This document shows, piece after piece, positions 1 to 64,000 of a stretch of DNA of 64,000 nt (within the stretch, counting starts at the first letter, position 1; each line of letters starts with the position of its first letter). Origin of the DNA: Elsinoe ampelina (Eukaryota). The position numbers were made by a program, and so were the translations under genes. The stretch is taken from positions 1,109,001-1,173,000 of the forward strand of contig ML992502.1 of the NCBI GenBank assembly GCA_010093995.1, given 5' to 3'. Below the pieces are notes generated by a model. That model did not search any database. It was given only the letters and a program-made list of their open reading frames with translations, and was not told where the DNA came from.

Positions 1-2570
1 GGCCAGCACCAACGCCGCCGACACCATTAAGCAATTGAATCAAGCAAGGAATTTTTGCCTCGCCGATCCCAACAACCTATACCCTCAAATCGTTCCTGGC
101 CTCGCTCCCATAATCAACGCAAACGCTGAACTCGAATTGAGAAGATGGGGGACAGACTTTTTGGCCGAGACCTTCGCGTCCCCAGTGCTAGCAGGAGAAC
201 ACAAGCAGAAGCTGGCAACACATGTGCTGGACGCGCTGAAGAGCTATCTGGACAAGCCCGACGAGGATGCCATGGTTGTGAAGAGTGTCGTGCAGATCGC
301 CTCCAGCATATACCAATTCGTGTTTCGTCAGATGTGAGTATTCCCCTATCCATCCTGTAGATAGCGTGGAGTGCTTCGTACGACTGCTTGTAGATCATTG
401 CCATGTACTCCCCGGCATTCGCGGCAATGAAGAAGCCATATTCTTACCATGAACACAGAATCGCAAACCCTGGTGATGCACAATCATGGCAGAAGATGGC
501 CGACATCAAATCAGCCATATTGAGGAGGATGGACTCAAGCCCTGCTGGTGTCAAAGTGTGCTGCATCAAGTTCGTGCAAAGAGTAGTCCAGGTCCAGACA
601 CCAGGTTTGATCGCTGATCCAAGAGTGCGTGTATTCCTACCAGATGTTCCGCATGTCCTAGAGTTGACAATCGTCCAGCGTCCCGACCAAAATGAGATCT
701 CCCTCGCTCTGGTACCTCGAGATCACCCTATTATGCATCCTTCGAACCTCGAAGCAGAAGCATCTGGTCTTCTCGACCGCCTCTTGGACGTGCTCCAAGA
801 CAACAGCAGGTACGTCTTCGCACAGAGGTCTAGCAGAAAGACTACCGCTGACTATCTCCCAGTGACGCACTACTCGTGACAGCCGCTTTGAACAGTTTGA
901 GCTCCTTGGTACGGGGTAGAGCCTCGATATCAAACAAGATCATTTCCGCTATCGTGAACTTCAACCCGTTCACGCTTGCACAAGCACAACATCCAATGAC
1001 GATCAAGAATAAGATTCTGATCAGGTCAATGACGAGGACGACAATGTCATTCCTCGCCAACATCCTCAAGAAGTACGGCAATCCGGAAATGGGGGAGAGC
1101 TTGTGTGCTGATATTAATTAGGAACCCCCAACACCCACTCGCTGGACGCATACATGGCACGTTGGATAGGCTCAAACAGAGTCTGATTGAAGTGTTTGAC
1201 GAGACGAGACGCAAGAGACCAGCTCCAGAGGAGCCCACAGATGGTCTGTCGGATGCGAAGCGACAGAGACTCGGCGCCGAAGTCCCTGTCCGACAGCCTG
1301 CTGCTCTTCAGCCTCCCCCCTTCCCCACCAATGGTCCCGTGACATATGCTCAACTCTATACATTGACACCTGATCCGAGCGCTCAGGGGTTCGATGTCAA
1401 GGGCATCCCTATTGACATGGTGTCTCGTATACTTCCGCCTCTGCTTGCTTCTATTGAGTCATCACGACTTGACAGCGCCATAAATGTACGTTACAAAGTC
1501 TTTTCTTCCACGCATCCTCTATAGTGCCGTGGCCATGTTTTCGATACAAGAAATGCTGACATCTCGCTCAGACCATTCGTGCGCGCTTTCTGAGCTTATC
1601 ACAACCAAAACCGAAAGATGCTTACGGCGCCGCCCGAGTTGCTGTAGGCGCCGAAGAAGAAGACGACTACGAGCCAGACGGACCCACAGAAACAGCCGAG
1701 CAAGTCCTCAACGCTCTCGACCAGACATCAGGCGACCCTCCCTCATCAGCTCCACCCGATATCGCCCTTGGGCCCTTTCACCTGCCCCCTCCACCTCCAC
1801 TAACAGAAGAAAACACCCTCGACCTCAGCAAAGGCACCATCACCCGCGTCTTCTCCGCCCTCGCCACTCTCGACAGGCTCCCCGCCAGCAAACCCAAACC
1901 CACCGCCTTCACCCCTCTCCCACCCACGTCGCACGATCGGCAAACCTGGCTCACAACCCTCACCCGCCTCGCCACCCGCGCCCCCGCCGGCCTCGACCCC
2001 TCCACCTCCTCCTCTACCCGTCCCCGCTTCTCCCCCTCCACCCTCATCTGCGACGCCCTCTTCCGGTACATCATCGACGACTTCCGCCGGCGCATCGACG
2101 TGGCCATCTCCTGGCTCAACGAAGAATGGTACGCCGACCGCATCGCACTGGAACAACACAGTCTCGACGCCTCCTCTTCGCCCGCACCACAGCCCCAGTA
2201 CCAAAAATGGCTGTACAAAATCCTCGACGGCTTCTTACCTTTCCTCGACGCCAAGGACCGCCTCCTCATCCGGTTTTTGTCGGAGATTCCGGATCTGGAT
2301 GCGGGTGTCGTCAAGAGAGTGGTGAAGTTGGCGGCGGATCCGGACCGGGTCAATCTGGCGGTGCAGGCGTTGCATTATCTCGTGTTGTACAGGCCGCCGG
2401 TCAGGGAGGTTTGTCTTGATGGGGTGGAGGAGTTGTGGAGGAGTTATGAGGAGGCGAGGACGGTGGCGGGGAAGGTTTTGGGGAGGTATAGGGGGGAGGT
2501 CATGAAGAAGGAGGAAGAGAGGGGAGGGGGGGGAGGTGAAGATGGAGGGGCAGTGAGGGGAGGGGCTTGA
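1..2570 (+). CDS. PTA1: Pta1/symplekin-like subunit of the mRNA cleavage and polyadenylation factor (multi-exon; base 1 is probably the G of the ATG)
   Basis: Exons approx. 1-333, 459-624, 679-809, 863-1072, 1122-1485, 1573-2570 joined by GT..AG introns. Symplekin N-terminal motifs (ELRRWGTDFLAE, GVKVCCIKFVQRVVQVQTPG, LEAEASGLLDRLL) and C-terminal motifs (DFRRRIDVAISWLNEEWY, DRLLIRFLSEIP, LHYLVLYRPPVRE). Confidence 0.88.
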
Positions 2571-3019
2571 GGATGGGGGAACGGCATGGGGGGAGGGGAG
2601 CGTGTGCATGGTGCATGAGGATGGCGCATGAGCGGGGGCTTTTCATCGAGGTATATGCCTAGAAGGGAGTGACATGTCTGATTAGCAATGAAGAGCACAG
2701 TGCACAGCAAGCATGGGTCGGATAATGTTGCGAAACATTCCATTCAGTCCAAAGAGCATCTATCAAGTCTTGCAAACCAGAAACCAAAGAAAGACCCAGA
2801 TCCCAAACGCCTACAAGCCCACCCGGGCCACTTTTAAGCAGCCCTCATTGCGGCGGTGTTTCCCAGCTCCCAGACCCCGTCTGAGAGCCTGTTCATTCCC
2901 GTAGTCCTGTGCATGCGACAAAGCGCATCGCAAATGTCATTCTGGGTATCGCTACGCTCGCTCAAAATGCCAGTCCATAAAGCCAAGTTGGTCAATCCAT
3001 CGTGGTGGTTGTCGTCAGT

Positions 3020-3277
3020 CTAGTGTAGCGAATAACCGTAGCTGATTTTCTGATCAAAGTCGGGTAAAGACTTTGGGAAGAAAGATTTCTTGGAGGACTT
3101 TTTTGAGGATTTGTGGCTGGGGAGAAGCGAGGTTGAGGAGTCGGTGGAGGTGGTGCTGTAGATCGACGAGGCGGAGGGTTTGCTGGTGGGTTTGGAGGTG
3201 GAGGAGGAGGATTGGTATGACTTCATTGTCTTTGCGAGGGAGGAGTTGGCGGGGATGGATGGGATTTGAAAGCTCAT
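3020..3277 (-). CDS. Small Ser/Lys-rich hypothetical protein (85 aa)
   Basis: ATG-initiated ORF with C-ending codon bias on its own strand; low-complexity SIYSTTSTDSSTSLL stretch; no recognised domain. Confidence 0.5.
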   Translation of the reverse strand: MSFQIPSIPANSSLAKTMKSYQSSSSTSKPTSKPSASSIYSTTSTDSSTSLLPSHKSSKKSSKKSFFPKSLPDFDQKISYGYSLH

Positions 3278-4279
3278 GTTTGTGGGTGTGTAGTGGTGGT
3301 TATGGTTGGTGTTGTTGAGGGTGATTTGGTTTGTGGATGGGTGGATATGATGAAGGCTTTATTGATTGCTTGTGTTGTAGTAGAGATGTGAAAGCTGATG
3401 ATGATAAAACGAGACGACCTACCTCAGGCATCGAGTATATTTATAATTGGCATGGGCACTTTGTGCTGAAGGAGGCTACCACACCTGAACGTCAGCACTG
3501 CACACGGAGTTGAGATTGCATGTTGCAAAGCCGGTGCGACAGTGACGGTAGCCTGGATGACTCCTCGCATCCTCTGCAGCCAAGGTAGGCATTGCATTTG
3601 TGACGTGCCATGGGGCTTGCTGCGGTGTTGAGATTTGGAGATTTAGCGCGTGGGCTGTGTCGATTTGGGTCTGGTGAGTCAAGGACAGGCCGGAAATGAT
3701 TGGACGAGAGAGACAGGCGTCAAAATACACACGGCGGGTGCTGTACCATGGATGCTGGATATTTCCAGACGTTTGCAATGCAGAATCCTGCCATCGATCC
3801 TGTTGTGTCTTGATGGTGAACTCCAAGTGGTCGAAAGGGATGTCGTGTTTCTTGCAGCCTGAGGCTACAGCAGAATTGGGAAAGCAGAAGTGGGGCTGCG
3901 GAGCTCGGAGTTCATCTCAGTATCGAGATGCCTAGTATCATGCTCATGTCAGCATCCAAGTAATGCACAGAGGCTTTAGAGCTATACGGCATCTCGGCAT
4001 CGTACCTTCTAATGCCCCAATTGGTGAATGTGACAGGGCAATATTTGCTGGGAGATTACAAACAGTGGTACAGTAATTCGAGATGGGCGCGCTGAATGCG
4101 CAGCATCGCATGGGGCGCAGTCGCTCACTGTGAGCCAGCCAAGATGGCGGACTAAAGCACTCGAGCAGCGCATACGACACACGCTTGATGAAACATGTAC
4201 AACGATACTGCGCAGATAGTTGCAGTGCAGGAGCACTCGTTTGTGACTCTTCTATTCATTGTTCGTTCTTGCCTGTATC

Positions 4280-5038
4280 TCACCGCCCCTCGTCAACCTT
4301 TGAGGACTCCACTATTCTTGACTGCAGCGGCTTCTCAGCCCTGATGTTGTTCTCCTTCAGGTTCTGAAATTTACGAGCATTCTCCTCGTAGTTCTTCTTT
4401 TCAAACTTTGCGATCGCCGCATCGATGTTGCCGCTGCCGTGGCCTGCGGGGACGTTGAATGGCGAGCCGGTATTCATAGCCCTGGTCTATATTAATACTT
4501 CATCCTTGACAATAGTGCTACGCTGCTTCATCAAGACCCTCCAAGGTCTGTCCATGCATACAGTAGCTTGGACGTTACAAAAGACAAGACGTACTCAGGA
4601 TATCTCAAATCGATGTATCGTGATCGGGAGAAGTCGCCATTGAAGAACAGTGCCCGGTCGTTCCCCGCCAGCTCGACTGCTTGTGTGTGTAGATCATTTC
4701 TCTTGTCCCATGTGTCCTCTCTCGCTGTGTATGATTCGATCAACCTCGTGAAGATGGGCTTGTTGTCTGGTCCGCCGCTAGCTGTGAATTTGTATATTGC
4801 GATACTGAGTGGAACAGCTGCTAGAGCGATGAAGAAGCCTCGCTACAGAACTTTGTCAGTATGGCCCACGCTGACACTGGATTAGAGGATATGATCGTAC
4901 ACCAAAGGACTCGTTTGCTGGGGCCGGATGCGCATCATGGGCGCCGTGCGAGTCGTGGGCGGAGCGGCGTGGTTGTTGTCGGAGCGAGATCCTGATCGTC
5001 CTACTCGCCTGCAGGGGTGCTCTTCGTAACGACTGCAT
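4280..5038 (-). CDS. NADH-ubiquinone oxidoreductase 17.8 kDa accessory subunit (mitochondrial complex I)
   Basis: Arg-rich presequence (MQSLRRAPLQASRTIR), one TM segment (FFIALAAVPLSIAIY), motifs RNDLHTQAVELAGNDRALF, IDLRYPE and NTGSPFNVPAGHG; three exons. Confidence 0.8.
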
Positions 5039-5467
5039 GGTATGTGGAGATGCAATGGCTTGGGGACTGAAGAGAGTCTGCCTTCACCTCGAAGTCGAGA
5101 GCGGATCGGATCTGCCTAGCTGTGATTGGTCGAACACCAACCCCGACCACCGCTGATCATCAGTGTTCAACTTTACTGTACAAGTTGTGCATCGCAAAAT
5201 GACACATCTGGATTTGCTGATTCCATTCGTTGCGACAGCTGTGATGTTGAATTCTTGAGAAGTTGCAATGTTGAATTGTACCACTGCACGATTTGGAGCA
5301 ATGATCCTCTGGACGCGTTGGAGTGCTCCTCGCCTCCCAGCAACACTCCCTCCAAGCACGTCTACCAGACCGACGATGAACTATGAGCAAGAGTCCCTCC
5401 ACGTCAACAAGGGCGTAGCAGTCGCCATCTGATCCGCTGCATCTCTCCCATAGGTCCTGAAACAACA

Positions 5468-5949
5468 CTACTCCTCCTGCTTGACATCCTCAAAGTCAAA
5501 GTCGTACCTGGGACGCTTCGCATCCTGCTCCTCCCCAACAACCGCGGCGTCCTCGTCATCTTCCTCCTTGATCTTGTCGCTATTACGTCCTATGGAAGTC
5601 CAAGTCAGCTACGTCTAGAATTGGGTCTCAAGGAACACATACCTCTCTTCGGCGCAGCCTTGGCTTTGGGAGTCTTAGGTGCCTTCTGACTCTTGGGGGC
5701 TCTAGGCTTAGCCTTGACACCTTCGACCACTTCGTCGCCGTCCAACTGCGCCTTGAGCTCGCGAGCATGCTTGAGGACGGCGCGGAACTGGTGCTGAAAG
5801 CTGTTGGCGGTGCGGTTGCCGTCGAGGGCGGACATCATCTCGTAGCTCTTGTTACCGACCGTACCACCAGAAGCGAAGATGGATGCACAGAGAACCGCGA
5901 CAGTGTCGAAGCTGAAGTCAGACTTCTTGTTGTCCTTTTCGTCTCCCAT
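5468..5949 (-). CDS. Fungal hypothetical protein with basic Lys/Pro/Ala-rich tail (possible chromatin/DNA-binding protein)
   Basis: ATG at 5949 (MGDEKDNKK); core YEMMSALDGNRTANSFQHQFRAVLKHARELK; intron approx. 5642-5592; short acidic last exon ending ...DVKQEE-TAG at 5468. Confidence 0.65.
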
Positions 5950-6473
5950 GATGGCCAAGTGAGCAGGATGACAACAGCTCGATGTGAAATTGTGAATTGG
6001 TAGGTGATTTGGGTGATTTAGGTGACCGTGATGCGGTGATGTTGCGCTGAGGTGAAGGTGGATCGAGTTGGAGTACTTGATGTGAGCGCTGGCAGGTGAC
6101 CGTGATGGATGTGGGTGACACTGTGGCTGGGTGAATCCTTGAACGATAGCCAGAGACGGCGATGTGCAGGATAACAGGCCAGGAATGGTCGCTGAAGAAG
6201 GGAATGGGGTAATGCTGGTGTGAAGAAAGTGATGTGTAGAACTCAGGCCCTTGTGGGGAGTGAAGACAATCGAGATGATGTGAGACGTATGACTAAGTTG
6301 GAGGAGTGACCGTGAAGATAAGGGAGAAGAAATCCATAGGGGGGTGTACCAAGAATTCACATGCTAGAATCTGCATTACCTTCCCGCCAGCATGACGTTG
6401 ACACCTTGCGAAACATTCCCGGTCACCATAGTACTCACGAGGGGATCGTTTTGAATTCAGCAAGTTTTGGGTA

Positions 6474-8048
6474 TCATTCAGCACTCTGGTGCTTAGCGTT
6501 CAAAATAGGACCACCCGTCGTCGCGGTTTCGATCGGTCTCAACAATCCCATGTTACCAAGATACCTGATTGCTTGTAATGCCAGCTTATCCTCCTCGTCT
6601 TGCTGTTGTTCCAGGAGCTGATCATGGTTAGTCCTGAAACTCCTAGATGCCTGTGCCTGACTTACCCTTTGATGCAGCGTCTTCCGCTCGCTCCCATTCT
6701 CCTTCTGCTTCTTCTGCTTCTTCTGCTTTGCCGTCATAGATTCGTCCCTCACGTGCTCGAAATGACAATTTCTGCCATACCTGCACAGACCCCTGGTTTG
6801 GAAGTAGTGGCACGGCTGTCTGGCTGTAGGTGGTGTAGCCAGCTCTCTCGACGCCGGAGTCGTTTTCGAAGTCTGCTCTTCTGGAGCAGAATCGTTGCTG
6901 ACGTCGCTGTCAGAATCGTCTTCCGAGCTCAAGGACTGGTCTGAAGGGGTCCCATCTTCGGAACCAGTGTCGATGTTCTTCGCAGCCTCTGTTGCGGGAG
7001 TTGGAACGGAATTTGCTTCCTGTTCCTTCTGTCGTGACAACTTCTGTTCCATGAGCTGCTTGCGGAGTAGGTCTGCTCGATTGCTTGGACCAGTGTTTGC
7101 TTTCTGAGCACTGACTTGACTTGTCGAGAGAGCCTTGTGAGTGGGCTGTTTGCCGCTCTTGCTTGAATTGAGCATGTCTGCACTTTCCTGCTCAATCCGA
7201 CGCCGTTCTTCCATACGGGCATGTCTAGCATGTAGCTTCTGCTCGATGTTGTGCTTGGTTGCAAAGCCTGCTTTCCGCTCCTGTATCCAAGCCATGATAT
7301 CCGCTTGAGTTTCGAGAGTGATGATCTCTCCATTGTGCTCGAATTTCAATCTGTCACTTCGTCAACGGTCGTCCACAACCTGCGGCAGGCATACGTACTT
7401 CTCGCCAACGACCTTCCCATAAGCGGCCTCCTCATCTTCATCGTCGCTTTCTTCACTGTCGCTGCCGACTTGCACGGATAGTGAGCCCTCTGTTGGCGTC
7501 AAGCCCAACGTGTTTGACGACGTTGATCCATGTGATGCTTGTTGATTGCGCGCCACCGGACCAGTCGAAGTTCCGATGGGGAACGGCAGAGGCAGACCGA
7601 AACTGGGTACAGAAGGCGCTATAGCAGTCTTCTGAGTAGTGATTTGCTGCTTCATGGGACGTGGTCTTCCTTCCTGACCTCGCCCACGGCCGCCTCGCCA
7701 CGAATCTGACCTAACATCGTCAAGCTTGCGCTTCTGCCCATGGCTAAGCGATGAACCATGAGACTGTGTCCGCTGAGGCTGTGAATAGTCTCCGTTGATC
7801 GTACCGTGAGCGAAGTTGTGGTTGACGTAAGATCCTGCAGGGTATTGATTCGTGCTCAATGATGGACTAGGCGAGAGGTGGGTGATCGGTGTTGCATTCG
7901 CCCCTCTTCCTCCAAATGAGCCCCCACGACCTCGCGAGTGACCTCGTCCACCTCTGCCCCGTCCTCGGTCAGCCGACGGAGAATATGCTGGAGCAGACGA
8001 CTTCGGCGGTGGTGGAGGTGGCGGCGGAAAGCTGAACCCAGGAGCCAT
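6474..8048 (-). CDS. NUFIP1/Rsa1-domain protein with CCCH zinc finger (box C/D snoRNP assembly factor-like)
   Basis: N-terminal polyPro and RGG repeats; NUFIP1-like LETQADIMAWIQERKAGF; CCCH finger CHYFQTRGLCRYGRNCHFEH; C-terminal EDKLALQAIRYL; introns near 7398-7351 and 6666-6619. Confidence 0.75.
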
Positions 8049-8358
8049 GGCCGCGACAATCAAGCTGCCACAGGACTCATAGCTATGTTTCCAGTGAGTC
8101 AGCTACCACCTATATCAAAGCATGTCGAAAAGTTCGAGCTGATGAGAGAAGACGAATTCAACTCTGTCTCCAATCATCAACTTCTCATAGGGCTGAAGAA
8201 CATGTGGGTCTGCAGAAACTCTAAATTTTATGCCGCTCCACACCAGATATCTGCTCTGATCACCTCACGGGTTTCATTTTCTTGCGCGGTTCAACTGTTC
8301 CCTGATTGACTCATCATCTTTCACAGATCGTGCGCGCCAGGTCACGACCGAGTAAAAA

Positions 8359-9084
8359 ATGTACAACATCGTATGTATTCACTCTAGTATGCTGACTTCA
8401 CTGGCTCACTTCTCAAGGTTACCATCTCGGATCTGATTCAGATATTGCCACAAGATTACGAGAAGCGCAGCGCTCGAGCTCTTGAGGACAACATCAACGC
8501 CAAGTATGCCAACAAAGTCATCCACAAGATCGGTCTAGCCGTCGCTCTCTTCGACATCCTTAAATTCTCTGAAGGACTCATCGGTCACGGGACAGGCATA
8601 GTGAATGTTCATGTTGACTTTCGACTCATCGTTTTCCGACCTTTCAAAGGAGAGATTCTACAAGGTAGAATCATCGACAACTCTCCTGCCGGGCTGCGCA
8701 TCTCGATCGACTTCTTCGATGACATTATGGTCCACGCACCTGGTATGGTGTTTGAGAACACTCATTAGTCAGTGATATCAGGAGAGCAGGAGACAAATTG
8801 TTAACAATCACAGTGATCGGGTCGAGGAAGAAGGCCAGCCCGCTGAGTCCGTCTGGGTCTGGCACGCCGAAGGAGCAGGAGAGCTCTACTTTGACAACCA
8901 CGAAATCGTCCGCTTCAGAGTTGAGAACGAGACATGGACCGACCTGGAACCCAAACGTGCCCCAGACGCCGTGACTGCCGAGGTGAAGACAGAAGATGTC
9001 TCGGATATGAGTCCATACAAGATCACCGCTTCGATGCAACTGAGCGGGCTCGGCTCAATTGTATGGTGGGCAGAAGCGGCGTGA
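8359..9084 (+). CDS. RPC25: RNA polymerase III subunit C25 (Rpc8)
   Basis: Exon 1 MYNI (8359-8370), then VTISDLIQI...INAKYANKVIHKIGL...FRLIVFRPFKGEIL; intron 8769-8813; ends SMQLSGLGSIVWWAEAA-TGA. Confidence 0.92.
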
Positions 9085-9127
9085 GACGAGATCATCATTC
9101 GTTACGGATTACAACTATTGTACATTG

Positions 9128-10481
9128 CTAATACGATGCACCACCCCAGTGGTTGAACTCCTCGACGAACCTCACAGCCGCCTTGAGATAAAAACGATCA
9201 GGGTCGCCCCAGGTATCTGCAGCGACTTGCAGTGCACGACACCCTTTGACGAAATGCGCATCTGTCGCAAAGTCCGACTTGAGGGCTTGTTGCTCCACGA
9301 ACTCCCAGCCTCTCCCCTTTGGATCAAAGTCCTCCACTCTGGACACATCGACTACTGGCCTCAACTCCATCACGTATGCCGACAAGGCAAACAACCACCA
9401 CTGTCGCACCAACGAGAAATGCCACTTCGCTGGCAGCAAAGGCAACAAGACCCTCACAGCATGCGAAGCCGTCAACGCATGCACCAGAAAAAAGTCGTAC
9501 CGCGGCTGCTTCTCCGAGGGCGATCCCACCAACAACGCAGCGGCCGCTTTCTGGCTGTCCTCAAACTGCTTCTTCGGATCCGTAATCTCCCAACTATTCC
9601 AGTACTCCAACAATAGCTTCTCCTTTTCCGGATCCGCAAACAACGCATCCACCTCCCCACCATTCCGCTCCGTCACGAACCCCTCAAACCGCTCATCTCT
9701 CGCCACCCGACCCAGTATCTCCACCAAATCCGCCGTCGGCTCCGGCGCAGGCTTCGTATACGCCGGATCATCCAGGTACTTATGCTGGTCGTTATAGAAA
9801 CACGCCGTCAACGCCAGCGCCTCAATCGCGACTGTCGGGGAGGAGAGCTCGAAGGCGTAACCCAGGTGGATGAGAGGATGGGCAAGGCCGCAGATTAGAT
9901 TATTCACGAGCGGCTCCGGTCCGTCGAAGAGGAATTCATGCACCACTTCTTTCCAGTCATAACCGTGCTGTGCCAGTCTGTCTTCGAAGAAGTCAATGTA
10001 TGCTCTTTGGTACCTGTGCGATTGTCAGGGTGTGTGCCGTGCTGAAGTTGTGGGGGGACTTGCTCTCTTTTGCCTAGGAAGCTGCGCCAGTCTTCCATGC
10101 TGATCTCGCCCGGGGAGTCTCGCCATGGTTCTAGATTCTTGCTTTCGACGTCGTAGATTTTGTTTAGGTGCTCGGTGTCGGCGCCGAGGATGTAGGCGGA
10201 TCCGAGGATCTGGTGGGGTTAGTGTCTGCTCGGGGGTCGGGGGTGGGAGTGCTTGCATGCGGGCAGTGATTGTGGAATCGGAGGTTGTTGTATATTATGC
10301 TGTGGTTGATGTGATTTGCTTTCAGGAGGTGCTTGAGTGTCCGCGCTCTCTTTTCCGAGTTCTCTTCGATGTCGTGGATCTTGACAGAGGGGATTTGGAC
10401 GCCGACTGCGGAGGAGCCGGCGAGGCCTGAGATCCAAGAGGGAATGCCCAGGCCCAGTGAGCGCAGAGAGAACATCGACAT
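9128..10481 (-). CDS. Questin oxidase-like / DUF4243 (HypA/AflY-type) oxidoreductase
   Basis: Motifs LKANHINHSI, FHNHCPH, ILGSAYILGA, GLAHPLIHLGYAFE, YDFFLVHALTASHAVR, DAHFVKGCRAL; two introns. Confidence 0.85.
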
Positions 10482-10693
10482 GTTGTGCCGCTACCGGTTT
10501 GAGGGAGTCATGCTGTGTTATGTGGAGGGATGAAGAAGATGGTCTGACGAAAAGTGCATGTTTGAGCTTCCCCGCATTTTGACTTTGAGATGCATGTGAA
10601 GGATGACGAGGGGCGCGGAGTTCGGAAATCTAAGGTATATGTGGTTCTTCTATGCTATGCTACAACGGTATATCTCCAAGACCTCGGGCGTGA

Positions 10694-11660
10694 TCACGTC
10701 AAGCTGTCGAGAAGCCTGTCCTCCACGCCATCGAGAATGTAGTAGTGCGGCGTCACTTCAAGGTTCTCGGCCTCGTTTTGGAAGAGCTTATCCGGATCCT
10801 GCTCGGGTCCCATGGGACTCATTTGTGTTTGAGCCATTTGTTGTTGCATCTGATTGGCAGCTACGCGTGGTCAATACAATTGCAGTTGCAAGGGAGACTT
10901 TATGTCTTACCATTGTTGCTTCCGAGGATGAAATTATACACGGGCTGCAGACCAAACAAGGTGAGGAAGTACCAGGACAGACTCGATACCCAACGGACAT
11001 CCAGATCTCTCGTGCCTACGCCTGATTGCAGCATGGCCTTGAACTGCGGCGTGAGCGGAAATGGAAGCTTCACTGCAAGCTATCAGCACTGCGCGGTGAA
11101 TGCCCTCGACCCAACTTACTGATGACATATCCTGAGAAAAAGGCATTGATCCACCCCATGATCAGGGTCTGTGGGATCATCATGGCCATGTTTCCCTTCA
11201 TCATGCCCATCATTCCCTCCATCATGGCCGGATCTGACATGGGATTCGGTCGTGGCTTGCCCCGTCCTTCCGGATCCGCCAGGAAATGTCCGTCCTTGTA
11301 CGCCTGTATCATGTACGCTTTCTTGGCTTGGAATGAAGACGGTGACAGCTGCTGTGCTTGAGCCCTCAGGTTCACACCGCGCATCAGAGATCGCTGTTGT
11401 CTGACTTTCTCGATTGGTTGCGGCTTAGGCGCGGTCTGGAGAAGAGTTGAGAGGTAGTGTCGGAGAACACCAGTGAGGATCTGGTATAGTAAGTCTCAGG
11501 AAGCGCTCATTGCAAGGACAATGCTGACCATGACCACTGTGATCGGCAAAAGAATCCAGTAGCTGCAGGGCGTTAGCGGCTGGCCGTGCTAGTGAAGGAT
11601 GATAGACACGAACAAAAGCGCAGGATCCCTATGGATCGTCTGCTCCACTGGTAGAGCCAT
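10694..11660 (-). CDS. EMC3: ER membrane protein complex subunit 3
   Basis: MALPVEQTIHRDPALF / YWILLPITVVM / ILTGVLRHY; PNPMSDPAMMEGMMGMMKGNMAMMIPQTLIMGWINAFFSG; LDVRWVSSLSWYFL; ends EAENLEVTPHYYILDGVEDRLLDSLT-TGA. Confidence 0.93.
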
Positions 11661-11932
11661 GCTGACAACAATAATCGTTGCCGAAGGTTATAGAGTGATC
11701 AAGTCGAATCATTGCTGGCAGTTGAAGCTCTCGAGATGCGTTTTCGGCTGGCGGGCCGTCATTCCCGAAGAAGACACGACACGGCCTGACCTACTCCCTC
11801 CACCTTACCCATGTCAGCTGTTCACGACTTTACGATTCTGCTCTGATTCTCGTACTCAAAGGATCGATTGCTGTGATCCCTAGGCTCCATTCCAAGATTC
11901 AGACCTGTCATTGTACATTCAGACTCAACACC

Positions 11933-12650
11933 ATGGCCGAAAGTTCCAAAATCTCCCCATACAATCTTGCCGGTCAGTAGAGCTAGTGGACTACGAGGAG
12001 AAGTGTGTCTGACTGGATGCGTAGATTGTAAGAATACCACAGATGATGCCCTTCAGAACTACCTCAACGGTCTTAAATTCCAACAATCACATTACTACAC
12101 AGACGTTAAGCTCGGGCTGGGTTATGCAGCTCTCGTCATCTGCGCGATCACGTTTGCCTACGACTACAAGCTCGGCTTCGAGGCAACGAAATACTGGACT
12201 GCAGCTACTGTAGTAGCCTACTTCCTCCTCGACGGAGCGTTCACATACTGGCTTTGGTTCGTGGAGAAAGACATCATCTACACGGGTGACGCGAAGGGAC
12301 GGAAGGTAGGGAGGCTCGGAGGACTTGCATCATGCCTAGGCTAATGAAGCATGCAGATCACAATCTCAAGTTGGACGAGAAAGCTGGACCCGAACTACAG
12401 GCTGAAGATCAAGAGTGCAGCGACTGCAGGGTCGAAAGAGTGGCAGGAGTCGGAAGTGTCGGCACCCTTTACGAATTGGTTCACAGCAGACGGTGTATTT
12501 GTACCGCAGCCTTTCCAGCAATGGCTCGCATCGAGCGTAAGCTTTGTTGGAGAAGCGGATCCGAAGAACGCTTCGGCAGCGAAAGGTAGTGCAGACGTGG
12601 GCTTGTCGACGGGCGTCGGTGCAGGGTCAGAAAAGAAGAGAAAGTCATAG
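11933..12650 (+). CDS. SPC2: Signal peptidase complex subunit 2 (SPC25 family)
   Basis: Exon 1 MAESSKISPYNLA, then KNTTDDAL, two TM segments (DVKLGLGYAALVICAITF; WTAATVVAYFLL), APFTNWFTADGVF; introns approx. 11973-12025 and 12307-12356. Confidence 0.88.
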
Positions 12651-12853
12651 GCTACTGAACAAAAATCAAAGAAGCATTCAACATCACATCAGACCTGAAT
12701 CGAGTGAAGCCACTACGCCATGAATTCAAAGGAATATGTTGTGCCTGGCAATCGATTGAGATGCCCACATGCATGGGAGTGGAGATGGTTGTGTGATTCC
12801 AAGTGGAGCTTCGGGGCTTGCAGCTGAGCAAAAATGACAATGTGCTCCAGGGT

Positions 12854-14394
12854 TCAGTGACCGTACTTGATGAATAAGGGGTCTCGCAACAGATCTCTTG
12901 CAGCTGGCCTCGTCCGGGGATCGTAGTCAAAGACTCGGCGAAAGAATTGCAAAACTAGATCCAGCTCTTCGGCCGTAGTACTCGGACTTGTCAAATCATA
13001 GATCGTGTGCTCAAGGGGCAGCGGCGAATCTTCTTCGACATCTGGCAGCCCGAAATTTGCATCCCTGATGAGTCTGCTCGGGAGAGGTCCAAGACGTCTT
13101 GTCATGTCGTGTACGAGGTAACCAGGACCTTTTTCTCCTTCTCAGTGATTTCTGTATGAGAAGGGATGGCAGCCAGTAACAAGCTGAAAGATCTACTCCA
13201 ATCAGTCAATTCCATCTTGTAAGCGATGTACATACGCAGCAGCCCAGTGCCCAAACGTCGCTGGCTTGTGAAGGTGCAGAGAGATCCATAGCCAGTTCAG
13301 GGGCAAGGAAATCGGAAAGATAGTCATGTCGCTCGTCCATGACCCTGTTGGCTCTGCAGCCTGTCGAATGATCAGTAGCGCCTTCATCTGTACATCGTGG
13401 TTGTACGTACCGTGACCGAACCCGATGAGTACCAGCCGACCGTGTCCATCACAAAGATGCTCGCGGGAGTCTTACAGCAACGGGCGAGGTTGTACAGTAT
13501 ATCGTGGATAATGGGGCCCAAGCGGAAGTCGATTCTTTCGCTCCAGGTAGTCCTTGTTGCCAGCTGGCCACGTACGGGTGTGGGAGTCTAGCTCATCTGT
13601 CGATAAGTGCTGTATCGAATCTTTTCAGCGGTAGCAGAAGCGTCGTAAGCTGACCGCTGTGGTATATTAGATCCGTCGTAACAGAACGCCAATCACATAC
13701 TCACCACGATGAATGATCCCTCGGCTGTGCGTAGCATATAGAAGCTCGACCATACGCCTGGCTATGCGTACCTTGCTTCGCAAGTCCAGATGCTGCCCGG
13801 TCTTCTCAGCTGTCACGTCTCGTAGGTGCAGAATCTCCTTTAGATTCTGTCCGAGAGTCTCCATCACTGTAACAGGATGCATCCCATTTGGACCAGACAC
13901 TATGAAGTGATCATACACAGATGGGCATACAAGGCTATCCTCGGTGCCCGCACACGGGCTTGCTTGAAGTGTTCCCATTAGATCCTTCGCGTGGAACAGC
14001 TGCGTGGGCAGTGCCGCAAAGAATTTGAGGGCGACATATTGGTTTTTCCTGTTGTTGTTAGAATGGTCTCCATCACATTGTGACAGGTGGCGAACCTGTC
14101 GTCCAGAGCGAGCCAGACAGTCGAGTGCGAACCGTATCCTAGCTTGCGGATGATCCGGTATCGTTGTTCGTACACTTCATTGAGGTGTACTGGATGCAGA
14201 CCACCAGGATGGTAGTAGTGCTCGGCGGGCTCAGCTGAGGGTCTAACAGCTCTCAATTCCCACGTCTCCGGAGGCACAGGACTTATCAGGAAGTCACTTG
14301 GCTTGTGACGGTAGATGTTAGAGAAGCTTCGCGTGGACCTTGATAGAGGGATTGCGACTCTCGGGCGCCGAGCTGGTAGGGGTAAACGGAACAT
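12854..14394 (-). pseudogene. SRPK-like (CMGC) kinase pseudogene/pseudokinase with three in-frame stops
   Basis: Exons 14394-14096, 14048-13705, 13656-13411, 13360-13236, 13192-12854. Motifs YHPGGLHPVHL, RKLGYGSHSTVWLA, YVALK, GPNGMH, APE, SDVWALGC, DPRTRPAARDLL. HRD reads HRA, DFG reads GFG. Stops at 13625-13627 (TGA), 13472-13474 (TAA), 13142-13144 (TGA). Confidence 0.8.
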
Positions 14395-14680
14395 ATGTCA
14401 CGGTGGTCCGACAAACCGGACAATTGGTCAAGAGAAATGTACCTACCTCGGTGGCACAATTCTGTCACAGCGTCTAGCTCTGGTAGTCATTCAAGACGAA
14501 CGGGAGCAACCTTCTGCATCATGCATTGCTTCTGAGGAGAGAGGTCGTCTGCGTCGACCAATGCTGGTAGTATCTGCATGATGGAATATCTGGACAACCG
14601 TTCAAAAGCTCCACGTCGACCTCTCGGAAAGCTTCACATAGCTCCCCCTTCCCTTCGACTACCCATTGCATCTCGTCAAC

Positions 14681-17142
14681 ATGGCCGTCGCTACTGGTAG
14701 CTCTTTGTTCGAGGGCGAGACCGGTCGCAACACTCGTGGTCTTCTTCGCCTGGTCATTCTGCTTCTCATCGCCGCTGCAGCCATTTCGAGTCGTTTGTTC
14801 TCTGTAATTCGGTTCGAGAGCATTATCCACGAATGTATGTTTGAATCGATGGAAAACACCTTGATAGCTATTTCATGGAATTGGCATATCTACAAGTGTC
14901 GAGGAATATAACGAGGACTAATTATTGTCAGTCGATCCTTGGTTCAATTTTCGAGCGACAAAGTACCTCGTAGCAAATGGATTCTACAAGTTTTGGGATT
15001 GGTTCGATGATAGTAGGTATTCCAATTGAAGAGACAGCAGGCTAGATCTGACACACTCTGAAGGAACATGGCATCCGCTCGGACGTGTCACTGGTGGCAC
15101 TCTATACCCTGGTTTGATGGTAACCAGCGGTGTCATCTACCACATCCTCCGCTTCCTTAGCTTTCCAATCGACATCCGAAACATTTGTGTGCTCCTTGCG
15201 CCAGCATGCTCCGGTCTTACCGCATACGCCTCGTACCTGCTCACCTCTGAGATGTCGGAGTCGCCCTCTGCAGGTCTCCTCTCCGCAATCTTCATGGGCA
15301 TTGCTCCGGGTTATATCTCTCGTTCAGTCGCTGGAAGCTACGACAACGAAGCAATTGCTATCTTTCTGCTGGTGTTCACCTTCTACCTATGGATCAAGAG
15401 CTTGAAAGAGGGTTCGGCGATGTGGGCATCACTTTGTGCCCTCTTTTACGGATACATGGTTTCGGCGTGGGGTGGATATGTCTTCATCACCAACTTGCTG
15501 CCTTTGCACGCATTCGTCTTGATCTGCATGGGTCGATACAGCCCGAGGCTCTATGTCAGCTACACCACCTGGTACGCTCTGGGCACATTGGCAAGCATGC
15601 AGATTCCCTTCGTTGGCTTCTTGCCCATCCGCAACTCCGACCACATGTCTGCCCTCGGCATTTTTGGTCTGATCCAGCTTGTCGGCTTCACCGAGTACAT
15701 CAGACAGCAGCTCCCTAGCAGGCAGTTCCAGACCCTCCTTCGTGGCTTAGTCGTGACCGTATTCCTGGTAGCACTTGGAGGGCTTGTCCTGTTGACTGTC
15801 TCTGGAACCATCGCTCCCTGGTCTGGTCGCTTCTACTCTCTCTGGGACACCGGATATGCTAAGATACATATTCCTATCATTGCTTCCGTCTCGGAGCACC
15901 AGCCGACCGCATGGCCTTCATTCTTCTTCGATCTCAACATGCTCATCTGGCTCTTCCCTGCTGGTGTTTACATGTGCTTCCGCAACCTCCGGGACGAGCA
16001 TGTTTTCATCGTCATTTACGCAGTCCTTTCAAGCTACTTTGCTGGAGTCATGGTCCGTCTTATGTTGACTCTGACACCAGTGGTCTGCGTAGCTGCAGCT
16101 TTGGCGCTGTCACAAATCATCGACACCTTTGTGGCCATCAAGTCTCCCGATGAGCAGACGAAGGCCAATGGCAGCGCAGGCAACGGCGATGTGGCAAAGA
16201 CTGCCGCCTCATTGATCCCAGAGGGTCTGCGCTCCACGAGGACGCCTGTCGTTGGCATCTACTCTCTTGCATCCAAGATCACGATCACTGGTGTCACCAC
16301 AGTGTATTTGCTTCTCTTCGTATTACATTGCACATGGGTCACGTCGAACGCCTACTCATCACCCTCGGTCGTCCTGGCCTCCCGACTCCCGGATGGGTCC
16401 CAGCACATCATTGATGACTATCGCGAGGCTTACTACTGGCTCCGACAGAACACCCACCAGAATGCCAAGATCATGTCATGGTGGGACTATGGATACCAGA
16501 TCGGAGGCATGGCAGACCGACCTACGCTAGTCGACAACAACACCTGGAACAATACTCACATTGCGACTGTAGGAAAGGCCATGAGCTCACGAGAGGAGGT
16601 CAGCTATCCCATCATGAGGCAGCATGAGGTCGACTACGTGCTGGTGGTGTTCGGCGGTCTTCTTGGCTACTCAGGAGATGACATCAACAAGTTCCTGTGG
16701 ATGGTGCGCATCGCTGAAGGCATCTGGCCTGATGAGGTCAAAGAGCGTGACTTCTTCACTGCTCGCGGCGAATATCGAATTGACGAAGAGGCCACCCCGA
16801 CCATGAAGAACAGCTTGATGTAAGTGCTTACATTGTTGTAACAAGACCAGGCGATCTAATCTATGTCACAGGTACAAGATGTCTTACTATAACTACGAGA
16901 AGCTGTTCCCGGCTGGACAAGCAACCGACAGGGTGCGTGGCTCAAAGCTCCCATCGCAGGGCCCCGAACTCTCCACGCTCGAGGAGGCATTTACCAGTGA
17001 GAACTGGATTATCCGCATCTACAAGGTCAAAGATTTAGACAACATCGGACGGGACCACCAATCAGTGGCGGCATTCGAAAAGGGAAATAAGAGGAAGAAG
17101 ACAAACAAGCGCAGAGGTCCAAGGGTATTGAGAGTGGATTAG
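14681..17142 (+). CDS. STT3: Oligosaccharyltransferase catalytic subunit STT3
   Basis: [61 protein letters not shown] and DINKFLW motifs; introns near 14835-14931, 15013-15063, 16820-16871. Confidence 0.97.
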
Positions 17143-17605
17143 GGGATTGTACATCAAGACGGTCTGTATGCCTAACAAAAGCGACGAATTGTTCGCAAAG
17201 CAGAGAGCGTTTTCTTTATTTACCATCAATGCATGTAAAAGTAAACGATGAGGAAGGCAAGCATTGCGCTCCTGCAGTGGAGTGCTGTGGTCGTTCATCC
17301 ACTGCTCTTTCCTCACATGCGATTCGCAGCCAGATGTGTTTGTGCTCATTCGCTTTTTTGCCCCTCTCCTGCATTTCTCCAGCAGCACTATCTTGCATCA
17401 ACACCATTCATTGCGCTCGTCCGAACTCTTCAATACCTTGTCGCCTTTAGACCAGCCCACGGCTCGCTTTCGTGTCATCAATTCTGCAACTCAAGCCGAC
17501 ACTATGACCGTCCGCCTGTCGAAGCAGATCTCCCGGTCGAGATAGCACGTAAGTCATCCTCCAAGACCTTTTACCGAAAGCTGATCATTGGACTTTCGCT
17601 GAAGA

Positions 17606-18037
17606 ATGTGTGGCCACCACACTTCTCTTGCAGTCATTGTCGTTCCAGCTGTCCTTGGAGGCCTAGCCCTCAAACTCGCCATCATCGGCGGTCTCGTCGG
17701 CTGGCTTCGCCATCACGAACACAAAGAACGCCGAACCCTTGCCAACCTTGAACAATCAGCCAAAACTCACATTGAAGAGAAGACTGTCATCATTGAAAAT
17801 CGAGGACCCCAAGGTGGCGCAGTCGGTGTCGCAGAAGTCATCACCACCGGCCCTGCAGGTACGGCGGTCACTACAAGTCCGACTGTTGCTGGTGGTGCCG
17901 TGATAGTATCAACAACCACAGCAGGCATACCAGGTGGAGTCGTGAAGGTCGAGCCCGGCAAGACTGCTATCGTCAAGGCAGAACATCCTGTGGGCAAGCC
18001 GGAAGAGGCAAAGATTGTGTCGACAACGCATCAATAG
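17606..18037 (+). CDS. Small hypothetical membrane protein (143 aa)
   Basis: N-terminal hydrophobic segment LAVIVVPAVLGGLALKLAIIGGLVGWL followed by Val/Thr/Gly-rich tail; upstream GTAAGT donor at 17549 suggests a 5' intron, so the true start is uncertain. Confidence 0.55.
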   Translation: MCGHHTSLAVIVVPAVLGGLALKLAIIGGLVGWLRHHEHKERRTLANLEQSAKTHIEEKTVIIENRGPQGGAVGVAEVITTGPAGTAVTTSPTVAGGAVIVSTTTAGIPGGVVKVEPGKTAIVKAEHPVGKPEEAKIVSTTHQ

Positions 18038-18238
18038 TCACACGTGACAGGTCAGTTGTGGTAATTCCGTATCCTCACATTTCTCACCTCCTTCCGAACT
18101 TCACTTAAACATGCTCACGACCAGACTGCTCTCATGCCGACTGCCCGCTCTGCCATCAAAGCCGTTTACATCAATCATGTACACAGCTGACAGCGTTACA
18201 GAAAACCTGAGCTCACCTAGATCCTCCTCCTACGTCAG

Positions 18239-21200
18239 ATGAATCATACCTCTCTCGCGACATCCCTTTCGACATCCCAATTACCGCCCGGCTGGTTCGT
18301 GTGTGTATCGCCGGCCGCCGTCGAAGCCAATTCCACATCTCTGATTCCCCCGAACACATTTCAGGTCATTCCACCTCCACCTCGTCAAGGACCTACCTCG
18401 CCTACAACAAATTCGCAATCACCCTCAGATCTGCCACAAGCACAAACTCAAAGCAAGAGTCTCGTAGTCATGGATCGCACAAAGTCGAGGTCTATTACCA
18501 GCACCTGGAGAGCTGACCCTGGAGGTACTGCAATTCCGCCTCCGCCCATCATGTCTCCTCCTCCAATTGCTGGTCTCCAAGTTGGACCGTTTGCGCCGTA
18601 CACAGCCTTCACTACTAGGGGCTCCGACTTTGTAGTCCAGCATATCTGCGGTCGTTGCCGCAACCCTCGTTCAGTCAGCTACCATCGCGCTCATCCGGTC
18701 CCACTCGGCTTCCCGCCTCCGCCACCAAGCCTCTGTGGTAATTGTCGGCATGAGCTGGAAGCAGTTGACAAGCACCATAGCTCGTCACATGCTCACGAGA
18801 CGTATCAGTCCAACTCGCAGCCCTCAAGCAGATCCCGCCATCAACGCAGCAGGTAAGCTGCCTTACTGATTCTGTTTTTGAATATGGCCGCTGACGATAG
18901 TCGTAGGTCAGAGGTCCCAAGGTCTTCCAATCGTATCTCGATTCATCTACATCAAAATGTCGGCAATAGCGACGCTCAAAAGCCGTCGGTCTCTCGCGTT
19001 GTGGAAGAGAATGTTGAGCTCGCCGCCCCTCCCTCAGTCCATAAAGCAGCAACAACATCCCGTCAGCCAACGAATCATACCTCTACAGGACGCAATTCGA
19101 ATGCTCTCCAAGAAGAAGATCTTGGCTATGGATATGTGCAGAGCAAAAGGGCTCTATCTCCTCGAGAGGTACTGGCAGAAGCTCAGACTTTGGACCAAAT
19201 ACTCGAGAGCAAGACACAGGAGTGGGTAGCATCACAATCAACCGAGTCAAAAGCTCCTTCGCAGCAGCCTTCCCGCAGTGTGTCCCAAGCTGCTAAACCT
19301 GCCCCTCCCGCCTCGTCCTCCAAAGCAAGCAGCGGCAAGACAAAGTCCGAGAGTACCATCCGGAGGATCGCAAGAGAAGAGGTTGTCAAATACAGACAAG
19401 TTGAGCGTCAGGTCGAGAGTCACCCACAACCATATGCTCACGGCTGGGCCACTCAAGTCTCCGAGCAGGATCAAAAAAACAAGGCCGCACCAACCGCATC
19501 TCATGTTACCTCTCGGAGCGAACACACCTGGAAGGGTACGGCGAAGACGTCTGCTACTCACGAGTCTTCGGCTTGGCACCCTGTGCCCGCAAAAGCAGAT
19601 ACTGAGCCCGAAATTCAGCAACCTTGCGGGAGGGAAGCACCGCAGAAGTCGATGGTATCTCAGGGAGTATCGACAGACTGGACATGGCAGTCGAAAAGTG
19701 AACAGGCTACCAAGAAAGGTCCTCGATCTACCAAGAGCAGCGCTGCAAGGGTCGAGGACTTTGAGAGGGGTCCTCCACTATACCAACCCACCGAACAACA
19801 CCTCCGTGGTTCCTACGACAAGCCATCAGGAGAAAGTGGATACGAGAATGGCTCGTTCAGTCGTGTCTCTATCCGTCGTCGCCGATCATTCGAGACAGAC
19901 TATACCATTCAACCTGGCTCATCCATTAGCCAGCGACCACCTGTATACCTAGTCCAGCGGACCGATACGAGATCCGGAGCTTCCTACGATCTCGACCAGG
20001 TCGCCAAGGATGCCCGTCATATGGTGCCAGCATCTTACGACGATCGAAGATACGATTCAAGATCAGGAGATGGGAGAAGAGGTTCAGTCCAACCACAACA
20101 TGAGACGTCAGAACCGCCAAGGCAGCCAGCTGCCCCACCTCAGCCGATACCGCCATCACCAGCGCCGCCTGTTAGGACTCAGAAGGTCACTCTTCAATCG
20201 GAACGCCTTCAGTCTGAAGATATCGGCATCCGGGAAAGAGTCTCAAAATATGGTGCCGAGCAGTCGGAAGATCGTCCACCCTCCCCTCCATCACCGCCGC
20301 CAATGGCTTCTCGGTTCGCAGATGACCAGTGGACGTATGAGGAGGAGATCAGCCCAAATAGAATCAGGGTCATCCGCGAACGGCTGATTCGATCCCGTCC
20401 GACGTCTCCAGAGCGACCAGTTCCACCACAGGCCCCTACTGGACCCAAGGTCAAGCGCTATGAGATAGTCGAATCTGTGCGGTCAGTACCAGAAGATCGA
20501 GGCCGCACCAAAGTGAGAGATGGCGACGAGAAACCAAAGCAGCGGCTCCGCAGTATTCTCAGATCGCCAGGAGCGTCACAGTATGCGTCACATTACGATA
20601 GTCGCAATCCTCGAAGCGAGAGCATTAGTCGGCGTGTCTCGTTCTCGGAAGCCATCGATGTGACTATGCTCTCGCCTCCACCTTCATCCTCTAATCTGGG
20701 AGAATCATCAGGCAGAGAGCGTCGCCGAGGGAGCAGATCTGGCAAGACGCGCTACCCACGGTACGATGGTCCGGAGAGCAGCACATACGACGACGCTGAC
20801 GACGATGAGCGTTACTATTACGAGAGGACGCGAAGACCTGATCCACCAATGTCCTCACGCTCTACTGGAGTCGCCGAGACAGAGTCCGAAGCTGCTGATC
20901 GCCGACGTGCACTTGCTCGTGCTTTGAGCGAGTCACCGTCTAGAGAGCGTGGTATCCATGTCATCGATAGGTCGAGGAGATCAGATCGACGTTCCCAGTA
21001 CTCTCCAGAGCGAGGTCAGCGTTCAGAAGTAAGACCACCGCCAGAGCCTCTGTCGTACCCGCTACCCGGCTCTGGACCCGGATCCGATCACTCCGATGGC
21101 CTCGGACCGTATGCACCGTTCATCTCGCCAGGTTCATCGATGGCATCCAATGATGGGCGAGCTCCCATACTCATGAGTGGAGGTCTCTCCGGGTTCTCAA

Positions 21201-21697
21201 CAGTACGTCCACCCTCTCAGCGTACGGCGGACGTTGAAGGAACATCTCATGCTGCTTCGATTCCTCCTCAGCGTGTGCGGCCCCCTCAACAGCAGGATAT
21301 ACCGCCACCTCCGGTGGTCAATCGGCGAGTCAGTACTGCAACGGCTTCCCAGCCGATCAGATACGGCTCGGATACCTACGCTGAGCGTTCGAGATACAAT
21401 GAAGGGCAAGAGACTCGTGCCGCCTCGGACTTTCATCCCAGCCAACCTTCACGAGGTCAGAGATCTCCTTCACCACCACCCAGAACTCGAGTCCGTTCAA
21501 GCACTGTCTTGCGCGACGAACGATCTGGTACCACTCGTACCCGTGACTATGCTAACGATCGTGCACCAACCAGCAGCTACGATGACTGGAGGCCAAGCAG
21601 GACTGGTGGTCGTGGAAGCAGGACAGAGGATAGCAGGTATGAGAGCAGACACGATAGCCAGTATGATAGCAGGCGTGACGATAGACGTGGTCGCTGA
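18239..21697 (+). CDS. Large Pro/Ser/Arg-rich disordered protein (approx. 1,134 aa) with N-terminal CxxC...CxxC motif
   Basis: Exon 18239-18852, intron 18853-18906 (GTAAGC...CTGAC...TAG), exon 18907-21697 join in frame; motif HICGRCRNPRSVSYHRAHPVPLGFPPPPPSLCGNC. Confidence 0.75.
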
Positions 21698-22982
21698 GGG
21701 GTGGCAGGAGGGAGGTTGCGGCAAATGGGAGGTGTACGATACTTGTGGCTCGGCTCGGCTCAACGACTCACAGTCAGAGCAGGGGGAGCCAAGGGTGGAG
21801 GGAGAGCAAAGAGCGGGTCAATTCCAGCATGTGGCCAGAGCATACCATTCTAGACAGGTCCTAACGAATCACATGCTGACTATGTGACGTCGCTTCTCTA
21901 CCTGTGCGTATAATAGGTCGGCTTCAGCATTCTTAGCCATTGCTATGCTATTATTCTCGTCGTAACCTTTCGCCGACGGGACAGAGCTGTCTTCTAGGGC
22001 TGCTCGTCTACTCAGCTGAGTCGTACATCCCGGCACATACCACCAACAAGATGGCTCGCAGCCTGAGACGCTCAGACCTCTTTGGCCATTACTGGGAGTG
22101 TGAAGCGGCAAGAAAGGTGGACATAGGGGAGTCTAGTCACTTGGACTTCGGACACTGTCCCGTTGCCAACATTCAGTCGCGAGTGTGAGAGGCATGATGC
22201 AGCCTAGCATCGTTCTGTGACGGGGAGAGGCAGTCTATAGAGCATGAAGTAGGTAGATGAGTCCCTGCTCAAGGCCATGCTCGAACAGAAGAAGACCACA
22301 TCTGGCTAGTCAAGATACCCACCACTGATACTGCATGTCCAAGCCATCTGGTGCCGTCGTATGGACACTTTCAAGGGAGGGGGGTCCATCGTGTACAGTC
22401 CCGTGCGTGATGTCGGTCCCATCCGAAGCCTCCAACGCCTTCCGCGGCCTGATCTACGGTACCCTGCGTTGCCCTGCATGGGCCCATGTGTCAGGAATAG
22501 AAGCAGGGTCGCAATTCGACATGGCCCGGGGATGGGGTTCGGTGGTTTATGCTCGGCAGCCTTGTGCACTGTGCACGATAGACCTTACTCCGGGTCTACT
22601 GGGTCGCTTGTCTGGTGGGACATGCATGGGATTAGTTTTTGTGGTGGGGGAGGTGTGTTGGGTTGGAAATAGAAGCTGGAGAGGGAGATGTTGGTGTCAA
22701 GAAGTAGGAATTGATGGCGTTCGGTGTGGTGTCTTGAGCTGTTACCCATCCAGGAGCACCCTTTGATAGGAAGGCAGAAGGCAAAAGCATGGCGCGTTCT
22801 TCGTGATGCAGCAGAACATGGAGTTATGACATGTCATACGACATTGTACTTGACCACGATCTTGCTTCCGACAATGCTTGACTGCAGATGGAAACTTCCT
22901 CTGATAATCCTCAATCCCCCTGATGGAACCCTTTCCCGTTTTGTTTGTGCACAGGAGGGACTTTAGGTGCCGTTTGCAACAA

Positions 22983-25900
22983 CTAGGAAGGATGTCTTCT
23001 GATGAATGGCCGCGGAAGCCTAGGACGTAGCTGTGACCAATACCTGCTCCGCACGGCAATAGGTGTCCTGCCGTCCAACCTTTTCGCCATCTCGTGGAAG
23101 CTTGTGCCCCTCGACACACCATCCGCAACGATTTGGTCCTCCTCGTCGGTCCAGCGGCGTTTGGTCAAGTGCTTTTGTACCTCATTGTCGACGATGGTCA
23201 GGGGTTGAGGATCGACCGTGCTGTCCTGCTTCTTATTCTTGAGCCTTTGAAATCGACATTTCAGAGCGCCAGGCTGACAAGTTTGTTGCCTGGTCGGCGA
23301 CAAAGTCGATAAAATCTGTTGCCAGCTTTTACCCTCTGCTTTGCCTGCCATTATGAGGCTGTCTTCTTCAGCGGTATATCTAGCATTCACAACAGAGACA
23401 GGCATTTCCGGATTCTTCAGATTCAGGGCAACGGCATGAAAACTTACACCCTTTGCAGTACGAGTGGTGCCTAGTCTCTTGGCGACGTTTACGTACGATA
23501 GTCCTTCCTCCAGCAGTCGCCTTAGTTCTTGGTCTTCTGCAGCTGTCCACTCGACGTAGCGATTCGTCGGTAATACTGACTTTCTCTGTCTTAATTGCAT
23601 GTAGCGTCGCCTGATCGCATTTGAAGCGAAAGTAGATGGATTGAACCGAGAGCACATGTGAGTGGCGATATCAGTATACGACCAGTTGTCTGCTCTGAGG
23701 GAGAGGATTCGATGATCTTGAGCTTGCGTCCATTTGTGCCTCGTCGCCACAGGACCACGACTAGGTAGTCGCCGGTCGTTCTTTGATCGGTCTGAAACGG
23801 CATTTTGATGGCCACTATTTTCATCGCATAGCTCCATGTGCTGAGGAGTGCATACTCGCGCCTCTGGGCAAGGAGGATCCACGGCTTGTTGAGATGTGCT
23901 GTCGTCTGAGTCATCATCGTCGCCGTGGTCGGCTTCGGAGACTACCAAAGATACTTCCGATCTGCTCGCTCGACAATGCACGGCGCAGAAGTCGGCCGTT
24001 ATCGATACCAGATGATCATTATCATGGAGGTCCTGAAGACGGTCCTCACCGCTGACATTTCGACGCGCAGGGCAAGAACTTTCCGCCAGGGCGGCCCAAG
24101 TGTCGACCAGTAAGCGATACCTTGCTTGGTAGTACCAGATCTTTTGCACGTAGCTCCACTCAATATTGGCTGACACGAAGCCCATTTCGTGAAGAGTATG
24201 GCCAGATTGGTCTCCCACCTCCGAGAATATCGACGACGGAAATGGGAGTACAACACAACGCCCGTGACCACATACTGATCCTGTGCAGTATCCTGAAGCC
24301 AGACGCTGGTAGAGAAAGTGCCATGTCACTATGGATGTGAATTCTCTAGTTTGATTTCTGAGGGCGAGCCCCCCAAGCACATCTCGATTCCAGGGTCCTC
24401 CCCGAAAACCATCATGCTCTATCAATTGTGAGTCCGCGGGGACACCGACAGTGCTTGGAGCAACGTTGCTTACCACTGATTCCATCCCACACTGACTTGA
24501 CGAGCAGGTAACGGCGGCTGCTTTCCCAGAAATCCCGCAAACGCTTCGCGTCCCACGTCTTTCCGGAGCAGGCAGTACCTGTTGTGATGCGAGACAGTAT
24601 TGCCTGGATATCGATGTCTCCTTGGATCGCATAGCGTAGATCTGAATCGGATCTGAGCATCCCCATCTGCTCTATGTAGAGTTTAATGTGATACTGCGCA
24701 TTGAACGTGCGTTCAAGATCCGCAAACATACGGAACGGCATCTGCCATTCTCGTGCATATATGTTGAACCATGCACTTTTCAGGGCCGAGAACGAAAATT
24801 GAAGTCCAGAAGCCCACAAAGATTGTTGCACTCGAAGCAAACCATGTCTGAGCGGTCCAGTCATTGCACCTCCGTTGTGCATCTGCGAGAAAGCCGAGTG
24901 AACGAGTGGTATGTTGCTAAGCCGAACGTAATCGAAGGGAGCTCGTACCTTGACGCCAGTTTTGAGCGGACAGACTAAGTTCATTCCTCTGTATGGAGAG
25001 ACGGGCATATCGTGAGGCCGACTCGCACGTGCGAGATGAAGGCTTGGTAGCACATCAGCGCGCTTTGGAAAGCTGGAAATCGTAGCGCTGCCACGTATCG
25101 CTGTCAAGGCTGTCGAAAATCACGCAATCTATCGCCTCCATCAGCACGCTTAAACATTTCAGTTGAAGAGATTTCTGGAAACGACGGGAGGCGTCCACAA
25201 CTGTGACAGGGAAGCTGAAGCTGACACGAAATCGTGGAGCTTCATTAATGCGAGCAGTCTCCTCATGAAACCACAGTAGGTGCGTTGGTTTGTTCAGACG
25301 CTTTGCCACGACAGCATTATGGCCAGATACCAATGCTTCAGCGAGGAGATCCTTGTGTTGCACTAGTCGCTGTCTCAGCCCATGCAAAGAGACTGCACTC
25401 CCACAATATAGGTATCGTTCTGGGGTCGGTCCTTTAGACAGCACCTCGGCTATGTAGCCGCCTACATGCTCTGGCAGGTCGTCAACGCGGTCGAGATCCA
25501 CGGTGGGGACCGAATCAAGCAGTCCAGCAGACCAGTGCTGCTTACCGACCGCAATTTTGAGCTCCTTCGGCCTTACCACAGGATGCGAGATCAATCTTTG
25601 CAAGATTGACCATCGGTAGGGGGTGGCATTCTGACTGAGAAAGTCAAAGAGTACAGATGACATGTACTGACAGCGTCTGCCGTGTATACTGGTTGACTCA
25701 AGACATAGCTTGTCGCGCCAACAATTGATTATCTGAGCCTGCCAATCGTTGAATCTGGCTATATGTGATGCTTCCTCCGTACTTGAAACTGTACAATGGC
25801 TTAGACAGCTTGATACCAGAAGGCAGTGTTCATCGAAGAACAAAGACCAAGCTGGGAGGGTTCTTACCTTCCGTGGGCTCCGGACTAGCAAGGCTGTCGA

Positions 25901-26744
25901 GTAGGTCTTCTTCGAGCCACAACTCACGCAACGCATAATCAAGCTTAACATCAACGGGATTGCCGAGTCGCATCTGGCAGATGTCGCAATCGTTGTTGGC
26001 CATGCCATGCGCAGCCGTCGCCATATACCTGCACATGCAGTGGAGGTCCAGGACAGAATCCGGTATGGTAGTGTCGCCATGGCGCAAAGCGCGCAACATC
26101 TTGTCGATCCCGAAAAGTGGGTCTGGGTAGTCGTGTTTAATGCTGGCGTACTGCAGCACCTTGTCGCGAACGGAAGTGTTTGGCTGACTACGTGCAGGAT
26201 CGTGTGTCTGCCTCCTACCCTGCCTCGCACTGCCGCTTGAGAAAACTGCTGTGTTCGAACGTGGATCGCTGGCTGCAAACGATTGACCGTCATGTGCATC
26301 ACCTCTGCTCGTCTTACTCGCCTGGAAACCGGCTCCATTGTTGCAGAAATCCATCGTAATTTCATCATCATAGATGTCGTCTTCAGCAGAGTCCATGTCG
26401 TCTTCAGCGGAGTCCATGTCGTCTTCAGCGGAGTCCATGTCGTCTTCAGCGGAGTCCATGTCGTCTTCAGCGGAGTCCATGTCGTCTGCGCTGAGCTCTA
26501 AGTCGATGCCTTCATCCTCGTATTCACTCCCGCTTGCACTGATGACAGACGATGAACGGTGCGACATTGGTTGCAGCGGCTGCTTTGTATCGACTTCATT
26601 GATCGAGTCGGGCACACTGTCAAGGTAAATAGCCAATCTTGCTTCTCGTAACAGCTGCGTGCGTCCAATTTGATTTCCGGTGTCATCTACTTCCACCTTG
26701 ATCGGTCTGTTTTCGCCCGAGACGCTCAAGGATTTAGTTGGCAT
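22983..26744 (-). CDS. Putative GIY-YIG-like nuclease fused to four Myb/SANT-like repeats (approx. 1,208 aa if one frameshift near 25060-25105 is corrected; possible pseudogene)
   Basis: Four track ORFs are joined by two canonical introns (25867-25789; 24473-24419) plus one +1 frameshift. Motifs GGY-x15-YCGSA...GLRQRLVQH, LMEA, GMN; repeats starting KWTQAQD, EWTAAED, RYTAEED, RWTDEED. Confidence 0.7.
26374..26487. repeat. 21-bp coding tandem repeat, about 5.4 copies
   Basis: Unit ATGTCGTCTTCAGCGGAGTCC x5 (one mismatch) plus a partial copy; encodes (DMDSAED)n on the minus strand. Confidence 0.95.
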
Positions 26745-27193
26745 CTTTGGATGTAATGACAGATCGTGACTGTCGGTTGCGAAAAGTCGAACGCGCATAG
26801 GTTCGTGTAAGTGTTTGGCAGGCCGACCTTGGAGTGCGGCATTTTCAAGCTCCGCAGGTTATACCAAGAACCAGCTCAATATTGCTTAATTTTGAGTGGT
26901 ATGTCCAACATGAGCGTTTTCACATGGTGAATGTACTGGCATACACTGGGAGCGCTCGCACTCCCACTCTGCTCGAATCCCACTCAGTCATCAGCGCTGC
27001 TGCTGCACTAACTTCTACATATGTAATAATCGTTGCCATGAGTGTTTGGAAGAGATCAGCTGGTCCAAGCTCGGAAAGTTTGGTTCCATCCCTCTCATGT
27101 CATCTTCCATGAGTGAGAGACGTTCAATAATCAACTTTTTTTCAAATCCACCTTCGCCGCTCTCTGCGCTGCCTATCATCATCCAGTGACAAA

Positions 27194-28024
27194 ATGTCCG
27201 AGCGGAAGGTACTCAGCAAATACATACCACCCGACTTTGACTACCGCAAAATAGCGCGACGATCAGGGCGGACAGAGCCTGGTCCCAAAGTCCAAGTCGT
27301 TCGCCTCATGGCACCGTTTTCGATGCAATGCACAACATGTGGGGAATATATTTACAAAGGGCGCAAGTTCAATGCTCGCAAGGAGACTCCCGAAGGCGAA
27401 AAGTATCTGCAGATTCAGATCTTTCGCTTCTACATTCGCTGCACACGATGCTCCGCAGAGATCACTTTCAAGACGGACCCGAAGAACATGGATTATACTT
27501 GCGAACATGGCGCACGGCGGAACTTCGAGCCATGGCGAGGCAAGCAGCTAGACGAGGGGGAGACGGACGATCAACGCCTCGACCGGCTTGAACGAGATTA
27601 CGCCGATCAAGACGACCGCGGCGCAATGGAGAAACTTGAAGATAAGACGCACGATGCTCGTCGTGAGATGGACATTGCAGACGCACTGGATGAGATTCGG
27701 ACCCGAAACGCCCGCCGCGAGCGAGTCAGCAACTCTCAAGTCGACGCAACCGACATAACCGCTCATGAAGCGATTCCCGACCAAGCCACAGCACGACAAG
27801 CGGAAGATGAAGCCGATGCAGCCGCTTGGACACGCGCGCGAGCAGAAGCTAGAGGTATGGTAGGTGTGACTGCAGAAATGCCAACAACGTCACTACCACG
27901 ATCGTTGGCCGCAAGAACGGGTCCGGTCAAAAAGCAAGGGCTGATAAAGGGTATCAAGAAGAGGGAACAAAACGACGGAGCATCCAGAATGTTGGTTGGA
28001 TACGAATCGGACAGCGATGGATGA
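27194..28024 (+). CDS. YJU2: Spliceosomal factor Yju2/Cwc16 (CCDC94), intronless
   Basis: MSERKVLSKYIPPDFD, VRLMAPFSMQCTTCGEYIYKGRKFNARKE, FRFYIRCTRCSAEITFKTDPKNMDY, DALDEIRTRNAR, C-terminal LVGYESDSD. Confidence 0.93.
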   Translation: MSERKVLSKYIPPDFDYRKIARRSGRTEPGPKVQVVRLMAPFSMQCTTCGEYIYKGRKFNARKETPEGEKYLQIQIFRFYIRCTRCSAEITFKTDPKNMDYTCEHGARRNFEPWRGKQLDEGETDDQRLDRLERDYADQDDRGAMEKLEDKTHDARREMDIADALDEIRTRNARRERVSNSQVDATDITAHEAIPDQATARQAEDEADAAAWTRARAEARGMVGVTAEMPTTSLPRSLAARTGPVKKQGLIKGIKKREQNDGASRMLVGYESDSDG

Positions 28025-29424
28025 TAAGGTGTTTTCGCGTATAACTTTGGCGTGGTCAAGGAGGCCCATCGACCCCATCTCCATGATACCGCCTCGGCCT
28101 CCAGGCACAGAGCCTATTGGCTTGAAAGACACTGGACTCACAATGACGATCCCGGTGTCCCTTAGCATCTCCGATATATCAAACATTCTCAGGGTCCCCT
28201 TGGCTTGCCTGCCGACTGACTACGGACCACTCTCGCTTGTCCAGCACCGGAAAGGTGGAGATTGTCTCCCCCGGAGGTCAGTGCTAAGCTGGAGCCATGT
28301 TGTAAATGGAAATAGAAACATTCACAGACGCCGGAGAGACAAGATCTAGCTTCCTGAGAGAGAGAACCATGGTTCATCGTGTTGTCCACTTACTATCCAC
28401 AGGAAGTGAGGTCGAAGATCACTGGTAATTGCATCGACGGCAGAATATACAGCCGAGAGGAGGTCAGCGCCATAGTGCAGCCACTCGAGCTGTTCCTGGC
28501 GGCCGCGGCTGGACCCTGGGGGTGAGATACGCGGACTGGGGTGTGGCGAATCCTGCGTGATGACGAGGGAGGATTGAGCATGCAGGGTCGATGGAGTGAT
28601 GAGGCCGCAGGTGAGGCCGCAGAGGGACCTTAGGGTTGTTGGGCCTAAGAAGGGTCTGGCAGAAAGGCCTGGTAGAAGGGCCTGGAATGTGTTTCACGTT
28701 GGTATGGCTGGACATGAGGCTAAAGGGTCGCTGTGGCTAGTAGACCTTGCAAGAGGGACTGTAGAATGAGGTCAGGAAGGATCAGCTACTCCACCACCGA
28801 CAGCACGGCCGCGCACGTTCTCTAAGCACACCGGTGCCTTCATGCCTCGTGGTCAGCATACGTACCTCAGCTGCATCTCAGCAGCATCATCCAATGTCAC
28901 CAGACTCTCCTGGTAGACAACAGCCATCCAGTGCATCCATTCCAATTGCCGTATCCTCCTCAACACCCTCACAGTGCCGCAACGCCGCCCCCCGATCCCT
29001 GACGCCGCGGCTGTCTCGCCCTCACCCGCTTAGCCGCCACCAGCCCGTCGATCCTGAGGCATCTCCCCCCCCCTCCACATCCGCCGCATCATCCAACATC
29101 GCCACCCATGCACACCACCATCATACCTGAAACCCCTTACCCACCTCGTCTCGTCCAACAATCCCATGCCACTCCTCGTGATCAGCGAGACTACGTCCCA
29201 CCGTCGTGCATGGGCGACGATCAAGCGAGGTCCCCACCTACCTTGGAGCACGGGAGTTGTGCGTGCCGGAAGTATCGTGCAGAAAGGCTAGCAGACAGTG
29301 ACCGGTCACGATCAAGCCAAGAGATGAAGTGCCCGTCGAGATGTGCGTCCGGGATCGAAGAACGGTACGCGTGGAGCATGCGTGCTATAAATGGAATTAA
29401 GGTTTAGACTTTCTCGCTAACGCG

Positions 29425-29474
29425 NNNNNNNNNNNNNNNNNNNNNNNNNNNNNNNNNNNNNNNNNNNNNNNNNN
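29425..29474. other. Assembly gap (50 N)
   Basis: Run of N bases. Confidence 1.
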
Positions 29475-30497
29475 GGGCAATTGAACTTGACGTCGAATTT
29501 GGGGGGGGGGCTGGGTTGGTTCATCTCGTCAGCTTGGATACTTTCTGGAAATCGGAGACTCTTCGACGAAGTCGACGGGTTCGATGGAGGTGAGGTGGGA
29601 GATGAGGATGGTGTCATGGATGGTGATTGGGATGTTGGATTGGTCAGAGTTGGTCGTACAGAGGGGGGACCATCAGCGATGCGAGTGATTGCAGCGATGA
29701 CATTACGGATGTTGGTCGGAGCAGGAAGCAATCTCTGCGAGGTGCAGGTGTTGGAGTATGCCATCATCCACACTCCACGGGCTCGCATGGCCGCCACCCA
29801 CCTCGTCATCGCCCTCCCTGCTGTCGTCTCCGTGTTTCATCCCATTCTCCCCCATCGCAGGGACATGGCGGAGATCTGCCCTGTCACTCCCTCCAAGTTG
29901 CTCCAACCAACACGCTTTCTCTCGGGATGATCTGCTCGACCAGCGAGCACCATCTCGCTAGATCACGGCGATCGGGACAGACTCTAGTCGCAATTCCAAC
30001 GCTCATTTATCTCACCGCGGGCACGAATCTATGAATGGCATTGTTGCTGTCTCCACTGCACCATCTTCTTGTGATCATGGTAAGCCACCACGCGCAGGTC
30101 CGGGCCGTACCTGAGCTTGTGCCTGTATTCCCTGCACTGCCCAGCCACCCGCCCAGCGAACCCAGCTCAGGCCGGAAATACACCCAACACCTCATGGGAC
30201 GGAAGCGGGGAGGTCCGAGCTCACTGGCCCTAGACACAAGCTGAACGACCACAGACCACAAAGGGGAAAAAGCACAGGAGATAGCGGCGAACTGCGGTGC
30301 AAAGAAGTGGTAATTCCCCTCCCTTGCGAAAGGGAGATGCTATAGGAAATAGTAACCTTCATGTCTAGTCCGTACAGTACAATCCCCACCCATCGTAGCG
30401 CAATGCGCGTCCCATTCCATACCATGCAACTCCGTGAGAGAAAGAAAAGTCGCCCCCCTAGATAGCGAATGAATCCATCATCCAGGCCAGTGCAAGC

Positions 30498-31937
30498 CTA
30501 TCGTCGTCTCCCCTCGCCCACCCCCCAACCCCCTTCCGCTGTGCGCTGGATGAGACCTTCAGCTTCGCACCATTCCTCGAAGCCTTGATCGCGCTTCCAC
30601 ATCTCGACACAAGGCGCCTCGCGGCCTTCCTTCTTGTCTTGCTCGAGGTGGCGGCCGACGTGCTCCATGCGTTCTTCCCAGCTGCCGGGGCCTTCGAAGG
30701 TGGCGTCGCAGAAGAGGCAGCAGGAAGAAGCAGGGGGCTGGCGAAGGCGGATGTGGCATCTTTGTTCCGCGAGGCCGATGGCGGGGTCTTCGCTCTCGCC
30801 TGGTGCGAGGGAGCGGGCTCGCGATGGTGCGCGGTCGGACGAGATGCTGCTCGAGTGGCTGTGGCAGGGAGTGGCTTTGTGGTGCATTCTCCGGAGGTGC
30901 TGAATGAAGAGATCCTTGCGGTTGAAGTCGTTAGGGCGGGTGTCGCGGTCTGAGCACTGATCGCAGCGCCAAAGGTCGAGGCGGAGATGTTGGGTGTTGA
31001 CGTGGCGCTTCCATTCGTTCTTGGAGCCGAAGGAGGAGGTGCAGCCGTAGGGCGCGAGTGGGCAAGGGAAGTTGGAGGCGGAAGTGGAAGCGCGAGGGAA
31101 GCGAGCTGGTGAGCAGGACTTGGAGTAGGAGGAGAATGGAGTAGTGCTCAAGCGGCGGGAAGCAACAGAGCCTGTGCGCTTGCTGATTTTGGTGGACGAA
31201 GCGAAGGAAGAGATGGAAGAAGTCTTGCTCCGGCGGCCGCGTGCGACCGTCGGGGTAGGGAAGTCGTAGGCGGGAGAAGGTGTGCGCTGCTCGAGTGCCC
31301 ACGGTGGTGACGACTCGTATGATGGGAATGGCACGGTGTCGATGTTGGAGAGGTTGAGGGCAGCTGGGTAGGTAGACTGGAAGCTGGGCAGGCAGTCGTT
31401 GAAGTGGTCAAAGGCGAGGAGATCAGTCTCTGGCTCAGTGAATTGCTGAACATCACTGAGCGAGCAAGAGCCGAATGGGCCAAGCTCAATTGACTGTGCA
31501 ATACCGTTGTCGATCTGTGCGTTCGGGCTTGAGTTGGTAGAGTAGCACAGGCTGAGGTCTGGCGAAGTCCATGATGCGCTCTGAATGTCTGAAGCACTGA
31601 ATGTCCGGCTGTCGCTGGTCGAGTATGGCGACGATGAAGGCGACGAGTTGCAGTATGTGCTGAAGCCGTTCCAGTTGTTCTGCTTGGCTTGTTGAGGCGA
31701 CGGGCTCAATCTGATACCCTCATTGGCGTCGAACACTGGGCACGGTGTGGTCCGGTGAGCATCAACGGATGTGTACATGGTGTCAAAGTTGGCCGATGAA
31801 AAGGCCTTTGGGTGAAGGAAGTCTGGGAAGGACTCTGGGTCAACAGGGAGGACCGTGTCCTTGAGCCCATCAGTGACGAGCCATGGTTGATAGTGCTCGT
31901 TTGCCTGGTCGGCTGTGTTGTGGTGGTGGAAGGCCAT
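30498..31937 (-). CDS. Fungal C2H2 zinc-finger transcription factor
   Basis: Ser-rich N-terminus; FPCPLAPYGCTSSFGSKNEWKRHVNTQH, WRCDQC...FNRKDLFIQHLRRMH, CLFCDATF...WEERMEHVGRH. Confidence 0.88.
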   Translation of the reverse strand: MAFHHHNTADQANEHYQPWLVTDGLKDTVLPVDPESFPDFLHPKAFSSANFDTMYTSVDAHRTTPCPVFDANEGIRLSPSPQQAKQNNWNGFSTYCNSSPSSSPYSTSDSRTFSASDIQSASWTSPDLSLCYSTNSSPNAQIDNGIAQSIELGPFGSCSLSDVQQFTEPETDLLAFDHFNDCLPSFQSTYPAALNLSNIDTVPFPSYESSPPWALEQRTPSPAYDFPTPTVARGRRSKTSSISSFASSTKISKRTGSVASRRLSTTPFSSYSKSCSPARFPRASTSASNFPCPLAPYGCTSSFGSKNEWKRHVNTQHLRLDLWRCDQCSDRDTRPNDFNRKDLFIQHLRRMHHKATPCHSHSSSISSDRAPSRARSLAPGESEDPAIGLAEQRCHIRLRQPPASSCCLFCDATFEGPGSWEERMEHVGRHLEQDKKEGREAPCVEMWKRDQGFEEWCEAEGLIQRTAEGGWGVGEGRRR

Positions 31938-34065
31938 TGTATTTCGTGTTTCGACCTTGTCGGCAGGGCACTGAATAGAATAGGCTATTGAAGGAAAGTG
32001 TCCTGAATTGATGGTGATCAGAATTGTAAAGAGGAAACATGTTCAACCTTATACCAAGTTGCCATGTGTGCTGAAGAGGCGATTCTAATTTGGGATTGGG
32101 CCCAGGTACCCCGTGCGCGGTCGGTGGCAGTCAGCGTGGAGACCGGAAGTAGCCTCAAAAACTACAGGGTTTACGCCTATGGCATCAGACGTGTTGGAGG
32201 GGGACGGGTTTCAGAAAGCAAGGCTTGCAGGATGAGCGAATTGGGAAAGCTTAGCAAAGATCCTGACCCAAGGCGAGGCCAACAGGAACAGACCTGTAGT
32301 CGGGCCCGTGAGGTGAGATCCAATAGAAGCAAGCTGTGTGGTATCAGCGAGCGAGTACGTTAGAAAGCTGACCTTTGGGCGAATGAGAGCGGCAGAGCAT
32401 GTGGTCCGGATGACAGGCAGGAAATGATCCGCAGCCACGACCGGAGCTAGACTAGTAATAGGCGCAGGTACGCATTCGAATGGCACAGCTGGAGGAGCAA
32501 AAGGCGCAGGTCGCACGAGTAGTAGACCGTCATGTCGACCTCTGGCAATCAAGCGATTCAAGCGCGCCTGCGTCTGTCGCAGATAGAAGATCCAGATCGC
32601 ACCTACAGAAACGTGATGTCCAGTAACAGTCCAACAGGGGACGCTGTCACAGGCCGTCATACCCTCTCACACCTGAGGTCGTTCGTGGACAAGACCCTCG
32701 AGTTGGCCTCGGAATTGCGTTGGTACCCGGTGAACAACTTTTTCGCCAATTGATCTTTTCTTGTCGATTGGCAATCTCTGTCTGCCGCTGCTGAAGTGAG
32801 CTCGTGCGATACTTCTCCGACGGGTGGATGAGAAGCGAGAGAAAGTGACAAAACGGGAACAAACCAACAGGTCCAAGAAGCATTTTTGGGTGTGGTCACT
32901 GCGCTGGACCCGCTCTTTGCCATGTTCTTGTGCCGCTTCGGGAATCGATCATCTGTCTAGCAACTACGCGTGCCACTCTTCGTCATGAAACATGCGAAGC
33001 TATTACGGCGCGACGGCTATGTCCATGTTGGCGGCGTCGGTCGGTGCGTACATGGCTGGGAATCCTCTGCTGTCGACTTGTACTGTAACCCTATGCTGCT
33101 TAGTCGGCATCAGGGTGCGGCTCAACAGGCCCATCCACGGCTACCAGTCCAGACCCAGAAGGAATACCTCTTACCCTTGCCTGATCGTCCTTGAGGCCTA
33201 CCAGAATGGAAGTCGAAGGCGAGAACTGGCTATTGCCGTGTTTCAGCCCGTCAACAATCTAGGGTCTGTTGACGGACTCAGATCCGGTTCCCTGGATATT
33301 TTCGGCCGGGAGATCTGCCTTGAATGCTTTCCGGTCTGGTTCGTACAGGTCAGGCACGTGTATGAGGCTCAAGCCGTGTTGTCGGTGTTTGTTTTTGCCA
33401 CTTGTCAATGAGTCTCGGCCTTTGAGCTGCTTGTAGGATGGTAGGCTGGAGGCACTCGTCTGACCCTGCGTTTTGTTAGCATCTCACCTGCAGAGGTTCA
33501 AGACATGATGTTGGTAGGGGCCGAGGGTCTGCATGGAGGCCTCAGAGCTGCTGCAGCTGGAGGGGTCGCAGCGGGCTGACTTTGCAGGGGCAAGGTAGGA
33601 CACGAAGTACAGTACACGAGTACAATGACATGCTTTATATATGAGAAAAATGTCAACTCGTATTGACAAGTATATCTAAACAAGTCTACAACGTGTCCAA
33701 CGACAGAATTGCAATCCAGACATCCTTGCGGATGATCCTACTCCTGACTATGTTACAAAAGCACCGGTCTATGTTGGCAGGAAGGAAAACATAGTCGGGA
33801 CACTGGCCAAATTGTACAGGATATCTATAATAGGAGGGCCGGGAAGTGAAGATATGAAACTGGGGCCGTGAAAATCGGTGCATCGCGGTGACCAGCGCCG
33901 TATATGCATATCGTTATTCGTTACTCATGTGTTGGAGGTTCGATGATAATCAGGTACCAACGAATTGCAGATTGAAAATGTTTATGCGTCCCGTTTCGTG
34001 ATTGGAAGTTGCAGTAATAGGATGGTGTGCCGAGGGCGATAGGAAGCTTGAAGAAGAGGTTCGCA

Positions 34066-35403
34066 CTACCACAGGTCAAGGCTAGCATCGCTCTGCATGC
34101 GCGGCATGTCAGGCCTAAGATGAGAGCCCATGCCAAACGTGGCCATGTGAACGGGATAGCTGGTCGGCGGCATGTTGTTCTGGGGCTCCAAGTCTGGGCT
34201 GAACATCATGTCCTGGTCGCCAAAGCTGCTGGCACCACCGAAGGCATATTCACTGTCGTCAACAGCGCTGGCCACGGCGGAAGTGTGGCCGGACATGCCA
34301 CCCAAGCTTCCTCTTACTCGGTTGGCTGCGTCGGTGTCGAGACGGGCGGATGATTTCCTCGCCCGGCGCTTGCTGGCGGACTGACGAGAGATATCCTTCT
34401 GCTTCTGCTTCTGAATGAAGATGCGGTCGATCTCGACTTGGCTCAAGGTGATTTGCGACCTGCGAGGCATGTTAGGGACAGCTTGGCCGGACTTTCACAG
34501 GCCAACTTACTTCTTCACGATATCGTCGATCTGCACCTTGAACTTGTCGTCATTGCGTCCATGGAAGTGCTTCCTGACAATGTGAGACCTGAAGTTGTCC
34601 TTTCGGTCCCAGGTCTTGGGCTTGCTGCGGCATTCCTTGTAGATGCAGCGGTAGTAGTGAGGCTGGCTGTGCCTCGGCTTGACACCGTGCGTGGAGCGCT
34701 GATGCCTCTCCAGATCGTGGATGTTGGCAAAGTCACGAGTACGGTGCTCGCCGTTCATCTCACACCTGAAGAGCTTCTTGGCCTTCTTCGCTGGTCGATC
34801 CATGATGATATCGGACTCGCCATCATCGTAGGTGTATATGGCACCCGTTGGGGCGCTGGCAAACGACATGGTATCGGGGGCTGCCGGACCACTGACATAA
34901 GCAGAGTCGAAAGAGTATCCACCAAAGTTGTTCGGCATGGACATGAATTGGTGCTTTGGGGCCCCAGGGATCTGGAGGCTCCCAGGGTTACCCATGGGGT
35001 CGGACCTAGGAATGGCTGGGTTCCACGGGGCAGCATGGGCATTGGCCACCAATGAATCGACATCAACATCGTCGAATGAGTCGAGAAAGGTGTGTGTGTT
35101 GTCCACCAAGGTCGATGTGATGATGGGCGAGAGGGGTGACATGGTGTGAGGCGCAGCGCCGAGACCATCAAAGGCAGTGTTGCCAAAGTTTGGCTCATAG
35201 CTGGGAAAATCCATCTCGTTGAACGATCCGGATGTGAAGGTGGTCGTCCTTGGATCGACTGTGGCACTGTCCATGTGTTCATCCACGCTCATGACCGAGC
35301 CGCCGTGATGCGATTGGTTTGTGTCGATGTATGAGGGATAGGCCATGCCGTGTCCGGACATGTTCATGTGGGCTGACATTGGCAAGCTATGGATACTGGT
35401 CAT
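34066..35403 (-). CDS. C2H2 zinc-finger protein, probable transcription factor
   Basis: ATG 35403 after a likely 5'UTR intron; fingers FRCEMNGEH...FANIHDLERHQRSTH and YRCIYKECRSKPKTWDRKDNFRSHIVRKH; intron approx. 34510-34460 (GTAAGT...CTAAC...CAG) joins the two ORFs. Confidence 0.8.
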
Positions 35404-36699
35404 AGCAGACAAGTCAATACCGTCTGTTCACGGGAAGAGTCAGCAGCTGTCCCGAGGGGAGGCAGAGGCGGACGGAGCATGTGGCAGTGATGTGTGAGGG
35501 AAGAAATTATGTTCATGGCTATGTGTAGAAGAAAGCATCTATCAAAGAGGAAGAATTACCTGCTCGACCGGGAGGTGCCAAAAGAAAATCGTAGTGGGGT
35601 CAGGTCGGAGTGCTGCCTTGCGATGTCTTGGGTGGGGATTTGTCGTGATGTGAACGTGTCGCAGACAGAAAGGGGGAACAACGAGTTGAAGTACTGGGCG
35701 TGGCAGAAGCGCAGCTTTATGACACAGAGGTCAAGACGGATAGTTCAGGCCGTGCAGCGGGTCGCGTGAAGCAGATGATCAAGAGTGCATCGAGTCGCTG
35801 TCGAGTTGAGAAAAGTACTGAGGCATCTCAGCTCGCTCGGCGCAATGGTTAGCGTGCTTTTGCCTTAATTCATGCCGCCAGCGCTACGTCTTGATTCGTC
35901 GGATTCGGGCATGGCGCACCTCGCCGATGAGAGTTTGGGGCCATTAGGGAATGGGTCGCGGATCCGGGGCCGTGGGCTGTCGCTCGGGCTGATACTGCTT
36001 CTGGCAAGACTGGCATCCTGCTCGCCGCAGTTTCGTGGCTTTCACACGTCTGCGGGCCCCTTCCCGTCCGTCATGTCGACTTTCTATCAACACTGCCATG
36101 AACGAGCAATTTCCATCTTGTCAGAAGTCATGTCTGTACTCACTAAGCCACGAATGGTGCTGCACATTCTACAAATTCCATCCTCCCATGTGCGACATTC
36201 AGGCTTCCCACACGTGCAGAAGAATAAATTTTGGCCGTTCAGAATCAATGCGCTCGACGCTGCGCGTTCCACACTGCCACCGCCCAAACGTCCACCCCCA
36301 TCACCGCTACTGCTGCCGGATCAAAGGTGCCGCCTCCCGCCCGCTTGAATTAACGTTTCGTTTGCGAGGCTTGTGGTCGTTTAGCACTGCCCTAAAGCTC
36401 CACTTCCGACGCATGTGATGCTTTAGATTGTTGGTTCACCCCTGCCCTACATCATACCACTTCCCGTCTGTGGTTCGCGCGATACGCCATCGAGCGACGG
36501 TCAAGCCACTTTCGCTTTGGCTCCTGTCAGATGCGTTCATTTGGCGTCACAGTGTCTGATCGACATTCCATGATTTTTCTGGAAGATTGCTCTTTACGGC
36601 TAAGTCGGCTTCCAAGCCTCTTCGCCCTGAACATCAACCCCAGGCACGTGTACACTTTCTGGTCCAAAGATCCAATCAGATTCTATACCTTGTTTACAC

Positions 36700-37554
36700 T
36701 CAATCCTTCTTTGGAGGCACAGGCCGTATCTTGCTCGAAAAGTCCCAGTCATTGAGATATCCCGCCCCTGCGCACAGGTACGTTGCGAAGCCAAGCCAGC
36801 CCATGTACGGTACCAAGCACCAACTCGCGACTTCATCCACCTGTCCCCAGATATACGTCAGATATCCCGTGATACCCGTCAACGCTACGATATCGACAGT
36901 CGCTTCGATTGGACGTTTGAGCCCAAAGAACAACGGCATCCAAAGTAGATTGAGTCCGAGCTGAATTGTGTACAACGTCGCTCCCTCCTGCAGGTCACGC
37001 GCGTGTCAGCTGCTCGATACCTTGTGTCACTTATTTGCTCATACCTTGGCGAGAAGGACCTTGCGAGGATCGAAAGAATTCATGCCGGTTGTCCATGCAC
37101 GGTATGCGCCATAGCCCATACCTGCATAAAGGGCCGTCCACACAGGGCCGAATAGCCAGGGGGGTGGTCGGAGTGGTGGCTGTGGGTATCAGCGACCCTT
37201 TCCGACGTGTCTCAGTCTGTCAGGCCTACCTGCTTGATTGCCATGTAGAACTTTTGCGTCTCTCTTGCTAATGCGACGTCAGCCCCGTGTAGATCACCTA
37301 GCTCTTTGACTTTTGCTACTTACGTCGAGTCGCGTAGCCTATGCCAGCACCCAGTACCACGGGTAGGAGGATTGACACAGCCGGTTGCTCGAAGATGAAG
37401 TTAGGCAGGGTGAGGGATGGGACGTGAAAGGTGCCGACTGAGGCATTTTCGGCCCCTCGTGGTCGAATGCCACCACTGTACTGGTCCTTGCGTCAGTCCT
37501 GCAAATGGCGCATTGCTATCGGCTTTCGCCTTTTGGAACTTGACTCACAGACAT
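36700..37554 (-). CDS. tspO: TspO/MBR family translocator protein
   Basis: Exons give PSLTLPNFIFEQPAVSILLPVVLG, PPLRPPPWLFGPVWTALYAGMGYGAYRAW, LYTIQLGLNLLWMPLFFG, LVPYMGWLGFATYL; first coding exon is ATG TCT followed by GTGAGT. Confidence 0.9.
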
Positions 37555-38043
37555 GGTTGTTGAAGAGTGAAGATTATCGTCAGCTAGTCTTTGGCAACAG
37601 GAGTCAACTCCACCACCCTTGTCGGCCAAACGCGGCAGTCGGCGGAGCTCAACGGTGACATCAATCCGCGGCGAGCGATCTGCGCATGATCGGCCCGATG
37701 TCCGGTCGATCACATTGAGCGAGGTTTTCAAGGACGGTCAAGGGGCTCTGTTCCCATTCGTAGATCAGTGCATATAGAGCCTTGCGTATGCATGTGTTTC
37801 GAGCATTATCAGCAGCCTAACCTGCTATACTGGTATGCCAGTGAACCAAATACGGCCACTGCCGCCGGGCTGAGCTTCAAGTGACGCCAGCACACGAGCC
37901 TTGCGTAAGGATTCCTCAGGCTTCTGCATCACTAAGGTATACTTAACAGGTCACTTCTGTGCCACAACTTCTCCGTGAAGACCCCGAAATTTTCACCAAG
38001 CTGTACAAGAGGATCATCTAACAGACTCACCTTGCTTGTCAGC

Positions 38044-39159
38044 ATGGCGACCACCTCTAGCAGTCCCGGGAAGAAGCGCTCACATAGCCAGAGCGAAGCT
38101 GCCGGCCCTAACAACGAGCATGAGCCAAGAAGACTAGAAGATCTCCCGCGTGAACTTCGCGATGAGATCTATCACAAGTCTCTGGTGTCTTCTACTGCAA
38201 TCGAAGTCGCGAAATTGAGGGCCCACCAGGAATACAAAGATGGTGTTATGCAAGTCTACTACAATCCGGATCCTCAAGCAAAATCTCAGAGCCTGCAAGG
38301 CTTGAACATGGATCTTCTCAAAGCGAGTCCCGATATAGCTCGTGAGGCGTCCCAGGTCTTCTACAGCAAGAACCAATTCGCCTTTCACGGTCATCGTGAC
38401 TGGAAAGTGGTGGTCGATTGGTTGCGATCTATCGGCGAGGAGAACCTCAAGCATCTGACCAACATCGAGATCGACGTCCGCCAGCTGAATCGAGTCTACC
38501 AATACGCAGACGGTTCTCGAGAAGACTACTCCGAAAAAGCTATCAACCCTCGTCATCCGCTCATCCAGAGCCCGAACGAGGACGGGACGTGGCCTGAGGG
38601 CGAAGTTGACGACATTGACCCCAAAATGGAGGACATCTTTTCTACATTGGCAAGTTGCGACCATGGATCCAAACTGCGTGTTGATATTCGCTACGTCGGC
38701 GGAGGTTATCCAGGATGCTTCAAAGATCCAGACGAAGATCCCGAACTCATCGAAGGCTACTACTTCAGCATGGACCTTCCTAATCTGATCGAAGCATGGC
38801 GAAGCAAGTACAGCGACCCCGAAAAACGAGAAATCGAAGTCGTCTGGCACACTTGGGGTCCAATCTACGACGACAAGACGATACTGGATATCATCGGTGA
38901 CAAGCTGAAGGACAATGGCTTTGACATCATCAAGTCCGAACGCTTCGAGGAGACTGTGGAGAGTCTGATCCAGCCAGGGACTACCAGGCTGCAGCGTACT
39001 CTCAAGGTGGACATGAAGAGGAGACCATTGATCGGACGCATCATTCATTCCGAGCCGAACATCTACAATACCAGCAGACCTCCCGCTGCCGAGCGCGAGG
39101 AGAGGGAGTGGAATGAGTACTTCGGCGATGGCAACTCCGATGAGGATGACGAGGAATGA
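38044..39159 (+). CDS. Hypothetical protein with F-box-like/2EXR-type N-terminal motif
   Basis: LEDLPRELRDEIY motif followed by LLKASPDIAREASQVFYSKNQFAF...WLRSIGEENLKHL, typical of expanded Pezizomycotina families. Confidence 0.75.
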   Translation: MATTSSSPGKKRSHSQSEAAGPNNEHEPRRLEDLPRELRDEIYHKSLVSSTAIEVAKLRAHQEYKDGVMQVYYNPDPQAKSQSLQGLNMDLLKASPDIAREASQVFYSKNQFAFHGHRDWKVVVDWLRSIGEENLKHLTNIEIDVRQLNRVYQYADGSREDYSEKAINPRHPLIQSPNEDGTWPEGEVDDIDPKMEDIFSTLASCDHGSKLRVDIRYVGGGYPGCFKDPDEDPELIEGYYFSMDLPNLIEAWRSKYSDPEKREIEVVWHTWGPIYDDKTILDIIGDKLKDNGFDIIKSERFEETVESLIQPGTTRLQRTLKVDMKRRPLIGRIIHSEPNIYNTSRPPAAEREEREWNEYFGDGNSDEDDEE

Positions 39160-39444
39160 ATGGTCTCCTACCGCACGACGACAGGACTTTCCTTGATGGG
39201 TCTCACGGTTCTCTGGACACCAGCTGGAACAGTAGTCAAGTAGAACAAAACGATTTCATACTCCAACAAAAGTGCATCTCAGAAGCTGACGCGGTCTATC
39301 ATCTATGAAACGCAACGATGTCCTGTGGTGTCTGTCCTTTACGCCAAACCTTCCTATATCCTGCCCACGCCGTCCGTCCCCCTCTTCTGCCTCTTCGTTC
39401 AACATCTCCTCCCTCCGCTTCCCCATTCTGATCACCACCTCTCC

Positions 39445-40494
39445 CTACGCTGCCCCAGTCCCATCATCCGCCGGCCTCTTCGTCCCCGCCTTGGCCGCAT
39501 CCTTCTCCGCCTTCTTATCATTAGCAATCTGCTTCCCCTCCTGGCCCGCCGCCGCCATATCAGCCCTCGCCTCAGCCGACATCTGATCCGGACTCAGATA
39601 ACTCACCGCGGGATCACCCGCCTCCTTCTTCTTGACCTCGACCTCGGCGCACCCAGGATCAACCCTGCCGCTGGTCTCGCACTGCGTCACGTAATCCGAA
39701 GGCACACCCTGGGTCGTGTCCTTCCAGTTCTTGTTGCCCTGCGCCGTGCCTATGGAGCCCTCCGGGATGGGCGCGCCACCCTGGGCTTTGCCCAGTGTCA
39801 GCTCCGCGGCTTGTTCGCCGTGGACCACTCCGCCGAGGTTGGCGTTCTGGGGTTTCTTGATACCTTCTGCGGCGGCAGGATTGGTCTGCGCGAGCTGCTG
39901 GTCGGCGGCGTAGGCGGCCTTTTTGTCGTTGATGTTGCCGGCACGCTCGTCGAAGACTGCGGCGTTCTCTGGCTGCCCGACTCCGATGGCCGTGTCTTTG
40001 GCCTTGTTGAGGAAGTTTTGTTGGGCTTTGTCGCTCTTGCCGGGTGGGTTGTTGGGTTTCTCGGCTGTCACGGCGGTGCCGTCGGGGGTGGTGATGGTGG
40101 CGTCGAGTACGGTCTTGCCTGGTGGGTTATTGGCGGTGATCAGTTTGTGGTGTTCCGCGGCGACATCTGCGTGCGATTGGTCGCCCGTGTCTTTTTCGAC
40201 GACCGCCTTGCCATTGAGTCCTTGAACGACCTGGGGCCCTGCGCCATCGGGAATATCCTCGACTGCTGGGACCTTGGGAAGTGGGTCCTTCTGATTTTTT
40301 GGGATCTGAGGTGCGGTCTGGCCTGGTTGTCCTGACGTGCCCTGCTGTATGGGGAGCGTGCTTGTGCCTTGTCCCGTGCTTGAGCTTTGTGTGTTTTGCG
40401 TACTTGCAGCAGCAGAGCCGTCGGCGGTCTTGACCTTCTTCGGCGCTGCTATGGCTGTACCCAACAGGGCAAGGACGATGAATGATACCTTCAT
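39445..40494 (-). CDS. Secreted low-complexity protein (349 aa), unknown function
   Basis: Signal peptide MKVSFIVLALLGTAIAAP; Ala/Gly/Lys/Gln/Asn-rich; repeated NNPPGK; single Cys pair. Confidence 0.8.
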   Translation of the reverse strand: MKVSFIVLALLGTAIAAPKKVKTADGSAAASTQNTQSSSTGQGTSTLPIQQGTSGQPGQTAPQIPKNQKDPLPKVPAVEDIPDGAGPQVVQGLNGKAVVEKDTGDQSHADVAAEHHKLITANNPPGKTVLDATITTPDGTAVTAEKPNNPPGKSDKAQQNFLNKAKDTAIGVGQPENAAVFDERAGNINDKKAAYAADQQLAQTNPAAAEGIKKPQNANLGGVVHGEQAAELTLGKAQGGAPIPEGSIGTAQGNKNWKDTTQGVPSDYVTQCETSGRVDPGCAEVEVKKKEAGDPAVSYLSPDQMSAEARADMAAAGQEGKQIANDKKAEKDAAKAGTKRPADDGTGAA

Positions 40495-41665
40495 GTTTAA
40501 GAGGGCGAGACGCTAGCAGAGTGTTTGAGATGGAAGGGCCGGTTTAGATGAATACGACAGTAATGATAGAGGGTAGACGAGAGCATCTTATAGTACCTAC
40601 TTCAAGCATGCGTGAAATATTGTCAAGACAGCTGGCTGAAGACCTTATGGCGACACCTCGCAATAGTAAGATGGAGATACTCGACGACACTTGGATGTAT
40701 AGTGAACATCCTGCGAGAAAACGACAAATGGTAGATGGCTCCTCGAGCTTCCTGAGCAATAGCTAAACAGCCAAACTTACTCAGCTGGGCCGCGGCTTAG
40801 GAACACCAGGATACGGTGCTGGACCGAAGGGAGCATGTGCATGAAGTCCTGAGCCAATCTTTGCATGACACGCTGTTCGGCCTTCCCGGGAATGTACACC
40901 CCTCGAGCGAGAAGGAAGTATGGAGTACCAGATTCTGGTGCCGCTGCCAACGATTGGCGGAATTGGTAGAAACTCGGAGTGATACATGGCTAGATCTTGC
41001 ATTGAAGGAGTACATGTCGACCTAATGTGGGTCTTACGGTACAAGACTAATGCAGGCACCAAGGCTGGGAATCGATCAGGGTTCCGCGGCAAAGACGGAA
41101 GAAGACGAAAGGGTACTGGGACTACAGTAAGGGGAAAGAAGCGAATTGCAAACTCAGCTCGGTCGACACGTCTACAGCTTGTCCTACAGACGCCAGTTCT
41201 CGACGAGGCCAGCGCTATCGAAGTGCTCTTGAGGGACGCTTCTCTCTCGTGTCAAGATGGACGACATGAAGTCTGCCATGGGACTCTCAAGCTTCTCTGC
41301 CGGCGCAGATCCCGTGGCGCCTGACCTCGTATAAAGCATCTAATCAAAGATCTTCCAAGGTAAAATTAGTTTCGAATCCTGCGGAAATAAATATGTAAGC
41401 GAATGCAGGTGCAATTATGTAGGTAAGGCTGGAGGCCACGGAATGGTAAGGATGAAAGGTCGTCAGGTACGGACCGTCTGCGGGATGCCGAGGCCATGAT
41501 TCAGGCTGCCAAGAGGTCCCCTGCAGCGTTTCTCCCTTCGGTTGCCGTTTGCAGCGGGGCAGACGATGGCAGCTTCGAGTGCCCGAAATGGCTCCTGGGT
41601 AGGTTCTGACTGAGCTGGCCTCGACTGCTTCCAAGGAACCTCAACGCTGGCATCACCCGCTCAAA

Positions 41666-42429
41666 ATGTTCACAGGAATAGTAGAGGCCATAGGCAGTAC
41701 GTATGCAAGGCTGAGAAAATCCATCGGTACTGACGAGCACAAGCGGTCTCGTCGCTGAACCCGCAAGACAGCACCACCGCCGGAGGAGGAGGCACGTCAT
41801 TGACCATCTCCGACTGTCCAGACATCCTTGTCGATGCGCATCTCGGAGACTCGATCTCGGTCAATGGAACTTGTCTCACGGTGACAGAGTTCAGCAAGAA
41901 TGAGTTCAAAGTCGGTGTAGCGCCCGAGACGCTCAGTCGAACGAATCTAGGATCTCTGCAGCGACTTGGTAAAGTCAACTTGGAAAGAGCAGTCAGCGCA
42001 GAGACACGGATGGGTGGCCATTTCGTTCAAGGACACGTCGACACGATAGCAAAGATCGTCTCTGTCACCGAGGACGGAAACTCTTTGCGATTGAGATTCA
42101 AGCCCAGAGAGAAAAACGTCCTGAGGTACATCATTGAAAAGGGCTACGTGACACTAGACGGTGCCAGCTTGACCATCACCGGTGTCGATGACGGAGAGGA
42201 CGGATGGTTCGAGGTCATGCTCGTCGCCTACACGCAGTCCAAGATTGTCTTGTCGACCAAGAAGGAGGGCGAGGATGTCAACGTCGAGGTTGACATGGTC
42301 GGCAAGTACGTGGAGAAGGCAGTGTCCAGCTACTTCGAGTCAAAGTCTGGCGAGGATCCGGCGATATTGGAGCATGTCGTGAGGAGACTTGTTGATGAAC
42401 GTCTGAATAGCACTTTGCGTAGATTCTAG
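41666..42429 (+). CDS. RIB5: Riboflavin synthase
   Basis: N-terminal MFTGIVEAIG signature, intron approx. 41697-41743, GDSISVNGTCLTV, VNLERA, GGHFVQGHVD, KGYVTLDGASLT, VNVEVDMVGKY. Confidence 0.96.
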
Positions 42430-43007
42430 AGCAAACACGATAAAACAACGAATTGACCAAGAGACCGACCATGTTTGCTGACAGCTCTCTCATGTATTTG
42501 AAAGAGTGATGATCATGTCTATTAAATTGCAGTGGTCACGTCCCTCGGTTCCAAGTTGGCGCTGACTCTCGTGCCTGCCATTGTGAAGATCGCTGTGGCC
42601 CAAGCTCTCTCTTCACGGCTTCGCGTGCCTGAGCCCTGAGGTGGAACAGTACCTCCCTCCCTATCCCAACTCCGCCTTCATCTCCTCAGTCATGAGCATT
42701 TCATGATCCGCCCTGTTCGCTCGTTGCCAATGTTCGTATACACTTCCTCTCAGCACGTTCGTTTTGTGTCATATTCCACTTGCTTGCAACTCATCTGCGC
42801 GGGCTTGAATTCAGCCGCCTCTGATTGCTCAATCACCTCTACCACACGAAATACCTCCATCGACTTGCCTTTCTCATTTGAGGCTTCTGTCATTCTTCTT
42901 CACTTTCGTCTCTCCATATTCTGACTCAATGTCTTTCTACAGTCTTCTTCGACCGAGGCGTCGCCGACGCGCTCCCTCAACTCGTCGAGTCCGCGGACAA
43001 ATGAAAC

Positions 43008-45734
43008 ATGGACACATCATTTGACGCATACACTCGGTCACCTCCACCGCGGACAGAAGGTTTTGATCGCAGAGCCAATTCGCGCGAAAGAGAAAGGGAC
43101 CCTTACAGAGACAACAGAAGAGGTCAAGGTATGGACTACACACATTCTGGGAGCCAGCGTCGTGCATACAAAGCTGTGCCCCTCCCCCAACCTGGACTGA
43201 CCTTTACACTACCAGACCGCCGACGTGGTGGTACTCGTAACAGATCCCGTTCGCCGACGCAAATCGATCGTTATCAGCCAGATCGCCAACGCGATGACTA
43301 CTATGCTGGAGGAAGGGACAGGGACGGTGGACGTCGTCGCCGCTCCTCACCCCCACCGCCCAGTAACATCGATCGATACATTCCTGGCGACGAATCTGGC
43401 ATGATGCGTGCCATCCCCCTCAATCGAATACGCGATCCGCTGGTCGAGGCTTCACAGGTTGGGTTCAGCTACTTCTCAGAATGGTGGAGAGCGGAGCAAG
43501 ACATCAAGGCAGCAAAGGAAAGACAGAAGACAGGGCGTAGGCCGGAAGTGCCAAAGGACACACCGGAAGAACAGCGAGCAAAAATCCAGGCTGCATATGA
43601 CGACTACAAATTAGCTTGGAATGCGAAAATGGCAAAGCTGTTCGTGTACGCCCACAAGAACGACAATTGGTTCAGGGAGAGATACGACCCTGAGATCAAA
43701 GATCCTCTCAGAGCTCGGATTGCCGAGTTTCGCAAAGGTCTATACGAGTTCTGGGAGCGCGATATCGACGCTGGAGTGTTTGATGAATTCACCATGGAAG
43801 GCATCTACAAGAGCGAGAGCAATGGTGCTGGCGGCGTAGTTGAGAGGGAAGAAGGTGAAGCCAGTGCTGCAGCCGAAGTTCTCAATGTTTCAGACTTGCT
43901 TCCAGCCAAAGGAGCCGACCTTCGCGACCCTGTAGCGTCTCTACCGACCCTGTTGATCAAGACCATCACTCCTGCGGTGTCTCGAGCCAAGATTGAGGAA
44001 TTCTGCAAAGAACATCTCGGAGAAGGAGAGGGAGGGTTCAAGTGGTTGAGTCTGAGTGATCCGAACCCGGGCAAAAAGTTTCACCGACTGGGATGGGTCA
44101 TGCTAAATCCGCCAGCAGACGGAGACAACAACGACGCTCCTGTCAAACGCAATAGCGATGCTAACGGTGAAATCAAAGAGGAAGGTGCTATGGAAGAAGA
44201 CACACCTAGACCACAAACCACACAGGAGAAAGCCCTTGGCCTCATCAACGACAAGACAATTCACGACTCCGAGAAAGGTGACTTCACCGTCCATGTCGGT
44301 ATCCATCGACCATCAGAGACCAATCGTAAAAAGGCGCTGTGGGATTTGTTCTCTGCTCCAGAAAGGATCGAGAAGGACCTTGGACTTGCTATCCGTCTTG
44401 TGAACAAATTGGATGAGGACGTTGGTCTCCCTGGTGCGCTTTTGAAGGTGGAGCAGCGCGTAGATGACCTTGCGGGGAAAGGCTACCTTCAGCCACCAAT
44501 CGTCCCGACAAAGTCAGCCAAGACAGAGCAGGACGACGGTGATGCAGAGATGGAGGAGGGCGAGGAAGGGGAAGAAGTTGAGGACGACGTGGACGACGAG
44601 GACATGCTGATCAAGAAAAAGAAGCTGGATCTCCTTGTCGAATACCTCCGCCGCGTTCACAATTTCTGCTTCTTTTGTGTTTTCGAAACCGACTCGGTAC
44701 ATGAACTTTCCCGCAAATGTATGGGAGGACATCTGAGGAGGCCGAGGGCCAGCCTCACCACCACGGCAAAGGAAGTCGCCAAAGCTAGTGCGGCTGGAGA
44801 CGAGTTCCCGAATGAGAAGAACGAGTCCACTGAGAACGGCGATGGATCGGCTTCTCCGAACGCTGGACGGAAACCGCAGCGCATGTTCGGTGGCAAGAAT
44901 CAGCTCCAAAAGGCGTTCAACTGGGTCAAGACATTTGAGGAGAAAATCAACCAGGTCCTCGAGCCGGAGAATGCAGATTTGCGCAAGATGGGTGGTGCAC
45001 CGATCGAAGAAGCCCTCGAGCAGGAGCTCAACAAGTTTGTCAAGCAAGAGGACGCTGCCAAGTATCGTTGCAAGGTGCCGGAATGTACCAAGCTCTTCAA
45101 AGGCGTTGACTTTTGGCGCAAGCATGTGGAGAAGAGGCACCCAGAGTGGTATGCGAAGACAAAGGAAGATGTGAGTTTGATATTCCTGCATAGTATGACA
45201 TTGCTAATTCTCCTGCAGCTGGAAACGATCAATCGCTATGTGCTGGATCCGTCACGACTTGCACAAGGACGTAACGATGCTGCAAGCAATGGACACTTCC
45301 CCATCCAGAACGCCCAAATCATGGGCACTCCTCGAAACTTCAGCTTGAACAGCGGAGCCCAGATGGGGAATGGTTTCTTGCCTCAAGCACCTCCTGGCGT
45401 GTTCAACCCGATGATGGGACAGTATCCCATGACGGTAGCAAACACTTGGTCAATGCAGGGACCGGACGGTGGTATTGGCCCGATGCGCAACGGCATGAGG
45501 ATGAACGCTCGAGGACCTGCGCCGTACGATAGAGGCGGTCCTAGACGTAACAACGGGAGGCTTTCGCCGCCAGGACGTGGTGGAATGCCTGGAAGGGGAC
45601 GACCTAACTTCACCGAAGGAGGTATAGGGACATTCGGTGGTGCCCAAGCCGTCGAAGGGCGAACGATGAAGAGCTACAACGATCTAGATGCTGCCAACAC
45701 GGGCCAGCAAGGCGGTGGAGAACTGGATTACTGA
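43008..45734 (+). CDS. ARS2: Ars2/SERRATE (Pir2-like) RNA effector protein
   Basis: Arg/Asp-rich N-terminus, HKNDNWFRERYDPE, LDLLVEYLRRVHNFCFFC, zinc finger YRCKVPECTKLFKGVDFWRKHVEKRH, C-terminal SYNDLDA...ELDY; introns 43129-43215 and 45171-45218. Confidence 0.88.
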   Translation: MDTSFDAYTRSPPPRTEGFDRRANSRERERDPYRDNRRGQGMDYTHSGSQRRAYKAVPLPQPGLTFTLPDRRRGGTRNRSRSPTQIDRYQPDRQRDDYYAGGRDRDGGRRRRSSPPPPSNIDRYIPGDESGMMRAIPLNRIRDPLVEASQVGFSYFSEWWRAEQDIKAAKERQKTGRRPEVPKDTPEEQRAKIQAAYDDYKLAWNAKMAKLFVYAHKNDNWFRERYDPEIKDPLRARIAEFRKGLYEFWERDIDAGVFDEFTMEGIYKSESNGAGGVVEREEGEASAAAEVLNVSDLLPAKGADLRDPVASLPTLLIKTITPAVSRAKIEEFCKEHLGEGEGGFKWLSLSDPNPGKKFHRLGWVMLNPPADGDNNDAPVKRNSDANGEIKEEGAMEEDTPRPQTTQEKALGLINDKTIHDSEKGDFTVHVGIHRPSETNRKKALWDLFSAPERIEKDLGLAIRLVNKLDEDVGLPGALLKVEQRVDDLAGKGYLQPPIVPTKSAKTEQDDGDAEMEEGEEGEEVEDDVDDEDMLIKKKKLDLLVEYLRRVHNFCFFCVFETDSVHELSRKCMGGHLRRPRASLTTTAKEVAKASAAGDEFPNEKNESTENGDGSASPNAGRKPQRMFGGKNQLQKAFNWVKTFEEKINQVLEPENADLRKMGGAPIEEALEQELNKFVKQEDAAKYRCKVPECTKLFKGVDFWRKHVEKRHPEWYAKTKEDVSLIFLHSMTLLILLQLETINRYVLDPSRLAQGRNDAASNGHFPIQNAQIMGTPRNFSLNSGAQMGNGFLPQAPPGVFNPMMGQYPMTVANTWSMQGPDGGIGPMRNGMRMNARGPAPYDRGGPRRNNGRLSPPGRGGMPGRGRPNFTEGGIGTFGGAQAVEGRTMKSYNDLDAANTGQQGGGELDY

Positions 45735-45976
45735 GAGACTGACTTGGTCTAAATGCGCATGGTTCACAAAGATGTTATGCAGCATCGTGGGTTTGTATAG
45801 TACTAGCATCACATGTTCATTGTGACCTGAGAAGATAGCCAGCAGCAAATATATGGCGTTTAGCAACCTTGGAAGTGACTTGGTCCCAAAAAAAGCTAGC
45901 GATGTCTCCGCAAAGCTTGTCCGAAGATCAGCACATGTTCCCGTCAAGGAGAAACAGCCGAATGACGATGACGAAC

Positions 45977-46004
45977 TGGTTCGTGGTTCGTGGTTCGTGG
46001 TTCG
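45977..46004. repeat. 7-bp tandem repeat (TGGTTCG)x4
   Basis: Four exact copies read directly. Confidence 0.9.
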
Positions 46005-46585
46005 TATAAACATGATTGACCAAAATCTGATCCTGGAAACAAGATCCAAGCAGGGCAGTTTCTCAACATGTCCTCAACGCTTCAAGCATCCATTGCAGGC
46101 AATCAGTATTTGCTTGGAATATTGTGAGCCGTGTTTCCCTCGCTTGGTCGGCAGTAGCACACGTCATGAGCTTGGCCGCGAGCCGTCTTTCACTCACAGA
46201 AAAGTGATGCTCATGATGGTTCCGCCTGCAGCACCGGCCGTGACCACGCAACACCACCACCACCGCCAATTCTTATTTGCAGAAATCGTCGCGTGATATA
46301 ATCCCTGTGCTCAAAGTCTGATCGCGCATTCGCACACTCGCACGGATATAGGATCCGACTGATTTGCCTTCTTTCGTTCCCCGTCCTTGAATTCGCTCAC
46401 TGTCTTCTCTGTCCCGCCATTTGCTTGGGGCCTATTTCATCCACTCCGCCCCGCAAGCCGCGTACACTACATGCACCAGCCCGCCCGCCAACAAGCCACC
46501 TTTAACGTTCTCACCTCGGCGTACATATTACTTCAGCCTCCCAGAGACAGGTCGAGCCCTTCCTGAGGCTTTTCCCACCACTAGA

Positions 46586-49500
46586 ATGAACGGCAATACA
46601 GTCAAGCCAGCGACAAATCTCCCCAATGACCGCGAAGAAGATGCACCGAAGCCAGGCATTCAAAGATTCGATACAGCACCCGAATGGCTAGACCCAGAGA
46701 ACCCTACACCGGCGTCGAACCCAGGTGGAAAGTCACAGCGGTTACCGCTCCCTCGGCAAGAGACTCAATTCTCGATTCGGTCAAAGGACTCAATACCCCC
46801 ACCAGGATCACTCCTCACGGGAAAGCAAGAGCACTGTAAGCGGTCATAACAAGATCCTCGCCGAGACACGTTGACTGACGAAGCCAGACTTGAAGCGCGA
46901 GCTCATAGCTCAGCAAACAGAATGGGAGGTCTCTGAGCTCTCTCACCCCACGGCACTCCAGAGGTTCGGAGCACCCTTTAGATCCGATGCAGGAGAAGTC
47001 GCGCCAGAAGACTCGGAGCTCCCCCTCCTCCGTTTCATCTTCGTCAACAATGTCCGCAATTTCCCCTTCCTCGACAAGGCGCGGGAGAAGGAGTTTTGGC
47101 AAGACAAGTTGCAAGTGGTGAGTCTAGCAGAACAGACCGAGCACACAGAGATCGGACGACTGACGATGGAGCAGTTCCTGGAATCGTTCGCCAACAAGCA
47201 CATTTCTACATCCGATGACCGTCTCGAAGACACGAAGCGTCGCAAGCTGGCGACCAAGGCGAAGAAGCTGGTCGAGCTCATGATGGTCTCGGGAATACCT
47301 ACAGCTTCGGGGTATGAAGAACGCATACGCTTCTCCGAGATGGAAGTGGTTGACAGAGGCGCGCAAGAGCAAGGTCTGGTAGCAAATATACCCCGCGGAC
47401 ATGAGATTAATGGCTGGGACGTGAATGTGGCAGCTGTCCGTACGACGACGACCAAGAGACACGTCAGGCATCATCAACACGCGGTAAGCGTACCAATGAA
47501 TTCGAGGGTTTGAGGCCTAACTAGGTGCAGCAATTCCTTCTGCGAGTCCAGGAGACTGGCAAACCTGCTCATTATGTGGGACGGCGGTACGGCGAGTTTG
47601 CTCGTATGCACAAGCGGTTGCGGATAGAGCTACCGGGCAAGGTTCTTCCTCCACTACCGCGCAAGAACAAATCATCCTCTCTTTACAACAGCATGAAGGG
47701 CGACGATGATGACGCGGACTCAATTTCTTCGCAAGACACCCAGAACAGTGCCATGACTGGCACGAGCGGGCTCAGAGGCTACCTTCCATTCGGTGGCAGT
47801 CACAAGCGGTCTAGTTCGCGAGCTTCCAACAATGCGCCATCACCCAGAGGCTCCATAGATGCATCGCGGTCGCCATATCTTCGACCAAAGTCACAAGATC
47901 TTTCAAGCCCAAACCTGACAGTACCGGGCACTCCACCAATGAGTACAGGCGGCGGTGAACATCACATGCTTTACAGGGAAGAGCAGCGCGTATCTCTCCG
48001 AGCATTCCTGCGTGGCTACCTGTCCAATCCCATGATCGCACAAACAAAAGCAATGAGGGAGTTTCTCACGGCTGATCCAATTGAGCTGAACGAGGAAGAG
48101 ATGGATGACGTGGCGAGAAGAGAGGAAATGGACCACAAGCGAGTCGAAGAGCAAAGACAATTCTACGAGATTGCGCAACAACGCGCAAGAGAGCTTGATG
48201 TGCACATGGAGAAATTCAGGAGAGACATTGTCGAAAGAAGTAAGCATGATGTAGTTGGATCCAGGGTTGTCAACGTGCTAACACCAATCAGACGGTCTCA
48301 CAAACCTGTTTGCGGAGATTAAGCAGAAGAAGACGATAGCGGAATTATCACCAGAGTATCAGAAGTTTGCCGAGTGGCTCAGGATAGAGTGAGTAGTCTC
48401 GTCAGGCATAATGAGGAACGCTAACAGTGGTCGCAGAGTGGCAGCTACCCTCTATCACCTCTTCCTTGCAGAGGACAACAGTCCGGAGCTTTTCGCACAA
48501 GCCAAGCGGATCCACTCCCTTGTCCCATATGCAGCACTCAAGCAGGTCATCCGATTCGCCAATCCAGCAGCTGTCATGTCTGGTGTTCTTGATCTTTTCC
48601 TCGCTCAACCATTTGGAGCCAAGTCGCTATTGCAGCGCATCTTTGGCATGGCTTTGGGCGATGGTATTCGCTCCGTCCAGCGCAGCGTGGACGCTTTGCA
48701 AGCTAAGATTGACGAGCCAGTATTCGCTCAGAAGATCAAGAACTTTGTGGAAGCAGAACCTGAAGTCAAAGAGGCTATCCGTCTGGAGGCTCAAGACGAG
48801 CAGATCGACCTGGTAGTGGCACTCCTCAAATCCGAGAATCTCGAACCCGAGCTCGAATCGGAAGATGTGGGCCGTGTGTTTAACGCCTACGTAGCCTGGA
48901 ACAATGCTGTGGAGAACGTCGACGACCAGATGCGATCACTCGCTGAGCTATACGCCCGACTCAAACAGCTCCTCAAGCTCCAAACTCGCGCCCGCGACAA
49001 GGTACAAATGCTTCACATGATCGAGGAGCCCACGACACTCCACCTCTTCCGCGACCTGTTCACCATCTTCTACGAACCTCTCGTCCGGGTCTACAAATCC
49101 GCCAACGTCTACTCCTCCGTGACCGATTTTGCCCGCTTCGCCGACGACGCCGTGGCGGTCATCGAAACCTGCCAACGACAAGACGTCTCGGCCGACCCCA
49201 ACCAGACCGTGCAAGCCTTCATCGACCTCTGCGCGCGCCACGAAGAAGACTTTTACAAATTCGTCCACGAAGTACACGTGCACGACAACGGCCTCTTCGA
49301 CAAGCTCATGCAATGGATCGAGGGCATTCTGACCTTCCTCCGCCACGGGCCCCGAGGCGGCGGCAAACTCGACATGAACGCCCTCTTCGCCGGGGCTATC
49401 GAGATGAAGCAAATCGACAGAGATCGCGCAGTCAAGGAGATCAACGCCTTGATCCGCTGGCAGGAAAAGCGCAAGAAGTGGCACCAGGACAAGACTCGCC

Positions 49501-49883
49501 AGAAAATGGCCAGCGCGGACGCCGGCGGTGGCGGAAACCACTCCCCGCCCGGCGAGGATGGACTGGGTCTCACGGGCGCAGGGATAGGGAGTAACTTCAA
49601 AGCGAGCGACTTTGGACTCAACGCGCTGGATCTTCAGGAGTTTGACGAGGATGATGACGATGACTGGGGTTCGAGCGAGGATGAGGACGAGGATGTGGAT
49701 CCGATTGTTTCGGAGCAGAAGAGGAGGGCGAAGAAGGCGGAGGTGTTGAGGCGGAGCGCGGGGGAGCCGAAGAAGCCGGTCGTCAAGGAGGTGGGGAAGA
49801 TGAGGGAGGGGTTTTTGGTGATGTTGAGGCAGGTTTTGGCCGAGCGAGGGGGTGGAGGACGTTGGGGAGGGCGGAGAGGGTAA
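46586..49883 (+). CDS. PX-domain protein of the Lec1/Ypr097w family
   Basis: LTGKQEH.LKREL, LRFIFVNNVRNFPFL, PX core VGRRYGEFARMHKRLRIELPGKVLPPLP, REEQRVSLRAFLR, DLFLAQPFGAKSLLQR, FRDLFTIFYEPL; several introns. Confidence 0.85.
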
Positions 49884-50155
49884 GAGGGAGGAGGAATGTT
49901 GATACACGACGCGGGAAGAACAGGGAGGCGCTAGATACCATATCCTCGGAGGGGGAAAAGTACATTGCATTCATTGCCAGGCATGCTAGAAGTGCACGAG
50001 GTGATGTGAGTTTCGAGGTTGAAACTTATCGGATCTCAACCATGTACATGGTGGAGATGCTAGTAATGAAAGGTATACTATCCCAGGCAGGCGGGCGCAG
50101 CATCTGCAGGACTCGTGGCCTGGAACCATAGATGAATTAGCAGGAGAGATCAACG

Positions 50156-50894
50156 CACGTGCCACGTTCATGTCATGTGTACAGTAGACTATTGCGGGCC
50201 ATGCGGTCGTATCAACACGTGGTTGCAGCGGCGAGAAAGCTTGCAGGTAATATAGAGGGATATATACCCTTGCGTAGGTCTCAGACTGGGTCCTTGGATT
50301 ACTTGGATGATGATATGGTTCAGGTCGGGTTCTGGACCTGCGATGAGATATCTCCTTCCTTTGACCAAGCAACATATCCACAAGCGAAGCTCATGGCAAC
50401 CCTGCTCGATGCCAAAAGAGTAAATTGTAAGTCAATTGTGATTCGCTGATGGAGACCCTGCCTGCACTGACTCTGGTCGGCTGACTTGGCGGCATCCGTT
50501 CCTGCGGTACAGCTTGCTACGAGCAGCTCTCCCGTCGATGCAGCTCGGCCGGGACACAAACACGAGTCGTCAGTGGCTTTCAGAATGCCGACGAAGAGAG
50601 ACGGAGCAGGAACAGAAGCTCCATAGACTGAACCCTAAAATGAGCGCCAAGGCCACCTCCGCCGGTCACCGACCTATCAGAACGACACGTCAACCCACGC
50701 GACACCTCTTCTGTGCTCTTCCCCTCAAACCACCACCGCATCTCGCCCTCAATCAAGGCTCAATCTCGCTTCTCATCCTCGAATCCCCTCGATCTGCATG
50801 CACAAAATCTGGTCATGATATGATCAAGGGTTGCGCCGCAAAACAAAATTCGAGCCGCCCTGCCCGCCAAAACCCACTCAATTCAATACACGTG
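50156..50894. promoter_or_regulatory. Cluster of putative Pho4/NUC-1-type bHLH sites upstream of alkaline phosphatase
   Basis: CACGTG at 50156, 50216 and 50889; CACGTT at 50163; TATATAA near 51065, ahead of ATG 51149. Confidence 0.6.
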
Positions 50895-51148
50895 CTGCAC
50901 GCTTCCGAACCCTGCCTACCAGAAGCTACCGATCGGCCAATATCCAGGCGACCTGGTCGAAGCCATGCCTACCCACTCCTTCCTCATTCGGTCGAGAGAA
51001 TTTCTCGTCGACGACTCGAGCGAGTCCGGCATTTCCCAGCATGACGTCCAAGCTATGAGGTAAGTATATAACCCTTGTTGACCCGTTCAGAGGTAAGCTC
51101 GTCCGTCTTTTCACCAGCACTTCTTGTACTTGGGATCTGCCAACGACA

Positions 51149-53358
51149 ATGAAGACCTTCTCCACACTCGCGGTTGCCGCGACCCTCACTGGGTTCGCGA
51201 CTGCGCAGAGCTTCCAGCGTCTGGGTGCTTGTCCACAGCTAGGATGTATCTTCCCGCCCGATCAGACTGACTTCCTCGCCGGTCAGTACTTTGACATCCG
51301 ACTTGAGGTTCACGCTCCGAAGAACGGCTCGGAGGCTATCAGCTCGCCGCCAGACGAGAACTTCTCGTTCACGGTTCAGAAGAAGGGACAAGAGAGACCG
51401 AGACCAGCCCCTGCATTTTTCAATCGCTTTGGTTTCAACCTCACGGAGCCTCGTCTTGAGCGGTGGAACTTCACCTGGTTCGAAGGTGGGTAGATATCAA
51501 GAACAAGAACTCCCAAGGCGGACTTGGCCGAAATGCTGATACTGTGCTTGGCAGACTTCTTCGCCCAGGATGCCGGAACGCCTTCCCTTGTCGACGTAAC
51601 CGCAAAAGCATACCGCAAAGTCGCCTTGTACGAGCCCGGCGAGTACGAAGCCGTCCTGACATACTACAATGGCTCCCAAACCCGAGCCAACTGGTTGGTT
51701 CGCGATATCGACGAGATCCGCCGCACCAAGAATGTACTCCTCTTCATCGGAGACGGTATGACCACAAACATGATCTCGGCTGCACGCTTGATCGGCCACA
51801 AGAGCATCAACGGGAAATATCAGTCTCTGATGGCCATGGACCAGTTCCCAGTCCTTGGTCATCAGATGACCCATTCCATTGATTCGTTCATCACTGATTC
51901 GGCCAACTCCGCCAGCGCTCTCTACTCGGGTCACAAATCGTCTGTCAATGCTCTTGGTGTCTATGCCGACTCGAGCCGCAACTCATTCGACGACCCCAAG
52001 GTTGAGACCATTGCTGAGCTCTTCTACCGCCGCTACAAGGGCAAGGTCGGCATTGTCTCCACTGCGTTCATCGCAGATGCCACTCCCGCGGGTCTGACCG
52101 TCCACACCCGCGACCGTGGCCAATACGGCGCGGTTGTTGACTCGTTCTTGAACGGTGTCCAGAACTACTCCTGGACCGAGTGGAAGGGTGCGGATGTCAT
52201 CTTTGGTGGCGGTGCTGAACAGTTCTACTCTCCTAGCCTTGGAGGTCGTACCTACCTGAACCGCGACTACTACGAGGTCTTCCGCAACGCCTCTTACAAC
52301 ATCATTCAGAACGCCACCGCGCTTGCCGCAGCCCCCAACGATCGCCGCACCCTCGGTATCTTCTCCGTCTCCAACATGGCCAAGTGGCTCGACCGCAACG
52401 TCTATCCAGCCAATCTCCGCAACCAACGCAACTCCCCAGACGGTCTCCGAAATGATGCTATCGATCAGCCCGGTCTCAAGCAGATGACCATCAAGGCCAT
52501 TGACATCCTCCAGACCCGCGCCAAGGCCGCCAAAGACAAGGACGAACAGTCCTGGTTCCTCATGTCCGAAGCCGCCTCCATCGACAAGCAAATGCACGCT
52601 CTCGACTACGACCGTGCTCTCGGCGAGCTCCTCGAACTCGACGACACCATCCGCGCCTCGATCGAGCACCTCGACGAGATCGGCGAGCTGGAAAACACCA
52701 TGATCATCGTCACCGCCGACCACGGCCACGGCTTCGACGTCTACGGCTCCGCTGACACCAAGTACCTCAACCAAGCCAGCGGCGACCGCAACAAGCGCAA
52801 CGCCATCGGCGTCTACGAGTCCTCGGGTCTGAGCCAGTACCAACTCTCCGGCAACCTGACCTACACCGACGGCAGCTTCTTCCCCAAGAACTGGGCGCCC
52901 CGCTACAGTCTCGCTCAGGGCGTCGTCGCGTTCCCTGATCGCAGGGAGAACTTCCAGGTGCACACCAATGGGCCTCGTACTCCGGCCACGAACATTACCG
53001 GTTTCCCCCGTGATGATTACTACGTCAACTACGTCGATGCCGTCACTGGGTTCCTCATCAATGGCTCGCTGCCAACGGACCAGGCGCAAGGCGTGCACTC
53101 GCTTACTGATGTGCCGGTCTTTGCCATGGGTCCTTGCGAGGAACTCTTCGGTGGTGTGTATAATAACATCGATCTATTCTACGGGTAAGCGTCATCCGTA
53201 CCACCTCGCACAAGCATACACTAACGGTCCCCAGAATGGCGGAATGCCTCGGTCTCTCCCGCAGCAACCCAGACGGCCGTCCCCGACCCGGCAAGGGCCA
53301 CGGCGGACGCCCGGGCAAAGGCAAGCCAGGCAAGGGCAAGGGGCCCAAGCCTTACTAG
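51149..53358 (+). CDS. Secreted alkaline phosphatase
   Basis: Signal peptide; KNVLLFIGDGM, active-site TDSANSASA, DATPA, EAASIDKQMH, IVTADHGH, HSLTDVPVFA; introns approx. 51487-51554 and 53184-53235. Confidence 0.93.
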
Positions 53359-53826
53359 ACCGGTTTCCTTTCATCGCACTTGATCTGTCGAAAGTAATAG
53401 AGGAGTAATGTTTATCTACCCAGCAGTTGTCGTCACAGAAGCAGAAGCAGAAGCGAGGCGTTGAGGAGAGAGCACGAGGTGGGGACTCGATGATGTGAAA
53501 TGAAATGTAGCAGTAGATGTAGTAGAGGTGTAGTTGTGGTTGCAGACGCCTCGTAGGTGTGACACAAAACGGTGTATGAACGCTTAGACCAAAGCTCTAT
53601 GAAACCTCCCAGGTCGTGATCGGAACAAATGGTAGCCCGCACCGCCAGTGATCCAATCTACCAAACGCCGAGCACGCCGCGTTACTGTCCACCCGTTTCC
53701 CTTCCCCTTCCCCTTCCCTCCGCCCCACCTCTCCCCCCTATCCCTCCGCTCAGCCCGCCCCACCACCCCTCTCCCCCCATCCCCCTTGCGCTCCCCCTCC
53801 CCCCTCCCCCCGCGCGACAAAGGCCC

Positions 53827-56810
53827 CTACTCCTCATCCCCGAAAAACGTCAAAATCGCCCTGACGCCCCCGGGCCCCATACCACGCGGCGGATACGCCA
53901 CGAAGATCGGATCCTCGTGGGCCCCCAACTTCTCCCTAAACACGGTCTTGCGCGTCAACTTCAGCTCCGCCGCAATGGCCGAATACGCCCTGCTCAACAC
54001 CCTGACCCTCGGGCCGTTGAGGTTATGCCCGGGGACGAGCTTGCTCGTCGCGCCCCCGCCGAACGTGACGCTCGTGGCCCCCGCGTCCCCGGCGCGTTTG
54101 AGCGCGTGCATCACGGCGCTCTCGATGGTTCCCGAGGGCGCAGAGGGGAAGTCGAGGGCGTACTTCACTTGCCACCCCCGCGCGGGGGAGAGTTGCGCCA
54201 TGACGACGAGGGCGTGGAGGGTGCCGTCGGGTCCGGAGGCGAGGTGGTACGAGCGGTGCGCCGTGTCTTGCCACGGTCGGATCTCGGTGAGGTGGACTTG
54301 TTTGCCTTTGCGGTTTTTGATCCAGTCCGTGACGCGGGCGTCGACTTTGGCGCGGACGTCGGGGGGTGGCGCCTTGCCGAGGGGTAGTCGGTGATGTGGA
54401 TGCCTTGTTTGGACGCGTGGCGGATTTTGCGTTGGATGTCGTTGTCGTGTTGCGCTGGGTTGTGGGTGGGGTCGAGGCGTTGTTCGGCGGCTACGGAGAA
54501 GGTGCGCCAGTTGTGTTTGGTTGCGAGGACTTCTTCGGTGAGGTGGCCGCAGAGGACCCAGAAGGGTTTGAGATTGCGGTCTTTGCGGATGTAGCGCAGG
54601 TAGCTGGCGATTGTTTTGGGGAATTGCTCGGGGTGGCAAAGTGGATCGCCGACGGTGATGGCGTAGTCGCCTTGGGGGACGAAGCCAATGGCTGCACCAG
54701 TGTCTTCCGCTCGCCAGATCTCGGTTCGTGGCTCGAGCCAGGAAGTATTGGAGGCGTCGCCGTAGTTGGCGATGAGCTTCTCGATTGGTGGTAGGTCCAA
54801 GTGGGCCGCGACTCGATCTCGACCTTCCCAGGGAGGGTGCATGGTGGAGGCTTCCGGATGACGCAGTTGAGGGACTGCTGGTTTTGCTGGGAATGATTTT
54901 GGATCTCGAGGGAACATGGAGGCGTTTCTGATGTCTCCAAGGTTGAGCATGAGCATGAGAAGACGCTCTAGTCCAATCCCTCCACCTCCGTGGGGAGGCA
55001 TACCCCATTCAAAGGCACTGAGGTAGTCTTCCATGCTCGAAGTGTCGATATGGAGTCGCTCCAAATTCTTCTTCAGCATGCTGGCATCGTGGATACGTTG
55101 GCCGCCGGACAGGATCTCCTGTCCCCGGCAGAAGATGTCGAATGAATTTGTGAAGCGGTTATCGTCAGGATCCGGCATGGCGTAGAAAGGTCGAGCCCCG
55201 ACAGGGAACTTGTCGAGGATATAGTAATCGGTGTGGTAGCGCTCCTTCACCAAACGTCCGAGCTCGATCTCGTCTCTTGTCCCCAGATCCTCATCTTCTG
55301 GAAGCTCTTCACCCTTTTCGTTTCGCCAGCCAGACTCGTTCAGCATCTTGATGCCGTCCGAGAACTTGATAATTGGTGTCTCATCCGCCCATACCAGATC
55401 CTCGTGAGGATGTTGCTTCTTCACAATCTCAATTTCGTCCCGACACTTGACGTATATGCCTTCAAAGATCGTCTTGAAGACATTGTCCAGGACCCTGATA
55501 ATTTCGTGATAATGTTCGTCGATAGCCATCTCCAGATCCAGACCGGTATACTCGGTCAAGTGTCGATGTGTGTTGGAATTCTCGGCGCGGAAGACGGCGC
55601 CAATCTCAAAGACCCGGCCAAAGTCGGCAGATATGGCCATCTGCTTGGGCAGTTGGGGTGACTGAGCTAGCGCTGCAGGTCGACCAAAGTATTGTAACTT
55701 GAACACACTTGCTCCACCTTCTGATGCCCCACCTTGTAGCTTGGGCGTGTGGATTTCAATGAAATTTTGCTTGAGCAGGGCTCCACGGAAGAGTGTCGAC
55801 ACTGCGGATTGTACTCGAAAGATGCTGTGTGCTGTGGTCGTTCGAAGGTCGAGTACTCGATTGGCCTGGCGAGCCCTTCCTGAAAGCCTGGTACGGTCCG
55901 ACTGCTCTGCGTCTGTCTTCGATACCTCTGCTTCGGGTATGGTGAATGGTAGTGGTTCGGTTGGCTTGCCCTCGACGAAGATCTCGTGTATGGATATCTC
56001 GACATTCTTGATGGTGGCACCGAGGACTTCGCCTTGTTCAGCTTTTGGTTCCTGGACCACACCCTTGACCTTGACTACCGTCTCGCTGTGAAGGTGTTGT
56101 ACCCAGTAGATCATATGACGAGAAACAGAACCATGCTCTTGCAGTACACCCTGGACCGTGTTGGCTTGTTGCCGAAGGTGGACGAAAGTCAGCTTCTGAC
56201 TGATCTTCCTGATATTCTGTACCCTCGCACGAAAGACTACCACACGTCCAGCATCGCTTGCGGACAGCTCTTCAATGGCGACACGCTTCTCTCCAGTGGT
56301 CTTACCAGCGTAGTTGTTGATTGGTAGGTAGCCGTACTTGGACTTCTGTTCCTCAGTCTCACTCTCAGCGGCGCGTTTCTCTGCCTCCTCTTTCCGAAGG
56401 CGATCGGCTTCTTCCCGTGTCCCAGCCGATTTGCGACGGACTTCTCGGGATCGATCTCGGGCGTGCTTGCGTTGTTGGTTCTTGCTCAAGGGCTCGCCGT
56501 CGCGGTTCAGCGGTCGATCATCCGAGGAAGAGCTTGACCGCCGATGGAAGACATCTTTGATGGCACGGATGGGTGATGCGCTATGATGTGTGTGCTCATG
56601 TTTGATGTGATTGCGGTCGAAAGATGCACGGATTGGCGATGCTGTCTTCGATGTTGGAGTGTCAGTACCATTGAGATTGAAACTATCTCGGGACGCTTCA
56701 GTGCTAGTGGTCGATCCCGTCGGTATGCGTCGGTCCTTCTGGATTGTATCAATCGCCACCTTGTCTTTTGGGTGCGTCGAGCGCTTCAGGGCGGAGAGCG
56801 CCCGCTCCAT
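53827..56810 (-). CDS. erdS: Ergosteryl-3beta-O-aspartate synthase (AspRS-DUF2156 fusion); apparent 1-bp deletion at 54381-54384 (994 aa if corrected)
   Basis: AspRS motifs (RVLDLRT, EGGASVF, LAQSPQL, FRAENSNTHRHLTEY, GQEILSGGQRIH, PPHGGGGIGLERL) followed by DUF2156/GNAT-type LIANYGDASNTSW, VGDPLC and, in the shifted frame, RKGKQVHLTEIRPW, QVKYALDFP, VTFG, FREKLGA. Confidence 0.9.
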
Positions 56811-57462
56811 GTCGAGCTATTCAGTAGGGGATGAGCTCAATGGCGGTAAGGATAAGCTACGAATGCTGTGATGCAAAGTAAAGAGCAATGGTAGGTCAGG
56901 GTAGGAGCAGAGTGAAGAGGGAACTTTTGACGGTTCAAGTGCTACTTAGCTAGACGTCGTTCCTGGATCACAACGCACAGTGACGGCGGAGCTGCTTAGA
57001 TATGGTTCACCCGTACCTTGCGGGTGACTGCTCACATGCCTCGGAATTGCAAAGCACGACGACATGACGAAACAGATGTTGACAAAGTTCAGCGAGGTGC
57101 TTGGAAGAGACCGGAAACAAAGTCGAGTGAGGGTCAGGATTTTTGCGTCGTTCGCGTGCCGAAAGGCCCGCCTCGGAATTTGAGCGCTTGTGATTCGCCG
57201 CGAGCGGATTTCTTGTCATTGGCAAATTCGTCACCTTCCACCCTGGCAGTACCGCAGTCTTTAGGCGACAAACATTGGCTTCGAGTACAGCCCGATTATA
57301 CACGTACACCGATCAGCAATTCTATACAAGAAGGCCACGAACGAACTTCTGAGAGGTGAGGGCAGAGGTGAATTAAGAGGTAGCGGTGTTTACTAGCTCG
57401 ACGTCACAAGCTTTTTCATGCCAGAGCTTAGCTCAATGTTCCCGCCCGCCGCCCTTGGGCCC

Positions 57463-59072
57463 AAGGCTCACTTTCAGAAATCCTGGCGCACGGGCCCGCC
57501 AAGCTGTACCGGCTTTACCACTTTTTGTATATAGACAATACATCTTCATAGGCTGCGCTCAATTCTTATTGTATGAAGCTGTAATTAAGGTGGTAAATAG
57601 CTATACTATTGAATTAAAGGTGTAAGTGCTTAATAGTTAGTGCTTTTGCCGTTATGTTACTATAGCTAGTGTACTCTATCCGGTATCTTCTCTACTAGCT
57701 TATCTATCTAATCCTACGGTATATCCTCCTATTCTTCTTAAATAAAGCGTTTTAGCTCTTTATTAGTTGTTAGTATATGTCGCTTAATATACTACTTAAC
57801 TCTCTACTAGTAGTTCTTAATAATAGTTATATTAGGTAATTTAGTACAATTAGTATAATATTAGAAGCCTAGTAGTAAGTCTTTATATAGCTTAACTAGA
57901 TTGTAGGTTAATTAAGTGCCGTAAGCGCTATTATTGTCTTCTTCTAGTATAAAGGCTTCCTTCTTAAACTATACATTGTCCTAGTACTTCTTAATATAGG
58001 GAATAAAGATACTATAAAGATAGGTAAACTAATTAAGGTTACTGCCGATAGTAAGTACTAAGAGTTACTTCTTATAGTAGTCGTATTTATAACTCGCCTT
58101 ATCTTTATACTAGTACTTATAGCTAGGCTATAAGTTGTTTAATAGGCGTAACTTAGCTTCCTCTATCTTAAGAATAGTCCCTAAAGGCTAAGAGTTAACA
58201 TTAATAAGGTCGGCCTCTAGTATAGCCTTTTGCTTGTTAATTGTCTTTAGTAGTAGCAAATTAGAGTAGAATATAAGCTCTAACTTAAAGCTATAGCCGA
58301 CTATCCCCTAGATATATACTATTATCTTTGTAGTTTTCTTTTTAAACTAGATCTTATTTAGGTTATTCCTCTAGCCTCGGCGGCGATAGATTATAGTAGT
58401 AGCTCTTAAGTTATAGTAAAAATAAGACTTATTAGTAAATCTAATACTTTTCTAGAAGTCTAAGTCTTTATAGCGGTAGATTTCAGCCTACGCTTTATAA
58501 GCTGCTATATTCTTAGCCTTTAGCTAGCCCTTCTATTTAGCCTTAAACTTAAAGATACTATAGCCTTATATAGCTCTATATAGTATCTAAGAGTTAACAT
58601 CTAGATAGAATAAGTCTACTAGCTACTAGTAAGTCTTTTTAGCGTTACTAAAGCTACTATCAATAAAGCGCTAGATACAACAGAGTAGACAGTTATTAAT
58701 AATAGAGGTTCTTCTAGGCCGCTTAGATCTAGACCTCCGAGCTAATCTAGTAAGTATCTACTATATAGAACACTTAGGAACCTTTATTATATATAATATC
58801 TAGCTTATAGGGAATTTAGTGCATCTAGGTAGTAGTAGTGCTACTCTAAGGGCGTAACAGCTAGCGCAGATTAGAGTAGGCTACTTGTGCCCCTTAGTGT
58901 ACTTCTAATTAGCCTCTAGAGTTAGCGTGCGTAAATTAGAATAAGGTAATTCGGCTATGGCAAGTTCATTAGGAAAAAAATCAAAGCAATTAGAGCAAAA
59001 TTAGTAGTGTTGTAAAGGTGTGCAATTTGGTAGTGGAATCTTGGTATGCCACGACTAAAAAAATTGAGCCTT
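57463..59072 (-). mobile_element. RIP-inactivated Tc1-like (IS630-Tc1-mariner) DNA transposon, about 1.6 kb
   Basis: Abrupt AT-rich, TpA-rich island full of TAA/TAG. Reverting transitions on the minus strand gives FWKSIRFTDESHF, LEEDNDSAHG, SPDMTIIENCW, EELKRFIQEEWEDIPQDWIDKLVEKMPDRV. Imperfect terminal inverted repeats AAGGCTCA.../...TGAGCCTT (20 of 29 positions match). Confidence 0.88.
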
Positions 59073-59733
59073 GGCCCATCCGTCCGGCACCACGCGGATG
59101 CATACACTTCTTCATCCTTCCATGCACGGCATCATGACACATCTGCCGGCGAGGGTTTGTTGATCCTGAGGCACGGAAGCTCAGAGTGTCCGTGGTTGCT
59201 TCTTGTGATCAGCAGATTGCGATCACAGGGCTGGAATAAGATATAATCCGCCTCGTCCCGATCTTTCTCGACCATGGAGCGATATCAGCTGGAAATCTTC
59301 GAGCTCCGTGCTCCGGAGTATGTCATGTATAGTACATGCATAATTGCACACAAACTCCGAATACGTCCGACGACAGGCGATCAGCATTACAAAGGCTCGA
59401 CTAGAAAGGCCAGCTTACAGCGACTGACACGAAAAGGACTCCAAGCCCTGAAGACTTGAAGAATGATAATAGTTTCAAACGTTTGGTGTGTGAATTGCTC
59501 CGTCCTTGACGTGTGCGAGCATGTCGCGAAGCCTTCTGCTCCAACCAACGGTCAATAGGTGCATGATCAGGAATTTGACATGCATGTGGAAGGCACTGGA
59601 GTATCACGTAAGGTGTCTTTCGATCATGGTTTGTATCTGTCGTCTGTCATATTCAAGTCCTCAAGCAACCCTGTTTCCTTTTTGTTGTCCTCTATGCAAG
59701 CACGCACTGCTATCATGTATCCTCCGCAACTGC

Positions 59734-60310
59734 TCAATGCCCACTGTTCGGGTAGTTTCCCTTGTCGACCGGATTCGCGGGACCGCCTCTCTGTCCGAGA
59801 ACACCACCGACATCAACCTCTTGCTTCCTTTCCTCCTTCACCTGCGACCTGAGCTCAGCCTGTTCTGCCTTCTTCCTGTCCAGATCACTCTCGAATCCTG
59901 GCTGCGCTCCGCTCGCACCTGGCTTCTCATCGACCGCTTTGGCAATCTTGCCCTCCCCTGGTGCAGCCATTTGCTCTGCCTCCAGCTCGTTGTGCCGTCC
60001 TACATCTTCGTGCGTCTTGCCTTGGGCTTCCTCTCCAGGTGCGTTGGGGGCGCGTACGCCTTGGCCTAATGAGGAGAATGTGGCTTCTTCGATTGGAGCC
60101 GTGTCATTGTCTGTGCGCTTGTCACTGGAATCGTCAGTTTGGGAGTCATAGGTTGAGCGGACAGACATACACTGCAGATGTCTTGTCCTTGGCAAGTCGG
60201 CTCGCTTGAGCTTTCTCCAGTGGTTCTTGATCCGCTGGATTGCCAGGAGTTGTGTAGGCTTGATTTAGCGTTGGCTGTGATGGGCCTGTGGGGTGAATCG
60301 CGTCGCCCAT
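59734..60310 (-). CDS. Hydrophilin/LEA-like fungal protein
   Basis: ATG 60310, one intron (GTATGT...CTGAC...CAG near 60170-60125); motifs EQMAAPGEGKIA, QPGFESDLDRKKAEQ, VDVGGVLG. Confidence 0.7.
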
Positions 60311-60683
60311 GTTCCTGGTCGTTTGGGTCTATTAGTGTGGATGCAATGTCTCTGTGATTGAATCGGATATATCTATAATGTCGAGAATGAAGAATCTACA
60401 GCAATGATACACGAAAACACAAAAATATCGATGATGATCTAGGTTAGCATGTGAAGCGATGTCGCTGCTCCCGCAAAAGCTGCCCCGCCGACGTCATTTT
60501 GTTTGTCGTCACTCTGCGCTCAAACCGCATCCACAGACACGGGATACTTAGAAAGCCTCGAGCAAAAGACAAGGATCTGAATGGAAATGGCTCCGAGTAG
60601 GTATCTCTTTCTCCGGTGAAACAAATTTCATTCAGTTGCATCCAAGTACCCATAATCACTGACCAGGTATCGAATCAGACGAA

Positions 60684-61700
60684 ATGGCGTCTTCAAAGGA
60701 GCTCCTCGGAAAGGTCTACAAGATGGTGCCGCCCATGCTGGACAGCTTCCACAAGGGCATGCTTGGTCGCGTTGGTGTCATAGGTGGGAGTGAAGACTAT
60801 ACCGGAGCTCCATACTATTCAGCAATGGCGTCCGCCAGATTGGGTGCCGACATGGTAAGCAAGATCAGTCGATCACTCGTCGCCGCAGCTGACCTCGGAT
60901 AGTCTCATGTCATCTGCGAGCCCGGTGCTGCGGCAGTGATCAAGACATACTCACCAGTCCTCATGGTACATCCCTATATGCGTTCCAAGAAGCATCTTAC
61001 CGAAACCGACACTCTCGACAGCGTCTCGGCCCAAGTAATCGCAATGCTCGACCGCCTGCACGTCATTGTCATTGGTCCAGGTCTTGGTCGCGACGAAGCC
61101 ATGCAGGAGACGTGCGCTCGAGTGATCAAGGAGGCGAGGAAGAAGGGTATCCCTATCGTCCTCGACGCCGACGGACTTTACCTGGCTCAGACTCAGGGCG
61201 AGCTTGTCCAGGGCTACGAAGACTGCATCTTGACACCCAACGTGGTCGAGTTCGGTCGCCTCGCCAAGTCCAAGAATATTGATGTGTCTAAAGAAGATCC
61301 GACCAAGCTATGCGAAAAGCTGGCGCTTGCTTTCGGTGGTGTCACAATCGTTCAGAAAGGTCAGAAAGACTATATTTCCAACGGCAAACACACTCTCGTT
61401 TCGGATGGCGAGGGCGGACTGAAGAGAGCGGGAGGGCAAGGAGATACACTTACAGGCTCCTTGGGCACATTGCTTGCATACCGCAAGGCCTACCATGACA
61501 AGATCTGGGACCACGACAACTCGTTGAGCAAATCCGAGACATTGGCCTTGGTAGCGTACGGAGGCAGTGCCATCACACGCGAATGCTCCAGGCTCGCTTT
61601 CAAGGAGAGAGGCAGAAGCTTGCAGGCAGGCGATCTCACCGAACACGTTCATGGAGCTTTCTTGAGCATGATCGGAGAGCCGACGGATGCAAAATTGTAG
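60684..61700 (+). CDS. NNR2: ATP-dependent (S)-NAD(P)H-hydrate dehydratase (YjeF C-terminal family)
   Basis: [71 protein letters not shown]; intron approx. 60855-60901. Confidence 0.93.
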
Positions 61701-62604
61701 CTACTGGCCAGGCGGAAGACGAAGATTTTGCATAGCGGAAGGAAGTGGCGCCATCAATTGTTCGTTTGCATCCAGTGATGACAGCAATGATGTTTCTTGT
61801 ATGCAACGAAATGATCAAATCTCAATTACCCCACTGGGTGTTTTTGGCTGAAGTCTATTGCGATTCAGGTCATGTGACAAGACCACGTCGGTTGAAACAA
61901 CTGTCCTCACCGCGGGCACCTCGGTTCCCCGCTGCCTGCTTTTCATCCTCATCAAAGCCAGAATGCCGTGTTGCCGCATTTCTTATCATTATCTTCCACG
62001 AACGACAGTCTTGGTATGAGGCTAGAAAATGCTTGTAGATGCTTGATTGAGCTTGAAATGGTTGCAAAGTGGGTCGTGGATCTGAAGTGGGTGTCAATGG
62101 CGCGCTCTACGGCTAGCGGAATCAGGCAGGTTGATTGCCATCTCCTTCGGTCTTCAATCCGTTTTCTTCTAGATCGCCTAAAGACGACCACAAGCGTCCA
62201 ATGTCGCACGACCATAACCACGGACTTAGCCTTTGCAGGACGAACTTCATCATGCGCTATCGACGGCATGCAGCCCGATGGGACCACGACTACTGATCTA
62301 CCCCTCAAAATTGTTCTATCTAGCAGATAGTGGGTGCAATTCGTCTTCGTCAATGGCGTCGGCTAGTTTGATGGCTCCATGCGGCAACCTCGAAAGATAG
62401 CTAGACACATGCACAACGATTCATTCTCAGGTGGAATCGGCACACTTTTGGATGGTCGTCTACCAGCAGATCGCACGCGACTCTGGACGTAGACTGCCAC
62501 AACAGGCAGGCGATCAAGCATGGCTCGCAAGAGAGGTCCGATAAATACCTCATGCTGCCCTCGAGAGCCTCATCGACCAGGGCAGTTTTGGATTCGTCCT
62601 GATC

Positions 62605-64000
62605 ATGAGGTTCTCTACCATCTGCGCAGCTGCCTCGCTGGCGGCGACAGCATTCGCATCGCCGGTCGCACACTACACCCTTCATGAGAAGCGCAACAGT
62701 GTACCCCATGGCTGGTCGAGACAACGGGAGCTTGACCGCAATGTCATACTGCCCATGCGTATCGCTCTGACGCAAGAGAACCTCGACAAGGCTTACGACC
62801 ACCTCCTTGACATCTCTCACCCGGAGTCTGCCAATTACGGCAAGCATTGGACCTCCCAGCAGGTCGCAGAGACGTTCGCTCCTAGGTGGGACCATCGCTG
62901 ATACTTAGCCGCGAGCCGGTGCTTGTAAGCTGTGATGCTGACCACTCAAAGTTCCGAAACTATCTCCGCCGTCAAGGAGTGGCTCGCATCGTCAGGCATC
63001 GACTCGGATCGTGTCTCTCAGTCTCAAAGCTTGAGCTGGCTGCACTTCGATGCTACAGTCGATGAAGCCGAGGCTTTACTCAAGACCAAGTACCACATCT
63101 TTGAACACACTACAGGTCAACCGCACGTTGCCTGTGATGAGTACAGTCTTCCAAGTCACATCAAAAAGCACATCGATTTCGTCACACCGTCGGTCCACTT
63201 TGATGCAAAGATTAGACCTCGCCAGCCCGACAACGAGGTGGCGAAGAGAGAAATACCCGACATTGCCAAATCGATTGGCAAGCCCGGCAGCGAGCCTGGT
63301 GCTGGGTCCCTACCAAAGCTTACCCAGAAGTTCGGCAAGGACAAGATCATCAAGCAGCTCGAGAACTGCGACACCCAGATTGTCCCCAACTGTCTCCGAG
63401 CCCTGTACGAGTTCCCACCGAACTTCCGAGCAAACCCAAAGAACTCTTATGGTATTGTCGAATACACTCCTCAAGCATACCTGCCTGGTGATCTTGACCT
63501 CTTCTTCGCCAACTTCTCGCCATCGCTGGTCGGAAGTCGACCAATCTTCGACTCTATCGATGGAGGAGTTCTTCAGAACACCACCCAGTCTTTCGGCTTC
63601 AATGGAGAGTCAGATCTCGATCTAGAATATGCCATGTCGCTGGTAGCACCGCAAAAGGTCGTACTTTACCAAGTAGGAGACCTTGTACAAGGCGCTTCAT
63701 TCAACAACTTCCTTGATGCGATCGACGGGAGTTACTGCAGCTACGAAGGTGGCGATGATCCAAGCCAGGATGGTGTCTACCCTGACCCGCTGCCCGGCGG
63801 ATACAAGGGACCACAGAACTGCGGCGGTTTTGCTGCCACCAAGGTCATCAGCACTTCCTATGGTTACAACGAGGCCGACCTCACTCCCTTCTATGAGCAA
63901 AGACAGTGCAACGAGTATGCCAAGCTAGGTCTGATGGGCGTCTCAGTCCTCTACTCTTCTGGTGACTATGGTGTTGCGGGTAACGGAGGCCAGTGCATCA
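62605..64000 (+). CDS. Sedolisin (peptidase S53) / tripeptidyl-peptidase precursor, 3'-truncated by window end
   Basis: Signal peptide; prodomain ISHPESANYGKHWT; ESDLDLEY (catalytic Glu/Asp), VISTSYG, RQCNEYAKLGLMGVSVLYSSGDYG. Confidence 0.93.

Follow-up and report, generated by a model that had tools for sequence, protein, structure and literature searches.

In this study, we analysed a 64,000-nt stretch of contig ML992502.1 of Elsinoe ampelina (the window; all coordinates are positions within it) and identified on its minus strand a transcribed, spliced gene that joins a GIY-YIG nuclease domain to four Myb-like repeats, in a copy that is split by a frameshift. The features of the locus are as follows.

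22983..26744, minus strand: the whole gene, one spliced unit
25868..26744, minus strand: coding part of exon 1 (292 codons, from spliced contigs), with a low-complexity acidic N-terminus and a Cys cluster
26353..26508, minus strand: 21-nt tandem repeat, about six copies, giving an acidic heptapeptide repeat
25977..26039, minus strand: CxC-x14-CxxC
25789..25867, minus strand: intron 1, 79 nt, GT..AG; joint in runs X3, X4 and X7, absent from DNA run X1
24474..25788, minus strand: exon 2, with the nuclease domain, the frame break and the helical middle region; a single gapless piece in X3 record 7
25487..25657, minus strand: family-specific helical extension preceding the nuclease core, with conserved Phe, Asn, His-Pro, Gly, Trp and Asp (alignment and model)
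25118..25468, minus strand: GIY-YIG core with Tyr 25454-25456, Tyr 25406-25408, Arg 25367-25369, His 25355-25357 and Glu 25136-25138 (model, fold match and conservation)
25055..25119, minus strand: frame-break zone, both frames open (ORFs, contigs and alignment)
24979..25020, minus strand: conserved RP..P..G-x-N motif carrying the GIY-YIG Asn, which the break leaves in the second frame (alignment)
24474..24966, minus strand: helical middle region, collinear with relatives; possibly more Myb/trihelix-type units (a lead only)
24419..24473, minus strand: intron 2, 55 nt, GT..AG; joint in X3
22983..24418, minus strand: coding part of exon 3, ending at the stop TAG, with a Cys/His region, an acidic linker and four Myb-like repeats
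23973..24287, minus strand: two Cys/His pairs common to this gene and relative P0004 (pairwise E 8e-4)
23574..23747, minus strand: Myb-like repeat 1 (weak; alignment; scanned alone, only weak DUF7626/HTH matches)
23406..23564, minus strand: Myb-like repeat 2 (PF00249 E 0.0013, below the cut-off)
23229..23390, minus strand: Myb-like repeat 3 (weak; alignment; DUF7626 E 0.0019, below the cut-off)
23010..23168, minus strand: Myb repeat 4 (PF00249 E 4e-8, passing the cut-off)

An earlier note, made from the letters of the window, had joined several open reading frames into one gene through two introns (25867-25789 and 24473-24419). Both introns proved real and phase-compatible. Intron 1 was spliced exactly in all three non-DNA runs examined (X3, X4 and X7) and intron 2 in one of the three (X3), with no listed X4 or X7 contig spanning it, while neither joint was present in the DNA run X1. 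X3, X4 and X7 are RNA-like by a software guess, without an RNA record, and the spliced joints support their RNA origin. The pieces also belong together by comparison, P0003 and P0004 being collinear with both frames, and the motifs that the note had listed were all located: GGY at 25454-25462, YCG at 25400-25408, the Glu codon at 25136-25138, GMN at 24979-24987 and CxC-x14-CxxC at 25977-26039. From ATG to final stop the spliced length is 3628 nt, or 1209 codons plus one base. The stored protein for the locus takes no account of intron 1 and lacks the Myb part, and is thus mis-annotated. Exon 1 gave no convincing match when compared with the relatives (best E 0.06), and none of the stored relatives has CxC-x14-CxxC in its first 350 residues.

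The predicted model of the nuclease core (pLDDT 82) has GGY on one strand (109-116) and YCG on another (124-131). Its best structural match by VIA is I-TevI (Z 7.5, rmsd 2.4, 86/92), which is also the top match of the intact relative P0004 (Z 7.3, rmsd 2.1, 90/92), at Z values that unrelated models can reach; the Asn of P0004 falls inside its I-TevI match. Six of the seven top VIA rows for the window's domain overlap the same region, three of them titled GIY-YIG or I-TevI, and T4 EndoII, the plant Grx N-domain and PD-T4-3, which we take to be GIY-YIG proteins, are among the VIA matches. The three-strand, three-helix GIY-YIG fold is thus seen in two predicted models, at moderate scores. Conservation points the same way: both Tyr, the Gly and the Arg are unchanged across all 15 aligned sequences, His is kept in 14 and Glu in 13, at about 25% identity. 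The definition of the superfamily includes a central Arg and a C-terminal Glu (PMC1564403), and both are found here together with the GIY and YIG strands. The motif E Asn lies in the second frame and hence not in the same polypeptide in this allele, while it is in frame in 12 of the 14 relatives. Sequence methods were silent: Pfam gave no GIY-YIG in the window pieces or in the 15 relatives scanned, and a PDB sequence search returned nothing below E 0.1. Foldseek gave no match to the PDB at E<=0.001, its top rows there (Cif proteins, E 0.01, TM 0.18, rmsd 17) being dismissed as noise, and many GIY-YIG names but none significant against viral models. The best ESM Atlas matches were unnamed Ascomycota clusters (0.95 and 0.91), with GIY-YIG clusters at 0.86-0.88; these are leads only. 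The GIY-YIG-like fold proposed earlier is thus supported by its best match to I-TevI, though Foldseek was not significant.

Downstream of the nuclease, residues 346-411 of P0004 match GT-1 (Z 6.5) and Zeste (Z 5.7) structurally, while Pfam was negative for Myb-like units in the middle region and hhalign gave a probability below 1%. The Cys/His pairs at 23973..24287 form a possible zinc site. The four C-terminal repeats that the earlier note had pointed out are visible as an array (E 6e-13 for the whole C-terminal frame against PF00249), one of the four, repeat 4, passing the Myb cut-off when scanned singly. In sequence they have what defines Myb/SANT units, namely repeats of about 50 residues that match PF00249, and their three-helix form is predicted.

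Fourteen distant relatives, at 21-35% identity, form a patchy fungal family, the kind of distribution that the earlier note had suggested looking for. Only 10 non-self matches were found among 1.84 billion representatives searched, and the named ones come from six Fusarium species, each in a 90% cluster with one or two members; searches may miss relatives, so that the patchiness is partly a matter of sensitivity. A protein search restricted to 1793-5000 residues returned no relative, and no locus of any relative was found in the metagenome, viral and prokaryote contigs searched. By sequence, this is a small ascomycete family of predicted proteins of about 1,000-1,200 residues with an acidic N-terminus, a GIY-YIG domain and a helical middle, followed by DNA-binding units in tandem; this predicted tail is Myb-like in one branch and made of six-cysteine zinc clusters in the other. 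The relative from Fusarium subglutinans (P0021), mis-annotated as aminodeoxychorismate synthase and located on a 5.9-kb contig, also ends in Myb-like repeats; this is the sole Myb tail among the 14 relatives, of which the three closest are partial sequences that do not show their tails. Against P0021, a profile made only from the four repeats of the window scored 26.4 bits, compared with at best 4.6 among 500 shuffles. Six-Cys repeats were seen in four of the seven relatives checked. In the tree, P0002-4 cluster with the two Myb-bearing sequences, and the six-Cys relatives fall separately (FastTree support 0.95); P0021 has a long branch. The insert between Glu and Asn measures 44-51 residues in the six relatives measured. 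That the architecture is not a named fungal gene, as first suggested, agrees with the literature on fungal GIY-YIG, Myb, zinc finger and homing, selfish or drive genes, in which the family is undescribed at the level of titles and abstract openings, most subscription papers lying outside this coverage. The family is also invisible to Pfam.

The single frameshift noted earlier is real. The first frame runs for 536 codons to a TGA (25057-25055), which a short run of GC dinucleotides immediately precedes; relative to it, the second frame is shifted by +1. The break interrupts the nuclease domain at a point after Glu and before Asn, so that standard translation of the present gene does not yield the fusion; the first product ends ahead of the conserved Asn and of all the DNA-binding repeats. 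An assembly error was rejected as the cause, since no indel was present at the break in the DNA run (X1 record 2, which may be the assembly's own source) or in RNA-like contigs from two studies (X3 record 7 and X4 record 14; X7 does not cover the break). A third intron removing the stop was also set aside, with only weak donors and no such joint in X3 or X4, whose contigs drop rare forms. The site is not pinned more narrowly than 25115 to 25058, over which alignment scores are flat. Twelve of the 14 relatives read straight through, with Glu and Asn in one frame, in predicted proteins, a source that favours open frames; the other two, P0009 and P0010, leave the alignment before Glu. No second lesion occurs in about 1,200 codons, an outcome that neutral decay would leave with a probability of 0.02-0.21 at 1% divergence. 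The other strain or allele observed also carries the gene and the break in RNA, and its three differences (two replacement, one silent) are too few for judging selection. These data suggest that this copy was probably disabled recently. Of the earlier interpretation, one gene, the GIY-YIG fold, the Myb-like array and the patchy family stand, while an intact Myb-guided nuclease is not supported for this allele.

Could the break be used rather than suffered? In programmed or leaky frameshifting, the P-site tRNA would re-pair on the identical codon two bases back at the stop, which follows GCG CGC, and enter the second frame, giving a little full-length nuclease and limiting its toxicity. The presence of the break in RNA of two strains or alleles and the otherwise open frames fit this idea, as does the rarity of the arrangement: just 44 of the 4132 stop-like triplets in the window follow an identical codon at -2, in a test picked after inspection of the sequence. 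Antizyme offers a precedent for shifts at UGA stops in fungi, at varied codons (PMC1874602). However, CGC-UGA is not among the antizyme sites in the part of that source available, and the marks of the antizyme type, a shift site and stimulators conserved across species, were not found: no relative, all of them distant, has the break, and there is no stable downstream structure (z +0.76). A replication slip would leave the same dinucleotide run, and alignment gives the stop no advantage as the place of the break. We consider such decoding improbable. The two halves might instead work apart: the 536-residue product would be a nuclease lacking the Asn motif, and an internal AUG (25008 or 24984) or a rare splice form would yield a separate Myb protein from the second frame. 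The first product does retain both Tyr together with Arg, His and Glu, and its predicted model is confident; AUGs lie in frame downstream of the stop, and the Slx1 family does without the Asn motif (PMC1564403). Yet the motif is conserved within this family, the local donor candidates are poor and no joint skipping the stop was seen, in contigs that drop rare forms, which leaves a split but working gene scarcely probable.

The genomic setting bears on whether the family is selfish. The gene is single-copy and lies between an intact Yju2 gene and a Ser/Arg-rich gene, both complete-looking. Neither terminal or flanking repeats around it nor a duplicated piece of either neighbour within the window was found, and the marks of a DNA transposon (terminal repeats, a target duplication, several copies) are absent. 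All four runs examined contain the gene, the runs themselves having been found by using it. The composition is host-like (GC 52%, GC3 0.52-0.60) and hence gives no sign of recent arrival; the gene shows no RIP signature, which fits a gene that stayed single-copy, RIP-like DNA lying 31 kb away. With a single copy, and with neither terminal repeats, a surrounding host intron within 22500-28000 nor a host-gene fragment found, mobility has no direct support. The same features, namely two ordinary spliced introns, host-like composition, a single copy between ordinary genes beside an intact Yju2 and the missing mobility marks, suit a host-function accessory gene, such as a domesticated nuclease or DNA-binding regulator (in defence against mobile DNA, repair or chromatin) that is often lost, here by mutation. 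A stable host gene would not be expected to have relatives that are scattered singletons, 21-35% identical and with their tails exchanged, and P0009 and P0010 also depart before Glu; we regard this explanation as unlikely, though well worth keeping in mind. There is only an outside chance that the family normally rides within spliceosomal introns of host genes and that this copy is a stray: mirusvirus introns do carry GIY-YIG genes (PMC12768974), whereas the present gene has its own introns, spans 3.8 kb between two complete-looking genes and showed no spanning joint within 22500-28000, a range beyond which a joint could end and escape detection.

Taking these results together, our preferred reading, to which we give a probability of roughly 0.45, is that the gene belongs to a probably selfish family of modular, site-specific nucleases and has recently been disabled. 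Intact proteins would act in the manner of I-TevI: the repeats would recognise a long DNA site and anchor there a nuclease of low specificity, which cuts close by. The family might persist by cutting an empty allele or rival chromosome at its own locus, repair then copying the gene, and a member might decay once fixed; these are the least secure steps. This allele would be at the decay stage, in which one recent frame break means that no targeted nuclease is made, though the gene is transcribed and spliced. A bolder version, in which free-standing nuclear homing or drive nucleases retarget by swapping Myb or six-cysteine arrays behind a phage-type GIY-YIG head and this allele stays active at low dose by ribosomal slippage at the stop, seems very improbable; the same selfish-family reading with no slippage and a dead copy falls only somewhat short of an even chance. 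If intact relatives cut long repeat-specified sites, they would be nature's equivalent, with Myb or zinc-cluster arrays, of the engineered fusions of a nuclease to repeats, and they would join the yeast WHO elements as the second fungal case of free-standing nuclear homing genes. This allele is a poor experimental subject, and P0021 and P0018 are better ones.

Several known systems resemble the locus in part. I-TevI and related GIY-YIG homing endonucleases, the best structural match, likewise place an N-terminal GIY-YIG domain before modular DNA-binding units (PMC1564403); in contrast, the window gene is nuclear and intron-containing, encodes about 1,200 residues with a helical extension and a long Glu-Asn insert, belongs to a family with Myb or six-Cys repeats rather than NUMOD/HTH units, and does not lie in a group I intron. 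The genome's sole Pfam GIY-YIG match lies elsewhere (G000:C12), in a gene that resembles Slx1 in sequence; the window gene is not Slx1. Slx1 itself shares the superfamily and lacks the Asn motif (PMC1564403). The R2 non-LTR retrotransposon also uses a Myb domain to help its endonuclease find the target (PMC10499050), but its single Myb goes with a restriction-like nuclease and a reverse transcriptase, neither of which Pfam found at the window gene. Mirusvirus shintrons tie GIY-YIG genes to spliceosomal splicing in the nucleus (PMC12768974), whereas no host intron was seen around the window gene. Another fungal nuclear genome, that of Ustilago maydis, also has a disabled GIY-YIG gene, UMAG_11064 (PMC7593156); that one is a recent untranscribed mitochondrial insert, while the window gene is spliced, has host-like composition and belongs to a nuclear family. 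Finally, the WHO elements of Torulaspora and Lachancea, together with HO, are free-standing nuclear endonuclease genes with a DNA-binding appendage and frequent pseudogenes (PMC7282813; bioRxiv 10.64898/2026.08.13.744650). WHO combines LAGLIDADG with a zinc finger and a replacement 3' half of FBA1, whereas the window gene combines GIY-YIG with Myb and is a single copy with neither a cluster nor a host-gene fragment (no second neighbour match in the window).

The GIY-YIG/Myb gene lies on the minus strand in a eukaryotic genome of 28.3 Mb and 161 contigs. Its neighbours are an apparently complete Yju2 gene, placed head to head with it, and a long frame rich in Ser and Arg, placed tail to tail. 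The gene, its parts and the other features of the window are as follows.

18221-21697, plus strand: Ser/Arg/Pro-rich frame of 946 codons with a CxxC-bearing frame upstream; no Pfam match
21698-22982: left flank (1.3 kb), whose minus strand has two branch-plus-acceptor-like sites, around 22635 and 22494; its four short frames gave no Pfam match
22983-26744, minus strand: GIY-YIG/Myb gene
24419-24473, minus strand: intron 2 (55 nt)
25055-25119, minus strand: zone of the frame break
25789-25867, minus strand: intron 1 (79 nt)
27194-28024: Yju2 gene (Pfam E 1.5e-67)
54165-56816, minus strand: frame presumed to be aspartyl-tRNA-synthetase-like, with a long extra C-terminal region and a frame change near 54400
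57500-59000: AT-rich island (GC about 38-40%) with strong RIP-like dinucleotide bias, probably a mutated repeat or transposon relic

Evidence on splicing and indels came from contigs of four of the 11 listed runs, namely the DNA run X1 and the runs X3, X4 and X7, whose RNA status is a tool's guess backed by spliced joints. Both introns that the earlier note had claimed were removed as exact joints, intron 1 in X3, X4 and X7 and intron 2 in X3, while neither was spliced in X1. A single X3 contig extends from 26418 to beyond 22500, gapless except for the two introns; the nuclease part and the Myb part therefore lie on common exons, although this contig by itself is no proof of a single transcript. 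No joint was found in the left flank, where X3 contig cover reaches down to 22500. As a weak hint to where the transcript begins and ends, the contigs of X4 and X7 stop at about 26790 and 22910-22925. After splicing, the coding part comprises 1209 codons and one additional base, and the motifs were all found at the positions first proposed for them. The splicing of intron 1 is contrary to the stored database protein P0001 (25055-26371, minus strand), which has a wrong-frame start, retains intron 1 as coding sequence and terminates at the premature stop.

A Pfam scan of the gene did not detect the nuclease domain. Nevertheless, an AlphaFold model of it (pLDDT 82; two strands, two helices, a strand and a Glu-bearing helix) gave the I-TevI catalytic domain as the top match among 48,161 chains (Z 7.5, a moderate value; rmsd 2.4; 86/92 residues). 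Five of the next six matches were UvrC, T4 EndoII, Eco29kI, PD-T4-3 and the plant glutaredoxin N-domain; we take T4 EndoII, PD-T4-3 and the glutaredoxin domain to be GIY-YIG as well. The model of the intact relative P0004 again matched I-TevI, with a similarly moderate Z of 7.3 (rmsd 2.1; 90/92), over a range that includes the Asn, and Foldseek returned no match at E<=0.001. In a 15-row alignment, every row has the two Tyr, the Gly and the Arg, while 14 have the His and 13 the Glu (P0009 and the fragment P0010 lack it). As fold, motif order and conservation agree, we regard the assignment of the predicted product to the GIY-YIG superfamily, which the earlier note had proposed, as firm. The only Pfam GIY-YIG match of the whole genome (L004, G000:C12:755836-756042) presumably belongs to an ordinary Slx1 gene. 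The membership criteria used here are those of PMC1564403.

A full phmmer scan of 1.84 billion representatives yielded 10 non-self relatives, and a profile search four more. The alignments of P0002, P0003 and P0004 start in the first frame and run on into the second, that of P0004 as far as the Cys/His region of exon 3. The Glu-Asn spacing is 44-51 residues in the six of 11 relatives measured by pattern, and the Asn motif was located in five further relatives and in P0020. Since Glu and Asn share one frame in these, 12 of the 14 relatives read through the position of the break, in a sample of predicted proteins that is biased to open frames. None ends just after the Glu, as a break at the same place would give. 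Judged by these alignments, the two frames derive from one ancestral gene, and the joining of the exons in X3 agrees with the single gene originally claimed.

The claimed frameshift is present: no contig of X1, X3 or X4 has an indel over the break. X4 has three differences from the genome, none of them at the break, so two or more strains or alleles share it. Reading in the first frame stops at TGA 25057-25055 after 536 codons, and from 25119 the +1 frame stays open over 693 codons, with Glu and Asn 52 codons plus one base apart; the break could not be placed by alignment. With about 1,200 codons otherwise open, the gene either was lost recently or still uses both frames. In a simple model of our own, the chance of no second lesion under neutral decay at 1% divergence is 0.21 if indels are left out and 0.02 if they are included. 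Ribosomal slippage at the stop would be one route to the use of both frames. A short GC dinucleotide run just before it creates an identical codon two bases back, which would permit re-entry in the second frame; such a codon is found before 44 of the 4132 stop-like triplets of the whole window, by a test devised after the sequence had been seen. However, replication slips also typically occur at such runs, no relative has the break, no RNA structure was found downstream of the stop (z +0.76), and the codon is absent from the antizyme sites in the accessible part of PMC1874602. Slippage is improbable, and this allele has most likely been recently disabled.

The tails of the family differ. P0021 (KAF5573978.1), a protein of 1231 residues from Fusarium subglutinans, shares the order of parts and carries three Myb-like units at its end (Pfam E 3e-5, below the cut-off); a profile from the window's four repeats alone scored it at 26.4 bits versus 4.6 for the best of 500 shuffles. 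Its database name is 'aminodeoxychorismate synthase', of which Pfam found no domain, only weak Myb matches. Tandem six-cysteine units end P0006, P0009, P0012 and P0018 (four of seven relatives checked). Those of P0009, P0012 and P0018 number two to four, are about 70 residues long and each carry a CxxC...H...C pattern ahead of the cluster. Pfam made no call on them; in our reading they resemble Zn2Cys6 clusters. A FastTree of the nuclease domain (15/15 rows) set the window gene, P0002-4 and P0021 apart from the rest (support 0.95), with P0021 on a long branch and P0002-4 being partial proteins whose tails are not covered. The tails are exchangeable between the Myb-like and six-cysteine types. 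The modelled first part of the P0004 middle region matched the GT-1 (Z 6.5) and Zeste (Z 5.7) DNA-binding domains at low model confidence; hhalign of this region did not confirm the likeness, and a GT-1/Zeste-type unit is a lead only.

A selfish homing or drive gene fits part of the data. The family looks patchy: relatives are few, distant and isolated. Those named belong to six species of Fusarium, none of them in a 90% cluster with more than two members, and the contig that carries P0021 is 5.9 kb long. The exchange of tails and the match to a homing enzyme point the same way. On the other hand, queries with parts of the gene itself or with a close relative found one genome copy, no flanking repeats were found, no host intron was seen around the gene in the stretch covered by run contigs, and its base composition is like the host's. 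Nor was a piece of a neighbour gene found, unlike in WHO elements (PMC7282813). TpA/ApT is 0.58 in the gene versus 1.59 over 57001-59500 in the AT-rich relic, and this lack of RIP bias argues against a multi-copy transposon; it is compatible with a homing or drive gene confined to one locus, and also with a host gene. A transposon was rejected on the single copy and the missing repeats, and a WHO element on the GIY-YIG fold, the Myb repeats and the missing neighbour-gene piece.

The GIY-YIG plus Myb-array gene is thus real and belongs to a small family whose DNA-binding tails can be exchanged. We found no description of such a family in the titles and abstract openings listed from a library with few subscription papers, and the gene is apparently undescribed. 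In its predicted working, with a catalytic head and a modular binding tail, it would be closest to I-TevI. WHO elements are a precedent for free-standing nuclear homing in fungi, and R2, whose Myb helps its endonuclease to find the target (PMC10499050), is a precedent for Myb-guided cutting.
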